Assembly (NCBI GenBank): GCA_965198235.1
Contig: OZ240248.1
Location: forward strand, 320,001 to 384,000
Length of the DNA: 64,000 nt
Origin: Candidatus Poribacteria bacterium
GTDB taxonomy: Bacteria; Poribacteria; WGA-4E; WGA-3G
Reading direction: 5' to 3'
Shown: piece after piece, positions 1-64,000 of the stretch
How positions within the stretch are numbered: position 1 is the stretch's first letter
How the letters are laid out: every line of letters begins with the position of its first letter
Made by a program: the position numbers and the translations under genes
The notes under the pieces: model-generated
Seen by the model: only the letters and a program-made list of their open reading frames with translations
Databases searched by the model: none
What the model was told of the DNA's origin: nothing

Positions 1-286
1 GGCATCCTGCCGAAAGCGTGACAGCACAGAACACTGTGAAAATAGAAAGGTAACGTTTCATCTCTTTCCTCCTACTCTATGGCTCCGCTTTTCAGAATAT
101 TATACCCTATTTCCGTTTTCTTTGAATTGGAATTTTGCAGAGGTATTCAATTCTACTGTAGGAGAGGGAATGCCCAAGCAAAACACTCCGAAAATGTCTC
201 TGGGAATTTCATGATAATCGTTGCTTTAAAAGTGCACTCGACCTATAATGTACTATCTGGATTTATAAGTAAAAGGAGACAGCACA

Positions 287-1324
287 ATGTACAAAAGTGC
301 AATTTTAGGATGTCGGGGACGTGCCCGCGGACACGCACGCGCATATCAACACGTCAAGGGCGGTAAACTTGCTGCTATTTGCGACATGCAGGAAGATCTA
401 CTCAACGATTTCGGAGATGAGTTCGGCATTGATGCTCGTTATACCGATCTCGATGAGATGCTTTCAAAGGAGAAACCGGATCTCCTGCACATTGTTACGG
501 CGCCCGTGCTGCGCGGCAGTAATAAACGCATCCGCTACCCGCTGATGAACCAAGCCTCTGAACACGGCGTACCTGCAGCGATTGTTGAAAAACCGATTGC
601 TGTGGAGAGCGAAGATTGGCGGCAGATTTCTGAACTTGCTCAACGCACCAAAACGAAATTCGTCGTTAACACGCAACTCAATTTCCATCCGCAGAATCTT
701 ACCCTCAAGCGTGATGTTGCGGAAGGCAAAATCGGTGCGATTAAATTTATTGAAGCAAGCGCGCGCAACCCACCCGTCGACCAGGCACCGCACGTCCTAC
801 AACTCGTGTCGTCCTATATTGACAACTCGCGACCCGTGAAGGTGCAGGGACAAATCTCCGGTGCGGAACAACTCGATTCCGCGCAACCTTCGCCTGCGAA
901 TGCGACTGCTTTGGTTACTTACGCAAACGGCGTGCAAGTCTCAGTTGCATTCGGACCCGAGATGGCACCCCGTGTGCTACCGGATACCGGAAACAACCGA
1001 CATAAGCGTGTATGCGTCTTTGGTGAACAAGGCTTCGTCCACTGGCGGTTTGAAAGTTGGGAACGGAATCTACCCGGTAGCGGTTACGAAGGCGGCGATC
1101 TGAGTTACGGCGCACAAGATGTCATCGCCCAAGGTGGACTCACAGACGCAGTGTTTGACTGGCTTGACGATGAGAGCAAGGAGCATCCGACCCACTTGAA
1201 ACAATCTCTTGCGGAATTCAACCTATTGTTGGGAATTTACTATAGCGGTTTGACGAACACCGTCGTTGAATTACCGTTTGATCCGCCTGATGGTATGATT
1301 GACATGTTCAGAGAACGGCTTTAA
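287..1324 (+). CDS. Gfo/Idh/MocA family oxidoreductase
   Basis: N-terminal Rossmann 'AILGCRGRARGH', 'VEKPIA' motif; AAGGAG RBS upstream. Confidence 0.9.
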   Translation: MYKSAILGCRGRARGHARAYQHVKGGKLAAICDMQEDLLNDFGDEFGIDARYTDLDEMLSKEKPDLLHIVTAPVLRGSNKRIRYPLMNQASEHGVPAAIVEKPIAVESEDWRQISELAQRTKTKFVVNTQLNFHPQNLTLKRDVAEGKIGAIKFIEASARNPPVDQAPHVLQLVSSYIDNSRPVKVQGQISGAEQLDSAQPSPANATALVTYANGVQVSVAFGPEMAPRVLPDTGNNRHKRVCVFGEQGFVHWRFESWERNLPGSGYEGGDLSYGAQDVIAQGGLTDAVFDWLDDESKEHPTHLKQSLAEFNLLLGIYYSGLTNTVVELPFDPPDGMIDMFRERL

Positions 1325-1338
1325 AAGGCACACCCCTC

Positions 1339-2493
1339 GTGAATAACATCATCTACATGGACAACCACGCTACAACGCCAATTGCCCCTGAAGTTTTAGA
1401 GGCGATGATGCCTTACCTCACCACGCACTTCGGCAACGCTTCCAGCACGCATCCATTCGGTGTTACGGCGAAGGACGCAGTGGACAAGGCGCGTCAGCAG
1501 GTCGCTGAACTGCTCGGTTGTTCAGGAGAAGAGATTGTCTTTACCAGCGGCGCGACTGAATCGGACAATCTCGCTATCAGGGGGATCGCTTACGCCTGTA
1601 GGGACAGGGGAAACCACATCATCACAAGCACCGCGGAGCATCACGCAATTCTCGATACATGCCACGCCTTGGCGACAGAGGGATTTGAAACCACGTATCT
1701 TCCAGTAGACAAATATGGAATGGTGAGTCCTGACGACGTGGAAGCTGCCATTACACCGAAGACGATTTTGATGAGTTTCATGTATGCGAATAACGAGGTT
1801 GGCACGATAAACCCGATTGCCGATATTGCCATTGTCGCTGCCAAGCACGGTGTGCTTTTCCATTCAGATGCGGTGCAAGGAATCGGGCAGCTGCCATCGG
1901 ACATGGAGAGGCTCGGTGTGAATCTCGCATCCCTGACGGCGCACAAGATTTATGGACCAAAGGGGATCGGCGCGCTTTACATCCGGCGAAATGGTTCTCG
2001 ACCGCATTCGCTTTTCCACGGTGGTGGACAGGAAGATGGAGTTCGACCCGGTACTTTAAACGTCGCTGGAATTGTCGGCTTAGGGGCAGCATGTGAACTT
2101 GCTAAAAACTACATGGAGAAGGGAAAAAACTGCGTGGCGACCTTGCGGGACTCACTCCATCAGAAGTTAAACGCGCGTTTGGAGGACATTCATCTCAATG
2201 GACACCCTGAACAGCGGCTACCGGGCAATCTGAATCTCTGTTTTGCAGATGTGCAGAGCCATGCCCTACTAATGGGACTTAAGCGCGTCGCGGTGTCAAC
2301 TGGGTCGGCATGTGATTCTGAGTCGGTGAAGGCATCGCATGTCTTGGTTGCGATGGGGATTCCAAATGAACTGGCGTTGACTGCTATCCGTTTCGGCTTG
2401 GGACGTTACAACACCGCGGAAGAGGTTGATGTTGTCGCCGATGAGGTCGTAAAAGTTGTCAATCGGTTGCGCGAGTTGGCACCTGAATGGTGA
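1339..2493 (+). CDS. iscS: Cysteine desulfurase (IscS/NifS family)
   Basis: 'YMDNHATTP', 'FTSGATESDN', PLP lysine 'TAHKIYGPKG', catalytic 'STGSAC'. Confidence 0.9.
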   Translation: MNNIIYMDNHATTPIAPEVLEAMMPYLTTHFGNASSTHPFGVTAKDAVDKARQQVAELLGCSGEEIVFTSGATESDNLAIRGIAYACRDRGNHIITSTAEHHAILDTCHALATEGFETTYLPVDKYGMVSPDDVEAAITPKTILMSFMYANNEVGTINPIADIAIVAAKHGVLFHSDAVQGIGQLPSDMERLGVNLASLTAHKIYGPKGIGALYIRRNGSRPHSLFHGGGQEDGVRPGTLNVAGIVGLGAACELAKNYMEKGKNCVATLRDSLHQKLNARLEDIHLNGHPEQRLPGNLNLCFADVQSHALLMGLKRVAVSTGSACDSESVKASHVLVAMGIPNELALTAIRFGLGRYNTAEEVDVVADEVVKVVNRLRELAPEW

Positions 2494-2497
2494 GGTC

Positions 2498-2725
2498 CTA
2501 AGTACTCTGCTCCGCTTGTGGGTGATTTTTGGCTGTGTGTTTGGCAATCAATTCACGCACGGCAGGCACCAATTCTATGGGAACCTCTATCAGTATGCTG
2601 GATTCGTCCTCGAATGCCGCTTCATCTTCGGCAACAGCTTCATTCTCGGTCTGTTGCTCGTAGTGGGCAATGACGCTCTGGACCCGTTCTTCGTCCCAAC
2701 CCGGGGGAAATTTATTTTCTTTCAT
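2498..2725 (-). CDS. Small acidic protein, putative antitoxin
   Basis: 75 aa, overlaps the stop of the upstream DUF4258-like gene (ATGA coupling). Confidence 0.6.
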   Translation of the reverse strand: MKENKFPPGWDEERVQSVIAHYEQQTENEAVAEDEAAFEDESSILIEVPIELVPAVRELIAKHTAKNHPQAEQST

Positions 2726-3009
2726 CGTCTGTCTTTCCTTCTTTGTCGCCGACGGTACGCCGTCAAAGGTTTTCCGCTTAATTCGTAAGCTGTAACCACA
2801 AAAACACTATTAGGTTGTCTATCCTCAACATAGACAATTCGTAAGTAGCGACCACTTTGTGTTTGACCTATGACCACTTTTGATCGTCTGTCTCCTGACC
2901 TTTTTTCACCAGGATTTAGCAAAACCTCCTCTACCTCATCCTCAGTAACGCCGTGGTTATAAATATGGGGTAAGCCAGTCTCCGGATCGCTGTAAAAGCG
3001 GATGTTCAT
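2722..3009 (-). CDS. DUF4258/BrnT-like putative toxin
   Basis: 'HGVTEDEVEEVL...GQTQSGRYLRIVY...VVTAY' pattern typical of BrnT/RelE-like ribonuclease toxins. Confidence 0.7.
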   Translation of the reverse strand: MNIRFYSDPETGLPHIYNHGVTEDEVEEVLLNPGEKRSGDRRSKVVIGQTQSGRYLRIVYVEDRQPNSVFVVTAYELSGKPLTAYRRRQRRKDRR

Positions 3010-3182
3010 TTGCTTCCTAACTATTCATTGATAAATTAGAATAATTATAGCATAGATCAAATCCAGATTGCAAAAGATATTGCCCAATTGCCCAATTTGT
3101 AGAACTGTTGCAATTTTCCTGATAATATGCTATACTCTCAATTATTGAACCTTATCCTAAGCACATAGTACGGGAATCTCGT

Positions 3183-3788
3183 ATGTCATCTGTTGCAGCC
3201 CAAACCTACCTAACCCCAGAGGAATATATCGCTGCCGAACGGAAGGCGACGCTCAAAAGCGAGTACCTCAGCGGCGAGATCGTCGCAATGTCCGGTGCCA
3301 GTAACGAACATAATCTTATCACGATGAATACGGCAAACGGACTTTACAACCAAGTGACGGGGCGAGGATGCAGAGTCTATGCTAGCGATATGCGCATCGG
3401 AATTGGCACAGGGGTTTCTTACTTCTATCCGGATGTCGCTGTCGTCTGTGATGAACCCCGTTTTGAGGATGATGCTTTCGATACACTCATTAATCCACAG
3501 GTCATCGTTGAAGTGCTGTCTCCGGCAACCAAGGCGTATGACAGAGGTGAGAAGTCTGCACGCTATCGGCAACTGGAATCACTCCAAGAATACATCCTTA
3601 TTTCACAGGATCAGGTTCATGTCGAACACTATCTCCGTCAAGGTAAACAATGGGTACTCAGCGAATTTAGCGCACTTGAGAACGTGTTGCCACTCGTTTC
3701 AATTGGGGCAGAACCCTCCTTACGTCAGATTTACAGATTCGTTGAATTTGAAACCGATGCCGCCGTTCAAACTACTCGTAGTGTCTAA
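3183..3788 (+). CDS. Uma2 family endonuclease
   Basis: 'YFYPDVAVVC', 'IVEVLSP', 'LQEYILISQD' motifs. Confidence 0.9.
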   Translation: MSSVAAQTYLTPEEYIAAERKATLKSEYLSGEIVAMSGASNEHNLITMNTANGLYNQVTGRGCRVYASDMRIGIGTGVSYFYPDVAVVCDEPRFEDDAFDTLINPQVIVEVLSPATKAYDRGEKSARYRQLESLQEYILISQDQVHVEHYLRQGKQWVLSEFSALENVLPLVSIGAEPSLRQIYRFVEFETDAAVQTTRSV

Positions 3789-3805
3789 AAGAGGAAACCC
3801 GTCTC

Positions 3806-5905
3806 ATGCTGACTGTTGAGCAACTCACTGCTTGTGAATTGGAAAAAGTAGAGGCATCGAAAATAGCCGAAGCCGTTAATCGGATATTGGAGACGCAATC
3901 TCCGACTGCCTGTTGGTACGAGATTTCACGCTATATTCTCACGCCACACCACCCGTTCGCGCTCCACCAATTGCTTTATGAGACGGTGTATGCCGACTTT
4001 GATCGCGCAACCTATGGACCACCGCCTGCATGGTTTCCTACGGACGAAGACATCACCGAAGCAAATATCACCCATCTAATGGCGACTTTAAACCTGAAAA
4101 CGTACCGCGAACTCCACGCTTGGACAGTGCGGAATCGGGACACATTTTGGCAGACGATGATTGATGCATTGGGCATTAAGACGGCATCTACAAACACCGA
4201 GGCACAACAAGACGCAACAGGCATCGCAACAACCCTTCATGAACTCAACATCGTCGAGAGCTGCTTCAGCGCGCCTCCTGATGCTATTGCGATTGTTACA
4301 CAACGAGAAAACGCCGAAAATCTGGAAACATTCACCTATCACGAACTGGAGTCCCTCACCAATCGCGTCGCGAACGGACTTGTCGAAATCGGTATGAGGC
4401 AAGGCGACGCGGTGGCAGTCGACATGCCGATGAATGCCGAATCTGTCGCTATCTATCTGGGGATCGTCAAAGCGGGATGTGTTGTTGTTGGCATCGCTGA
4501 TAGTTTTGCGCCGGATGAGATAGCCACCCGTCTCCGTATCGGTAATGTCAAAGCAATCTTTACACAGGATTATATCAACAGGGCAGGTAAACGCCTCCCG
4601 TTGTATGAGAAAGTAATCGCCGCAAACGCACCAAAAGCGATCGTATTTAGTGCAGCTGGCAAGCTAAATCTTGCTATAGAAAAGCCGTCTGAAGGCGGTG
4701 ACACGGTCGCACAGTCCCTACGCGAAGGTGATATGACATGGAGCGACTTTCTGAGTGACACGGAAACCTTTACCGCTGTTCCCTGCCATCCTGATGCACA
4801 TACCAATATCCTCTTCTCCTCCGGGACCACTGGCGAACCGAAGGCGATCCCGTGGACGCATACCACCCCGATCAAATGTGCTGCGGATGCCTATCTACAC
4901 CACGACATTCACGCCAACGACGTGTTGGCATGGCACACAAACCTCGGCTGGATGATGGGACCGTGGCTCATCTACGCCAGCCTCATCAACAAAGCCACTA
5001 TCGCTTTATACGATGGCGTGCCGACCGGGCGCGACTTCGGTGTTTTTGTCCAGAACGCGAAAGTCAGCATGCTCGGTGTCGTACCTACCCTCGTTCGGGC
5101 GTGGAAAAATACAGAATGTATGCACGGACTGGACTGGCACGCGATCCGAGCCTTCAGTTCAACAGGTGAATGCTCTAATCCAGAGGAGATGCTTTACCTC
5201 ATGTCCTTGGCGGGTTATAAACCGGTGATAGAGTATTGCGGCGGCACCGAGATCGGAGGCGGTTATGTCACCGGCACTCGGATTCAACCCGCTGCGCCTT
5301 CGACCTTTACAACGCCAGCACTCGGTTTAGATTTCCTACTCTACAATGATCATGGGAACCCCTCTGACAACGGTGAAGTTTTCATCGTTCCGCCCTCTCT
5401 TGGTCTCTCCACGAGCCTGCTTAATGCTGACCACGATGAAGTTTACTTTGCAGGGACACCGCGTCCCGATTTGCGCCGCCACGGCGATGCAATTGAAAGG
5501 TTAGGCAAAAGACTCGAAAGTGAGCCATGGCTTGCAGGAATTAAATATCGGGTTCACGGACGCGTTGACGATACGATGAACCTGAGCGGTATCAAGGTGA
5601 GTTCCGCAGAGATTGAAGAAGTTCTTAACGTTGTTGATGGGATACAGGAGACAGCGGCGGTCGCTGTCTCACCGGAAGACGGCGGTCCCAGCCAACTCGT
5701 CATCTATACTGTGCTGGCGGCATCGGAATCTGGGAAACCAACAAAACAGGAGATTCATGATGCGTTGCAAGTCGCGCTCTCCCAACATCTCAACCCATTG
5801 TTCAGAATTCACGATGTCGTTATAGTGGATGCGTTGCCACGAACAGCCTCTAATAAGGTGATGCGTCGGTTGCTGCGTCAGCATTGTCCCGCAAGTTTCC
5901 TATAG
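3806..5905 (+). CDS. AMP-dependent acyl-CoA synthetase (acetyl-CoA synthetase-like)
   Basis: 'ILFSSGTTGEPKAI' AMP-binding motif, 'GRVDD', 'LPRTASNKVMRR'. Confidence 0.9.
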   Translation: MLTVEQLTACELEKVEASKIAEAVNRILETQSPTACWYEISRYILTPHHPFALHQLLYETVYADFDRATYGPPPAWFPTDEDITEANITHLMATLNLKTYRELHAWTVRNRDTFWQTMIDALGIKTASTNTEAQQDATGIATTLHELNIVESCFSAPPDAIAIVTQRENAENLETFTYHELESLTNRVANGLVEIGMRQGDAVAVDMPMNAESVAIYLGIVKAGCVVVGIADSFAPDEIATRLRIGNVKAIFTQDYINRAGKRLPLYEKVIAANAPKAIVFSAAGKLNLAIEKPSEGGDTVAQSLREGDMTWSDFLSDTETFTAVPCHPDAHTNILFSSGTTGEPKAIPWTHTTPIKCAADAYLHHDIHANDVLAWHTNLGWMMGPWLIYASLINKATIALYDGVPTGRDFGVFVQNAKVSMLGVVPTLVRAWKNTECMHGLDWHAIRAFSSTGECSNPEEMLYLMSLAGYKPVIEYCGGTEIGGGYVTGTRIQPAAPSTFTTPALGLDFLLYNDHGNPSDNGEVFIVPPSLGLSTSLLNADHDEVYFAGTPRPDLRRHGDAIERLGKRLESEPWLAGIKYRVHGRVDDTMNLSGIKVSSAEIEEVLNVVDGIQETAAVAVSPEDGGPSQLVIYTVLAASESGKPTKQEIHDALQVALSQHLNPLFRIHDVVIVDALPRTASNKVMRRLLRQHCPASFL

Positions 5906-5981
5906 AGGCTTGCGCCAGCGAAAAATTGGACTTCACATTTGTTCAACCCCGCCGACTCTCACTGCGAGGCAACACGCGGAG

Positions 5982-6026
5982 ATGTAATACAAGGAATGGA
6001 TTTAGTCTATCTCCAGACCAAATCCG
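5982..6026. repeat. Intergenic palindromic repeat, family E
   Basis: 'atgtaatacaaggaatggatttagtctatctccagaccaaatccg' recurs inverted at about 31890-31933. Confidence 0.7.
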
Positions 6027-6129
6027 GCGTTGATTCCCTACGATTGCATTCTAAATCCTATCGGATTTGACAATTTTCCAACCGCATGCTACTATTTTAG
6101 CAATTCACGCCAATAAATGGAGTCACACC

Positions 6130-7347
6130 ATGCAAGAGAAACAGTTCAAAGTTAGAGCGGCGCATTGCGATTATCGCGCAACGGAAGAGGAGATTTATCA
6201 AACACTCCGCCGTATCACCGACCCGCTCACCCGTGCCTGGAAACCGATTGAGACCGCCAAGAAGGTGGTCATGAAACTCAATATGATGAAACCGGCTGAG
6301 CGCATTATCTACTTTGAGGGTCGCCGCCGAGAATTAGTAGACGATGCGGTTTGTCGTGCCGTGCTGCGATTAATCAAGGAACATACCACGGCGCAGTTGG
6401 TCGCTACCGATACGAACCCGTATACCCACGGGCATCGCATGCCCCCGGGTTTCAACTACGAGCATCACTTAAAAGAATTCGACGTGCAGTTCGTCGATTC
6501 CAACCTCCCACCGTTTAAGGACTACGATGTCCCCGGCGGCGGTTCAATGTTCGATCGCTATACGCTGAGTGCTTGTTTTGACGATGCGGATGCAGTCGTC
6601 TCTGTCGCAAAGATGAAAAACCACGCCTTCATGGGCATCACCTTGTGCACCAAAAACCTGTTCGGGTTGCCACCGATGCTTCTCCCAGAAGGCAGGACAC
6701 GCAGTTATTACCATCATCTCATACGACTCTCCTACGTGCTCCCGGATCTGGCACTCATCACGAAGCCGTGCCTGAATATCATTGATGCGTTGACGGGACA
6801 GTGGGGACGCGAATGGGGCGGCGAAGGCAGAATCTGTAACGCACTCATCGCGGGGGATCATCCAATCTCCACTGACACCGTTGGTATGCACCTGATGGGA
6901 CACGATCCGCAGTCCGATTGGCCCACACCGCCCTTCAAGCGCGATCGGAACCATATCCTCATCGCGGCACAGCGCGGATACGGCACTGTCAACTTGGATG
7001 AGATCGATTGGGAGAGCGAAGTCAAGGCACCGTTGGCGGAGTTCGATTCTGTCGAAACGGATACGCCGGAGACGGTCGCTAACTGGCGGCGAACCACGTG
7101 TGAGCAAGGACTGGTTTACCTCGAAAATCAGAAGGACCTGATTGACCGGTATCGTAACGACTTCATTTACATGCAAAGTGGCGAAGTCGTCTGGAGTGGA
7201 CCGGATCCCTCGAATCTCGGCAGCCGTCGACAACTGAGCGGTGAGCAGAAAGATAGCGCGCTTTGGCTCAAACTTGTCGATGCTGAAGAGCATGAAGGCG
7301 AACGTTTCAACGTCTATGAAGAGTGTCTGAAACCCTTTGCGGCGTAA
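6130..7347 (+). CDS. DUF362 domain protein (putative Fe-S protein) with C-terminal extension
   Basis: 'KLNM', 'VAKMKNH', 'TLCTKNLFG', 'NIIDAL' motifs; start placed at MQEKQ after GGAG. Confidence 0.8.
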   Translation: MQEKQFKVRAAHCDYRATEEEIYQTLRRITDPLTRAWKPIETAKKVVMKLNMMKPAERIIYFEGRRRELVDDAVCRAVLRLIKEHTTAQLVATDTNPYTHGHRMPPGFNYEHHLKEFDVQFVDSNLPPFKDYDVPGGGSMFDRYTLSACFDDADAVVSVAKMKNHAFMGITLCTKNLFGLPPMLLPEGRTRSYYHHLIRLSYVLPDLALITKPCLNIIDALTGQWGREWGGEGRICNALIAGDHPISTDTVGMHLMGHDPQSDWPTPPFKRDRNHILIAAQRGYGTVNLDEIDWESEVKAPLAEFDSVETDTPETVANWRRTTCEQGLVYLENQKDLIDRYRNDFIYMQSGEVVWSGPDPSNLGSRRQLSGEQKDSALWLKLVDAEEHEGERFNVYEECLKPFAA

Positions 7348-7353
7348 TTGCCG

Positions 7354-7400
7354 TTGTCTGAATCGCGGATTATCACAGATAACACGGATGACGCGGATTT
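7354..7400. repeat. Intergenic repeat with 9-mer 'acgcggatt/acacggatg' units, family D
   Basis: 'ttgtctgaatcgcggatta...acacggatgacgcggatt' also at 39702-39760. Confidence 0.7.
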
Positions 7401-7535
7401 TAAGAGGCTTTTTTGTTTCGCTTGATGTTCTTTAGACCCGTAGGTACAGCATCTGGACAGAAAAGGTTGAGAGTAACCCAAGAAAGCCTCGTAGCAGCGG
7501 CATTCGTATCGTGTTTGAAGCAAGGAGAAATCAAA

Positions 7536-8288
7536 ATGGGTATCACCAACGCGGAAAAGAAGCAATTGGATGAACACGGATGCATCGTCATCCCAGATGT
7601 GCTTTCCGATGAAGAGATTGAGGTCTATAGAGCCGATATACTTCGCTTGGCGGAAGAGGAGAAACAGAACGGATTGGCGCGTCAACATAGCGACGGACAT
7701 GGACAGCACGTCCGTTGGTTAGTCAACAAGGGCGAGATGTACGAGCAGCTCGTCGCTCGCCCCAAAGTGATGCCCTTCTTTGAACATCTCCTCGGTCCCG
7801 ATTATACGCTCAGCACACTCACTTCCAATCTCATTGATCCGGGCGCGCCGGATGGTGGCTACCATGTCGATAGCGTGCTTGGATCGATGCCGGAGCCGCT
7901 GCCCAGTTTCCCACTGGTTGCTAACAGTCTCTGGCTCCTCGATGATTTCACACCAGAGAACGGTGGCACTCGTCATGTGCCGGGTATCCATCTTCAGCGT
8001 ATCAAGCCACCCCCTGGGACTACTCATCATCCCGATGAGGTTCGGCTCTCCGCACCGAAAGGCTCGGTGTTTCTGTTTAACGGTGCGATCTGGCATTCCG
8101 CGGGTGCCAATAAAACCGATCGGCAGCGCATCGCGTTAATCTGTTTCTGTTGTCGTTCCTTTGTCAAGCCGATGTTTGATTTCGTGCATCATCTCAAACC
8201 GGAGGTCGCCGAACGCGCTACCCCAACCATGCGCCGCATCTACGGGTTCGATTCCCAACCCCAACCCCCAGATCAGCCTACGCAGTAA
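7536..8288 (+). CDS. Phytanoyl-CoA dioxygenase (PhyH) family protein
   Basis: HxD 'YHVDS', distal 'IWHSAG'; AAGGAG RBS before MGITN. Confidence 0.9.
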   Translation: MGITNAEKKQLDEHGCIVIPDVLSDEEIEVYRADILRLAEEEKQNGLARQHSDGHGQHVRWLVNKGEMYEQLVARPKVMPFFEHLLGPDYTLSTLTSNLIDPGAPDGGYHVDSVLGSMPEPLPSFPLVANSLWLLDDFTPENGGTRHVPGIHLQRIKPPPGTTHHPDEVRLSAPKGSVFLFNGAIWHSAGANKTDRQRIALICFCCRSFVKPMFDFVHHLKPEVAERATPTMRRIYGFDSQPQPPDQPTQ

Positions 8289-8392
8289 TTGCATTCCATT
8301 GGTGAGGCTCCTAATCTCACTTAACTCGCACAATTGATAGAGGCATTTGGTTTTACTAAATTCTTCTCCTGCGTTTTCGTGCAGTGCCAACA

Positions 8393-9169
8393 TCAATTCT
8401 GAGTCTTGAGTGTACCCCAAGTTACCGCCAGTTTTCCAGTGTGTTCAATTGCCAACGCCAGTGTATGCAATCTCCTCACGTCGGCATCACTTAACGCCCC
8501 TTCAAAAATGGCAACTTCGTCAATGCCACCGGCGTACCAGATACCACCCAAGTGCTGTGTGTAGGCGATTGTCGGCTTGTGCGCGGCACCGTAAGCGATA
8601 CTGATTGGGTCAGGTGCCGGGGTACTCTTTTTTAATTCACCGTCCAGGTAGATTCGGACGGACTTTTTGTTCTCAACAACCCCAACGACATGATGCCACT
8701 CGCTATCAGTGGGAAACGGTACATAAGCGGAGGGCCAATGCTTTGCCGCGTTCGCCGTGTCCGCTCGAATCCAGATGCCAACATTATTGTTATCAAGCAG
8801 TTGAATGCCGTAGTTGTATTTGTCATAGATGGGATTTCGTGTGCCAAGGGTCGGCTTAATAATCGCCTCCATCGTCACAGAAGGGAAGAAGAGGTCCTCA
8901 CCCATTCGTATCAAATCAACAACACCGTCAAAATCGAGGGCTTCACTGCGAAACCCGTCGATTGGGTCGGGTTTGCCGGTAATCGTTCCGCTGTTCTTCC
9001 CGAAAACATCTTCAACGTCTTTCGCTTGAACGGTGTCTTTGTCAAAGGTCCAAAGTGCCGCAAGCCCCATTTTTACTCTTGGGTCCTCGGCTTCCGCCGA
9101 CTGAATCACCGTGATAGAAATTACTAAACCGACTAAAAGCAGAACAGAGAGAGACAGTTTCGTTTTCAT
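8393..9169 (-). CDS. Secreted LamG-like jellyroll protein
   Basis: Signal peptide, 'LWTFD', 'ALDFDG', 'WHHVVG', 'IDEVAIF', C-terminal 'GKLAVTWGTLK'. Confidence 0.85.
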   Translation of the reverse strand: MKTKLSLSVLLLVGLVISITVIQSAEAEDPRVKMGLAALWTFDKDTVQAKDVEDVFGKNSGTITGKPDPIDGFRSEALDFDGVVDLIRMGEDLFFPSVTMEAIIKPTLGTRNPIYDKYNYGIQLLDNNNVGIWIRADTANAAKHWPSAYVPFPTDSEWHHVVGVVENKKSVRIYLDGELKKSTPAPDPISIAYGAAHKPTIAYTQHLGGIWYAGGIDEVAIFEGALSDADVRRLHTLALAIEHTGKLAVTWGTLKTQN

Positions 9170-9473
9170 GGATCATTCCTCCTTAGGTTCTGATCTCCTT
9201 CTAAACATTTCCTATAATTTTGAATATTTAGAAAAACGTGTCAAGTTTTTTCAAGAAAATTACATTTTTTAGATACTTTTGAACATTACCTCACTAACAA
9301 AACTGTAACGTTAATCATATATTTCACGTTATAATTTAAAGCGTAAGCCTTAACAACTTCCGACTTTTATTTATTAAGATAATTGGCGTGGGCAAAGAAT
9401 TCGCTGAATAAAAAGTCGTTATCCGAGAACTGAGTAATCGTTTCCAGAAAGGAAAACAGGAGGAGATTCCATT

Positions 9474-9899
9474 GTGACTATGATAACCCTTCATTGGCAA
9501 AAATGTATAAAGAACTCCCTCTGGTGTCAATTCAATGAAAAACTCTTAAACGATAGCCGTCTTGAGACTCGTCTCGGTGACCATAGTATGAGTATCAGTG
9601 GTGTCTATGTCATCTGGACGGGGATTGACAACCGCACAGTCCTTAAAGTCGGGAGCGGAATTATCAAAGATAAATTAGCAGCACACCTCAGAAACCCTGA
9701 AATTCAAGCCTATAAACCGACACGATTGTATGCTACGTGGGCTTCTACCGTATCTGTAAATGGACTCGGAGATGTACAAAAACGCATAGAGAAGCTCCTG
9801 GGTATCGTCTTTAAACCGAAATTGGTGGAACGCTTACCTGATGTTGACCCTATATTTGCCAATCTGCCTCGGTGGAATAAACCCGTGCCTCCGCTTTGA
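9474..9899 (+). CDS. Hypothetical protein, degenerate GIY-YIG-like
   Basis: 'SGVYVIW...LKVGSG' resembles GIY..YIG; AGGAGG RBS. Confidence 0.5.
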   Translation: MTMITLHWQKCIKNSLWCQFNEKLLNDSRLETRLGDHSMSISGVYVIWTGIDNRTVLKVGSGIIKDKLAAHLRNPEIQAYKPTRLYATWASTVSVNGLGDVQKRIEKLLGIVFKPKLVERLPDVDPIFANLPRWNKPVPPL

Positions 9900-10305
9900 G
9901 AATCGAAAATAAAAATTGGAGACCGTATCACTTGCTGAATGTCAGCGGCGTGACAGTGCAACCACGACATAGGCAATGACTCGCCGGGTTTCCTAACCTT
10001 GCCTAATCCCCAAAATCGGTAGGTGCCTTTCCCAACAACGATCGGGGACCCCGATTTGTAATCCCTCCACATCAGCCAGTTCTCCTGTCGTATCACTGTT
10101 TGAATTCAGCAATATCCACTGTAGGAGCGAGCTTCAGCTCGCGACGTATTCTATAGAATCAACAAAAAACCGAAAACTGAACGGCTCTGGCTATACACTG
10201 TTTTTGCTTGCCTGCATTAGGATTGCCATGTTATACTGATACCACCTCCACATTGTTTTTCTGAAAAAAATGACCCAGTCCTAATAAATATTTACAGAAA
10301 ATATC

Positions 10306-10464
10306 ATGCCGAACCGACGCGAAACAACAATCACAAACGAATTAGTGAACATTCTACGAAACATGCGCCACAGATGGGAACTTGAAACGGAAGTCAATGC
10401 CTTTATTCAAGGCAACAGCGAACTTGATGCACTCGTGAAGACTAGAAAACCCTACGTCCACTAA
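10306..10464 (+). pseudogene. Short ORF (52 aa), probable N-terminal remnant of a larger gene
   Basis: MPNRRETTITNELVNILRNMRHRW... downstream of a promoter-like 'ttgcctg...tatact'; ends early. Confidence 0.3.
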
Positions 10465-10517
10465 TTTCAATCACGAAACTAACCTCTACGAAGCCAAAGA
10501 GGACAAGAATTTTCAGG

Positions 10518-11312
10518 TTATTGCCTTTCAGTCATTGACTGCTTGAGTACTCCCCAGGTTACCGCAAGTTTCCCCGATGTCTCGACTGCTAATGCATCTC
10601 GCAAATTCATCGTAATGTCCTGGATCTCATCTTCAGTCAACGCCTGACTGAAAATTGCGACCTCATCAAGCACGCCTTCCCAATAATCGCCTCTCGGATT
10701 CCCCCAGCGTCCGATTCGGACAGGTTCCGTATTATGGTCAGGCGGAATCTCAGTTTTGGTCTCACCCTCCATCACGCCGTCCAGATACGCCCGAAGCACT
10801 TTGCCATCAAAGGTAGCAGCGACGTGATGCCACTTGCCATCTGCAGCGACCGTCTTGCTAAAGGCAGTTTTCCACGCCCCTCCTGTGGTGTAGTTCACGC
10901 CAAGCAGATTTGTGTCACCGGCAATGAATATGCCATAATTCCTTGGGTTCCCAGCGACAGGCTCCTTTCCTAACACGGTTTGCCATTTGCCCGTCGGCTG
11001 CGTTTTAATCCACGCCGATGCCGTATATTCGGTGAGATCGAATGCCTTATCGTGTGGGATTTCTACGATATTACCATTCCCGTCAAATTCGAGAGCCGTC
11101 CCTATTTTGCCTTGAATCCACTTCGCGCCCTTAATATCGCCGTCATGACCGTTACCGGAGGCATCCTTCGCTGTCCCGCCTTGGTTTTCGTCGAAAAGCC
11201 ATGCGCCAACGAGTGCATCTTCCAATACATTCGCTGCACATATACCAGTGCCACACAGCAGTTCTGTCAACATTATCAACATCATCACAGGTAATTTTTG
11301 AACAGTCATCAT
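10518..11312 (-). CDS. Secreted LamG-like jellyroll protein
   Basis: 'WLFDE', 'DASGNGHDG', 'ALEFDG', 'WHHVAATFDG', C-terminal 'GKLAVTWGVLK'. Confidence 0.9.
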   Translation of the reverse strand: MMTVQKLPVMMLIMLTELLCGTGICAANVLEDALVGAWLFDENQGGTAKDASGNGHDGDIKGAKWIQGKIGTALEFDGNGNIVEIPHDKAFDLTEYTASAWIKTQPTGKWQTVLGKEPVAGNPRNYGIFIAGDTNLLGVNYTTGGAWKTAFSKTVAADGKWHHVAATFDGKVLRAYLDGVMEGETKTEIPPDHNTEPVRIGRWGNPRGDYWEGVLDEVAIFSQALTEDEIQDITMNLRDALAVETSGKLAVTWGVLKQSMTERQ

Positions 11313-11336
11313 TGTGTGTTCCTTTGGTGTTGAATG

Positions 11337-12191
11337 TCAAGCGGTTTCGGAAACGGGTAGTACATCACGCTCGACTTCGTAGACTTTGTCCGAGAAAGTT
11401 TTACCGCGAATCCACATGACAGCGCAGCCTCCCTCCGGTTTAGGGGTTGTCCATTCTGCTTGCGCACTGAGGTAGTGGGCAACGAAACTGCGGCGGAACC
11501 GTAGGCTGTGGTTGTCCATGCTCTTGTGCAGGAGATGGCTGTGGAACCAGATGACCGCACCCGGTGGCACTTCTACCGCCACACCGTCTTCGTCGCGGAC
11601 ACCGCGTGCCAACTTGAATTCCCGCTGTTGTGAACCCTCAAGGTCGTCGTGTTGAAAGATGTCCCATTTATGGCTACCGGGGATAACGTAGAGGCAACCG
11701 TTCTCTCGGTCTGCTGGGTCAATAGCCGTCCATGTTCCAACAGTCGTCTCCGTATTAAACCGAGTGCGAAAGTAGAACTTATCTTGATGCCACGGGAAAC
11801 CGAGACCGATCTTGGGTGCTTTCCAGATAAACAGCGTGTTGATACCGAGGATATCCGGACCGAGAAAGTCAACAAGTGGATCGGTGAGACGGGGATCGCG
11901 CACACGTGCAAGGAATTCTGGGTCGTAGCAACTCGGAAAATGGATTTTGTGCATCGCATAGATGCCCTGCTGCGCTGCTTTCCCGTCCTTGACGAGTGCG
12001 TTCTGATCGATATGTACGGACGGAAACGGACGTTTCCTGTCCACAATATCTTCAGCGACTTGACGGAATGCATCGTTCTCTTCGGGAGTGAATACGTTCA
12101 AGCGGACAAGGTAACCGTTCTCGTTCCAGTATGAGAGTTCATCCGGACTTAGTTTAAAAAGCCGATCCTGTGGCGTTAATTCTGTATCCAT
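11337..12191 (-). CDS. PhyH family dioxygenase
   Basis: 'PWHQD', 'NGCLYVIPGSH', 'LLHKS'; start at MDTEL after AGGAG. Confidence 0.9.
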   Translation of the reverse strand: MDTELTPQDRLFKLSPDELSYWNENGYLVRLNVFTPEENDAFRQVAEDIVDRKRPFPSVHIDQNALVKDGKAAQQGIYAMHKIHFPSCYDPEFLARVRDPRLTDPLVDFLGPDILGINTLFIWKAPKIGLGFPWHQDKFYFRTRFNTETTVGTWTAIDPADRENGCLYVIPGSHKWDIFQHDDLEGSQQREFKLARGVRDEDGVAVEVPPGAVIWFHSHLLHKSMDNHSLRFRRSFVAHYLSAQAEWTTPKPEGGCAVMWIRGKTFSDKVYEVERDVLPVSETA

Positions 12192-12426
12192 TTTAATCTC
12201 CTGTTTTTTAGTTTGCGGGAGCGGGTGGGAATCCCTTTGAACCGCTGTAAAAATGATAGCATATTTGATGGAAAAGTCAAACCGATTTTTCTTGACAGAT
12301 GCTGTTGTAAAGTGTATCGTCATGGGAAATTATCAGGTACTACCCACTAAAGTTTTGAGAAATATATGAAGTATGCTAAAATGGCGTACTGATTCAAAGT
12401 CACTGTCTAACATACGGAGGACAACA

Positions 12427-13605
12427 ATGAGCACGAATGAAGCACCAGTGAAAGAGACTTATCGCGCGACAGCGTTTGCAGATTTCCAACCTGAACTTTC
12501 GGCTCCGGGTGCTACGCCTGAAAGATTGGCGTACCTGAAGGAGCACGGTTTTGTCATCATCAACGACTTTGTTGGTAACCCGTGGATTCCAGTTCTTCGG
12601 GAGGCGGGTCGCCGGGTCACTGAGGCATGCGCACCCGAAAACGGCTACGACACAATCGACAACTCAAAGGGTTACGTCCACCGTGCCGCACAGGATGAAC
12701 CGTGGGCGATCCGAGGACTCATCCATCCCGCTTTCAAAGAGCCGAGTTTCTCCGAGTTCCACGGCTCTTCGGATTTCCTAGATTTTGTTGCCTCTTGGTG
12801 TCACGGGATCCAACCTGAGGATCTGACGTTTAGTGGGATACTGCTGTGGGCAAATCCACGGAAACAGGAAAACGGACCCAGTTGGCACAGAGACGTGACG
12901 TGGTGGGGGGATGGAGCAGGTTACTTCTCACAGCGGGAAATCCGCGGGGATACCCCTGAAGACTATTCCGAAGAAGTGGAGCGAATTCGCTGGAAAGAAA
13001 TTCAAGAAAGCAATGAGAAGCGGATTACCGAACGGAACAGCGTGAGCATGTTTTTGGCACTCACAGACGACGAATGCCATGAACTTATTCCGGGTAGCCA
13101 CCATCAATGGCGCACACCGTTTGAGCATGACGTGCTACTTCCACAGGCGATGAAGGATCAGGGTGTCCCCTATACACCGAGTTGGAACGGGTCTGACCCG
13201 TTGCCCGGTCAGGCTGCTATTCGGCTCAAGCCCGGGGAGGCACTCATCCGCAATGGCAACAACATCCACACAGGGCACACCGTGCCTGATCGCGAGCGCA
13301 ACACTTTGTCGATCGGTTGGTCGAAATGGTCGGGTGAATTCACCGGCGAGCCTTCGGTCGCAGACGCACGAAACGCGTGGCAACTCGATCCTGCCGTCCG
13401 AGACGTTTTACCGCACGGGTTTATGCAGACAGCATGGGACCGGTGGGCAGAAACCCAGAAACTCGGAGGCACGCTTGAGGACAGGTACGCCGGATATGAC
13501 ATTAGGCAGATTAAATCTGGAAAGGTCGCCGGATGGCGGACTGAATTGGAACGTCAAGCTGCCACAGCAGGCGACGCGTGGGAAGCTTACCAAACGGCTG
13601 TCTAA
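12427..13605 (+). CDS. Divergent PhyH-like dioxygenase
   Basis: 'SWHRD', 'IPGSH', 'NIHTG'; GGAGG RBS before MSTNE. Confidence 0.75.
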   Translation: MSTNEAPVKETYRATAFADFQPELSAPGATPERLAYLKEHGFVIINDFVGNPWIPVLREAGRRVTEACAPENGYDTIDNSKGYVHRAAQDEPWAIRGLIHPAFKEPSFSEFHGSSDFLDFVASWCHGIQPEDLTFSGILLWANPRKQENGPSWHRDVTWWGDGAGYFSQREIRGDTPEDYSEEVERIRWKEIQESNEKRITERNSVSMFLALTDDECHELIPGSHHQWRTPFEHDVLLPQAMKDQGVPYTPSWNGSDPLPGQAAIRLKPGEALIRNGNNIHTGHTVPDRERNTLSIGWSKWSGEFTGEPSVADARNAWQLDPAVRDVLPHGFMQTAWDRWAETQKLGGTLEDRYAGYDIRQIKSGKVAGWRTELERQAATAGDAWEAYQTAV

Positions 13606-14004
13606 CACTACGGCTCAGCGCAAACTTAAGATGGCGTTCTCTATTCGTGCTGCTTCAACTATCCAATTTTTTGTGTAGTTGGAGCAGACTTAATTCTGCT
13701 TGACTTTACATCCTCTATAGCATATCACAGTTACGTGGGGGCAAGATTACTCGGACGTAACGCCGCTGAAGGGCGTTGTTTTTGGAAGTGGTACACATGA
13801 ATTATTTGTTTCAGTGGATTGCCAAAGGGAGAATTTTTAACGATTCGCAAGGCGTTAAATCAAGCAATGGGTTCCATAACGGTTTTCGTTGAAAAGTCGC
13901 CTGCGCCTGCTTCGCAGTGAGAATGCAGGCTTGAATCACTCTTTATGCTGCAAGGACTGCCCGCGTTCCCAAACCCCGTACAGAATTAACCGGAAACCTG
14001 CAAG

Positions 14005-14057
14005 TTAACCATCAACTCGTGCTTTAACATTTATAACGGAGGCGAGTTGATGGTTAA
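14005..14057. repeat. Palindromic repeat family A (arms TTAACCATCAACTC...GAGTTGATGGTTAA)
   Basis: Copies at 14005-14057, 16698-16751 and 31780-31863. Confidence 0.85.
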
Positions 14058-14094
14058 AACGGACGCAGCAGACCAGGAGCCCATAAATTAAAAA

Positions 14095-14379
14095 ATGACA
14101 ATTGAAGCGTTTCAGAAACAGATTGAAGATATCTATTACACACGCGATGTTGAGCGCGGGGTGCCTCTCACCTTCACATGGTTCGTTGAAGAAGTCGGTG
14201 AGTTGGCAAAAGAGATCCGCAAACAGCCACAAGACTTGACGCGACTGCGCGAGGAATTCGCCGATGTTTTTGCATGGCTCGCTACATTAGCAAGCCTACT
14301 CGGTATTTCTCTTGAGGATGCCGCGAAAATCTACGCAGAGGGCTGCCCGAAGTGTAGCGCAACCCCCTGTCGCTGTTAG
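14095..14379 (+). CDS. Single-domain MazG-like nucleotide pyrophosphohydrolase
   Basis: 'EEVGELAK...EEFADV' motif with C-terminal CxxC..CxC. Confidence 0.85.
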   Translation: MTIEAFQKQIEDIYYTRDVERGVPLTFTWFVEEVGELAKEIRKQPQDLTRLREEFADVFAWLATLASLLGISLEDAAKIYAEGCPKCSATPCRC

Positions 14380-14392
14380 CTTATGGGTGAAC

Positions 14393-15673
14393 TTAGTTCC
14401 CGTTCAAGAATCGATCGAAGTTGCCGCCGAACAGGTTATTGACATCCCGTCCAATCTCTGCCGAAGTCAATGTCCACCCGACATCAAGAAGTGTTTGGTA
14501 TTTTTCTACCAGGACCTCTGCGATAATCTGCCGCGAGTGTTTCCATTTGTAAACGAGTTGATCCAAAATTCGCGCATCGGAGTGTTGGGGGATGACACTC
14601 AAACCGAGTAATTCAATCCGTTCTCGCGTGATCTCCTCAATGACGCTCGGATTGTTCATAAACCACCAGCATCCAAATATCATCAGATTTTTGAATTTCC
14701 GTCCAATCACACACAACTCATGTTGATTTTCGCGCGACAGGAGCGTAACGAGAAACTTATTGTCAGGATTTTCACGGAGCAGCGTTTCCAGACTCGTCAA
14801 GTCGGCTTTTCCGCTTCCATCGCCTGCCATCTGAAGTTGTGGATTCACCGCACGCTTCACACCAATCATGAGCGCGAATGGAACGTTAAATTCACGGGAG
14901 ATCGGTAGTATACAGTTATCAAACAACCGTCCAAGAACACCGTCATCGGGGTATTGGAAATCGGGTGGGAGAGAGACCGCCATGTATTTTGGGTTCATCC
15001 GCTGAATCCATGTCTCTAAAAATCGACGAACTTCTTTGTAGGTTTTCTCCGTTGATAGACTGGGATCGACATCGTAGCCGAGACCCCTGAGATGTTCGTA
15101 ACCGACTTCTTCATAGGTATTGATGAGGACATCCATCCGAAGCGCTGCTTCAAAGCGTGTGTCGCCAGTGTCGCCGGATTGCCACACCGGTGCCTCTGCC
15201 GAATCAAAGGGGTCGTTCGTCATCACCACTTTAGAGACTTTCGCACGTTCAAAAACAGTGTCAATGAAGGCATCGACGGTGGTATCCGCAAAATAGGCAC
15301 GGTAGTCCTGTAGGTTTCGCGAACTAACATCCAAGCCTAACGCATCTAAAGTCGTCACAATGCCGCGGCACGCCTCGCTCAGCGGTGAATTTTCAATGAA
15401 CAGCGTCTGCCAAATCAGTTCTGCCTGTTCCGCCTTTGACATCCCCCAAAATTGCTGATACGAAACATCAGATTTGCGGAATACTTCAGCAATGAGGTAG
15501 TGATAGGTCAGCAGTTCATCAATACCCCATAGCAACAACTCACCGAATGGCGGACTAAAGAGGTGTGTGTGAATATCTGTGACACTTTGCGTGTCCACGG
15601 CATCTAAAACAGCGGTTTTCAATTCATCCGCGGTTTTAATCTCCTGTGTGTGGTTTGATTCAGAAACGTTCAT
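14393..15673 (-). CDS. uxaC: Uronate (glucuronate) isomerase, divergent Bh0493-type
   Basis: 'DIHTHL' metal motif, 'TYHYL', 'MTNDPFD', 'GCWWF', 'QHSDAR'. Confidence 0.85.
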   Translation of the reverse strand: MNVSESNHTQEIKTADELKTAVLDAVDTQSVTDIHTHLFSPPFGELLLWGIDELLTYHYLIAEVFRKSDVSYQQFWGMSKAEQAELIWQTLFIENSPLSEACRGIVTTLDALGLDVSSRNLQDYRAYFADTTVDAFIDTVFERAKVSKVVMTNDPFDSAEAPVWQSGDTGDTRFEAALRMDVLINTYEEVGYEHLRGLGYDVDPSLSTEKTYKEVRRFLETWIQRMNPKYMAVSLPPDFQYPDDGVLGRLFDNCILPISREFNVPFALMIGVKRAVNPQLQMAGDGSGKADLTSLETLLRENPDNKFLVTLLSRENQHELCVIGRKFKNLMIFGCWWFMNNPSVIEEITRERIELLGLSVIPQHSDARILDQLVYKWKHSRQIIAEVLVEKYQTLLDVGWTLTSAEIGRDVNNLFGGNFDRFLNGN

Positions 15674-15696
15674 TGTGATCCTCTCCTGTGACAAAA

Positions 15697-16222
15697 TCAA
15701 CTCAAAAAACGGACGTTAACACCTTCTAACTCTTTCTGTATGAATTCTCGACAGTCGTTGATCGACTTGAGGAAGGGATGATCCTTCGATTCAATGTCAA
15801 ACATTAGATCCGCGGGTCCAAAGTCGATATAGGTAATACCGGGTTTCACTAAGGTACGTACGTTCAGAACCGATTTAAGGGACTCGACCTTGAATCCAAG
15901 AATAGCGTTCTCGTTCCACCATTTGGCGTATTCTTGTCGGTCTTTTCGTTCTTCAATACCATAGCCTACCCAACCACCCCAGCTCCGTCTACCGATTGGG
16001 GGGTAGTAGAATGCGTTCAATGCTTCATTGACAATTTCTTCTGTCTCGACTTCGGGAACTTTGATCGCCAACACACCGAGATCACAGTAATTGCCGAGAC
16101 GATAAGCGTGTCGGGTATGTTTGATTCGTAAGAGAACAGGCATCTCTTTTTCTTCAGCGGCTTCGGAGATACGAGAGATGTCCCACTCCGTGTAGGGACC
16201 GTGCTGACAATCAATATAAAAT
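15697..16222 (-). pseudogene. 5'-truncated HpcH/HpaI aldolase family gene
   Basis: 'IDCQHGP', 'KVPEVET', 'YYPPIGRRSWG', 'KVES', 'FGPADL'; homology begins immediately at the upstream gene's stop with no own start or RBS. Confidence 0.65.
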
Positions 16223-16651
16223 TCAGGAAGAAGATTCTGACTCAATCTTGCTGGTGATAAAACGAACGACTTCCTCAGGGGAGTGTTTTCCGAATCGGAC
16301 GTAAACACCACGGAAGTTTTCAAGGCGTGTCGGATGAGCAAACGGGCTGAGCAGCACTCCGTTCGCGTCAACGTAAAAACTGCGAAATGTATCCCAGGGC
16401 CGCTCCAGCCTATAGCAGCAACTTGTGATAATCAGCTTATCTGCTTCACAGTGGTGGTGAAACGGGAGAAAATATTTATAGAGCGATCCGAGCAGAAAAG
16501 TGGCGGACAGCAGAGCGATGTAAATTGATTGGAAACCCCAATAGATGCCGATTAAAAGAAGGGTTAGAAAAACCCCTAATAAGATGGACTTGCGCCAATT
16601 TTCAACGAGTGGATGTACTGTCCATGAAAGCGTTGTAGGCGCGTCTGCCAT
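16223..16651 (-). CDS. Hypothetical membrane protein (2 TM plus soluble domain)
   Basis: Two hydrophobic segments; AAGGA RBS before MADAP. Confidence 0.7.
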   Translation of the reverse strand: MADAPTTLSWTVHPLVENWRKSILLGVFLTLLLIGIYWGFQSIYIALLSATFLLGSLYKYFLPFHHHCEADKLIITSCCYRLERPWDTFRSFYVDANGVLLSPFAHPTRLENFRGVYVRFGKHSPEEVVRFITSKIESESSS

Positions 16652-16697
16652 ATCAGGATCCTTCTTTATTAGCGGTCGGCTTTTCCTGCTGACGACT

Positions 16698-16751
16698 TTA
16701 ACCATCAACTCACACATTGATAGAAGTGTTAAGGCACGAGTTGATGGTTAA
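16698..16751. repeat. Palindromic repeat family A
   Basis: 'ttaaccatcaactc...gagttgatggttaa'. Confidence 0.85.
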
Positions 16752-16887
16752 AACTATTCTGCTAATGACCCACAACTGACAACTCTTACAAACGAAAACC
16801 AAGCCTGAAATGAAATGGAAGGCGACTCGTACACAAAAACATCAAATAATCAGACACCTATACTTATCCGCAAGGTAAAATTAAAAA

Positions 16888-17307
16888 CTATTCTGTGCTG
16901 TCTGTACCACCACTGTCAAGTTCCGTCTTTGATGCGTCGTCAGCAGCGTCTCCACTGCCGCCATCTGTAGTCGTTTCAACGCTTCCTTCGTCTGTGGTGT
17001 CAACAGGTTCGGTTGTGGCTTCCTGTGTTGTTTCCTGCTCGAGCGGTGTGAGTGCCCCGCCGCCATCTTCGCCATAGAAACGCATCAGGAACAGGGAGAT
17101 AACCATGAACCCGATAGCAAGCCACGTCGTTAGTTTACTAAGGAAGGTCGCGGCACCGCGCCCTCCGAGAACAGACTGCATTTCCGCGCCACCAAATGCG
17201 CTTGATGAGAGCCCTTCACCCTTGCTGTCCTGTAACAAAATAATCAGCGTCAAGACGACGCAGACCGGCACGAAGATAAACACTACAAAACCGATAATAA
17301 TTTCCAT
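16888..17307 (-). CDS. secG: Preprotein translocase subunit SecG
   Basis: 'ILLQDSKGEGLSSSAFGG', 'FLSKLTTW', acidic tail; downstream of tpiA. Confidence 0.9.
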   Translation of the reverse strand: MEIIIGFVVFIFVPVCVVLTLIILLQDSKGEGLSSSAFGGAEMQSVLGGRGAATFLSKLTTWLAIGFMVISLFLMRFYGEDGGGALTPLEQETTQEATTEPVDTTDEGSVETTTDGGSGDAADDASKTELDSGGTDSTE

Positions 17308-17341
17308 CTGAGGGTTTCCTCCTATTAAAAATGGCTGTCGG

Positions 17342-18097
17342 CTATTCTGCATTTTTCACGATTTGTGCGAACGATTCCGCCTCAAGACTTGCGCCGCCAA
17401 CGAGTGCACCGTCTACATCGGGCTGCGCCATGAGTTCCGCTGCATTCTCCGGTTTAACGCTGCCACCGTATTGAATACATATCTGCGACGCGACTTCTGC
17501 CGAGTGCCCGTTCGTTAGCAAGCCTCGAATAAAGTTATGGACTTCCTGTGCTTGGGCAGGCGTGGCTGTCTTCCCAGTGCCGATAGCCCAAACCGGTTCA
17601 TAAGCGATGACGCAGGACGAAAGGTCAGCGGCGGATAAGCCAGCAATGCCGCCCGTAACGTGGCTCTTAATCACTGCTTCTGTTTGTCCAGCTTCCCGTT
17701 CTTCGAGTTGCTCACCGACGCAGATAATTGGCTTTAAGCCGTGCGCTAACGCCGCTTTCACTTTTTGGTTGACGCTGTCATTCGTCTCACCGAAATATTG
17801 GCGCCGTTCCGAATGCCCGATAATGACGTAATCACACCCGGTATCTTTCAGCATTGGCGCGGAGACTTCGCCGGTAAATGCCCCGCCATCCTCCCAATAG
17901 ACATCTTGAGCGGCGAGACGAATGTTGCTGCCCCCTATGGCATCACTGACAGCGGAGAGCGCAGTAAACGGCGGTGCAACGATGACTTCAACGCCGGTGG
18001 CATCCGCAACTAATGCTTTTAACGCCGTTGTGAGCGCGACCGCCTCTGAAATCGTTTTGTTCAGTTTCCAATTTCCCGCAATGATAGGTATTCGCAT
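17342..18097 (-). CDS. tpiA: Triosephosphate isomerase
   Basis: 'AGNWK', 'GHSERR', '[11 protein letters not shown]', 'YGGSV', 'LVGGASL'. Confidence 0.98.
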
Positions 18098-18108
18098 ATT
18101 TTTAACTA

Positions 18109-18269
18109 TTTTTTAAACTATTAACTTTGGTTAATTCCAACCCGTCCCAGGGGTTCAGAGGGTTTTGACTTCACCGGCAACCATTGTGGAACGAAATTTT
18201 GCCCACACGCGGCAAAATTTGTCTTTGCTTTACATTTGGAACAATGCCCAGATTTCCATAGTTAAAAAA
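18109..18269. mobile_element. MITE-like element family C (imperfect terminal inverted repeats)
   Basis: Core 'aatttgtctttgctttacatttgga' shared with 19389-19585 and 31982-32150; ends 'ttttttaaactat...atagttaaaaaa'. Confidence 0.7.
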
Positions 18270-18367
18270 GCAGCAGGACATTCTCACCGCGAAGCAGACG
18301 CACTGCGGATTTTACCGAGGCATCCCTCTGCCAAGGCGTTCCGACGGCTCCCGTTAGGGAAACCAGA

Positions 18368-19372
18368 TTAAAAAACCTGGGCAACGAGCTCAACGAGACG
18401 GTTGGAGTAGCCCCACTCGTTATCATACCATGAAAGGACTTTAATCAACCCATCATCAATCACTTTGGTGAAGGGAGCGTCGAGAACGGAGGAGAGTTTG
18501 TTCCCGTTGAAATCCGATGAAACGAGGTCGAGTTCGGAATAGCCGAGAATCCCGTCCAAATTGCCTTCTGCTGCTTCTTTCAGTGCTGCGTTGACCGCTT
18601 CGGCACTCGGTCTCTGCTTGAGATCGACGGTGAGATCGACGACGGAGACGTTCGGTGTCGGTACACGGATTGCGAATCCATCCAGTTTGCCGTTCAATTC
18701 TGGCAGGACTTTTCCAACTGCGACAGCGGCACCAGTTGTCGTCGGAATCATCGAGAGCGTTGCTGCCCGTGCGCGGCGCATGTCGGAGTGCGGGAAATCA
18801 TGAATCCGCTGGTCGCCGGTGTAGGCATGGACGGTTGTCATTAAGCCGCTCTCAATTCCAAACTCTTCATGCAGTACCTTTGCAACGGGTGCAAGGCAGT
18901 TCGTCGTACACGAGGCATTAGAAATGACATGATGTTCTGCTTTGTCATATTTATCGTCATTGACACCGATCACAATCGTGATGTCCTCACCCTTCGCGGG
19001 GGCGGAGATGACCACTTTTTTCGCACCACCGGCGGTGATATGTTTTTCAGCGTCTTCCCGCTCTGTAAAGAAACCGGTGGATTCGATAACGACATCCGCA
19101 CCGAGTTCACCCCACGGTAGATTGCCGGGATCTCGTTCGGCGAGAACCTGTATCTCTTTCCCGTTTACCACCAATCCGTTTTCTGTGGCAGTGATGTCAT
19201 CGGACAAGATGCCGTGAATGGAGTCGTACTGGAGAAGGTGTGCGAGTGTCTCCGGGCTCGTTAAATCGTTGATAGCCACGAAGTCTATATCTAACGCGGG
19301 GTTCTGCAATGCCGCTCGAAAAGCGTTCCTACCGATCCGACCAAAACCATTAATACCTACTTTAGTTGACAT
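18368..19372 (-). CDS. gap: Type I glyceraldehyde-3-phosphate dehydrogenase
   Basis: '[10 protein letters not shown]', 'ASCTTNCL', 'WYDNEWGYS'. Confidence 0.98.
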
Positions 19373-19388
19373 AGGACAAATAAATTCC

Positions 19389-19585
19389 TTTTTTTAAACT
19401 ATTAACTCTGAGCATCCTTCCACTACATTTTACGATGGTTGTCGGTACAGTTAGAAACCTTTTGAAACCTAAAACAGGCTCATAACTTAGATGAAAACCG
19501 TTGCAGAATGAAATTATGCCTTAAATGGCATAATTTGTCTTTGCTTTACATTTGGAGCAACGCCCAGATTCCCATAGTTAGAAAA
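19389..19585. mobile_element. MITE-like element family C
   Basis: Same termini and core as 18109-18269. Confidence 0.7.
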
Positions 19586-19854
19586 TCCTTTGTAAATATT
19601 GTGCCGTTACAGGGCTTTCATTTAACAGCAAGTTTTAGAAACCTGCAAGCCACATTGACAGAAACGAACATGCGGGGCTATTCACAATAGGCTTGCAAGC
19701 GATGCCCCTTGATTTGCTATTATCTAAGTTTCACGATTTACGTCTTTTTAATTATACCCCAAAGTGTAGTAAATTGCAAGTGCGTTGTTAAGTCCATAGC
19801 CGTTCTGAAGCAATTTGACTTGACAATTCGGGCGGTTTCAGATACCCTATTGGT

Positions 19855-20676
19855 ATGTCAACAAACACCCCCAAAAATGCGATTCAACCGACCGGAAGTT
19901 TCCGTGCCATTCCTGTTGCAGTGCCAAAGAATCTCACTAATGTTCGGATCATCCTCTCTGAACCGCGTGAGCCGGGGAACATCGGCTCCGTCGCCAGAGT
20001 TGTAAAGGGGATGGGACTCTCGCAACTCTATTTGGTGAACCCTGTCCCGTTTCGTGAGGTCGATGCGGCGTGGTACATGGCACATGGCGCGAAGGATATT
20101 CTTGAAAATTGCCACGTCGTTCCCGAACTGAAAAACGCACTCGATGGTGTCCAGTACCTGGTAGGGACAACGCACCGTCGTCGTGATGTGCGCCTACCGC
20201 AGCCTGTACCTGCACGGGAAGCCGCAGAGACGATCGCTACAATTTCGCAGGACAAACCGGTCGCGCTGCTGTTTGGACGTGAAGACTTCGGCTTGTCTAC
20301 CCATCAGATGAGTCTTTGCCAGTTGACTGCAAGCGTTCCGATGGCTACAAAAAACCCGTCTCTGAATTTGGCACAGGCAGTCCAAATTTTCGCTTATGAG
20401 GTCTTCATTGCAAGCCTTGGCGAGTACCCTCCCTCCGAGATCGATTATGCCGAAGTGAACGCATTGGAAGAGTTCTACGGGCGTGTGACTCGGTTGTTGG
20501 ATAAGGTAGGGGTGTCGCCGTATAACCGAGACTGGGAGACGTATCTGAAGTCGTTGCGGCGTGTCTTCTCCCGTGCCCCTTTAGAAGCACGCGACATCGC
20601 TACGCTGGACATAATTTTCTCTACGACGTTTCGGCACATTGAGCGGCTTGAGAAGAAATTAGAACCTACGCAATAA
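19855..20676 (+). CDS. trmJ: SPOUT RNA methyltransferase, TrmJ/TrmH family
   Basis: 'PGNIGSVAR', 'LFGREDFGL', 'PSLNLAQAV'. Confidence 0.85.
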   Translation: MSTNTPKNAIQPTGSFRAIPVAVPKNLTNVRIILSEPREPGNIGSVARVVKGMGLSQLYLVNPVPFREVDAAWYMAHGAKDILENCHVVPELKNALDGVQYLVGTTHRRRDVRLPQPVPAREAAETIATISQDKPVALLFGREDFGLSTHQMSLCQLTASVPMATKNPSLNLAQAVQIFAYEVFIASLGEYPPSEIDYAEVNALEEFYGRVTRLLDKVGVSPYNRDWETYLKSLRRVFSRAPLEARDIATLDIIFSTTFRHIERLEKKLEPTQ

Positions 20677-20816
20677 ATTGGCTCGTGGTATAATATCCTA
20701 ACCTTTGGACAATGTGTGGGAGGGGTGTTTTTGCTGGGGGTGTTTTTGCTTGGGTATTTCTGCGTATTGATAGGGTGTTTCCTCTGCAGATTTCCCCGAT
20801 TGTTATAGAGGAAAAG

Positions 20817-22424
20817 ATGAAAACATTTGGCACCTATGGTCCTGTAAATCCTGAAGATAATTACGTCGTCTCACGCACTGAGGAACTCGCTGATTTCATC
20901 AAACGCGTCAAACTCGGACGTTACATCGTTATCTTCGCGCCCCGACAGACAGGCAAAACTACGTTTTTCCAATGGGCACTTGATGCACTCGCCACCGATA
21001 CCACAGAAACCTACTTCCCCATTGAACTCAATTTTGAGGTATATGAAGATTGTACTGCCTCCGATTTTTACAGCTCTCTCTACCAAAGAATTTGTAGGGA
21101 AATTGCGAGCGTCTTCCGAAAACGCCAACGCTTGCCTTCCGAAGCTTTGAGTCAGTTCTTGGAGAATACACGCTTAACTGGTCACGTGGTGATGATGGAA
21201 TTCTTTGAACAACTTGGGGAGTTTCTAGCAGATGAGAAGCTTGTCCTCATCATTGACGAGTTTGATGGCATTCCCCGCGAGGCCGTGCGGGGTTTCCTGC
21301 ATGCCCTCCGTAACATCTATGTCCAGCGTTCTATGCGGAAATGCCCCTACAGCGTCGGTATTGTAGGCGTTAAGAACATCGCGCAGCTCAATTTAGACCG
21401 CTCTATTTCGCCTTTCAATATCCAAGACGAGTTCACCTTACCTAACTTCACCCTTGCGCAGGTCCGCGAGCTTCTTGAACAATATACGGATGAAGTCGGC
21501 CAAGCCTTCACGCCTGAAGTCATTGAGAATATCCATAGACAGACCGCCGGACAGCCGTTCCTCGTCAATCGGTTCGCGCAAATTCTCACTGAGGAGATGA
21601 ACATTCCAAAAACCGAGACAATTGCAATGATGCACTTTTCAAAAGCGCACGCAGAAATTCTTGAAGAAAATAACACCAACCTTACACATCTGGTAACGAA
21701 TATTCGTCGGGATCCGCGCTTTAAAAACCTTCTGATGGAAATCGTTTCTTACGAGAGAGGCGTACGCTTCAATCTACACCAGGAACTCATCAGTGAACTC
21801 GCCACTTACGGTGTAATCGCAAGAGGGGGTGATGACCGCTGTGAAATCGTCAACCCGATTTATCACTATTGTATCCTACAGACATTCAAACCCATAGTGA
21901 ACGGGTTAGAAAAAGATTACCTTCCTGAAGATGCCGATTTTCTCGACTACCTCACGCCCACAGGGCAGATTAATATGGAACGCCTCCTTGACAACTTCCG
22001 AGATTTCATCGCACGCGTAGGATTTCGGATACTCCAAGTCCCAGAAACACCAAAAGAGTATGTCGGCCAAGACCTTCTCTACGCTTATCTCGATCAGTTT
22101 GTCAGTCTGATTCGTGGTGTCATGTATCTTGAGGTTCAAACAGGACGTGGCAGGATGGACCTCGTTATCTTCCACAACGCCCAAAAATATATCGTCGAAA
22201 CAAAGATTTGGGAGGGCAATCGACGCTATGAAACCGGTAAGAAACAACTCGCAGCATATCTCAAACTTGAAGGAGCGAGCGAAGGATACTACGTCATCTT
22301 CGATCACCGCAACACCCCGGAACCGCGTGTAGAAACAGAGACAATAGACGGTTTGACAATCCGAAGTTACATCATTCCTGTCGTCCAAGAAGTCCCTTCA
22401 CAACAGATACAGGATTCTACTTGA
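20817..22424 (+). CDS. AAA-like ATPase with C-terminal PD-(D/E)xK nuclease
   Basis: Walker A 'APRQTGKT', Walker B 'IIDEFD', 'GRMDL...VETK...QLAAY'. Confidence 0.85.
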   Translation: MKTFGTYGPVNPEDNYVVSRTEELADFIKRVKLGRYIVIFAPRQTGKTTFFQWALDALATDTTETYFPIELNFEVYEDCTASDFYSSLYQRICREIASVFRKRQRLPSEALSQFLENTRLTGHVVMMEFFEQLGEFLADEKLVLIIDEFDGIPREAVRGFLHALRNIYVQRSMRKCPYSVGIVGVKNIAQLNLDRSISPFNIQDEFTLPNFTLAQVRELLEQYTDEVGQAFTPEVIENIHRQTAGQPFLVNRFAQILTEEMNIPKTETIAMMHFSKAHAEILEENNTNLTHLVTNIRRDPRFKNLLMEIVSYERGVRFNLHQELISELATYGVIARGGDDRCEIVNPIYHYCILQTFKPIVNGLEKDYLPEDADFLDYLTPTGQINMERLLDNFRDFIARVGFRILQVPETPKEYVGQDLLYAYLDQFVSLIRGVMYLEVQTGRGRMDLVIFHNAQKYIVETKIWEGNRRYETGKKQLAAYLKLEGASEGYYVIFDHRNTPEPRVETETIDGLTIRSYIIPVVQEVPSQQIQDST

Positions 22425-22508
22425 AATTCTGGGATGGACTGATGTATCATATATGTAGAGAACCTGAGTAGTCCTGTAATGACGAAACGTTTATAGCGTA
22501 GGCAAAAA

Positions 22509-25500
22509 ATGCGATACATCAAGCCCATCGTTTGGCTCATCTTTATCTTCTCCGGTGCCAGTGGACTCATCTATGAAGTCATCTGGATGCGGCAGCTCAC
22601 GCTCATCTTCGGGAGCACTATTTTCGCAACGAGTACCGTCCTGACGGCGTTTATGGCAGGACTTGCACTCGGCAGCTACTACTTCGGTAGGAAGATTGAC
22701 GAAAGCACACAGTCTCCGCTGCGACTCTACGCGCTTCTGGAAGCCGGCATCGGTGCGTTCTGCCTTGTTTGGCCCCTCATTTTAGCGGCACTTAGCGCGA
22801 TCTATGTGCTAATTCATCGAAACGTCACATCAGAATTCTATACCCTCTCACTTATTCGGTTCATGTTGACGTTCGGGGTCCTATTAATTCCTTCCACGTT
22901 GATGGGCGGCACACTACCGGTATTAACCCGATTTTTTGTAAAAAGGCTGGAACAACTCGGCACGAACATCGGAATCCTGTATGCGTTGAACACTTTCGGT
23001 GCCGTTGTCGGAACCGTGGCGGCAGGTTTTTTCCTGATCGAGGCGTTGGGCATTCGATGGACGCTCGGTGTCGGTATCACTATCAATTTCGGTGTAGCAG
23101 CGGTCGCATTAGCGTTAACACAGAAGGTATCAGGAACAGAAGCGGATGCCCCCCGTGAAGAGATACAACAAGCGGAATCTGAAGATGTCTCTTATCTACC
23201 TGAAAAGCGTTTGGTGCTATGGGCGATAGGTGTCTCTGGGTTTTGTGCTTTGGCGTATGAGGTGTTGTGGACCCGTATCATGGTCTTCTTCCTTGGGAGC
23301 ACGACGTATGCATTTGCGACGATGCTTGCGGCGTTCCTGTTCGGCATCGCGCTGGGGAGCATGGTGTTTTCGCGCTGGGTCGACCGGATTAAACAACCTA
23401 TCGCAGTTTTCGGCATCGTTCAACTCGGCATTGGGCTCCTCGCGCTGATTTTGATGCCGGCGTTTGAGGAGTTGTACGGGATGAGCCAAGCGTTCCAATC
23501 TACCTTCGGTGGGAGCAGATTCTGGGCGTTCTTCTCCTGTTTTCTTGTGATGTGTTTGCCGACGTTTTTGATGGGCGCGAGTTTTCCACTCGTGACGAAG
23601 ATTTACACCGGCAGCGCACGCCAATTGGGTAGGAGTATCGGAAACGTCTATGCAGTCAACACCGTTGGAAGCATTTTAGGCGCGTTTTGTGCAGGGTTTA
23701 TCCTGATTCCGCTTTTGGGCATTCGACCGAGTATCGTGCTGACGGTAGTTTTGAACACGGGCATCGGGTGTCTGCTTGTTTTGAGAAGCGGACGACTCAC
23801 TGAAACAGGAAAATCGCTCCTACAAGGAGTAGGCGTGGGGATACCGGTTCTCAATGCTGGGTTGGCTGTGATTCTTTTGCTTACGGTGAATCAACCGCTT
23901 TTTCTCAAGAGTACTATTTTCAAAACGCAACGCCCTGGCGATACGCTCATTGATTACAATGAGGAGGTGGATGCAACGGTAACCACGTTAAAAGATGATG
24001 AAGGGATCTACCGTCTCTATGTAGATACAAATCAGGCAGCGGATGCCTCGCGTTGGGATTCACCTTCACATCGCGTTATTGCGCATCTACCGCTATTGTT
24101 GCACCCGCGTCCGAAACAGGCACTCGTTGTCGGGTTCGGCATGGGACTCACCTCACATTCGATAACGCAACACGGTATACGGGTTGATGCGATAGAGTTG
24201 TCCAGCGGCGTGATTTCCGCCGCACAAAAGCATTTCACGCACGTCAACGGAAATGTGTTTGAGAACCCGCGGTTTAATTATAGACTCAACGATGGACGAA
24301 ACCATATCCTGATGACGAAGACCAAATACGATATGATTTCGACCGGTATCATCCATCCGCTCGTCAGTGCCGGGAGTTCCAATATCTATACAGCGGACTT
24401 TTACCGTCTGTGTCGTCGGATTCTGAGCGAAAACGGGATCATGTGTCAGTGGGTGCCGTTGCATCGCTTACCGGAGGCGCATTATAAGATGATTGTGCGC
24501 ACCTTCATTGAAGTGTTTCCACATACGACACTCTGGTACAAATACACACCCGACTTTGTAATTCTCATCGGCACACATGAACCACTGCGAATTGATTATA
24601 AAAACTTCATGGCACGTGCACAGATCGCAAGTATCCGCGAAGGGCTTGCTGCCGATGACCTCGACGGTCCGTCGCTGCTCGATTCATTCATGATGGGACC
24701 TGAAGCTGTGCGCAAATACGCTGGCATTGGACCCATTCACACAGACAACCGTCCTCGATTAGAATTCTTCCGTGGGGCAGACTTGGTGGGGACAACGACG
24801 CAAAACGTTAAAGGGATGTCAGAATATCGGGAGCGGGTGCTGCCTTACCTGACAAACTATGGCGCGACACTCGCAGAGAAACGGGGCGTTCGAGAGAAAT
24901 TCGACACCTACTTCAGAGCCACGCAGCGGTTAATCCGTGGACAGATTGCTTACGCGAGTGGGCAGTACCAGAACGCTGCATCACTCATGAATGATGCTGT
25001 AGAACTCAATCCCGCTGACGAAACAATCCGCTATAACTTCGGAATCGTTGCGGGCTTAATTCGCGAGGGTGAGCAGGAGGAGCTCCGGCAGATTGAAAAG
25101 CAGGTGCAGCAGACGATGGCGCAAAATCCTGATGACCTTCAGGGACACCTCCATTTGGCAACGTTGTATGAGATGCAGGGTGAACTTGGAAAGGCAACGA
25201 GGGAGCTTGAGGAATTGCTCAGACGCGATCCTAAAAGATTTGAGGTCTATCTACTCTTGGGCCCCCTGTATGAACGCCAAGAACGTTACAAGGATGCCCT
25301 TCGGACTTACGAACAACTTGAGCAGCAGGAGACAACTTCGCAGCTGCCTGCGCCTATTTTCGCGGCAATGGCGCAACTACATCTGCAATTAGAAAATATG
25401 GAAGAAGCCGAACGATATGGAAAGAAAGGTATCGCTGCAGATGTCAATTCGTGGCGTTCCCACTATATACTTGGAAACGTTTACGCCGCCAAGAATCAGC

Positions 25501-25634
25501 GGCAGAAACAGATAGAGTCCTACAGCAACGCGCTGGAAGCACTTGATGAAATCGTCCGTGTCTCCGCAGATCCGAGTGATCTATTGAGTGCCAAAGAACA
25601 GATCCAGAAAGAACTTGAACAACTTAGAAAATAA
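22509..25634 (+). CDS. Fused MFS/spermidine-synthase-like membrane protein with C-terminal TPR repeats
   Basis: Two 'SG..L.YE..W.R' membrane repeats, 'VVGFGMG', 'NDGR', TPR-like helices. Confidence 0.85.
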   Translation: MRYIKPIVWLIFIFSGASGLIYEVIWMRQLTLIFGSTIFATSTVLTAFMAGLALGSYYFGRKIDESTQSPLRLYALLEAGIGAFCLVWPLILAALSAIYVLIHRNVTSEFYTLSLIRFMLTFGVLLIPSTLMGGTLPVLTRFFVKRLEQLGTNIGILYALNTFGAVVGTVAAGFFLIEALGIRWTLGVGITINFGVAAVALALTQKVSGTEADAPREEIQQAESEDVSYLPEKRLVLWAIGVSGFCALAYEVLWTRIMVFFLGSTTYAFATMLAAFLFGIALGSMVFSRWVDRIKQPIAVFGIVQLGIGLLALILMPAFEELYGMSQAFQSTFGGSRFWAFFSCFLVMCLPTFLMGASFPLVTKIYTGSARQLGRSIGNVYAVNTVGSILGAFCAGFILIPLLGIRPSIVLTVVLNTGIGCLLVLRSGRLTETGKSLLQGVGVGIPVLNAGLAVILLLTVNQPLFLKSTIFKTQRPGDTLIDYNEEVDATVTTLKDDEGIYRLYVDTNQAADASRWDSPSHRVIAHLPLLLHPRPKQALVVGFGMGLTSHSITQHGIRVDAIELSSGVISAAQKHFTHVNGNVFENPRFNYRLNDGRNHILMTKTKYDMISTGIIHPLVSAGSSNIYTADFYRLCRRILSENGIMCQWVPLHRLPEAHYKMIVRTFIEVFPHTTLWYKYTPDFVILIGTHEPLRIDYKNFMARAQIASIREGLAADDLDGPSLLDSFMMGPEAVRKYAGIGPIHTDNRPRLEFFRGADLVGTTTQNVKGMSEYRERVLPYLTNYGATLAEKRGVREKFDTYFRATQRLIRGQIAYASGQYQNAASLMNDAVELNPADETIRYNFGIVAGLIREGEQEELRQIEKQVQQTMAQNPDDLQGHLHLATLYEMQGELGKATRELEELLRRDPKRFEVYLLLGPLYERQERYKDALRTYEQLEQQETTSQLPAPIFAAMAQLHLQLENMEEAERYGKKGIAADVNSWRSHYILGNVYAAKNQRQKQIESYSNALEALDEIVRVSADPSDLLSAKEQIQKELEQLRK

Positions 25635-25752
25635 CATTTGTTTTTTTGAATTTCCAGGACGAGCAAGCCCGAAACGAAGTGGAGGGCGACTCTACGGAAA
25701 TAAACGTCAATGCGCTAACCCGCTTGACCGAACCGCAAGGAAAATTAGAAAA

Positions 25753-27792
25753 ATGTCTCAAGAAACCCAAGAAGCCACATCGTCTTGTTTAAAACGAACC
25801 CATTATTGTGGGGACCTACGCTTAACCGACACGGGTACGACTGCGCAACTCAACGGTTGGGTCAACCGCCGTCGAGATCATGGCGGAGTCATCTTCGTTG
25901 ATTTGCGTGACAGGACGGGTATCACGCAGGTCGTCTTTGACCCACAGATTGACGAAAAGGCGCACGCGCTCGCAGATGCCGTCAGAAGCGAATATGTGTT
26001 GAACGTCAGTGGCACCGTTCGCGAACGTGATCCAGGCGAATTGCTTTTCCAAGCGGACGCGGCGTACCAAACGGAACTCGCCGATGGTGTCCTCTCCCCA
26101 GCGTTTCGATCCCTGTTTTCGGATGTCGATACGAAGTACACCCTCTCCGAAGAGATTGAGGTAGCAACCCGCGTCGCTGGCACGCGGTGGCTACTCACCG
26201 ATGTCGAAAATAATCGGACATATCACATCGTCATTGAAGATGTGGGGGGAAAAGACGGTCTCAGCATTTACCAAGGCACGGTCAACCCGGAACTTGACAC
26301 GGGTGAGATTGAAGTCGCTGTGGATTCTCTGAATATCCTGAATACTGCCAAGACACCGCCGTTCCCGGTTGAAGACGACGTTGACGTAGCAGAAGACATC
26401 CGGATGCGCTATCGATTCGTCGATCTACGCCGTCCTGAGATGCAGAAGACTTTAGCGATGCGGCATAAAGCGGCACTTGCAGCACGCAACTATATGAACG
26501 AGCAGGGCTTCCTTGAGATTGAGACTCCTATTTTGATGAACAGCACGCCAGAAGGGGCACGCGATGTACTCGTTCCGAGTCGTCACTACCCCGGCAGGTT
26601 CTATGCACTTCCGCAATCACCGCAGCAGTTTAAACAGATTTTGATGATGAGCGGTGTTGATCGGTATTTCCAGATAGCACGATGCTTCCGGGATGAGGAC
26701 ACCCGTGCCGACAGACAGTTAGAATTCACGCAACTTGATATTGAGATGTCATTCGCGGGGGTGGACGATGTGCTTGAGGTGACCGAAGGGTTGATGAAAC
26801 GGATATTTGAGGATGCGGGCGGTATTCCCGTTCAAACGCCTTTCCTACGGCTCCCCTATCACGAATCGATAGCACGGTTCGGGAACGACAAGCCGGATAC
26901 GCGGTTCGGCATGGAACTCACCGATGTTTCCGATGTCATGGCAAACTGCGATTTTCAGGTATTTACACGCACCTTGTCCGCAGGCGGGCAGGTCAAAGCC
27001 ATCGCTGCCCCAGGCGGTGCGGACTTTTCACGCAAAGACATCGACGATCTGACGCAATTCGTCGCCACCTACCGAGCGAAAGGATTGGCGTGGGTTAAGG
27101 TCACAACGGATCGGTTTTCATCTGGTATCGTCAAGTTCTTCACAACAGAGCAACTTGAAACAGCACAAGAGAGAACGGGCGCGAAACCGGGTGACATCAT
27201 GTTCTTTGTCGCTGACAAGCCAAAGGTCGTCGCTGATGCCCTCGGCAATCTCCGTCTCCACCTTGGACGCAAACTGAACCTCATTGACGAAACTCAACAC
27301 AACTTCCTGTGGATCATTGATTATCCGCTGTTTGAGTGGAACGAGGACGAGAATCGCTACGAACCCTTCCATCATCTGTTCACTGGAGGGACAGAGGAAA
27401 CGTTACCGTTGTTAGACACAGATCCGGGGAAGGTTCAGAGCCAACACTACGATCTCGTGTGCAACGGATATGAGATCTGTAGCGGAAGTGTCAGGATCCA
27501 CCAGTGGGATATCCAACAGAAGGTTTTCGAGGCTCTGGACATCACGCCGGAAGAGGTCGAAAGCCGGTTTGGCTATTTCATAGATGCGTTAGCGTATGGC
27601 ACACCGCCGCATGCTGGCATCGCTCCAGGCTTAGACCGAATGGTCATGCTGATGCGGAACGAGGAGAACATCCGAGAGGTCATCGCGTTCCCGAAATCGC
27701 AACAAGGTCTCTGCCCACTAACGCATGCTCCGTCTCTTGTAACAGATACGCAACTTGAAGAATTATCGATTCGCGTTGATGCGGAACCTTAG
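25753..27792 (+). CDS. aspS: Aspartate-tRNA ligase (likely non-discriminating) with an 80-aa insertion
   Basis: 'RTHYCG', 'DHGGVIFVDLRD', 'PQSPQQFKQ', 'CFRDED', 'GLDR'. Confidence 0.97.
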   Translation: MSQETQEATSSCLKRTHYCGDLRLTDTGTTAQLNGWVNRRRDHGGVIFVDLRDRTGITQVVFDPQIDEKAHALADAVRSEYVLNVSGTVRERDPGELLFQADAAYQTELADGVLSPAFRSLFSDVDTKYTLSEEIEVATRVAGTRWLLTDVENNRTYHIVIEDVGGKDGLSIYQGTVNPELDTGEIEVAVDSLNILNTAKTPPFPVEDDVDVAEDIRMRYRFVDLRRPEMQKTLAMRHKAALAARNYMNEQGFLEIETPILMNSTPEGARDVLVPSRHYPGRFYALPQSPQQFKQILMMSGVDRYFQIARCFRDEDTRADRQLEFTQLDIEMSFAGVDDVLEVTEGLMKRIFEDAGGIPVQTPFLRLPYHESIARFGNDKPDTRFGMELTDVSDVMANCDFQVFTRTLSAGGQVKAIAAPGGADFSRKDIDDLTQFVATYRAKGLAWVKVTTDRFSSGIVKFFTTEQLETAQERTGAKPGDIMFFVADKPKVVADALGNLRLHLGRKLNLIDETQHNFLWIIDYPLFEWNEDENRYEPFHHLFTGGTEETLPLLDTDPGKVQSQHYDLVCNGYEICSGSVRIHQWDIQQKVFEALDITPEEVESRFGYFIDALAYGTPPHAGIAPGLDRMVMLMRNEENIREVIAFPKSQQGLCPLTHAPSLVTDTQLEELSIRVDAEP

Positions 27793-27890
27793 TCAACTAC
27801 TTCCGCAGTAGGCGCGATTATGAGTGAAGGGTTGGAAACCTTGCCAGCGGCGCGTCTCAAATTAACACTTAAAAGAAAGGGAATCAAACT

Positions 27891-29498
27891 ATGAACGAAA
27901 ATGGAAATAAACCAAAGGTCAGCCTCGGTCTGCTTTACGGGATTGTCATTGCTATTGTTGCTGGGGCAATCATCGGTGGGTTCGCACCAGGCTTTGCTGT
28001 CCACACAACAATACTGGGTGAAATATTCTTAAACCTACTGAAGATGATAGTAGTGCCGCTCGTCATTTTGTCTATGATAGTCGGAATAACGAATTTAGGC
28101 GATATTCGCAACATCGGTTCCATCGGGGGACGAACTGTCCTGTACTACATGGCGACAACTGCTATTTCCGTTCTCATTGGCATGATTCTCGTCAACATCA
28201 TCTTGCCGGGGAAGGGACTATCACAAGGCGAAGAGCGGGCTGATCTCAGTTACACACTCTCTGGTCCTGAGATGCTCACTGTTGAGTTGAACGCGGAATT
28301 CAATCGGACATATAACAATAAATATGTCATCACCCTCGTTGACCAGAATGTGCGTGGCGAAGTCGAATCAATTTCTGGGACAACAGTCACGGTGAAATCG
28401 TGGCAACCGCTATCCGAAGATGCCCATTACGTCGCAACCGACAGCGGCGAACGCTTATTGTTCATTGAGGGTCGTCTTGAGAGGGTAGATCCCCAAAATA
28501 CGGGTAAAGGTATTAATATTGGCTTGCCGATTGCCACAAGAGTGTCCGGCAAAATGGAACGGACTATGGGGAGTACCATCAAGGAGGTGTTTCTCGGCAA
28601 CGAAGAGACCGGCAAAGAGGGAATGATCCCCTCAAACGTCTTCAAAGCGATGGTGCGAACCGATATTCTGCCCTTAATCTTTTTCTCACTTCTCATCGGT
28701 GCCGCTCTATCCATGCTTGGGGATATCGGTAGACCTGTCGTCGCCGTGATTTCGGGGTTAAATGAGGCGGTGATGAAACTCGTTCACTGGATAATGTATG
28801 TCGCACCGGTTGGTATCTTCGGCTTAATCGCTGGTAGGATCGGTGAGGCAAAAGGGTTCGCAGGTTTTTGGCCCGAACTCGTAGCGGTGGGCAAGTATAG
28901 CGCGACAGTCGTGTTAGGACTCGGCGTACACGGTGCCATCGTTTTACCGATACTCCTGTTGATCTTGGGACGCAGAAATCCGCTCAACTACTTCAAGGGC
29001 ATGGCAACCGCCTTACTCAACGCCTTTTCGACGGCGAGTTCAAGTGCAACTTTGCCGCTAACGATGGAAGGGGTTGAGAATCAGAACGGTGTCTCCAGAC
29101 GTACCTCCAGTTTTGTTCTTCCGTTGGGAGCAACCATTAACATGGATGGAACTGCACTCTATGAGGCGGTCGCGGTCATGTTCATCGCACAGGTCTATGC
29201 GATTTCCATGGATCCAGCGCAACAAGTTGTTGTTGTGCTTACCGCTACCTTGGCAGCAATAGGGGCCGCAGGGATTCCGGAGGCAGGGCTTGTCACAATG
29301 GTTATCGTACTCAGAGCCGTGGATCTTCCAATTGAAGGTATAACGCTGATCCTCTCCATCGATTGGCTACTTGACCGGTTCCGTACCACAGTTAACGTCT
29401 GGGGTGACAGCATCGGTGCAGGCGTGATTGAGACGTATGAATCCAGAGATTCAACTGATGCCCCGGCAACCGTTGGAGCGGTGCCCAGAGGCAAATAA
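27891..29498 (+). CDS. Dicarboxylate/amino acid:cation symporter (DAACS) with enlarged loop
   Basis: 'STASSSATLP', 'GATINMDGTALYE', 'DRFRTTVNVWGD'. Confidence 0.92.
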   Translation: MNENGNKPKVSLGLLYGIVIAIVAGAIIGGFAPGFAVHTTILGEIFLNLLKMIVVPLVILSMIVGITNLGDIRNIGSIGGRTVLYYMATTAISVLIGMILVNIILPGKGLSQGEERADLSYTLSGPEMLTVELNAEFNRTYNNKYVITLVDQNVRGEVESISGTTVTVKSWQPLSEDAHYVATDSGERLLFIEGRLERVDPQNTGKGINIGLPIATRVSGKMERTMGSTIKEVFLGNEETGKEGMIPSNVFKAMVRTDILPLIFFSLLIGAALSMLGDIGRPVVAVISGLNEAVMKLVHWIMYVAPVGIFGLIAGRIGEAKGFAGFWPELVAVGKYSATVVLGLGVHGAIVLPILLLILGRRNPLNYFKGMATALLNAFSTASSSATLPLTMEGVENQNGVSRRTSSFVLPLGATINMDGTALYEAVAVMFIAQVYAISMDPAQQVVVVLTATLAAIGAAGIPEAGLVTMVIVLRAVDLPIEGITLILSIDWLLDRFRTTVNVWGDSIGAGVIETYESRDSTDAPATVGAVPRGK

Positions 29499-29506
29499 TT
29501 TAAAAA

Positions 29507-31741
29507 TTGAACACGCAAAACGAACCGAATCCACAGCAGCCAGCACTTAGCGTCACATCAATTCTCGCAATTATCAGCGTCGTGCTCGCCACGGGATGGA
29601 TAGCCTTTGCCTATTACAAAGGCACTGCCAACAGCAGCCGAATACTGTTGCTGCATCCAGTCGTGCCGATGCTGCTGATTGTCCTGCTCATCCGCGTTTA
29701 TCGCTGGATCGACCTAAAGAGCATAGTGATTCTTGAAATACTGATGATCGCTGTGTGGGTTTTTATACGTTTGTTGGGCGTGTTGACCCCTTTCATTTTA
29801 GGGTTTGGCTTCGCTTATATCTTTAGGTTTCTCTGGAATGCTCTCCCATTCAAAGCCAGATACCTACGCGGACTCGCGACGGTAATAATTGTCCTTGTGT
29901 GCGGCAGTTTGCTTTTCTACACTGGGAAACAGGTTAGTAAGCAAGCAACCCAGATGGGGAGTGGGTTACTAAAGTTTTATCATGAGATTGTTCTGCCTTA
30001 TGTCGTTGGTGAGACGTTTGAGGCGGTCGCTATCAGTGTCGATTTTCCTACTATTGAGGATGATGTAGCAGGAAGAAACAATCAAACGACTCCAGCAGAA
30101 ACATTCTACCTTGGTACGAACCACGGCATTTATAAAATTCAACAGGATGCAGAGAGAGAGTTTGTTCGTATTGGTATCACAAACGGCGTGCTTCTCGGCA
30201 AACCGATACAAGCACTTGCAGCAGCTGGAAACGTTATCTACGCTGGTACGCAGAGTGGGTTATATCGGTATTACAAGGCATTGCCTGCTGATGTCACTGA
30301 AGCGATTGACGGTGATGTAACAGACATCCAAAACGTCACACCGAGAATATGGCACAAGGTACAAGCGACCCCTTTCGATACTCTTTCCGTTCAAGCGATC
30401 AACGTTCCGAATTGGAATAATACCCAGATTTATGTTGGAACACAAAAAGGACTTTACAGCAGTAAGAATTTAGGAAAAACATGGCGTGAGGTCGCCCCTC
30501 AAATTTATAGTGAAAGGTCCATCGTCAGTATTGTTTCTATTGTGGATACGAATGGTGATAGGACAATTTATGTCGCCAGTACAGCGATAATTGATGCGAT
30601 GCCCTCAGAACGGATAGTTCCCATGCCTACGGTCGCAACAGTGCATTGGTACCTGGAGGATTCCGCTCTTGAGTGGAATCCGCTTCCTTCTATAACGGAT
30701 TCGGTTTATGCACTGGCAAGTGGAGGTAAAACGTGGATTGTCCCGCAAGCCTCTATAGGCTTGCGCTTAGAAGACCCCTCACAGGTGTTTGATATTGAAC
30801 TGTACGCCGGCACGCCCGATGGTCTCTATGAATGGCATCGTCTTGGCACATGGCGAAAGACGGAAGGTACTGCTGCAGTCTCGTTGTTAGCGTCGGCACC
30901 TTCTGGTGTATACATCGGTAATGGAACCGCTATCCTGCATCGTGCCGTTCCTACAGAGGGATGGCAGCCATTTGCTACACGGAACGAAGGGATTAGTTAC
31001 ACCTATAGGGACGAGCCTATTGTCCAGCAGGTGAAAACATACTTGACCGAAAGAATTCCAACAATCGCCCAAACCGGTGGTGAGGCTATCAGGGAAGGGG
31101 TTCAGTTCGCGGGTTCGATCGCTTTTGGGTTTGGCGGGTTTTTAGCCACAGTATCACTCGCGTTCATTGTGTTTGTCTATGCAAGCCAGTCGTTTGACAA
31201 TTATTTCCGCAGTTTCATCACGCTGGTCCCTGAACTTCATCGTGAAACTGTCAAGACCTACCTGCGCGAAATTGATAGGAATCTACAACAGTTCCTAAAA
31301 GGACAAGTAACCGTCATCGCGATTGTGTCAGTGGTCTCCTGTATCGCGTACAGCATTATCGGTGTGCCGTTCGCATTGGTTATTGGGGTACTCGCCGGAA
31401 TCTGTAACGCTATACCGACCTTTGGACCCTTTATCGGCGGCGGTTTCGCCTATGTGGCGATGCTAATGGGGCTGGCGGCTGGGGATTTCGGTATAATTGA
31501 TTTCCTCATTCGCAGTGCATTCGTGTTGGGTGCCATTCTTGGCATTCAGATGCTTGACAACTCATTGATTTCACCTAAAATTATGAGCACCGCTGTTAAT
31601 GTAGATCCGCTGCTCATTATGTTTGCTGTGATTGTTGGGGCAGCTGTACTCGGATTTTGGGGTGTATTGCTTGCAATTCCTATTATTGTTGTGGTAAAAT
31701 CGGTTATTGCCGTTTCTCAATCTTTAAATGATCGAATCTGA
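29507..31741 (+). CDS. AI-2E (PerM) family transporter with large beta-propeller-like insertion
   Basis: N-terminal TMs 'TPFILGFGFAY'; C-terminal 'IPTFGPFIG', 'QMLDN..ISPKI', 'LGFWGVLLAIP'; central 'Y.GT..GLY' repeats. Confidence 0.8.
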   Translation: MNTQNEPNPQQPALSVTSILAIISVVLATGWIAFAYYKGTANSSRILLLHPVVPMLLIVLLIRVYRWIDLKSIVILEILMIAVWVFIRLLGVLTPFILGFGFAYIFRFLWNALPFKARYLRGLATVIIVLVCGSLLFYTGKQVSKQATQMGSGLLKFYHEIVLPYVVGETFEAVAISVDFPTIEDDVAGRNNQTTPAETFYLGTNHGIYKIQQDAEREFVRIGITNGVLLGKPIQALAAAGNVIYAGTQSGLYRYYKALPADVTEAIDGDVTDIQNVTPRIWHKVQATPFDTLSVQAINVPNWNNTQIYVGTQKGLYSSKNLGKTWREVAPQIYSERSIVSIVSIVDTNGDRTIYVASTAIIDAMPSERIVPMPTVATVHWYLEDSALEWNPLPSITDSVYALASGGKTWIVPQASIGLRLEDPSQVFDIELYAGTPDGLYEWHRLGTWRKTEGTAAVSLLASAPSGVYIGNGTAILHRAVPTEGWQPFATRNEGISYTYRDEPIVQQVKTYLTERIPTIAQTGGEAIREGVQFAGSIAFGFGGFLATVSLAFIVFVYASQSFDNYFRSFITLVPELHRETVKTYLREIDRNLQQFLKGQVTVIAIVSVVSCIAYSIIGVPFALVIGVLAGICNAIPTFGPFIGGGFAYVAMLMGLAAGDFGIIDFLIRSAFVLGAILGIQMLDNSLISPKIMSTAVNVDPLLIMFAVIVGAAVLGFWGVLLAIPIIVVVKSVIAVSQSLNDRI

Positions 31742-31779
31742 GCACCGTTCCATTACATTTTTCTAACTATGGGAATCTG

Positions 31780-32150
31780 TTAACCATCGAAGAAATCCGC
31801 AGAAACACCCAAGCAAAAACCCTCGTGCTTTAACATCTATAACGGAGTCGAGTTGATGGTTAAACTGCTCCACTACGTTGAAGAAACATCGGATTTAGTC
31901 TGGGAATAGACTAAATCCATTCCTTGTATTACATTGCAAAAACCCCCGTCCCAGTAACGGGCGGGGACCCCGGTTTTCAGTGAATTCCAACCCGCTCCAG
32001 GTGCTCAAAAGGGTTCTGACTTCACCAGAAACCATCGTGGAATGAAATTAGGTTTCCTTAAATGGCATAATTTGTCTTTGCTTTACTTATGGAACGATGA
32101 CCAAATTTAATAATTTAAAAAACGATGACCAAATTTAATAGTTTAAAGAA
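31780..32150. repeat. Composite repeat cluster (families A, B, E, C) upstream of der
   Basis: Adjacent and nested copies of four motifs found elsewhere in the window; 28-bp tandem duplication at 32093-32148. Confidence 0.75.
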
Positions 32151-33519
32151 CCCCATTGTTGCGATCGTCGGCAGACCGAATGTCGGGAAATCATCACTTT
32201 TCAATCGAATCGCTGGAAATAGCCGTCAGCAGTCATCAATCAGCAGTCAGCAAGAACCGAGAGCCGAAAGCCGTCCCCCGCGCAAATACGCAGTCGTCCA
32301 TGATACACCCGGTGTGACGCGCGACAGGAACTACGCTGACGTGGAATGGGCAGACCGCGCTTTTACCATTGTAGATACCGGCGGTTTGGACATCAATCCG
32401 GACGACCGGCTTATCGATAATGTTCAATCGCAGGTGGATGTTGCCTTGGCTGAAGCGAGCCTCATCCTCTTTGTCGTTGATGCCCGAACTGGCATCATGC
32501 CACACGATATGGTTGTCGTTGATAAACTCAGAGCTGCTGATAAACCTATCTTCCTCGTCGTCAATAAGGTAGATAGCGACCGATTTCACAATGAAGCTGC
32601 CGAGTTTTACGCACTCGGATTCGCAGAGCCAATGTGGACATCGTGTGTCCAAAATGATGGGATTCGGGAACTACTCGACCGCGTCGTTGAAACCCTCCCA
32701 GAGACCGACGAAACTGTCCACGACGCGCCTCCTACAATGAAAATCGCTATTGTTGGCAGACCGAATGTCGGGAAATCCTCGCTTATCAACAGTTTGTTAG
32801 GTGAAGAGCGGATGATTGTCGATGACCGACCCGGGACTACGCGCGATGCGGTGAATATCCGAATCGTTCACGACAATATCCCTTTTGAAGTAGTTGATAC
32901 GACGGGAATGCGGCGTAAATCTGCTATCAACGATGAACTTGAATCCGTAACCGTGCAACGTGCGATACACAGCATTCGCCAAAGCGACATCGCTGTACTC
33001 GTACTGGACGTAACCCAGGATGTCGCACAACAGGATAAGGCGATCGCCAATTTCATTGAACGGCAGGGGAAAGCCTCCGTTTTAGTCATGAACAAGTGGG
33101 ATCTAATCGATAAGGATAACACAACGCATCCGGCATTTATGGATGCGATAGATGTGCAACTCCCGCAACTCGGTTATGTCCCACGTGTTTTTGTTTCCGC
33201 TCTAAGTGGGCAACGCGTTACCCAAATATTGACGACTGCACTTGAGGTCTACCGTGAGTATTGTACGCACATCCCTACACCCGCACTCAACGACTTGCTT
33301 CTGGAGTTGCGCAATGCCCATCCACCCCCGCGGGTTAAAGGGGCGCGCCCTGCACTCAAGTATATCACGCAGATGGAGACTAAACCGCCCACTTTCTTAA
33401 TCTTCGGACGGAATGTCCATCGCGTGCAGCAGCCGTATGAGGCTTACCTCGTCAACAGTATTCGGAAGGAATTCGGATTTCACGGCACACCGATACGGAT
33501 TTTTTTTCGCAGATCATAA
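32125..33519 (+). CDS. der: Ribosome biogenesis GTPase Der (EngA)
   Basis: Two 'GRPNVGKSSL' G domains, 'PGVTRD'/'PGTTRD', 'NKVD'/'NKWD', KH-like tail 'FGFHGTPI'. Confidence 0.97.
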   Translation: MTKFNSLKNPIVAIVGRPNVGKSSLFNRIAGNSRQQSSISSQQEPRAESRPPRKYAVVHDTPGVTRDRNYADVEWADRAFTIVDTGGLDINPDDRLIDNVQSQVDVALAEASLILFVVDARTGIMPHDMVVVDKLRAADKPIFLVVNKVDSDRFHNEAAEFYALGFAEPMWTSCVQNDGIRELLDRVVETLPETDETVHDAPPTMKIAIVGRPNVGKSSLINSLLGEERMIVDDRPGTTRDAVNIRIVHDNIPFEVVDTTGMRRKSAINDELESVTVQRAIHSIRQSDIAVLVLDVTQDVAQQDKAIANFIERQGKASVLVMNKWDLIDKDNTTHPAFMDAIDVQLPQLGYVPRVFVSALSGQRVTQILTTALEVYREYCTHIPTPALNDLLLELRNAHPPPRVKGARPALKYITQMETKPPTFLIFGRNVHRVQQPYEAYLVNSIRKEFGFHGTPIRIFFRRS

Positions 33520-33688
33520 TCTATAATTAGCTGTCGGCGGATTGGCTTTCGGCTTTCAATTATCAGTTATCAATCACAAGAGGTTTTTGATAATCCCGGG
33601 GGAAATCCGCAGAAATACTGTTTTTGCTTGGGCGTTTCTTAAGCAAAAACACACCTCTTTGCTGACTGCCATAAAAAGGAGGAATGCC

Positions 33689-34660
33689 TTGTCACAATTT
33701 AAAGTTTTTATTACGCGTCCTATCCCGGAAGAGATCCGTGCGAAGATAGCAGAAGAATGCGAGGTCGATATGTGGCACACGAGTGCCATTTTACCGCCCA
33801 TTGCTGAAAGAATTCCGCCACTTGATGGGTTAATGACTTATGGACATGAACCTGTCTCTCCAGAGATGATTGCTACAGCACCGAATCTCAAAGCTATCTC
33901 TGTCGTCGGGGTCGGTTATGACCATGTTCCTGTTGAGACGTGTAGAGAACGAGGGATCGCGGTTGGACATACACCCGGGATCCTCAGTGATACCACCGCC
34001 GATATGACGATGGCACTCCTGCTCGCCACTGCTCGAAATATTGTTCCCGCCTATAACCATGTCCAAGTTTCTAAAGAGTGGACGTACTATGACCCAAACA
34101 TTCTTTGGGGGACCGATGTACATCATGCGACTTTAGGGATTGTAGGCATGGGACGAATTGGGCATGCGGTCGCCAAACGCGCCAGAGCCTTTGACATGCG
34201 TGTCCTCTACTACAAACGTGAACGCCGCCCTGACTGGGAACAGGAACTCGGCGTGGAATACGTAACACTTGAAAATCTATTAGAAGTTTCCGATTTTGTG
34301 ACACTTCACGTCCCATTGACGGAGGAAACAACGCACTTTATCGGTGAAGCGGAACTCGCTTTGATGAAAAAGACAGCTATTTTAGTCAATATCGCGAGAG
34401 GTCCCGTCGTTGACCACTACGCTTTGTATGACGCACTCAAACAAGGGCAGATTGCAGGTGCCGCCGTTGATGTAACCGAGCCGGAACCGCTCAATACCGA
34501 TCATCCGCTTCTCAGTTTGGACAATGTTATCATTGCCCCGCATCTCGGTAGTGCAACTGTCCAGACTCGGATGAAAATGATGACAATGGCGATGGAGAAT
34601 TTGCTTGCGGGTTTAAAAGGAGAGCAACTGCCCTATGGAGTACTTCAGCCAAACTTTTAA
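33689..34660 (+). CDS. D-2-hydroxyacid dehydrogenase (glyoxylate reductase-like)
   Basis: 'VGMGRIG', 'VNIARG', 'DVTEPEP', 'PHLGSAT'; TTG start after AAGGAGG. Confidence 0.9.
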   Translation: MSQFKVFITRPIPEEIRAKIAEECEVDMWHTSAILPPIAERIPPLDGLMTYGHEPVSPEMIATAPNLKAISVVGVGYDHVPVETCRERGIAVGHTPGILSDTTADMTMALLLATARNIVPAYNHVQVSKEWTYYDPNILWGTDVHHATLGIVGMGRIGHAVAKRARAFDMRVLYYKRERRPDWEQELGVEYVTLENLLEVSDFVTLHVPLTEETTHFIGEAELALMKKTAILVNIARGPVVDHYALYDALKQGQIAGAAVDVTEPEPLNTDHPLLSLDNVIIAPHLGSATVQTRMKMMTMAMENLLAGLKGEQLPYGVLQPNF

Positions 34661-34792
34661 TAGCAGTCAGCAGAATAGCCGTTAGCAATCAGCAATCAGC
34701 AGTCAATTTTAAGAGGTTTTCGTTTAAGAATACCCTCTTCTTGCTGATAGCCGATAGCCGACTGCTGAAAGCCAATTCGCTGACAGCCGATA
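34661..34792. repeat. Heptamer-arm palindromic element (tcagcag/ctgacag-type arms around aagagg...cctctt)
   Basis: Related copy at about 33530-33672 and an in-frame copy in der at 32218-32280. Confidence 0.75.
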
Positions 34793-34803
34793 AAGGTGGG
34801 AAG

Positions 34804-36132
34804 ATGATACTTGAAAAACTATTTGCGTTAAAAGAGAGCGGCACTTCCTTGAGACGCGAATTCGTTGCAGGTCTCACGAATTTTATGACGATCTCATATA
34901 TAATTTTCGTGCAGCCCTCAATGCTTTCGTTGTCTGGTATGGATTATGGTGCCGTTATGGTTGCGACCTGCCTATCCAGTGCACTCGCGACGTTCTGCAT
35001 GGCATATTTTACGAATTATCCTGTTGTATTGGCTCCCGGTATGGGTCTTAACGCCTATTTCGTTTTTGACCTTTGCTTAGGTTCAGGCATACCTTGGCAG
35101 GAAGCGTTGGGTATTGTTTTCATAGCAGGTATGCTGTTTTTCATACTCTCGTTTGTGGGGATACGTGAAGCCATCATGAATGCCCTCCCACACTCGCTTC
35201 AAAATGCGATTGCTATCGGGATTGGGCTGTTTATTGCTTTCATCGGACTACAGATGAGTGGCATCATTACAAAAGATCCCGCTACATTTATTACGCGCGG
35301 TAATCTCGATTCCAGGCCCGTCCTCCTCTCAATTTTCGGTATTGCTGTAACGCTCACACTCATCGCACGTAAGGTGCGAGGTGCTATTCTGATCGGTATT
35401 CTTGTTTCAACTGTCGCCAACCTCATTTTCGGAATTGCCGCGTATGATGGAATCGTCGCGTCGCCCCCGTCTATCATGCCAACGTTCTTTAAACTACAGC
35501 TTCCGAATATATTCGACAAACTGGAACTCATTCCCGTTATCTTTGTGTTTTTTGCCATTGACATGTTTGATAGCATTGGCACACTCACAGCTATCGGCTA
35601 TCGGGCGGAACTCCTCAAAGAGGGAAAACTCACAAAAGCCAGAGGGGCACTTTTGACGGATGCAGGAAGTACCGTTGGCGGTGCCTTACTCGGCACCTCG
35701 ACTGTGACATGTTACATCGAAAGCGCAACGGGCATCACTGAAGGCGGACGGACAGGTCTCACCGCTGCCGTTACAGGGATTTTCATGTTGCTGTCTCTTT
35801 TTTTATATCCGCTTGTTAAGATTGTTGGGGGTGGATTTCAGATTAGCCAATCTGCTTTCCTTTATCCGATTATCGCGCCAGCACTCATCGTTGTCGGTGG
35901 ATTGATGCTCAGGAATGTCAGCCAGATTGATTGGGAGGACATCACGGAATCGATCCCTGCGTTCCTTACGATGCTGATGATGCCGCTCTCCTTCAGTATT
36001 ACAGACGGCATCGGCTTCGGGTTTATCTCGTTAGCGTTTCTGAAGTTAGTGACGGGTCGCAGGAAAGAGATTCATCCTATTATATACTACTTCGCGCTCT
36101 TTTTCATCGCCTGCTACATCGGTCATCTGTAG
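34804..36132 (+). CDS. NCS2/AzgA family purine permease
   Basis: 'APGMGLNAYF', 'DMFDSIGT', 'YIESATG', 'GGRTGL'. Confidence 0.92.
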   Translation: MILEKLFALKESGTSLRREFVAGLTNFMTISYIIFVQPSMLSLSGMDYGAVMVATCLSSALATFCMAYFTNYPVVLAPGMGLNAYFVFDLCLGSGIPWQEALGIVFIAGMLFFILSFVGIREAIMNALPHSLQNAIAIGIGLFIAFIGLQMSGIITKDPATFITRGNLDSRPVLLSIFGIAVTLTLIARKVRGAILIGILVSTVANLIFGIAAYDGIVASPPSIMPTFFKLQLPNIFDKLELIPVIFVFFAIDMFDSIGTLTAIGYRAELLKEGKLTKARGALLTDAGSTVGGALLGTSTVTCYIESATGITEGGRTGLTAAVTGIFMLLSLFLYPLVKIVGGGFQISQSAFLYPIIAPALIVVGGLMLRNVSQIDWEDITESIPAFLTMLMMPLSFSITDGIGFGFISLAFLKLVTGRRKEIHPIIYYFALFFIACYIGHL

Positions 36133-36226
36133 GAGACACTTTCTCCCGAATCTAATAGGTGCGGTTCCCTAACCGCACCGAAACAAAACGACTACAACTA
36201 CAACACGGAAAAAGGAACAATCCTAA

Positions 36227-39200
36227 ATGCCTCGCATTTTCGATAACATCGACCAACCGCTGCTCCCCGCACTCCAACAAACGCTTGAAAACGCCACGCA
36301 TGCCGATTTTTGTGTTGGCTATTTCAACCTCCGTGGATGGAGAGGACTCGGATCTTACGTTGAGAATTGGAACGGCGGCGAAGGCGAATGCTGCCGCTTG
36401 CTCGTCGGGATGCAACGCTTACCTGAAGAAGAACTCCGAGGAGCCAAGCGGCTTGCTAAGCAGGACGGTAGGATTGACAATCAAACGGCACTCCGTCTCA
36501 AACGGAGATTAGCAGAAGAATTCCGAGAACAATTGACCGTAGGTGTGCCGACGCATGTAGACGAAATAGGCTTACGCCAATTGGCGCAGCAACTTCGCGC
36601 CGAGAAGGTGAAGGTGAAGTTATTCCTCCGACACACCCTCCATGCGAAACTCTATCTGATTTATCGCTCTGACATAATTACACCAACTGTCGGTTACCTT
36701 GGCAGTAGCAACCTGACCCTCGCCGGACTCTCACAACAAGGAGAACTCAACGTTGATGTCGTTGACTCGGATTCTTGTGACAAGTTAGAGGAATGGTTTG
36801 AAGACCGATGGGACGACCGGTGGTGTATTGATATTTCTAAGGAATTGGTTGAGATTATTGAGCAGAGTTGGGCGCGTGAGGAGCTCATTCCGCCATATCA
36901 TATTTATATCAAGATGGCGTATCACCTCTCGCAAGAGGCTCGCGCTGGATTGACTGAATTTCAGATTCCACGCGAGTTTGAGGACAAACTCTTTGAATTC
37001 CAAACCGCTGCCGTGAAAATCGCAGCGCATCACCTCAACAGACGCGGCGGTGTGCTAATAGGCGATGTCGTCGGACTCGGTAAAACGCTCATGGGAACAG
37101 CATTGGCGCGCATACAGGAAGACGATTACGACCTTGAAACACTAATTATTTGCCCGAAGAACCTCGTCAACATGTGGGAAAACTATCGGGAGCAATACCG
37201 CCTGCGGGGGAGAGTGCTCTCAATTAGCCGAGTCATCAATGAATTGCCAGACCTTCGACGCTACCGACTTGTCATGATTGACGAAAGCCATAACCTCAGA
37301 AACCGTGAAGGTAAACGCTACCGCGCCATTCAGGACTATATCCAACAAAATGAGAGCAAGGTTATCCTCCTCTCTGCAACTCCTTACAACAAAACCTATC
37401 TTGATCTCTCTAATCAGCTCCGTCTCTTTGTTGACGAAACCGAAGACCTCGGCATTCGGCCGGAGCAATATATCAAGGTGTTGGGCGGTGAAACCGAGTT
37501 TATTCGCAAGCATCAAAGCGGGGTCCGCACACTTTCAGCGTTTGAACACAGTGAGTATATTGACGATTGGCGCGAACTGATGCGCCGGTATCTCGTCCGC
37601 CGCACGCGCACTTTCATCACGGAAAACTACGCCGAAACGGATCCCGATACAAAACGGACGTTCCTTTTATTTCCGGACGGCACGCGTTCCTACTTCCCTA
37701 CACGCGCACCAAAAACGATAAAGTTCTCAATTGATGAGCAAAATCCCGACGACACCTACGCGCAGTTGTACTCTCGTTCTGTCGTAAACACCATTAGCAA
37801 TCTTAAACTCGCCCGATATGGACTCGCAAATTACATCGTTGACACACCATCGGAACCGCCCACAGAAACCGAACAGCGGCAATTGCAAGACCTCTCGCGT
37901 GGCGGCCAGCGGTTAATGGGATTTTGCCGGACAGGTCTCTTCAAACGACTTGAAAGCAGCGGACAGGCATTTATCCAGTCCGTTGATCGGCATATTCTGC
38001 GAAACTATATCTTCCTCTACGCCATTGAGAACAATGAATCGTTACCGATCGGGTCCCAAAACGCTGAGATGCTCGATTCTCGGTTTGAGGATAGAGATAC
38101 CGATGATGCCACTCTCATCTTAGATGCCTCTGGTGATGATGATGACACGCAGCTTGATAGCACAAATTCACAAACCGGTTCATACACAGCCGATGATTAT
38201 AAACATCGCGCCGCTGAGATTTATGGACTCTACACAACAAAATATAAAAGTAGGTTTAAGTGGCTCCGTCCAAATCTTTTCCACCCGCTGCTTCGGAAAG
38301 AGTTGACCGAGGACGCGCTCGCACTCACCAAGATTTTGCAACAGTACGGCACGTGGGACCCCGAGAAAGACGCGAAACTCAACGCGCTTCAAGAACTCTT
38401 AATCCAGACACACCCAGACGATAAAGTCGTGGTTTTCACACAATTTGCGGATACCGTGCAGTATCTGACAGATGCCCTCTCAGAACGCGGGTTGACGCAA
38501 ATCGCCGCTGCGACCGGCGACTCGGCAGATCCCACAGCTTTAGCACACCGCTTTAGTCCCGTCAGCAATAATAAACGGGATAGAATTCAGCCCGAAGACG
38601 AATTACGGGTCCTCATCAGCACAGATGTCCTGAGCGAGGGGCAAAATTTACAGGATTGTGCAGTCGTTGTCAATTATGACTTACCGTGGGCAATTATACG
38701 CTTGGTGCAGCGTGCCGGCAGGGTTGACCGAATTGGTCAGATGGCGGAAGACATTTTGTGCTATTCGTTTCTACCCGCTGAAGGTGTGGAGCGCATCATC
38801 AACTTGCGTGGACGCGTCCGGGCGCGCCTTCGCCAGAATGCCGAGGTTGTCGGCACGGACGAAGCCTTCTTTGAAGATGACGGTGAAGAAGGCAACGAAG
38901 CGATCGTTAACCTCTATAACGAAAAGGCAGGTTTGCTTGACGATGCACAGGATAACGATGTTGACCTCGCCTCTCACGCGTATCAGATTTGGAAAAACGC
39001 CATTACGCAAGACCCAGATTTAGAAAAGATTGTTCCTGCACTCCCGTCTGTTGTCTATTCAACCCAATCGCACGTCCCAACCGATAACGAACCCGAAGGT
39101 GCGCTCGTCTACATCCGAACAGGACAAGAAAACGACGCACTGGCATGGATAGATCGAAACGGTCAGAGCGTAACGGAATCCCAGTTTGCAATTCTTCAAG

Positions 39201-39625
39201 CCGCAGCGTGCAAACCAGACACTGAAGCACTCTCACCCCTCGAAGAACACCATCGCCTCGTTGAAGAAGCCGCGAGTCTGATTGTCTCTGAGAAAAGGTC
39301 GGTTGGCGGACAACTCGGACGACCCTCCGGTGCGCGTTTCCGAACGTATGAACGCCTCACACAGCACGCCAACGACATGGAAGGCACACTCTTCAACACA
39401 CGGGAACTGAAACAGGTCATTGAAGCCATCTATCGCTATCCGCTGCGGCAGACGGCGACCGATACCCTCAACCGTCAACTCCGCAGTGGCATTTCCAACG
39501 AGGATCTCGCGGCGTTGGTGATTGATTTATGGGAAACAGATAGACTCTGTATTATTGAGGAAGAGCGGCAAACACGAGAACCCCAGATTGTCTGCTCACT
39601 GGGACTTCGTGCAAGCAGGGCATGA
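36227..39625 (+). CDS. PLD-like nuclease fused to SNF2-family helicase
   Basis: 'HAKLY...GSSNLT' PLD motif; 'GDVVGLGKT', 'DESH', 'SATP', '[10 protein letters not shown]'. Confidence 0.9.
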
Positions 39626-39701
39626 ACGGATTCACTGCAACACTTGTGGGAGAGGTGTTTTGCTGGGGTGTTCCCTCGACATCCAGAGGCGTTGAATTGT
39701 T

Positions 39702-39760
39702 AAATTGTCTGAATCGCGGATTACACGGATGACGCGGATTACACGGATTTTCAGACATTT
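39702..39760. repeat. Repeat family D
   Basis: 'aaattgtctgaatcgcggattacacggatgacgcggattacacggattttcagacattt', self-complementary ends. Confidence 0.75.
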
Positions 39761-39931
39761 GCCATCCGATTATGTTACACGTAGCGTAGACTGTTAGTCT
39801 GCGTGCTTGTATACACAAACTAAAAGTTTATACCACAATTGCTCTCGGCAATCCTGCAAAACCTTGAACTCCAGTGACACATCGTATATAATTTGTAGAA
39901 ACCTAACATTCCTGCTACATGGAGACTTCAG

Positions 39932-40642
39932 ATGAAAAGCCCCAAATTTGTCGTCGGACATCTTATGGACGACCAATTGTTCGTCAAATCTGTCAAGATT
40001 CCAAAGCCCCTCGATTGGATCAAACAATTAGGAAGCGAAGAACTTGTTGAGTTTTTTGGGGAGTTCCTCAAACTGGTGACACACATTTCAGAAGGCAAGG
40101 AAAATAGCGAGACGCTTGAGGAATTTCTTGCTTATTGGCGCGAGATCGCATCAGAAATGGAAGATTACGAGGAAAATGACACGGAAAATTACGAGTCGTT
40201 TTTCAAATCTCTCGCCGATTCGCTCGGAACAGCCTTGATCAATTCCGGAGGGGATGTCTTGGCAAATATTGCTGAGGCAGAGCAGGAATTGGATTCGCCC
40301 TGGATAGATATTGTCGATGTCCAACATGAACAGGACCCACTGTTCCATAACATCTACATGGAGCCGGAGATCGCTGATGTGACGGAACAGCAGCGGGATC
40401 ATTACTTAACCCTATCTATCTCTGAACTCAGACTCCCTACCCGAGCCCACAATTGTCTCGAAAGGGCAAACATCTATACCTTACGAGCACTCGTCGAAAA
40501 AACAGAAGAAGAATTACTGCTGCTCAGTAATTTCGGGATGGTATCACTCCAAACAGTCAAAGCAGGACTCGCTCCCATGGGGCTTTACCTCGGAATGGAC
40601 CTGGACCCAGAGGAGATCAATGAGGACGAGGACTACGACTAA
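39932..40642 (+). CDS. Acidic protein with C-terminal RNA polymerase alpha-CTD-like domain
   Basis: 'ISELRLPTRAHNCLERANIYTLRALVEKTEEELLLLSNFGMVSLQTVKAGLAPMGLYLGM' aligns by eye with RpoA CTD; no alpha-NTD. Confidence 0.85.
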   Translation: MKSPKFVVGHLMDDQLFVKSVKIPKPLDWIKQLGSEELVEFFGEFLKLVTHISEGKENSETLEEFLAYWREIASEMEDYEENDTENYESFFKSLADSLGTALINSGGDVLANIAEAEQELDSPWIDIVDVQHEQDPLFHNIYMEPEIADVTEQQRDHYLTLSISELRLPTRAHNCLERANIYTLRALVEKTEEELLLLSNFGMVSLQTVKAGLAPMGLYLGMDLDPEEINEDEDYD

Positions 40643-40663
40643 AATACTTTCAGAAATTGCTGG

Positions 40664-40713
40664 AGACGCTTTCCACTGAACATGACGAAGACGCTTTCCA
40701 CTGAACATGACGA
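40664..40713. repeat. Perfect 25-bp tandem duplication
   Basis: 'agacgctttccactgaacatgacga' x2 directly before the MTase RBS. Confidence 0.9.
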
Positions 40714-40727
40714 AAAGGAAAACATAA

Positions 40728-43700
40728 ATGCTTAACGTCCGGGAGACACGCCAATACCTCAAAGAATCCGACTTTGAAACCCTCTTTAACGAACTCGGTT
40801 GGGACAATCATGCCCAAACACTTCCCGTCACAGTAGATGAAACCGAATATCAACTTACTGCAATCGCCCAAAAACGTGGAATGGTTATTTTTCAGTGCTC
40901 AGCAACAGATGAAGGACATATCCCTGAACGTAAAACGCGCGAAAAGATCCAACGGCAAGTCGCAAAATCCTCTCATGAAAACTTCATCATCTACGCCAAC
41001 GCTGAGAAAACGACACAAATCTGGCAATGGGCAGGCCGAGAGCATGGAAAACCTATTACACGCCGTGAATACCCTTACGATCAGGGACAACCCGGTGAAC
41101 TCCTTATTCAAAAATTGCGTGCTATTGCCTTTGGTTTTGAAGAGGAAAAGCAGCTGACACTCCCTGACGTGATCGGACGCGTTCGGGCAAGTTTCGACGT
41201 TGAACGGGTCACCAAACGTTTCTATGACCGTTTCAAAAAAGAACATGACGCATTCCTTAAATTCCTCACGGGTATCCCAGACGAAGAGATGCAACGCTGG
41301 TATGCCTCCGTGATGCTCAACCGTCTGATGTTTATCTATTTCATTCAGAAGAAAAGTTTTCTGAACAACGACATAGACTACCTACACAACAAACTGACAG
41401 AGAGCAAAGAGAAGGGCAGTAACCAATACTACAAGGAATTCCTCTGTCCGCTTTTCTTTGAAGGATTCGCCAAACCGGAAGCCGAACGGCGCAGTGAAAT
41501 GCGTCGCCTACTTGGGAAAATCCCCTATCTCAACGGCGGCATCTTTCAAAAACACCAACTTGAGACACTCCACGGCGAAAACATTGAGATCCCCGACACT
41601 GCATTTGAGAAGCTTTTCAGGTTCTTTGAGCAGTACCAGTGGCATCTCGACGACCGTCCACTACGAAACGATAACGAGATCAACCCCGATGTCCTCGGCT
41701 ATATCTTTGAAAAATACATCAACCAGAAGCAAATGGGTGCTTACTACACCAAAGAGGACATCACAGACTATATCAGCAAAAATACGATAATTCCGTTCCT
41801 TTTTGATGCAGCACGAAAATCGTGCAAAATCGCCTTTGAAGGTGATACCGCTGTTTGGCAACTGCTGCAAGAAGACCCAGACCGTTATATCTACGAAGCC
41901 GTCAAAAAAGGGGTCGGATTGGATTTACCACCAGAAATTGCTGCCGGCATTGACGATGTCTGCAAACGCACCGACTGGAACAAGCCTGCATCCAATGATC
42001 ACGCTTTACCGACAGAGATCTGGCGGGAGGTCGTCGCACGGCGGCAGCGTTATGAAACCGTCCGAGCCAAACTCGCAAATGGAGAGGTCCGCGATATCAA
42101 CGATCTGATTACCTATAATCTCAACATCCGCCAATTCTCGCAGGATGTCATCGAAAACTGTGAGGGACCCGAATTGCTCCGCGCCTTCTGGAAAGCCATC
42201 ACCGAAGTGACTATCCTTGATCCCACTTGCGGCTCTGGCGCGTTCCTCTTTGCTGCTCTCAACATCCTCGAACCGCTCTACGAAGCGTGTCTGGATCGGA
42301 TGCAAGTCTTCTTAGACGAGGGTGGCGTGATCTCCAAATCACGCCCCTCCCGTAGATACAATGACTTCCGCGAAATCCTTGAACGCATTGACGAGCACCC
42401 GAACCGAGAGTATTTCGTCCTCAAATCCATCATCATCAACAACCTCTATGGTGTGGACATCATGGACGAGGCGATTGAGATTTGCAAGCTCCGTCTCTTC
42501 CTCAAAATGGTGGCACAGATCGAGGACGTGAGACGGATAGAACCACTGCCGGATATCGACTTTAACGTGCAGGCAGGCAATACTCTTGTCGGCTATGCGA
42601 CTTATGACGAGGTGAAAAATGCCGTCAGCAGTAATTTTGACTTTGACGACACGATGAAGCGTATTGAAGAGAGGGCTGAGGACGTTGAATACCTGTTTGA
42701 ACAGTTTCGCAAGCAACAGACCGAATTGGGTGGCACTGTGACGCTTGCTGACAAACAAGCACTGCAGGATAAACTCGAGGCATTAGAAGACGAACTCAAC
42801 GGATACCTTGCTGGAGAATACAAAGTAGATATGAACAAACAATCTGCTTACGAAAAGTGGCTAAATTCACACAAGCCTTTCCACTGGTTTATTGCCTTTT
42901 ACGGTATTCTTGAAGACGGTGGATTTGATGTCATTATCGGCAACCCGCCGTATAAGGAATATAGTGAGGTGAAGAAAAAATACACTGTAATAGAATATAA
43001 AACCGAAAAGTGTGGGAATTTGTATGCCATGTCAATTGAAAGGTCTTTTGGTTTAAGCAGAGGCCCAGTCGGAATGATCGTTCAACTCCCATTAGTATGC
43101 ACTGATCGCATGATACCAGCACAGTCACTTTTCAAATCTTCAAATAGGAAAAGCTGGTTTGCTAATTTTGATGATAGACCGGGAAAGCTCTTTGATGACT
43201 TACAACACATACGCGCCACCATCTTTCTTACTACACAAGAGAATGATTTGGACACTGCTATTCTATATTCCACTAAATATAATAGATGGTTCACAGAAGT
43301 CCGATCCATCTTGTTTGACGGTATAGTTTATGATGACATTACAGATTTTTGCACTGAGGGTGCGTTTCCCAAGATAGCGGATTCTGTGGAGAAACGCGTT
43401 GCTAGTAAACTCAGGAATGCTAAAAAACCTATTTTGACATTTAAGACTGGGAAATATTTTTGCCATTTTCACAATTCCCCTCAATATTGGATTCGGGCAA
43501 CCGATTTCATACCATATTTCTGGAACGAACAGGATGGAGAGAAAATTTCAACTCATGTTAAACCTTTGCATTTAACAACTGCATTAGATGCATCCATAGT
43601 CGCAGCAACTTTAAACAGTTCGCTTTTTTATTGGTGGTTTGTTATTCTTTCCAATTGCCGCGACTTAACTTTGCGTGAGGTTAGAAGTTTTCCAATCGCT

Positions 43701-43967
43701 GTTGATCAAATGGATAAGGTTTTCAAACAAATTCTTTCCGAACTTTCCGCTGACTTAATGCAAGATTTGAAACATCATGCACAGCGAAAGGAAACCAATT
43801 ATAAGACCACCGGCAAGGTAGTCTATGATGAATTTTTCCCACGTCATTCCAAACCTATCATAGACGAAATTGACCGTGTGCTTGCCCAACATTATGGCTT
43901 CACAGACGAGGAATTAGACTTCATCATCAACTACGACATTAAGTATCGTATGGGCTTGGGGAACTGA
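40728..43967 (+). CDS. Eco57I-like N6-adenine DNA methyltransferase with TRD
   Basis: 'GAYYT', motif I 'DPTCGSGAF', motif IV 'GNPPY'. Confidence 0.9.
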   Translation: MLNVRETRQYLKESDFETLFNELGWDNHAQTLPVTVDETEYQLTAIAQKRGMVIFQCSATDEGHIPERKTREKIQRQVAKSSHENFIIYANAEKTTQIWQWAGREHGKPITRREYPYDQGQPGELLIQKLRAIAFGFEEEKQLTLPDVIGRVRASFDVERVTKRFYDRFKKEHDAFLKFLTGIPDEEMQRWYASVMLNRLMFIYFIQKKSFLNNDIDYLHNKLTESKEKGSNQYYKEFLCPLFFEGFAKPEAERRSEMRRLLGKIPYLNGGIFQKHQLETLHGENIEIPDTAFEKLFRFFEQYQWHLDDRPLRNDNEINPDVLGYIFEKYINQKQMGAYYTKEDITDYISKNTIIPFLFDAARKSCKIAFEGDTAVWQLLQEDPDRYIYEAVKKGVGLDLPPEIAAGIDDVCKRTDWNKPASNDHALPTEIWREVVARRQRYETVRAKLANGEVRDINDLITYNLNIRQFSQDVIENCEGPELLRAFWKAITEVTILDPTCGSGAFLFAALNILEPLYEACLDRMQVFLDEGGVISKSRPSRRYNDFREILERIDEHPNREYFVLKSIIINNLYGVDIMDEAIEICKLRLFLKMVAQIEDVRRIEPLPDIDFNVQAGNTLVGYATYDEVKNAVSSNFDFDDTMKRIEERAEDVEYLFEQFRKQQTELGGTVTLADKQALQDKLEALEDELNGYLAGEYKVDMNKQSAYEKWLNSHKPFHWFIAFYGILEDGGFDVIIGNPPYKEYSEVKKKYTVIEYKTEKCGNLYAMSIERSFGLSRGPVGMIVQLPLVCTDRMIPAQSLFKSSNRKSWFANFDDRPGKLFDDLQHIRATIFLTTQENDLDTAILYSTKYNRWFTEVRSILFDGIVYDDITDFCTEGAFPKIADSVEKRVASKLRNAKKPILTFKTGKYFCHFHNSPQYWIRATDFIPYFWNEQDGEKISTHVKPLHLTTALDASIVAATLNSSLFYWWFVILSNCRDLTLREVRSFPIAVDQMDKVFKQILSELSADLMQDLKHHAQRKETNYKTTGKVVYDEFFPRHSKPIIDEIDRVLAQHYGFTDEELDFIINYDIKYRMGLGN

Positions 43968-43992
43968 CGGAGCCAGAGGACAGAATTTCATC

Positions 43993-44582
43993 ATGAAAAC
44001 CACTGATAATGTCTCCTGTGAATTGCGAAAAATTGAGAAGGAAATAGACAACTATTACAAATCTAATCCTTTGGTTAAGCTGCCATTTGTAACTGCCGCG
44101 TGGTCTTTGTTAACGTCTGCTGAAAATTGGGGACGAATGCAAACAAGGTCTGATAGCCGAACACAGTCACAGACAATAATAGCTGACGATCTTGTTAATG
44201 AACTTAAGTATCCTATGTACTGGTTATACAAAGTCTGCAAACCAGGCGGTCAAATCCCTTTTGTTATAAGTTAAACCCAAAAATTGTTTCTGATACGAGA
44301 ACGGTTTTGAGACCTCTATTTGATAGAATGTTTTCGTTACCTGGTGAGTGGCAATTTAGCCGTTACTCGTTGGCGGATTTTCGCAAAGTTTTTGAGACTA
44401 TTTCAGTTATGGCATATATTCGCAGCATAGCACAAACAATAGCTATAACTCGGGAATGTGTTGATATGGGCTTTGCTGACAGCATTTATAGTGGATTTTG
44501 TAATTACTTAATTACTTATACACCTTCGATCAGCACTCAACCCCCTAACCCCCTTATCAGGGGAATTTGGAAACCTCGTTAA
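43993..44582 (+). pseudogene. Fragmented hypothetical gene
   Basis: Two short AT-rich same-strand ORFs; the second ends in a palindromic repeat. Confidence 0.4.
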
Positions 44583-44770
44583 TGGGGCACTTACTGGTAA
44601 ATGTTCCTACGCTCATAGGCGTTACACTGTGATCGAATCGAGGAATGCCTTACGGTTCAGCAGATTATTGCCGAAGACAATGCAATCATCGCAGATGACC
44701 CGTCCGCCACATGAACCAAAAGGGAACACCCCCGATAATTGCGCTTATCGGACGAACCTTCCATTCTTAT

Positions 44771-45550
44771 TTACCTGTCCTGGACTTTGATGCTTGCCCA
44801 GGTGACGGCGAGTTTCTCTGAAGCGTCAACAGCGAGTATGCGGAGCAATCCTTGATTCATAATGTCCTTGATATCACCTTCGCTCAATGCGACACTGAAA
44901 ACCCCCGCCTCATCAATAACGCCGGGCAGATTGAAGTCGTTGATGTCACCGCCAATGGTAAGCGGGTGTTCGGTGACGGCAGGTTTGTCGGAGTGTGTCG
45001 CTGTACCTTCAAGAATTCCATCTATATATACGCTACTGACTTTTAGATCGTACGTGCCAGCAATGTGATGCCATTTTCCGTCGGCCACCGAGGTTTTTGA
45101 TTCTATCACCTGATTCTCAGCCCCGGGCCCCGTCATGTGGGCATGGTGTACACGACCGTCAGGACTTACCCAAAATCCGTAATGACCTGCATGTCCGGGA
45201 TTTCTTTTGATAATAACACCACTCCACTTTCCTGGGGGCTCTGGGGCTTTCACCCAGGCGACCAAGCTGTAGGTTTCCAGGTTCAAGTCATCATGATGTT
45301 CAACTTCAACCATGGCACTCCCGTCAAACTCAAGTGCCGTGTCAAACTTGCCTGTGACCCATTTGACCTTGTCCGGAATTTTCCCATCATGCCCATTTCC
45401 AGAAAAATCTCCGGCTATATCACCCTTACCCTCATCAAACGTCCAGATCGCCACTATAGTTTGAGGATCTATCTCAGCATAATTTGAGCCAACCCACATG
45501 CCAAGAGCGATCAGCGAAAACACACCAATCAGCAAAGATTTGACCTTCAT
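44771..45550 (-). CDS. Secreted LamG-like jellyroll protein
   Basis: 'IWTFDE', 'SGNGHDG', 'WHHIAGTYD', C-terminal 'EKLAVTWASIK'; AGGAGG RBS. Confidence 0.9.
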   Translation of the reverse strand: MKVKSLLIGVFSLIALGMWVGSNYAEIDPQTIVAIWTFDEGKGDIAGDFSGNGHDGKIPDKVKWVTGKFDTALEFDGSAMVEVEHHDDLNLETYSLVAWVKAPEPPGKWSGVIIKRNPGHAGHYGFWVSPDGRVHHAHMTGPGAENQVIESKTSVADGKWHHIAGTYDLKVSSVYIDGILEGTATHSDKPAVTEHPLTIGGDINDFNLPGVIDEAGVFSVALSEGDIKDIMNQGLLRILAVDASEKLAVTWASIKVQDR

Positions 45551-45742
45551 CTTATATCCTCCTACTGAGGTGTCATCAGACACCGCATCGATCATTGAAG
45601 GGTTTTGTCTAACTAATAATGCGGGCGGTAAACCCACTTAACCGCGCTGCACCACAATCAACTATAAATGATAACATATAGTAGCAATACCTTCGCCAAA
45701 AAAGTTGAATATAGTAGATTCTGTAATTACTTATACATTTTT

Positions 45743-45905
45743 GTGATAGACCCAAGCCTAAAGACTTGGGCTTCTGCAAATATTAAGCAGAAGCATTTGT
45801 GGAATTGAGAAGCGGACTACACGCTTCAACGGAGCAGCCGACAATCCTGTTGAACAAAACAATCGGTCTTACGACTCCTAACCCAAAGGAAGCTACCCCT
45901 TCCTT
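45743..45905 (-). ncRNA. Putative omegaRNA (reRNA) scaffold
   Basis: Overlaps the tnpB 3' end and the right end; 'GGAGTCGTAAGACC...GGCTGCTCC' stem; boundaries approximate. Confidence 0.6.
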
Positions 45906-46994
45906 AAGAATGTTCAGAGCAGCGTTCTCGTCGCGGTCGAGGTGTGTTCCACAACTTGGACACGTCCATTCCCTGTCTGAGAGCGTGAGGCTTTGATTTT
46001 TATGTCCACACACATAACAGCACTTTGTGGTCGGCGACCACCGATTGATTTTCAGCACAGACCGTATCCGCTTTTTGCTTTGGTGTTTGAGTTTCTGCAG
46101 AAACTCACCGAAGGCGAGGTCAGACACCTGTTTACCCCAAAGTTTTTTCATACCCTGAAGGTTCAAATCTTCAAAGAACAGGATGTCAAACTGACGACAG
46201 AGTTTTATCGCAAGTTTCCAGTGGTGGTCTATCCTTTGATTCGCCGTTTTCTTATGGATACGGACAACGTTCTTACGTTCTCGTTCCTGATTGTTAGAAC
46301 CTTTGACTTTATGAGAATATACCTTTTGTGCAGTTGCCAACTTTTCAGCGTTGAGTTTGTAGAACATTGGCGATATTTCTCGGTGTCCGCTACTGGTAGT
46401 CAGGAAGTCTTTGATTCCAAAGTCGAACCCTTCAGCTTGACCCGTCTTGGGTTCATATCTGACTTCACTATAATCTTCAGTGAGCGTGATATACATATCT
46501 CCAAGTGCGTCTCTTGTAACCTGAACGCGTTTGATTTTTCCCTGTATCGGGCGGTGCAGCGCGAACCGATACCAACGTCCGTTGAGTCGGATTTTATACG
46601 TCGGGTGATTTCGCTTATGTTTGTGTTTATCGGAAACTTTTTCTATCGCAATCTGTTCGCCAGAGAACGTCATGCCTCTATGTTTCTGACACTTCTTGAA
46701 CTTCGGGTGACCTTTGCCAAGGGTTTTCATTTCTTTGAAACTCTGTGCCAAGCGTTTGAGTATGTTTTGAAGACTCCACGAGTATGGGATATTCCAATGT
46801 TGGTATTTCTCAAGCTTTTTCAGCCGCGTCAAATGTTTCGACATCTTGGAATACGACAAGTCCTTACCATACCGACGGTAATATCGCCGAGACAACGCAT
46901 TGAAATGATTCCGAACAACGCCACAGATATTCAGGTCATCCTGGAGATGCTTCAAAGAGGTATCACGAAAAAGTTTATGTGTGGTGTTTCGCAT
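45783..46994 (-). CDS. tnpB: RNA-guided endonuclease TnpB
   Basis: RuvC D-E-D ('GFDFG', 'FFEDLN', 'DRDENAA'), Zn ribbon CxxC...CPSC. Confidence 0.93.
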   Translation of the reverse strand: MRNTTHKLFRDTSLKHLQDDLNICGVVRNHFNALSRRYYRRYGKDLSYSKMSKHLTRLKKLEKYQHWNIPYSWSLQNILKRLAQSFKEMKTLGKGHPKFKKCQKHRGMTFSGEQIAIEKVSDKHKHKRNHPTYKIRLNGRWYRFALHRPIQGKIKRVQVTRDALGDMYITLTEDYSEVRYEPKTGQAEGFDFGIKDFLTTSSGHREISPMFYKLNAEKLATAQKVYSHKVKGSNNQERERKNVVRIHKKTANQRIDHHWKLAIKLCRQFDILFFEDLNLQGMKKLWGKQVSDLAFGEFLQKLKHQSKKRIRSVLKINRWSPTTKCCYVCGHKNQSLTLSDREWTCPSCGTHLDRDENAALNILKEGVASFGLGVVRPIVLFNRIVGCSVEACSPLLNSTNASA

Positions 46995-47092
46995 GGTCTA
47001 TCAAGTCTCAAGTCTTTAACCCCTATGTAGTGGGTAGGCAGACACGTCACCAAGAGGTGACGCTACATATGTCTGCCAACTTGATACTCTTA

Positions 47093-47121
47093 ATTATACC
47101 ACATTTTTAGACCAAAGTCAA
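47093..47121 (-). promoter_or_regulatory. Sigma70-type promoter of tnpB
   Basis: TTGACT-17nt-TATAAT; the same architecture occurs at 52194-52222. Confidence 0.7.
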
Positions 47122-47430
47122 GGAAAAATGAACGCTTGGGTCCTTTCCAAAAAGGCGGTGTCTACATCCCAAACCTGAAGGATTGGGTTTTGACACCGAA
47201 GTTAGATAAGATTTCAGAGCAAACTTCTGAGAAACCTTCTGCAAAAACCGCCTAAAATCCAGTCACCGTATGGGTTTACGGCTTTTTCAGAAATCCATCA
47301 CTTTTCAGATTTACTCTGAATACTCTGAAACGCGTGCTATTTCCTTTCCAGAATTTTTGTGTAATGCGGTTGCACGCATTCCCAACTTCTGTTAAAATAG
47401 TAGGTAAGCGAAAGGAGTTCTAAACATTCT

Positions 47431-47634
47431 ATGAAAACTGCACAGGCCACAAACACAGCCAACGAAAAACCGAGGCAACGCCTTACTTTTCCTACCTATA
47501 ATGAAGAGGACATCCTTAACTGGGATGCTGCTATAGTCACCCCACCGCCGCGTCAATCCGGCACAATACGGGTTAAGTTGAAATATAAGGGACGCAGTAA
47601 ACCAATTTCCGTTGAAAACTTTTGGGAGGAGTAG
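47431..47634 (+). CDS. Small hypothetical protein
   Basis: AAGGAG RBS, promoter-like 'ttgcac...taaaat' upstream, 67 aa. Confidence 0.55.
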   Translation: MKTAQATNTANEKPRQRLTFPTYNEEDILNWDAAIVTPPPRQSGTIRVKLKYKGRSKPISVENFWEE

Positions 47635-47665
47635 GTAAATGATTAATACAGTGAAGGAGACTGCA

Positions 47666-48160
47666 ATGAAATTAATCATGACTTTGGTTGTAATGCTTCT
47701 GTTATTTACCGCGCCTGCGTTCAGCGAACTCACCTCAGCAGACATTAATAAGATCCGATTAATTGTCAAGGAAGAAATTGAGGCATCCGAGACACGCATG
47801 AAAGAATACGCTGACGCATCCGAGACGCGAATGCAGAAACATTTTGAGGCATCCGAGACACGAATGCAGAAATACCTTGAGGCATCCGAGACACGCATGA
47901 AAGACCATGTCTCTGAACAAATTAAAGCGGTCAACATCACAATCACAGAAATGGACAAACGTCTGAACCAGATTTTTACGTTGGTTATTGCTTTGGTAGC
48001 TTTCATTGCCGTGGTCATCGGAATACCTCAGATCCTCGTTGCACTACAACGAAGAGATGTCCGCTCACAAAACGAAAAAATTGAGGCACAGCAACAACAG
48101 ATCGAAGCATTGGAAAGAGAAATGGAAGCGTATAGGCAAGACCGCATGGTCGGACCTTAA
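47666..48160 (+). CDS. Coiled-coil membrane protein with four 11-aa repeats
   Basis: Signal peptide, (E/D)ASETRM x4, TM helix, C-terminal coiled coil; AAGGAG RBS. Confidence 0.75.
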   Translation: MKLIMTLVVMLLLFTAPAFSELTSADINKIRLIVKEEIEASETRMKEYADASETRMQKHFEASETRMQKYLEASETRMKDHVSEQIKAVNITITEMDKRLNQIFTLVIALVAFIAVVIGIPQILVALQRRDVRSQNEKIEAQQQQIEALEREMEAYRQDRMVGP

Positions 48161-48166
48161 AAAGTT

Positions 48167-48691
48167 ATGGAAATCGCCGATCTCAAACAACGCATTGCAC
48201 AAGGTGAAAACACCACGACCGAATTCAAAGAGAGCTTTGATCAGGAGGCTATTGAGACCGCTGAACCGACTCACAACCCTGTAAACCCCACTTTGAGTCA
48301 ATTGATGTTTGATGTCGGTTTCATTGAACGGTACGGTGCCGGCATCAGGATGATGAAAAGGCTATCTGAGGAATGGGGAAACAAAGAACCGCGTTATGTG
48401 TTTCACCCGCTTGAAACCAAAATCATCTTTGATTCACCGATTCAAGAGACAACTTTCATAGAGATCGATGATATTTCAGAACAGTTGAACGAGCGTCAAA
48501 AGAATGCCTTGTTTCACGTCCAAAAGAACGGGCAAATTGCGACAAGAGAATACGCGGAGATCAACCATATTTCGCCCAGGACTGCCTATACCGAGCTCAA
48601 GGATTTAACAGACAAAGGGCTATTGACTGCAGTAGGAAAGGGAAGAGGAATTAGGTACGTCCGAAAAGTGGACGATCAGGTAACCGATTAA
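48167..48691 (+). pseudogene. Internally deleted AlbA_2/HATPase_c_4/HTH protein
   Basis: 'GENTTTEFKES' joined directly to 'NPTLSQLM...IERYGAGI' and a wHTH. Confidence 0.7.
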
Positions 48692-48743
48692 TTGCGTGAT
48701 TAATTGCGTGATTAACTACGCGAACATAAGAAGTAGGACCCAC

Positions 48744-50054
48744 ATGTCGGAGCAAACGATCACAGGCATTACCAAGATAGCAGTAAAGGGTTTCAAGTCG
48801 ATAGCGGAGGAGTGCGCGATTGACATCCGTCCGTTGACAATCCTTGCCGGCGCGAACAGTTCCGGGAAATCCAGCATCATGCAACCGCTCTTGATGCTAA
48901 AGCAGACGCTGGAGGCACCCTATGATCCAGGACCCCTAAAAATTGACGGACCGAACGTTCAATTTACTGAGGCAGCACAATTTTTATCGATGTTACCCCG
49001 TGAAAAGAGAACAGATCGTTTTCAGGTTACGGTTGCAAGTACGCACATTGAAAGCAGGGGTACTGAACGCTCCATTTCAGTAGAGACAACTTTCAGAGAG
49101 GGAAAGGGCGGAATTGAAATTGTTAAAATGACAATTAAGGCAAAGTCTAAACCTGACGAACCACTGCGTACCATGCATTTCACCTTGACCCCTGAGATGT
49201 CCGTTGAAGAAATTAAGTCCTTGAGTAACCAGGGTTTGATACTCAAGGGTCACGATTCTGTCAAGCGTTCACGCTGTTTTTTACGTTTGGAGTCTCAACA
49301 TAGTCGTGTGCTCTTTAACACTACCGCTTACCTTGAGTCCTGTATTTTCAACAGCATTCACCTACCTGGATTACGCGGTAGCCCAGAACGCACCTATAAA
49401 TTCACCAGCACCGGTCCCCGGTATTCCGGCACGTTTGAAAATTATGCTGCGAGCGTCATTCACGAGTGGCAGGAGATGAAAGACAAACGCCTGAAAATGG
49501 TAGTTGATGCACTCTATACGCTTGGATTGACGGGAAAAGTGGGCACCCAAAAAGTCGGTGATATCGGTATTGAACTTCAAGTCGGTCGTCTCCGCCATGA
49601 TCGAAACAATGAAACAGATATGGTCAACATCACCGATGTGGGATTCGGGGTGTCCCAAGTCCTACCTGTTTTAGTCGCCGTGATTGTCGCGGAACCCGGG
49701 CAGTTAGTCTATCTCGAACAACCCGAACTGCACCTCCATCCCCGCGCACAGGTCGCCTTAGCGCATGTGCTGGCAGATGCGGCGAAACGGGGGGTGCGCG
49801 TTGTCGCTGAGACGCATAGTTCACTGTTGCTTTTGGGGGTTCAAACGCTTATTGCCGAAGGAGATCTCTCGCCAGAGTTAGTCAAACTGCACTGGTTCAC
49901 ACGGCGCGAAGATGGCGTAACCGAAGTTAACAGTGCCGATGTGGATGAGGCGGGGGCTTACGGCGAGTGGCCCGAAGATTTTGCAGATGTCAGTCTCCGC
50001 GCTCAAAGTGGTTACATAAAGGCAGCACGGTCGCGTTTCGTTGAAGGGACATAG
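48744..50054 (+). CDS. ABC-type (AAA_21) ATPase with DUF3696-like C-terminus
   Basis: 'GANSSGKS', 'VGFGVSQ', 'LEQPELHLHP', 'ETHS', 'WPEDF'. Confidence 0.88.
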   Translation: MSEQTITGITKIAVKGFKSIAEECAIDIRPLTILAGANSSGKSSIMQPLLMLKQTLEAPYDPGPLKIDGPNVQFTEAAQFLSMLPREKRTDRFQVTVASTHIESRGTERSISVETTFREGKGGIEIVKMTIKAKSKPDEPLRTMHFTLTPEMSVEEIKSLSNQGLILKGHDSVKRSRCFLRLESQHSRVLFNTTAYLESCIFNSIHLPGLRGSPERTYKFTSTGPRYSGTFENYAASVIHEWQEMKDKRLKMVVDALYTLGLTGKVGTQKVGDIGIELQVGRLRHDRNNETDMVNITDVGFGVSQVLPVLVAVIVAEPGQLVYLEQPELHLHPRAQVALAHVLADAAKRGVRVVAETHSSLLLLGVQTLIAEGDLSPELVKLHWFTRREDGVTEVNSADVDEAGAYGEWPEDFADVSLRAQSGYIKAARSRFVEGT

Positions 50055-50055
50055 T

Positions 50056-50589
50056 ATGCACTCAAGGGGTTTAAAACGACTCGTTGTGAACGCCTCGGTC
50101 GCTCGTGCTGCTGGTGGTGCAGGGGCAACTGAGCTGGTATCAATCAGTTGCACCGAATTCCTTGAGACCTTTCGAGACGAATCCTCACACCACGTCGTGA
50201 TGACATTTGAATTATCCGAAGAGTGGGATGAGCATCAATCGAATTTTGCAGCCGAATGGTTAGGAAATATGATTGCCACAAGGAGATTCCACTATATCAA
50301 GCTTCCTCAAAATAGAGTGTTGTATGACGAAATTGAAGCAACAGCGGTTCGGGAAGCAGACATCAACGCGATGCTAAAGGATTTTCACCTCCTCGGAGCA
50401 GCACTTGCAACTGATCAAACCATTGTTTCGCTTGATGAAACCATCCGCGGGCTTTTCGCACGCGCCTCACAACAGGTCAATGAAATCAGGCACATCATTT
50501 GGGTGAATCCAGATCGGATGGCAGAACATCCCATCACGTGGCTCCAAAACGGCGCACCCCCTGAAGTACATCGTAGGCTTTCTGCCTGA
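50056..50589 (+). CDS. PIN-like protein
   Basis: 'LVVNASV', 'KDFHLL.AA', 'IVSLD'; starts 1 nt after the ATPase stop. Confidence 0.6.
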   Translation: MHSRGLKRLVVNASVARAAGGAGATELVSISCTEFLETFRDESSHHVVMTFELSEEWDEHQSNFAAEWLGNMIATRRFHYIKLPQNRVLYDEIEATAVREADINAMLKDFHLLGAALATDQTIVSLDETIRGLFARASQQVNEIRHIIWVNPDRMAEHPITWLQNGAPPEVHRRLSA

Positions 50590-50657
50590 TTCTACATTCA
50601 TTGTTGGAATCGTGAGCACAGCTCGCTCCTACAGGGCGCGTAGGAATTGATGTCCCC

Positions 50658-51530
50658 TTACCCTTGCCAATTCAGATCGATGCTGGCGTACCCACGCGTA
50701 TACTGCTGAAAATGTGGTGGCAAGTCCGCCAAGAACTGCTTGCCCTCGTCTGGAATCTCCCACGGAATATTGATGTGGTGATCCCGACTCCGAAAACCGA
50801 CACCGCACGACAACCGAATTTCATCAATCTGGTTCGGGAACGCGCCGTGATACGTCCGATGCGCAAACACAATCATGTCACCCGGATTTGTGAAAAGTGG
50901 CACCAAGCCCGGAATATCGAAACCCACATAAGCCTTCTCTTCTTCACCGATCTTATAAAAGGAGCGTCTGTCCGCTGTCAGGTTGAAGCCTTCGGGGCCC
51001 TCCCAATTCTCCACGTGGGAACCCTCAATTACGCACAGCCCACCGTGTTCCGGACGAGAACCCGTCAAGTAGAACCATTTGCCCGAGGGCCACAACCCGC
51101 GGTTCAGTACATCACCCGAATTTTTCGGTGCACCTGTCGAGAATCCGCACCAGTCGGTGTGCCATGCAACGGGTTGAGATCCGGGCATCCGAATGATAGC
51201 GGCAGATCGGTGAAGCGTCAATTTCTTTGTACCAATCAGGTGGCGGTGGATTTTCATAAAGGGTTCGTATCCCATCAGCTGCCACGCTCCGGGTCCCGAC
51301 TCAATCCAAACGTGTCGGGTGTGACTCTGCCCATGCTCTAATTCTCTTTTCGGATCTGTGCCATCGAAGACCGCCTGCTTTAAACTGTCAACTAAGTCAG
51401 GAGGTAGGACATCCTTGATAATCGCAAAACCGTGTGCCTCAAGGCATTCGGACACGAGGGAAAGTTGATCGGTTTCAAACTCGTAAGTGTAGCCGAGTTC
51501 AGGTTTTTGAATCTCTAAATATTCTTTCAT
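50658..51530 (-). CDS. PhyH family dioxygenase
   Basis: 'AWHTD', 'GGLCVIEGSH', 'TYHGA'. Confidence 0.88.
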   Translation of the reverse strand: MKEYLEIQKPELGYTYEFETDQLSLVSECLEAHGFAIIKDVLPPDLVDSLKQAVFDGTDPKRELEHGQSHTRHVWIESGPGAWQLMGYEPFMKIHRHLIGTKKLTLHRSAAIIRMPGSQPVAWHTDWCGFSTGAPKNSGDVLNRGLWPSGKWFYLTGSRPEHGGLCVIEGSHVENWEGPEGFNLTADRRSFYKIGEEEKAYVGFDIPGLVPLFTNPGDMIVFAHRTYHGAFPNQIDEIRLSCGVGFRSRDHHINIPWEIPDEGKQFLADLPPHFQQYTRGYASIDLNWQG

Positions 51531-51582
51531 AAGTGAACTCCTATGTTTTCCTCCGTGTAAAACAAGTCTGGTTGCCTATGTT

Positions 51583-52279
51583 GTGATAGCACCCAACGCC
51601 TAAAGGCGTGGGCTTCGGTTTCATAGCGACTGCGGTTTTCTCAGAGAGTCCACCGTCTTACTGTCGCTCCACCAGAGAGCTCTTATCCTGTATCAGAACA
51701 GGTTTATGGTCTCCTTAGACCGCTACCCCAGCTCGCAAAATGTTTATCGCAGCATTTATATCTCTATCGTGAGACGTGCTACAACTTGGACAAGTCCAAT
51801 ACCTGTCCCTAAGTGTGAGGGTTTCGTTCTTATATTCGCAGACGTGGCAGACTTTCGTTGTCGCCTGCCACCGTCTCGCCTTGGCGAGTGTTTTTCCGTA
51901 TTTAGCAGATACCCATTGAAGTATCCTGACGAACTCACTGAAAGCAAGGTCGGAGATTTTTCGACCCCACAGGCGTTTCATACCCTCAAGATTCAGGGTT
52001 TCTATGGACTTGCACACCGTGCAAATCGTCTATTAGGTTGCCAATCTGTATTAGATTCGACTGGTGATATAACTCATATTTTTCCGTTTTCATGGGAGAC
52101 CTTCACGTATCACGCTTTTATCCCCTGTCAAGTGGGAGGCAAGCACATAGCCTTGCGACTATGCTTGACATGCTTGCCTACGTGATACTATTAATTATAT
52201 TACATTTTTAGGTAGAAGTCAAGTCTTTGGCGGTCTTATATCCCAAACCTAAAGGATTCGGCTTTACGACCGAAGTCCC
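51583..52279 (-). mobile_element. Internally deleted IS200/IS605 element with intact ends
   Basis: Left-end hairpin downstream of TTAC, right-end hairpin CCCACGCC-TTTA-GGCGTTGGG followed by TCAC; 697 bp. Confidence 0.85.
51715..52093 (-). pseudogene. tnpB: tnpB remnant
   Basis: About 30 N-terminal codons (MKTEKYELYHQ...) joined out of frame to the RuvC-II/Zn ribbon/RuvC-III end ('DRDINAAINI'). Confidence 0.85.
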
Positions 52280-52450
52280 GTAAATGCTGAATGTTGTCGG
52301 CATTCTAATAGATATTCACTGTTTCGTCAATCCCAATTTTTGCTCGGAAACGAAATGTCCCTACCCAATAAGTTATGCGCTTGCACTAATTGCCAAGTTT
52401 TGTTAAAATATTATTACTTTAGACAAGTCCGAGCGAAAAGCAGATAAACT

Positions 52451-53248
52451 ATGGCAGACTATACTGTGAGTTCAGGAAACGTTTTTAAAGATTTGGAACC
52501 TCTTTCCCCTGACGAAAGATTGGCGAAAGCGAAATTGGCATATAAAATCAATTGTCTGATTGCTGATCGGGATATGACGCAAAAGGAAGCTTCGGAAGTG
52601 ACGGAGTCAGTCCAACGCATCACACATACGGACACAAATTATCCAGCAGGATTGGAGCAGTATTTAAAAACAGAAACGCCGGAAACGATTTGGGTGCACG
52701 GGAATATCGGCTTATTACCCGGGCAGAACACTTCCTTAAAAGGAGATCTCTGGGCACTTTTCTGCTCCAGCAAATGTCCGGGAGAGATTATCCTGAAAGC
52801 ACACGATTTAGCACAGAAATTTAAGGAAATAGGTATTCCAACGATCAGTGGGTATCACTCCCCAGTTGAGCAGGAATGCCTACGTGTCTTACTGCGTGGC
52901 TCACAACCAATTCTCTTATGTCCGGCACGGAGCATCGAAAACATGCGACACAAACCAGCGTGGAAAGACGCATTAGCCGAAGAGCGTCTATTAATCCTAT
53001 CTATTTTTGGGAGTCACCATCGGCGATCAACAGCGGCATTGGCGAATCAACGCAACGCTTTTGTCGCAGCACTTGCGGACAAAATTTGTATAGCGCACGC
53101 TGCAGAGGATAGCAAAACCCTGGAATTCGCGCAGATGGTGTTGGCGTGGGGTAAGCCCGTTTTCACCTTTGAAACACCAGCAAACAAGGCACTTTTTCAA
53201 CTTGGGGCGCGACGGATGGAACCGTCCCTAAATGTAAAGCAAGGATAA
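52451..53248 (+). CDS. Truncated XRE/HTH_37 N-terminus fused to DprA/SMF-like (SLOG) domain
   Basis: 'SSGNVFKDL...TQKEA' then 'ALFCSSKCP', 'ISGYHSPVE', 'RNAFVAALAD'. Confidence 0.75.
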   Translation: MADYTVSSGNVFKDLEPLSPDERLAKAKLAYKINCLIADRDMTQKEASEVTESVQRITHTDTNYPAGLEQYLKTETPETIWVHGNIGLLPGQNTSLKGDLWALFCSSKCPGEIILKAHDLAQKFKEIGIPTISGYHSPVEQECLRVLLRGSQPILLCPARSIENMRHKPAWKDALAEERLLILSIFGSHHRRSTAALANQRNAFVAALADKICIAHAAEDSKTLEFAQMVLAWGKPVFTFETPANKALFQLGARRMEPSLNVKQG

Positions 53249-53281
53249 ATCGTGCCTTAAGGCACAATTTGGAGGAAAATA

Positions 53282-54184
53282 ATGGCGAAAACCGTTTTTC
53301 TGGGAGACCACGAACTCACCTTTCCCGGTCCACATCTCGGTGCGCTTCGGGACTGCAACGCTGTACTCGATTCAGCAGAAGGCTTACACAAACAGATAGC
53401 GGAGGACGGGTATCTTCTCGTTCGTGGCTTAATCGATAAAGAAAAAGTTGTCGCGGGACGTCGGGCTATTCTTGAATACGCCAATGGCAATGGAAAAGAC
53501 GAGGTTTTCAAGTCCGGCACTGACATAATGGAGGCGGTTGCCGGTGAAGGAAGTCCTGGGCGAACAATGGGCACGCCCGCCGTTACGCACCATCCAGATG
53601 TGCAGGCGGTTTTGGAGGGGGATGAGCTTTTCAAATTCTTCCGAACTTTTTTTAGCGGCGATACCCGTACTTTCGATTACAAGTGGCTACGGTTCGTCCG
53701 CCCTGACGGCTGGTCGGGACCACATTTCGATTTCGTTTATATGGGGAGGGGTTCAAAGCAGTTGCACACCTGCTGGGTGCCGTTCGGCGACGTGCCAGCA
53801 ACGATGGGAACATTGACTGTGCTTGTCGGTTCACATAACCTCCCAAGCTTCGCGCCGATTCGGGATACTTACGGCAAAACAGATGTTGACAAAGACGGCA
53901 CCCCTGGACATTTCGGGCGCATTCCGATGGAGATCAGTGAAAAATATGGGGGTGAGTGGCAGACAGCAGATTTCGAGATGGGGGATGTCATCATCTTTAC
54001 CATGCACACGATGCACACCTCTACGAAGAATCTCTCCGATAGATGGCGAATCAGTTGTGACATCCGTTTCCAACCCGCAGCACATCCGATTGATGAGCGG
54101 TGGATCGGCAAAAACCCAATCTCTCACACGGGCAGCCAGAAGATTTCGTTTGAGGAAGCAAAAAAGCAGTGGGGACTGGCGTAG
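53282..54184 (+). CDS. PhyH family dioxygenase
   Basis: 'PHFDFVYM', 'VGSH', 'TMHTS', 'RISCDIRFQ'. Confidence 0.88.
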   Translation: MAKTVFLGDHELTFPGPHLGALRDCNAVLDSAEGLHKQIAEDGYLLVRGLIDKEKVVAGRRAILEYANGNGKDEVFKSGTDIMEAVAGEGSPGRTMGTPAVTHHPDVQAVLEGDELFKFFRTFFSGDTRTFDYKWLRFVRPDGWSGPHFDFVYMGRGSKQLHTCWVPFGDVPATMGTLTVLVGSHNLPSFAPIRDTYGKTDVDKDGTPGHFGRIPMEISEKYGGEWQTADFEMGDVIIFTMHTMHTSTKNLSDRWRISCDIRFQPAAHPIDERWIGKNPISHTGSQKISFEEAKKQWGLA

Positions 54185-54336
54185 TCCCCACATTTAAGGT
54201 GTAGCGTTTTTGAGCAATTTCTATACACATTAAGCGGACATGTATACTTTTTCGCAATTTCTATACATATCGGCGTTGATACGTATAATTTGTATACATA
54301 TCCATCCAATATTTGGTATTTAGCGCGCCCTTACGA

Positions 54337-55512
54337 TTAACCGAACAACGCTCGTCGGATCTGACGCACCGCTTGACGAATCCGATCTTCGTTCTCTACG
54401 AGGGCAATACGGATATACCCCTCGCCGTTATGCCCAAATCCCGCGCCGGGAGAAACACAGACCTCTGCCTCGCTCAGAAGTTTCATGGCGAATTCCATGG
54501 AACTTAGGTGTTTCCATGCGTCAGGAATCGGTGCCCAGACGAACATTGAAGCCTGCGGTTTTGGGACCTTCCATCCGATCCTGTTTAGACCATCAACAAG
54601 CACATCACGGCGGTTTTGGTAGACGGCAGCGTTTTCCATCACCGTATCCAATGGGGTACGCAGTGCCATAATTGCAGCAACTTGGATCGGTGCGAAAATC
54701 CCGTAATCGTAATACCCTTTAATCCGAGCGAGTGCCTCAATAATCTCACGATTTCCAGCGGCAAATCCACACCGCCATCCCGCCATATTGTAGGATTTAG
54801 ACAGAGAGATAAATTCGATACCGACATCCTTCGCGCCTTTTGCCTGCAAGAGACTCGGTGCCTTATATCCATCAAAAACAATGTCTGCATACGCCAAATC
54901 GTGGATCACAATGATCTCTTGGCGTTTCGCAAACGCGACAATCTCTTCAAAGAATCCAAGGTCAACGACGGCACCCGTTGGGTTGTGCGGAAAACTTAAG
55001 ATTAACACCTTGGGCCTGGGCCAAATGTCACGTGTGATTTCGGTGAGCGAGGGGATGAAATCGTTCTCCTCCGTCAATGGTATACTCACAACACTTCCAC
55101 CCGCGAGCACAATGCTGTACATGTGAATGGGAAAGGTCGGATTCGGAACCATCGCTAAGTCACCGTTGTCAATCAAGGCTAAAGCGAGGTGTCCAAGTCC
55201 CTCTTTGGTGCCAATGACAGCAATTGCTTCTTCATCCGGATCAATATCAACACCGAACCGGCGTTCGTAATGCCAACTGACTTCCCTACGCAGATTGTAG
55301 ATGCCACGCGAAACGGAATAGCGGTGATTCCTAAGTTCTTGTGCCGCCTCTGCCAATTTATCAATAATAGGCTGCGGGGTCGGTTGGTTCGGATTGCCCA
55401 TCCCCAAATCGATAATATCAATTCCGTGCTGCCGACGTTCGTGTGTTAACTGTTTGAGTTTGCCGAACATGTAGGGTGGGAGTCGATTTAAGCGTTTTGA
55501 AAATATATTCAT
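54337..55512 (-). CDS. Class I/II aminotransferase (AlaC / LL-DAP aminotransferase-like)
   Basis: 'DLGMGNP', 'FPHNPTG', 'HDLAY', 'SLSKSYNMAGWR'. Confidence 0.9.
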   Translation of the reverse strand: MNIFSKRLNRLPPYMFGKLKQLTHERRQHGIDIIDLGMGNPNQPTPQPIIDKLAEAAQELRNHRYSVSRGIYNLRREVSWHYERRFGVDIDPDEEAIAVIGTKEGLGHLALALIDNGDLAMVPNPTFPIHMYSIVLAGGSVVSIPLTEENDFIPSLTEITRDIWPRPKVLILSFPHNPTGAVVDLGFFEEIVAFAKRQEIIVIHDLAYADIVFDGYKAPSLLQAKGAKDVGIEFISLSKSYNMAGWRCGFAAGNREIIEALARIKGYYDYGIFAPIQVAAIMALRTPLDTVMENAAVYQNRRDVLVDGLNRIGWKVPKPQASMFVWAPIPDAWKHLSSMEFAMKLLSEAEVCVSPGAGFGHNGEGYIRIALVENEDRIRQAVRQIRRALFG

Positions 55513-55567
55513 TTTTCCGAAATCCTGATTTTTTAGATTTGTGTTAGCAAATTTGTTTTTCTATGTT

Positions 55568-57007
55568 TTATTTACCATGCTGCCAATACGTCCGTAACCG
55601 TTCGCCCCAATTCGATATTACCCGCTTCGGGCTTGGATGTACGATTTGCCGCCGATGGAGTCTCGCTTCTTGGGCAAACAGTTTTTCTTGGCATGTTTCA
55701 ATGACTTCACCGTAGGTTGTATCCTGTGCAAGGTTTTCTGTCTCTCCCGGATCGTCGTGCCGGTCAAACAACTGCGCAAGCCCAAGTTGCTCGGCATCTG
55801 GTCCAGGGGGGTGGAAATCTTCTACTCCAGAATTGCTGTTAGAAGTCGGTTTGTATTCTGTAACGTATTTATATCGCTCAGTGACAATTGCGCGTCCCCA
55901 GTAATTGCTCTCTATGTAGGCGTAATCGCGCCAAGGGACATCCTTCCCTTCCGCAAGCGGACGGACACTCAATCCCTGTACTTCTTCAGGGACATCAATA
56001 CCGGCGTAATCGCAGACGGTAGGGAATAGATCGACACCAGAGACGAAATGCGTTTCGTCAAACCGATCCTTCTCTACAGGAATCTCTTCCCCCAAGCACG
56101 CGACGATGAACGGCACTCTTACGCTTTCTTCGTAGAGCGTGAATTTCTGGAACATCTGGTGGCTTCCACACGCCTCCCCGTGGTCCGCGCTGAAGATGAT
56201 AAGCGTGTTATGGTGCCGAGATGTCTCTCGTAGCAGTGCAAGGACTCTTCCAATCTCTGCATCAACTTTTTCAATGAACCTGTAATAATTCCATCTCAGA
56301 TAACGCCAGTGGAGTTCATCCCAACCCCGTATCCCTTTAAGAATAGCCGCGTGGATAAGGGCATCATCAACCCTTCGGCAGACACGGTGTAACGCCGTCT
56401 CCCGTTCATCATAATCGAAGTTCTCTGGAAGCGGCGGCAAATCGTCTTCCGAAACTATTCCCTGTTCCAGTGGATTTGGAATATGCTTCTCCTCATGGTT
56501 GTGCAAATATTCGCACACGTCGTGCGGATCGACGTAACCGATCTGGAGATAAAACGGATCGTCGCCATCGTAGTTCGTCAAGAAATCAGCAACTGCGTGA
56601 GTAGATGCTGAATCGTAGTATGCGGCACCACCTGCCCCAATGTCCTGTTGCCCATAATAGAGGGTCTGAAAACTCTCGCGGACATTTCTGCCCGGAACAT
56701 GCCACTTGCCGCAGTGGAACGCTTTATAGCCACCTGTGTTGAGTAATTGTCCAAGGTCAGGAATTTCTGGGTGCAGGTATCCACCGTTAAACGGAACACC
56801 CGTTTCGGAGGTATATAAACCTGTCGCCCAACTGGAACGAGCGGCGGCACACACTGGGTCCGTACAGAACGACCTACGAAAAGAGGTTCCGTTCCGATGA
56901 AGTTCATCGATATTGGGTGTCCGAAGAAACGGATTTCCGTAAGCCGAGATCGCATCCCACGAGTGCTGGTCGGTGTTGATAAAAAGAATATTGGGGCGTT
57001 CGTTCAT
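55568..57007 (-). CDS. Formylglycine-dependent sulfatase
   Basis: 'PNILFINTDQ', CxAxR motif 'CAAAR', 'GKWH', 'ADHG'. Confidence 0.92.
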   Translation of the reverse strand: MNERPNILFINTDQHSWDAISAYGNPFLRTPNIDELHRNGTSFRRSFCTDPVCAAARSSWATGLYTSETGVPFNGGYLHPEIPDLGQLLNTGGYKAFHCGKWHVPGRNVRESFQTLYYGQQDIGAGGAAYYDSASTHAVADFLTNYDGDDPFYLQIGYVDPHDVCEYLHNHEEKHIPNPLEQGIVSEDDLPPLPENFDYDERETALHRVCRRVDDALIHAAILKGIRGWDELHWRYLRWNYYRFIEKVDAEIGRVLALLRETSRHHNTLIIFSADHGEACGSHQMFQKFTLYEESVRVPFIVACLGEEIPVEKDRFDETHFVSGVDLFPTVCDYAGIDVPEEVQGLSVRPLAEGKDVPWRDYAYIESNYWGRAIVTERYKYVTEYKPTSNSNSGVEDFHPPGPDAEQLGLAQLFDRHDDPGETENLAQDTTYGEVIETCQEKLFAQEARLHRRQIVHPSPKRVISNWGERLRTYWQHGK

Positions 57008-57795
57008 ACACGGTCCCCCGTCTTCTCTCTAAGTACCAAGGTCTCGAAAAAGGTTGAAGCGATAGCGATGTTTCCGTGTGCATCGAGCCACCAATAAGAA
57101 GGCAAAAGTCCAGCACCGTAAAGATAATAACCGTCAAGCGGAATAGGGGTCTGTATTGACTCAAGGAAACCGAGTCTACTTTTCAGTCTAAGTTGCTCCA
57201 AGTCTTCGAGCACGGCAATGTCCATTCCATCGCCTGACTCCTGAATTGTTTGGGCAAGCGTGGGAATCACATCGAAGAGTGCCCAATTGCATGTCAATTT
57301 GACGGATGCGTCCACTATTCCTGCAGCAATTTCAGTGCCGTTGATGCGCAGTCGCACCTCTGAATCTGAGGCGAGATAGCCAGCACACGCCAATTGGGAG
57401 TATTCATCGTCGGCACTGTTTCGGGCATCAACGCTCCAATTATCCCTAAGCGGACGATGATTTTCATCACTACAACAGAATTGCATTTGCAGATTCTCGC
57501 CGCTTGTTGTATTTTCGTATTTGACAGAATAGTGCCACAGATTGTCTTTTTTGCTCCGTTCGATGATGGCTGTTCCGATGCTCAGTGTCTCCGTGTTCCC
57601 TTCTCTGTTATAGCCACGCCAGTAGTTCGGTAGCACATTGTAAACATGAGTAATGGTCTGCCCCGTCTGTGTGCCGCGTGCGCCAGCTTCCGGGTCATAT
57701 CCGCGAAGCGTTTCGATCAATTCTTGTGCAAATTGGGGGGCTTGGGCACCGTAATTGTAGTCGAAGGACCAGTGCAGCGAATTGCTATCATTCAT
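57004..57795 (-). CDS. Hypothetical protein
   Basis: Coupled by ATGA overlaps to both nfi and the sulfatase. Confidence 0.7.
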   Translation of the reverse strand: MNDSNSLHWSFDYNYGAQAPQFAQELIETLRGYDPEAGARGTQTGQTITHVYNVLPNYWRGYNREGNTETLSIGTAIIERSKKDNLWHYSVKYENTTSGENLQMQFCCSDENHRPLRDNWSVDARNSADDEYSQLACAGYLASDSEVRLRINGTEIAAGIVDASVKLTCNWALFDVIPTLAQTIQESGDGMDIAVLEDLEQLRLKSRLGFLESIQTPIPLDGYYLYGAGLLPSYWWLDAHGNIAIASTFFETLVLREKTGDRV

Positions 57796-58481
57796 GGTGT
57801 TGGAATCATTGGCGTATTTTGGGGGACTTTACTGGATGCAGCGTTATGTGCATAACGGGTCGTTTCGGGCAATCGGTAGCCTCGACAACATGCAAGGGTC
57901 AAGGTGCGTGCTGAATCCAAAGAAATTCGGTGGCCTATGGATATGTACACCACCTGAACATTTCTACGCGTGCGAACAGCAGCACCGATCACCTCGCCTT
58001 TGTCCATCAGGTACGTGTAAGCTCCCTGTTCCGATTCCGGTTCCTCGTATTGTCCCCAAAGCCGGGATTTTGCACATCCAATCGTCGGTTTATCCAAAAT
58101 CAGCCCCAAATGCGATGCGAGTCCAAACCGCCTTGGGTGCGCGATCCCCTGTCCATCTACTATCACCAGATCAGGTTCAGTTTGCAACTGTGTGAATGCT
58201 GTCAATAGGGGCGGGATTTCCCGAAAGGACAACAACCCCGGTATATAAGGAAAACAAACAGGGCTTTCAGTAACCACGCTATCTACCACCTGCAACTCGG
58301 GAAAACTGAGGACTACCACGGATGCGCGTGCGATGTCCTTTTTCAGTCCGATATCTACCCCAGCAACGGTATTGATTTTCCCAAACCGGTCTGTTCTAAC
58401 CACCTGCGTGCGGAGTTCATTTTGGAGTCTCCGTGCTTCTTCAGGGGTAACATTCCACGAATGGAGGGCGTGATACTGCAT
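57792..58481 (-). CDS. nfi: Endonuclease V
   Basis: 'AGVD', 'PYIPGLLSFRE', 'VDGQGIAHPRRFGLA', 'IGCAK', 'RLPET'. Confidence 0.96.
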   Translation of the reverse strand: MQYHALHSWNVTPEEARRLQNELRTQVVRTDRFGKINTVAGVDIGLKKDIARASVVVLSFPELQVVDSVVTESPVCFPYIPGLLSFREIPPLLTAFTQLQTEPDLVIVDGQGIAHPRRFGLASHLGLILDKPTIGCAKSRLWGQYEEPESEQGAYTYLMDKGEVIGAAVRTRRNVQVVYISIGHRISLDSARTLTLACCRGYRLPETTRYAHNAASSKVPQNTPMIPTP

Positions 58482-58582
58482 AGCTGCCGCTGTTCGTTTT
58501 CAATGTAAACGTCGTTGTGTTTTACAATGTTTCAGGCACAAAGAAAGCGTGCGGTGGTAAACCCTCCGCAGATGCTTATAAC

Positions 58583-58611
58583 ATTATAACACAAAACACT
58601 TCGATTGTCAA
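58583..58611 (-). promoter_or_regulatory. Consensus sigma70 promoter for the nfi operon
   Basis: Perfect TTGACA-17nt-TATAAT. Confidence 0.8.
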
Positions 58612-58642
58612 ACCTTTTCAGTATAACCTATGAGTCCAATGA

Positions 58643-58795
58643 CTATTTCTTTCGCGTCGTCTCTTTGACCTCAACGGCACCGGGCTTCGTGATATGCCGG
58701 ATGCCCGCGAAGAAGGCAGAGAGGACTAAGTAACCGCCACCGATACCGATGAGGGCGCCCAAACTGCCGATAATAATTTCTATTCCGTTGAACAT
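58643..58795 (-). CDS. Small single-TM protein (50 aa), not in the ORF track
   Basis: GAGGAG RBS; MFNGIEIIIGSLGALIGIGGGYLVLSAFFAGIRHITKPGAVEVKETTRKK. Confidence 0.65.
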   Translation of the reverse strand: MFNGIEIIIGSLGALIGIGGGYLVLSAFFAGIRHITKPGAVEVKETTRKK

Positions 58796-59225
58796 CGTAC
58801 GTTCTCCTCAAATGGGATTTTTATAATGGCTCTATATGAACCTGTCGGCGTTTCTCAAATTTTGAGTTTATCGCCTGAATTATTGCATGTAGTAAACGGA
58901 AATATCTATAAGTCGGTTTCAAATTTGTACGTTAAATTTTTCCGACTAACAGGTTAATGATTAGGAAGTAGCAAGAATTATGCCATCGCAGAGATGCCAA
59001 TATGGAAGGATAAGTCAGAAAAATGTGTGTAATTAAGCACAATGGGACAAGAAATATACGCGTATGTAGCAAAATAGAAACATTTGATATGACGTGTTTC
59101 GCTGTGAATCCTTTCAAAAGGACAGATAAAACAGGGTTTTCGAGAGAATCGCTGACAGGGACGAGTATTTGCACGGTCATCTTAAAACGATACTACCCGT
59201 CTGATTTCTGTGATGTTGGAGGACT

Positions 59226-59975
59226 TTAGTCAAGCATGGCGAGAATACTGGGGGGTACAAGGTGTTCAATGGTTTCACCCTGCATCAACAGTTCTCTGAC
59301 TTCTGTTGATGACATATAAGCGTAAACGTCAGGCAACAGAACACATGAAACGTAAGGGACATACCGGCGAATTTCCGGTTGGTTCATGAAGGACTCTATT
59401 GTTTTGATATCTGCCTCCCCCCGATTCGCTACAATGAAACGGGCTTCTATAAAGAGTGCTCCCAATTCCGAGTGGAAATCTGTGTAGTATTTCGGGTCGA
59501 AGATTCTCACGAGGGTATCATATCCAACAATAAAGTGGAACTCGGTTTCTGGTGGTAAAATAACTTTTAAAGCCGTGACTTTATCAATATATCTGCCGTG
59601 GCTTGATACACCGACGGAAAACTTTGGTCGATTCTCCGCGTACCTTTTGAGTGTCAAGAGCCTCGCGGCAAGCGGTAAGCCGAACACCGTTTTATCTACG
59701 TTCGCCTTCGCAAGGAGAAGGAGTAGTTCGTCCAACTGGTATTCAGCAATTGTGTCCTCAATCATCTTGGTATGCGCAAGCGTCAGCGGATTAAAGGAAC
59801 CTGAAAAAATGCCGAGCTTCTTACCGCGTTCAGATATTGATGGTTCTGCCCGGTGTACCAGTTCTATCCGCGGCGATGCTGTTGGATCCAACCGATTAAA
59901 GAGTTCGGTGTACCGTTCATAGTCCGGATGATTTTCGCACTTTTGTATCAACAGATCCAGTAGTGAGTTAGCCAT
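59226..59975 (-). CDS. Nicotinate/nicotinamide-nucleotide adenylyltransferase-like protein
   Basis: 'GSFNPLTLAH', 'VGYDTLVRIFDPKYY', 'SSTEVR'. Confidence 0.8.
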   Translation of the reverse strand: MANSLLDLLIQKCENHPDYERYTELFNRLDPTASPRIELVHRAEPSISERGKKLGIFSGSFNPLTLAHTKMIEDTIAEYQLDELLLLLAKANVDKTVFGLPLAARLLTLKRYAENRPKFSVGVSSHGRYIDKVTALKVILPPETEFHFIVGYDTLVRIFDPKYYTDFHSELGALFIEARFIVANRGEADIKTIESFMNQPEIRRYVPYVSCVLLPDVYAYMSSTEVRELLMQGETIEHLVPPSILAMLD

Positions 59976-60041
59976 TCGTCTACCTGTGCTCTTGTTCGAT
60001 AGCCTAAATCTCTATGTCAGGGGATTTGTGTAAAGATAGAA

Positions 60042-60833
60042 TTAATCCGTGTCAACTTCCGCTTTTTTCGCTTCTTCCCAGATTGCATCGAGACTCTCTA
60101 AGTCTTGTGCTTCAAAATTTGTGCCGCGGCGTTCTAATTCCGCTTCCATCCATTTAAAGCGTGTCATAAACTTACGGTTCGCCCCACGCAATGTTTCTTC
60201 GGCTTGAATCTCCATAAAGCGGCACAGATTGACGATGGCAAAGAACAGATCTCCGAGTTCCATCGAAATTGCTTCCGGTTTATCTGCCCGGATACTTGCC
60301 TTGACCTCTTGGAGTTCTTCGTCGACTTTGGCGACGACATCAGTGAGTTTATCCCAATCGAAACCGACACGCGCGGCTCGATTCTGTATCTTCTGGGCAC
60401 GGAGCAGCATCGGAAGCGCGTTCGGAATCCCGTCAAGTACTGATTTCCGGTCTTCGTAGCCTGCCTCTTGGCGTTTAATCTCTTCCCAGTTTTTCACAAC
60501 TTCGTCTGAATCCTCAACATTGACATCGCCAAAGACGTGCGGGTGTCGCCGGATGAGTTTCTCTGTTAGTGTTTTAATCACGGCGTAGATGTCAAAATCC
60601 TTATGTTCTGCTGCGATCTGTGCTTGGAGCATAATGTTCAGCAGAAGATCGCCCAATTCCTCTTTCAATTTTCTCGGGTCACCTGCATCGATCGCCTCAA
60701 GCGTCTCGTAGGTTTCCTCAATGAGTGTGGATTTCAGCGTTTCATGTGTCTGCTCTCGATCCCACGGACATCCGTTCTCACTTCTTAATGTCGCTATGAC
60801 ACCGATAAGTTCTTCAAACAATTCTTTTTGCAT
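60042..60833 (-). CDS. mazG: Nucleoside triphosphate pyrophosphohydrolase MazG
   Basis: 'GCPWDREQT', 'EELGDLL', 'RRHPHVFG', second 'ELGDL'. Confidence 0.95.
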   Translation of the reverse strand: MQKELFEELIGVIATLRSENGCPWDREQTHETLKSTLIEETYETLEAIDAGDPRKLKEELGDLLLNIMLQAQIAAEHKDFDIYAVIKTLTEKLIRRHPHVFGDVNVEDSDEVVKNWEEIKRQEAGYEDRKSVLDGIPNALPMLLRAQKIQNRAARVGFDWDKLTDVVAKVDEELQEVKASIRADKPEAISMELGDLFFAIVNLCRFMEIQAEETLRGANRKFMTRFKWMEAELERRGTNFEAQDLESLDAIWEEAKKAEVDTD

Positions 60834-60843
60834 AGGGTCCTCC

Positions 60844-62127
60844 TTACTTCAAACCTGTTTTGTTTTTCAAAGTTTTTACATGTTTTCGGACTTCCGCGTA
60901 GCGTTTTGCTTCCGGGAAGTAGGTAAGATAGAGTTTATAGAGTTGCAGCGCACGAGCATAGTTTTTCTGTGCCTCTGCCTCGCGCGCTCGACCTTCTAAC
61001 GCATCTGCTTTGGCATTTAGCAGTTCGCTGAGCAGTTGCACGGCACCTTCTTCAAAGACGCTGCCGACATATTTATCGCGGAATACTTCTAATGCTTTTA
61101 CCGTTTTGGCGTACGGTTTCTCATCGGCTGTCTTTTTTAACGCATTGAATCGCTTTTTGGCTTGGATACCGAGGCGCGTTACGGATTCTTTCGCTGTGCG
61201 GCACAGTTCTGTATCCGGTAAAATCTCTGCAATTTGGGTGTAAAGTGTGAACGCCTCACCCAATCTACCGTTCTTCTCCGCGGTTTGTGCCTTTTCAAAC
61301 CCAGATTCAACCTGTTTCATGGGTCCATAATTGATAAGCCACTCCCGCATTTTTGTTTTTGTCAACCACTGTGGAGAGAGACTGTGTGTTTCATTTTCCC
61401 AACCCTCAAAAGTCACATCCGCTCCCCAGTCTGTGTAAAGCTGCGCTGAGCGTTTTGCGCGTGGATAATGCGGATCATCTAACTCTCCTGCACCGTAGAA
61501 GAGTGGATGCCCGCGAATGAGTTCCGCCGGTGGTGGATTCATGTCCACATCGCGCCTACCTGCCCCAAGGACGAGCCTCCCCGCTAACCGATCTAACATT
61601 TGTTCTCCGAGAACGGTCGTTGAGTAGCCGCCTTGGCTATAACCGCCCATGAAAATGTATTCTTTGGCAACGTTCACTCGTGTTGAAATAAGTTTTAACG
61701 CCTCATCAAAGAAGATTTTCTCCTGTGCCGTTTCGGTAGGGGGAAGGTGTTTCTTATAATAGAGGTCAGTTGTGTAATTCATACCGGCAACGATAAACCC
61801 TTCTCCTTTTGTTACCTGCTTGAAGGGCCACGTTGTGGCTGTTCCACCGTAGCCGTGATAACAAAAAATGACCGGAAAGGGTCGTTTGTCGGTGTAATCA
61901 ACCGGGACGTAAAGCAGAAATGTCTTCCCTGTCTTTGGAGCTGTGATCCGCACTTCTGTCCCCGGTGACACAGCGGGTATCTCAGCGGCGAGTGCGCTAT
62001 GGAACAGAAGCAGCAGGAGTGTGTTGCAGCACGCTATCCTCACGCTGCGGAATGGATTATTGGAACGTGGACCCCTGATAGCAAGTTTCGGAAACCTACA
62101 AGTTGCACCGAAAAGGCGTGTTTTCAT
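60844..62127 (-). CDS. Exported alpha/beta hydrolase with helical C-terminus
   Basis: 'YHGYGG', nucleophile 'GYSQGG'; start uncertain. Confidence 0.75.
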   Translation of the reverse strand: MKTRLFGATCRFPKLAIRGPRSNNPFRSVRIACCNTLLLLLFHSALAAEIPAVSPGTEVRITAPKTGKTFLLYVPVDYTDKRPFPVIFCYHGYGGTATTWPFKQVTKGEGFIVAGMNYTTDLYYKKHLPPTETAQEKIFFDEALKLISTRVNVAKEYIFMGGYSQGGYSTTVLGEQMLDRLAGRLVLGAGRRDVDMNPPPAELIRGHPLFYGAGELDDPHYPRAKRSAQLYTDWGADVTFEGWENETHSLSPQWLTKTKMREWLINYGPMKQVESGFEKAQTAEKNGRLGEAFTLYTQIAEILPDTELCRTAKESVTRLGIQAKKRFNALKKTADEKPYAKTVKALEVFRDKYVGSVFEEGAVQLLSELLNAKADALEGRAREAEAQKNYARALQLYKLYLTYFPEAKRYAEVRKHVKTLKNKTGLK

Positions 62128-62831
62128 GCGTCCGTTCCGTTCTCTTGGTCTTGAAGGGTTTCTAACTGAATAATCAGTTGACCGAGTTGAAGTCGCAGTA
62201 GTAGCGTATAGATTTGCATCAGGAGCGTAACCTGTGCTTCTGTTGGCAGATCACTGGCACGAATTACCGAGAGCAGCCTATCTGCACGTTCTCGGACCTG
62301 TTCGGCTTTTTCTAAATCATCGTCTTCTGTTTCCACTGTGCTTTCTTTGATGAACTGCCAGATGCGGTCCTGGATCTCCAGCATATAATTTTTTGCCATT
62401 GCGGTGCGTGCCCGTTTAGCAGAGTCCACCCAGATTGTATTTGCCTTCCAATTGAGCATAAAAGCCACGCTGTTGATGAGCACATCGCGGAGGGTATCCT
62501 CGCCAGAAAGGAGTTCCTCAATATTGGTAACCCCTTCTGCCTCTGCAGAGAAGGTCCGCACGCGTGTGTACTCCTTCAGATTTTTCAGCATCAACTCGTT
62601 TTCAGCGATGAGATGCCAAAGGTCTGAACTCGTTGAAAGCAAGACCTCTACACGGTTGCAAACCGGACCGGGAATTTGTGAGCGGATGCAGTAATAGTGG
62701 AGGCCGTGGAGTCGACTCCTGAGGTCTTGCAAGCTCTCAGTCGTCTGGAGTTCCGACGGGTGTGCGATGGACGGGAGGACTTCCTCCCGAATCTGATTCA
62801 AAAGTGTAGGGACAGTGCGTTCAGCATTCAT
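62124..62831 (-). CDS. Hypothetical helical protein
   Basis: 235-aa ORF leading the operon. Confidence 0.65.
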   Translation of the reverse strand: MNAERTVPTLLNQIREEVLPSIAHPSELQTTESLQDLRSRLHGLHYYCIRSQIPGPVCNRVEVLLSTSSDLWHLIAENELMLKNLKEYTRVRTFSAEAEGVTNIEELLSGEDTLRDVLINSVAFMLNWKANTIWVDSAKRARTAMAKNYMLEIQDRIWQFIKESTVETEDDDLEKAEQVRERADRLLSVIRASDLPTEAQVTLLMQIYTLLLRLQLGQLIIQLETLQDQENGTDA

Positions 62832-62975
62832 GTTACGGATCCCATAATAGGAAAGCGTTTGTTAGTAGAAGTTTCTTGTCTAATAGCGTAGCAGGTTTTT
62901 CGGGAAAAGTCAACTTGACATTTGTTACTAAGGCGTGTTAGAATGTGGATAAGAATACATGGGTCGAGGGCTGCC

Positions 62976-63524
62976 GTGAAACTGTTTATCGCTACTGTTG
63001 TTAGCATTACTCTCTTTGGGATGCTCGTGGCTTTTGCCGACGAACAAACCGAAACAGCACCACCGAAAGTAGGCGACACAGCACCGGATTGGACGCTCCA
63101 AGATGCTGAAGAAAAGGAACACAACCTGAAGAAGCTGCGCGGCAAGGTCATTTTCCTCATTATGGGCAATCGTAAGATTCGGAAGGAAGATGACAAGTGG
63201 GCAGAAACGTTCCAGAAGGAGTACGGAGAGAACGAACAGGTTGTCGCTTATATCATTGGTGATTTACGGAGCGTTCCTGGGTTCATACCGAAACGGTTTA
63301 TCAGAAGTCAACTAAAGAAAAACCCGCCTGCTGTGAAATTCCTGCTGGATTGGAAAGGGGAAGTGCATAAGCAGTATCAGACAGAAAAAAAGAAGCCGAC
63401 GCTCTACCTAATCTCGCAGAAAGGCATTATTGCGTTCCACCGAAAAGTGAATTTCGAGCCAGAAGTTTACGCCGAACTCAAAAAAGAAATCGATAGGCTT
63501 TTGGCAACATCCGATGTGAAGTAA
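62976..63524 (+). CDS. Exported redoxin/AhpC-TSA-fold protein lacking CxxC
   Basis: 'KVGDTAPDWTL', 'LLDWKG', 'PTLYLI..KGII'. Confidence 0.75.
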   Translation: MKLFIATVVSITLFGMLVAFADEQTETAPPKVGDTAPDWTLQDAEEKEHNLKKLRGKVIFLIMGNRKIRKEDDKWAETFQKEYGENEQVVAYIIGDLRSVPGFIPKRFIRSQLKKNPPAVKFLLDWKGEVHKQYQTEKKKPTLYLISQKGIIAFHRKVNFEPEVYAELKKEIDRLLATSDVK

Positions 63525-63576
63525 TCTTTTGTGTATTTGCTCTGATCGCATAATGTTCTCCGTGGTGGAGGAAAAC

Positions 63577-64000
63577 ATGTCTACAAAGATTAAAATAGAA
63601 CCTTATTTATCTAACCCAATCTTTGCCCTTGTTACTGGTCTGTTACTGGTCGGATTCGGTTTCTTCGCGATGCGTATAGCCGCGGATGACTTACTCTTTT
63701 TTATTTTAGTGTGGGTTTTGACGATTTGTGGTTTTTCTGCTACGGTATACGGGTTCATGGGGATAGTAGAAGGCAAACGAAAATGGATCAAAGGAAACTC
63801 GAAGGAGGTGCGTTCCCTTTCCCAGAGCCTCAAGGTGCGTTATCCTACCTACATCTTGAAGGTTCACAAATTAAAAGAGAAGTATGAAACACTTCATGAG
63901 AAGTTTCCTGAAGTCCGGGCACATTCCGAGGAATTCAAACGTCGTATCAAGGTATTCCAAGCCGGATTAGTTGAATTGGAAACACAACTTCATGATAATC
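63577..64000 (+). CDS. Partial hypothetical membrane protein (runs off the window)
   Basis: GGAGG RBS; MSTKIKIEPY... with two TM segments, open frame. Confidence 0.6.
   Translation, partial: MSTKIKIEPYLSNPIFALVTGLLLVGFGFFAMRIAADDLLFFILVWVLTICGFSATVYGFMGIVEGKRKWIKGNSKEVRSLSQSLKVRYPTYILKVHKLKEKYETLHEKFPEVRAHSEEFKRRIKVFQAGLVELETQLHDN

Follow-up and report, generated by a model that had tools for sequence, protein, structure and literature searches.

The gene at 39932..40642 (+ strand) encodes an acidic chimera of 236 aa, P0002, in which the N-terminal part of a type II antitoxin is joined to the C-terminal domain of the RNA polymerase alpha subunit (alpha-CTD). It lies between the two genes of a restriction-like cassette, within a Candidatus Poribacteria window of 64,000 nucleotides (the whole stretch of DNA that was analysed). 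There is about an even chance that P0002 is an exapted antitoxin which, with a captured piece of the host RNA polymerase, acts as an autoregulated regulator or alpha-CTD mimic. Because its antitoxin gene has lost the toxin and gained an alpha tail, P0002 has the look of a passenger or regulator and not that of a third restriction-modification (RM) part. No description of a stand-alone alpha-CTD on an antitoxin scaffold was found in the literature on DUF6247, PF03118 or antitoxin-alpha-CTD links.

Three co-oriented open reading frames were borne out on the plus strand, at 36227-39625, 39932-40642 and 40728-43967, and their coordinates, strand and domains agree with the original prediction of a 236-aa acidic gene between a PLD-helicase and an Eco57I-like methyltransferase. 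P0001 (36227..39625, +, 1132 aa) is a fusion of a PLD(HKD) nuclease and an SNF2 helicase, identified through Pfam, PADLOC and motifs. Its Pfam matches are PLDc_2 at residues 116-195 (E 3e-9), SNF2-rel_dom at 259-323 (E 1.3e-10) and Helicase_C at 717-837 (E 1.1e-17), and its motifs are intact (HxK..D at 139, GSSN at 159, GLGKT at 283, DESH at 352). P0003 (40728..43967, +, 1079 aa), recognised by the same three means, is an N6-adenine methyltransferase (MTase) of the Eco57I/MmeI family with a target-recognition part; it matches Eco57I (E 5.9e-21) and MmeI_Mtase (E 2.1e-8) and carries DPTCGSG at 498 and NPPY at 739. The PADLOC search that had been proposed returned 'HKD+Snf2' (C3a139, E 5.2e-54) for P0001 and an end-to-end match to 'REase_MTase_IIG' (PDLC03628) for P0003. 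P0001 is the restriction half of the cassette and P0003 the modification half; Pfam found no nuclease domain in P0003, sequence searches found no solved relative of it, and the sole recognisable nuclease of the cassette is the PLD domain on the helicase. The surroundings are those of a defence island, with the RM-like cassette, an NsnB-like ATPase (E 5e-54) and SLFN/AlbA_2 neighbours in relatives.

P0002, whose gene ends 85 nt ahead of that of the MTase, has 51 D+E against 17 K+R and a pI of 4.24. Pfam PF03118, alignments and AF2 models together delimit its parts. Residues 1-76 (39932..40159, +) form an antitoxin-derived N-domain, recognised from its identity with the short antitoxins described below and from AF2, which predicts a beta-hairpin (strands 6-12 and 15-21) and three helices (25-32, 35-53 and 59-76); no solved structure matched the fold of this antitoxin-type domain. 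Residues 77-145 (40160..40366, +) are, by pLDDT, composition and alignments, an acidic and mostly disordered middle, with pLDDT below 50 over 78-142 and 18 D+E against 1 K+R. The alignments indicate that this middle retains an antitoxin helix (LINS..DVLA.IAEAEQELD.PW), followed by the captured interdomain linker of alpha. Residues 146-222 (40367..40597, +) are the alpha-CTD, with pLDDT of 81-95, a match to PF03118 (RNA_pol_A_CTD) at 153-213 (nt 40388-40570; E 1.8e-16; score 60 bits, cut-off 23.8) and matches to 46 solved alpha chains, the top one being 3gfk_B (E 1.6e-12). The acidic tail (residues 223-236, DLDPEE..DEDYD), which with the stop codon occupies 40598..40642 (+), has 9 D+E and no K+R, with pLDDT below 50 over 228-236. 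By alignment, it was inherited from the phylum's own rpoA, which has a similar acidic end. The structure prediction suggested earlier thus gave a folded N-domain and a folded alpha-CTD with a disordered middle.

The earlier observation that the alpha-CTD comes without an alpha-NTD was corroborated. PF03118 is the sole Pfam match in P0002 at E<=0.1, and the NCBIfam rpoA models match at the C-terminus only, with 43-71 bits against cut-offs of 228-523. Because it has no alpha-NTD, P0002 cannot become part of a polymerase. The genuine rpoA, an ORF of 340 aa, is found at another place in the genome, and the alpha part of P0002 aligns with it from linker through tail. Alignment with E. coli K-12 rpoA agrees that R265, N268, C269, G296 and S299 are kept. 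The predicted replacement of K297/K298 is there as M/V, but only its first half is telling; since the host's own alpha has R at 297 and T at 298, the loss of basic 297 alone is specific to the free protein.

For proteins of the P0002 type (long forms, with an antitoxin N-domain and an alpha-CTD), 27 genes were examined and residues were counted over 91 sequences. The R265 and G296 equivalents were found in 91/91, C269 and S/T299 in 90/91 each, and N268 in 71/91. The sigma-contact residue E261 was kept in 12/91 and a basic residue at 297 in 13/91, each against 9/9 for rpoA of the phylum, and V264 and the K255 equivalent, both surface residues conserved in the host, are also lost from the free CTD. 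Long-form CTDs share 47-63% identity with the CTD of their genome's own rpoA and 35-46% with outgroup rpoAs; rpoA CTDs within the phylum share 65-92% among themselves. In a CTD tree the 27 long forms are a single clade (support 95/93) that groups with the nine rpoA CTDs of the phylum (86/92), and the chimera arose once, in one genus only. One relative, P0118, has two tandem alpha-CTDs.

The antitoxin half can be traced to a short form of 109 aa. The stop codon of its gene overlaps the start of the next ORF, which encodes 93 aa. All four of the 93-aa ORFs tested against PF05016 (ParE_toxin) matched, three of them above the cut-off. The ParE ORF was present in 12 fetched loci, of which L050 and L080 cover one and the same site; a 13th locus has a remnant of 33 residues, and a ParE match was found in 23/64 genomes of the genus. 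Every such match with a checked neighbourhood abuts a short form, by coordinates that were compared manually, without a row-by-row check. The short form is therefore the antitoxin of a ParE/RelE-type pair, and it is probably distant kin of DUF6247 (PF19760). At E<=0.01 this family matched 18/31 distant short-form relatives, five of the 31 above the cut-off of 26.9 bits (maximum 32.7 bits); the short forms themselves scored 15-19 bits, and residues 1-145 of P0002 gave no match. In some distant relatives there is a fusion with an antitoxin domain of MazE or HicB type. Residues 1-73 of P0002 share 53-69% identity with one listed set of short forms; over 1-73/75 the values are 50-68% in a tblastn map and 44-68% for long and short forms together. 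The helix 'AEAEQELD.PW' is common to P0002 and the short forms.

This descent raises the question of whether the chimera still serves as a trans-acting 'anti-addiction' antitoxin, neutralising ParE-type toxins encoded elsewhere, with the alpha-CTD adding only stability or DNA tethering. The N-domain and the penultimate helix are retained, three loci (L055, L064 and L085) combine a long form with a short-form/ParE pair in one cassette, and orphan antitoxins are a known phenomenon. However, tblastn found ParE neither in the window nor beside any of the 27 long forms, and at E<=1e-15 a cognate ParE is missing in 16/26 long-form genomes. The window's own genome likewise has none at that threshold; all it has is a relative at another place, with 40% identity. 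The antitoxin's last helix has moreover been deleted, and the retained region evolves near neutrality and has a prediction of disorder. A continuing antitoxin role of this kind is very unlikely.

The cassette itself is widespread. About 70 of the 176 Ca. Poribacteria genomes have helicase and MTase together as a two-gene cassette, 76/176 have a match to P0003 at E<=1e-50, and P0001 orthologues with 70-91% identity adjoin P0003-like MTases across the phylum. Some cassettes have a spacer of between 20 and about 165 bp, and others carry VapBC, MazEF or an IS. At the place of P0002, orthologous cassettes have nothing (20-bp spacer), VapC/DUF2281, PemK/MazF, a transposase of IS4 type, or the short antitoxin of 109 aa, which may or may not be accompanied by ParE. 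The link of P0002 to the cassette is strong, with 22/27 long-form genes in or beside the cassette or its remains. The small gene always has the orientation of the cassette and lies 25-180 bp 5' of a cassette gene, and the short form is also strongly enriched there (about 24 of about 72 copies in or beside the cassette, by hand comparison of coordinates). Such tight, co-oriented placement, directly 5' of the helicase or the MTase in 22/27 cases, would suit a structural subunit or adaptor, either an antitoxin-like brake on the PLD nuclease or a bridge between both proteins. Yet the position differs between cassettes, some having the gene ahead of the helicase, some between helicase and MTase, and some at both places; many intact cassettes do without the gene, and other toxin-antitoxin (TA) modules sit at the same place. 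Five orphan long forms also persist intact at a syntenic Der / 2-Hacid_dh / permease ... PhyH site from which helicase and MTase are gone, and these orphans are spread over at least four CTD subclades. The linkage can be explained by co-descent with the cassette. A subunit role is highly improbable. The small gene is a facultative passenger of the cassette and no obligatory third subunit. Neighbourhood analysis of homologues, as had been proposed, thus revealed a strong link to the cassette together with varied cargo and orphans. The original prediction of a three-gene system, which had itself named other cargo at this position as counter-evidence, is not supported. The gene descends from a ParE/RelE-family antitoxin and not from a defence sensor, and it is intact in five cassette-less genomes. 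The fallback that came with the original prediction, a regulator of the module, is the most plausible role.

Whether the chimera does anything at all also has to be considered, as it could be a functionless by-product drifting in a spacer full of TA debris. Decayed TA remains do occur in these spacers, namely the stub of a ParE gene in L066, remnants of DUF2281 and an MTase leader resembling an antitoxin 3' end, and a dN/dS of about 0.4 is relaxed in comparison with core genes. Against this, long-form ORFs are intact in 27/27, whereas the adjoining helicase and MTase are broken in L052-L054, L059 and L064. The dN/dS is 0.41, well below 1, in both domains, against 0.66 in the middle part and near 0.7-1 in the linker, and fold-critical and DNA-binding residues are invariant over the 91 sequences. 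Contigs identical to the P0002 gene were found in two RNA-labelled libraries, which proves presence only; some span the P0002-MTase junction, and such contigs prove neither a single transcript nor transcription. Chance persistence is the least probable of the readings considered here, and the long form is functional.

Upstream of P0002, a scan identified a sigma-70-type promoter-like site (TTGAAC, 17 nt, TATAAT; 10/12 positions) at 39864..39892 (+), 39 nt ahead of the start and with an A-run just 5'. Over the whole region the scan was within chance, with 17 sites against 10.8 +/- 3.0 expected. A like putative promoter, mostly with an extended TG -10, is conserved 35-43 nt ahead of the start in 18/27 long-form and 16/16 short-form genes. 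The A-run precedes 17/18 long-form promoters and 8/16 of the short forms overall; because it is also present ahead of same-genus short-form genes, it predates the fusion or was merely inherited. A short inverted repeat was also noticed by eye at long- and short-form promoters. The helicase-P0002 spacer further contains a dispersed high-copy repeat (39703..39760, no strand assigned), in which inverted arms of 11 nt flank three direct repeats phased at 9 nt. It has five matches in the window against 0.28 expected and a contig depth of about 6000 against about 100 around it in DNA runs, and related repeats were seen by eye ahead of the MTases in L072 and L076. In the 85-nt MTase leader, a repeat search found two 25-nt direct repeats (40653..40702, +), which by eye look like the 3' remnant of a small antitoxin gene; the model for this remnant is the 73-aa partner ORF of MazF in L088 and L091.

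The path to the chimera started from the 109-aa antitoxin of a ParE/RelE-type pair lodged in the cassette spacer. The last, toxin-binding helix of this antitoxin and the toxin gene were then swapped for the 3' end of rpoA, bringing in the interdomain linker, the alpha-CTD and the acidic tail. The resulting layout, a small folded N-domain, a long flexible acidic linker and an alpha-CTD, copies the alpha subunit minus its polymerase-assembling part. The chimera would no longer serve a toxin. Instead, the surface formed by R265, N268, C269, G296 and S299 might bind A-rich DNA beside the -35 element of the TA promoter that the gene has inherited. Alternatively, the chimera might compete there with the polymerase's own alpha-CTDs. 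In this manner it would set its own transcription and, by read-through, that of the downstream cassette gene, here the MTase, with a net effect resembling that of a controller (C) protein. A DNA-binding role has points against it, as P0002 is very acidic and, beside its DNA-binding surface, has lost the basic residues at 297 and at the K255 equivalent, which is usually untypical of a DNA binder. Conservation between loci is confounded by common descent.

The invariant R265 fits a decoy equally well. T4 Alt and ModA, as described in PMC2988021, target alpha Arg265. A free alpha-CTD could bait phage proteins whose target, by binding or modification, is the alpha-CTD of the polymerase, for example ADP-ribosyltransferases that act on R265, and so shield the polymerase or trigger the nuclease-helicase. 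The location in a defence island, the tandem CTDs of P0118 and fast evolution (dN/dS of about 0.4, several subclades), which suits an arms race, are in keeping with this. The CTD is, however, far from that of the host by the identities given above, and a mimic of the true target would be expected to keep E261, V264, the K255 equivalent and R/K297. There is also no coupled effector: the toxin is gone, the gene persists with no nuclease beside it in the five orphans and in several degraded cassettes, and many cassettes do without the gene. No phage partner is known for the phylum. The decoy is unlikely. In a more elaborate version, the chimera would be a guard derived from the host transcription machinery, probably a dimeric alpha2 look-alike baiting phage factors that hijack or ADP-ribosylate alpha, whose engagement alters the nuclease-helicase/MTase cassette; this is quite unlikely. 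If it were true, the tandem-CTD variants and the repeated retention after cassette loss would point to a general anti-takeover function.

Should P0002 bind UP-like DNA or alpha-CTD partners, nature would here have run an experiment of its own, with part of the core transcription machinery copied by a mobile or defence-island gene. Such copying, if true, would serve self-regulation or interference with takeover. The cassette spacer is a landing pad for TA modules, and TA promoters may come to drive the methylase, a simple path by which restriction systems could acquire controller-like regulation. The locus is also a warning to annotators that a co-oriented gene within an RM pair is not necessarily a component of the system.

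Comparison with known systems sets the locus apart from several defence families. Class 1 DISARM is not indicated by P0001, which scored 124 bits against NCBIfam DrmD (cut-off 610); the 16 neighbouring ORFs scanned contained no helicase or DUF1998 domain, as would be found in DrmA/DrmB of DISARM, and the NCBIfam PglX score was far under its cut-off. The Type-2 BR system consists of a DUF499 ATPase, a DUF1156 MTase, a DUF3780 protein and an HKD-Swi2/Snf2 helicase (PMC12839542). The HKD-SNF2 architecture of P0001 is the only likeness to it; the present locus has two genes, its MTase is of Eco57I/MmeI type and not DUF1156, and neither DUF499 nor DUF3780 was found among the proteins scanned. Type IIG RM enzymes combine nuclease and MTase-TRD in one polypeptide; PDLC03628 spans P0003, in which Pfam found no nuclease domain. 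P0002 may act in a similar way to RM controller proteins, as the product of a small, separately promoted gene that lies directly 5' of an R or M gene and could time or balance expression. Unlike them, P0002 descends from a TA antitoxin, and many orthologous cassettes lack it; Pfam and NCBIfam scans found no Xre-type HTH in it or in the short form. In relation to RpoA, P0002 has no alpha-NTD, has in most long forms lost E261 and basic 297, and has its gene in a defence island, away from the true rpoA; its linker, alpha-CTD fold and acidic tail are homologous to those of the phylum's own rpoA. It differs from ParE/RelE antitoxins in the replacement of the last helix by the alpha linker and CTD and in having no adjacent toxin, and it has in common with the antitoxins encoded directly 5' of ParE its N-domain, its penultimate helix and its promoter.

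The protein P0002, encoded in the window at 39932-40642 (+; 236 aa, pI 4.24), is a type II antitoxin that captured a host RNA polymerase domain. Its gene lies between that of P0001 (36227-39625, +), a helicase in which Pfam identifies an SNF2 ATPase, a Helicase_C domain and one HKD/PLD nuclease module, and that of P0003 (40728-43967, +), an Eco57I/MmeI-type gamma-class N6A methyltransferase (MTase) with DPTCGSG and NPPY motifs. The catalytic motifs of P0001 are intact and its top match in the defence library is PADLOC 'HKD+Snf2' (5.2e-54); a PADLOC 'Type IIG' model (n=1) spans P0003 end to end, and no nuclease domain was found in P0003 by Pfam. The sole Pfam match in P0002 is PF03118, covering the alpha-CTD at residues 153-213 (E 1.8e-16), the same stretch that is matched by 46 solved alpha chains. 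Aligned with E. coli rpoA, whose numbering is used here for residues 255-299, P0002 has R265, N268, C269, G296 and S299 and carries M/V at 297/298. The three co-oriented ORFs, the domains and the residues described in the original prediction are thus borne out by ORF coordinates, Pfam and the rpoA alignment. The replacement at 297/298 that it pointed out is present, with the qualifier that the host's own alpha, a 340-aa ORF elsewhere in the genome, has R/T there rather than KK.

Residues 1-73 of P0002 recur widely as a strongly conserved 109-aa protein that has no CTD (the short form), present in 83 of the phylum's 176 genomes (Candidatus Poribacteria); proteins in which this N-domain is joined to an alpha-CTD (the long form) are confined to the genus of the window, where 26 of 65 genomes have one. 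The short form is itself an antitoxin: in four fetched loci (L075, L078, L089 and L051) a 93-aa ORF overlaps its stop codon, and this ORF matched PF05016 ParE_toxin in four of four cases tested, three of them above the cut-off. By tblastn, the ParE ORF directly follows the short form in 12 fetched loci, two of which (L050 and L080) cover the same place, and a 33-residue ParE remnant is seen in a thirteenth (L066). The ParE ORF is present in 23 of the 64 other genomes of the genus, and every genus match checked abuts a short form, on coordinates compared by hand and not row by row.

Searched exhaustively with HMMER, the short form returned 56 proteins. Of 31 that were scanned, 18 match Pfam DUF6247 at E<=0.01 (five above the cut-off); these matches come from the distant relatives, some of which carry a fused MazE/AbrB or HicB antitoxin domain. 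For the short form, AF2 gives a confident model (pLDDT 87.7) made up of a beta-hairpin and five helices; Foldseek found no PDB match to it at E<=0.001, and VIA-align against 48,161 chains gave generic helical pairs only (best Z 5.5), a result that does not imply novelty of fold. NCBIfam profiles gave no match to the short form, PADLOC profiles no meaningful match to P0002, the short form or ParE, and the ESM Atlas no usable match to P0002 residues 1-125. A homodimer prediction for two copies of residues 1-120, using an alignment of 91 long-form sequences, scored 0.40 against a mark of 0.42, with controls at 0.00.

What long and short forms have in common is the N-domain, the promoter and the 'LINS..DVLADIAEAEQELD.PW' helix. 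Beyond that helix the long form aligns to host rpoA over its interdomain linker, CTD and acidic tail. Long-form CTDs share 47-63% identity with the genome's own CTD, compared with 35-46% for 18 outgroup rpoAs. In a maximum-likelihood tree of 91 columns, a short alignment in which the outgroups are rpoAs found by a P0002-based scan, 27 long-form CTDs form one clade (95/93) and group together with nine phylum rpoA CTDs (86/92). The best reading of these sequences is a single capture of the 3' end of a poribacterial rpoA, which would have taken the place of both the toxin gene and the final helix of the antitoxin. No published description of an antitoxin-RNA polymerase domain fusion was found in the main text of openly accessible papers. 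In a 330-aa relative, P0118, on a 6.5-kb ENA contig, two linker/alpha-CTD units in tandem come after the antitoxin N-domain. Comparison of the P0002 gene (39932-40642) with L052, L053, L054, L055 and L057 showed it to be a mosaic: its N-domain differs from the nearest relatives by a dS of 0.5-0.7, its CTD by 0.12-0.25. Copies therefore recombine, and the pattern suggests gene conversion among paralogues.

The DNA between helicase and MTase genes (the spacer) was mapped in 41 loci, a non-random sample picked for holding a small gene or looking informative. The cargo found was the long form (eight intact cassettes, including the window's), the short form with ParE or alone, an opposite-strand pair of VapC and a DUF2281 antitoxin (in some loci together with the short form), PemK/MazF with a small ORF, an IS4-type transposase, or none. 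The spacer is a landing pad, and in long-form loci the MTase leader resembles, by eye, the 3' end of another antitoxin gene. Spacers of only 20-165 bp, too small for a gene, occur in at least 11 cassettes (L087 and L084 among them), so the core system has two genes; with spacers holding other cargo or none, the predicted three-gene defence system is unsupported. It is highly probable that P0002 has the evolutionary identity described here and is no obligatory third subunit. By coordinates compared by hand, some 24 of about 72 full-length copies of the short form are in or beside a cassette, and the remainder are ordinary toxin-antitoxin (TA) loci elsewhere, for example beside sulfatase and PhyH genes. 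This linkage is far above chance, although copies co-inherited with the cassette are not independent events. Several genomes have two long-form copies flanking the helicase.

The 27 long-form genes recovered from loci, encoding 213-266 aa, are all intact; the helicase and MTase next to them are in pieces in L052-L054, L059 and L064. Five long forms stand without a cassette between permease and PhyH/NsnB-like genes, at the chromosomal site of the window's cassette. These lone copies are spread over at least four CTD subclades, beside cassette-borne copies, and therefore the helicase and MTase were lost repeatedly while the small gene was kept. Median dN/dS is 0.41 in both the N-domain and the CTD and 0.66 in the middle; that the gene is junk is the least likely of the rival readings. 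The cognate ParE is absent from 16 of 26 long-form genomes, the window's own included. P0002 probably no longer serves a toxin, and it is quite unlikely that it acts as an antitoxin in trans.

In the AF2 model of P0002 the N-domain is folded (pLDDT 65-78), the acidic stretch at residues 78-142 is disordered and the CTD is confident (81-95). In E. coli alpha, E261 contacts sigma region 4, and residues 265-299 are the DNA-binding determinant. Among the 91 long forms, R265 and G296 are kept in 91, C269 and S/T299 in 90 and N268 in 71, and four features that are invariant in nine of nine phylum rpoAs are mostly lost: E261 (kept in 12), V264 (16), basic 297 (13) and basic 255 (2). In layout, a small folded head would be joined by a flexible acidic linker to a CTD that keeps the DNA-contact core, not the sigma contact. 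Arg265 of alpha has a role in UP-element and CRP contacts and is ADP-ribosylated by T4 Alt and ModA (PMC2988021). The original prediction proposed that the protein may be a decoy or sensor for phage factors that target the alpha-CTD; a decoy is an unlikely role for P0002.

A TTGAAC-17-TATAAT site lies 39 nt upstream of the P0002 start codon. The same promoter, mostly with a TG-extended -10, precedes 18 of the 27 long-form genes and all 16 short-form genes by 35-43 nt, and an A-run stands no more than 12 nt before the -35 in 17 of these 18 long-form promoters and 8 of the 16 short-form ones. An inverted repeat over the -10 element was noticed by eye. The small gene and the cassette are co-oriented in all cases, the small gene ending 25-180 bp before the helicase or MTase, and no terminator-like site was found between 40642 and 40728. 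Contigs identical to the P0002 gene occur in two RNA-labelled sponge metatranscriptome runs, one contig spanning the MTase junction; RNA-library contigs such as these indicate presence only, as DNA carry-over is possible, and uncovered parts are uninformative.

Most plausibly, P0002 would bind the A-rich DNA beside the -35 of its own inherited, strong TA promoter, or compete there with the polymerase's CTDs; we propose this specific mode of action tentatively, as somewhat short of an even chance. In this way it would adjust both its own expression and that of the cassette gene downstream, a controller-like role that may have been gained by accident of insertion. The fallback offered in the original prediction, a regulator of the module, is retained in this conditional form, and the explanation as a whole seems to us evenly balanced. 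The strong acidity of P0002 and its loss of flanking basic residues speak against DNA binding, and for this reason the decoy, trans-antitoxin and junk readings are kept alive, together with a very unlikely one in which P0002 is an adaptor.

Other elements surround these genes. Positions 39700-39760 hold 9-nt-phased GGATTACAC-like units inside 11-nt inverted arms, a very high-copy element: in DNA runs its contig depth is ~6000 vs ~100 for the flanks, with numerous loose ends that connect to other contexts. This repeat looks REP- or MITE-like, and similar units precede MTases in L072 and L076. Downstream of the cassette, an NsnB-like AAA_21 ATPase (PADLOC E 5e-54) and a 177-182-aa ORF make up a putative second defence module (48167-50589). 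An IS605-family TnpB (45783-46994, -; OrfB_IS605 and Cas12f-like TNB domain), with no TnpA seen beside it, lies between the cassette and this module. In relatives (L060:10560-13871 and L065:10905-14215) a 466-475-aa SLFN/AlbA_2 + HATPase_c_4 protein precedes the NsnB-like module; the window keeps only its C-terminal 174 aa (48167-48691), and the gene therefore appears truncated. A 173-aa ORF (47639-48160, +) with repeated 'ASETRM(K/Q)..' units and a weak Apolipoprotein-like match overlaps, in antisense, a 208-aa ORF (47392-48018, -) with repeated 'RVSDAS' units; the region is a coding tandem repeat.

P0003-like MTases are found in 76 of the 176 phylum genomes and P0001-like helicases in 95 (E<=1e-50), the latter count including a 30-35%-identical paralogue family. 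Helicases at 70-91% identity adjoin the MTase in about 70 genomes, from coordinate tables read by hand. The window's own genome encodes, outside the window, another PLD-SNF2 helicase (G000:C1:2755836-2758139), a paralogue with 33% identity to P0001 whose family is widespread in the phylum. P0001 shows weak RapA similarity; docking of a RapA-like helicase on the alpha-CTD was considered and dropped, the literature offering no support. The MTase (57-83% identity) is less conserved than the helicase, and its C-terminal third is frequently swapped or split, as expected for the specificity part. Many P0003-like MTases in five genomes (G171, G164, G116, G070 and G157) are split or end near residue 700, and the separate C-terminal piece of split MTases is far more divergent (43-60% identity), as if the target-recognition part had been exchanged or had decayed. 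The cassette differs from class 1 DISARM as defined, the companion proteins being absent from the proteins scanned and NCBIfam scores far under cut-offs, and from 'Type-2 BR' systems as defined in their description (PMC12839542), whose companion proteins are likewise absent from the proteins scanned. It is a previously undescribed member of the known helicase-coupled RM-like systems.
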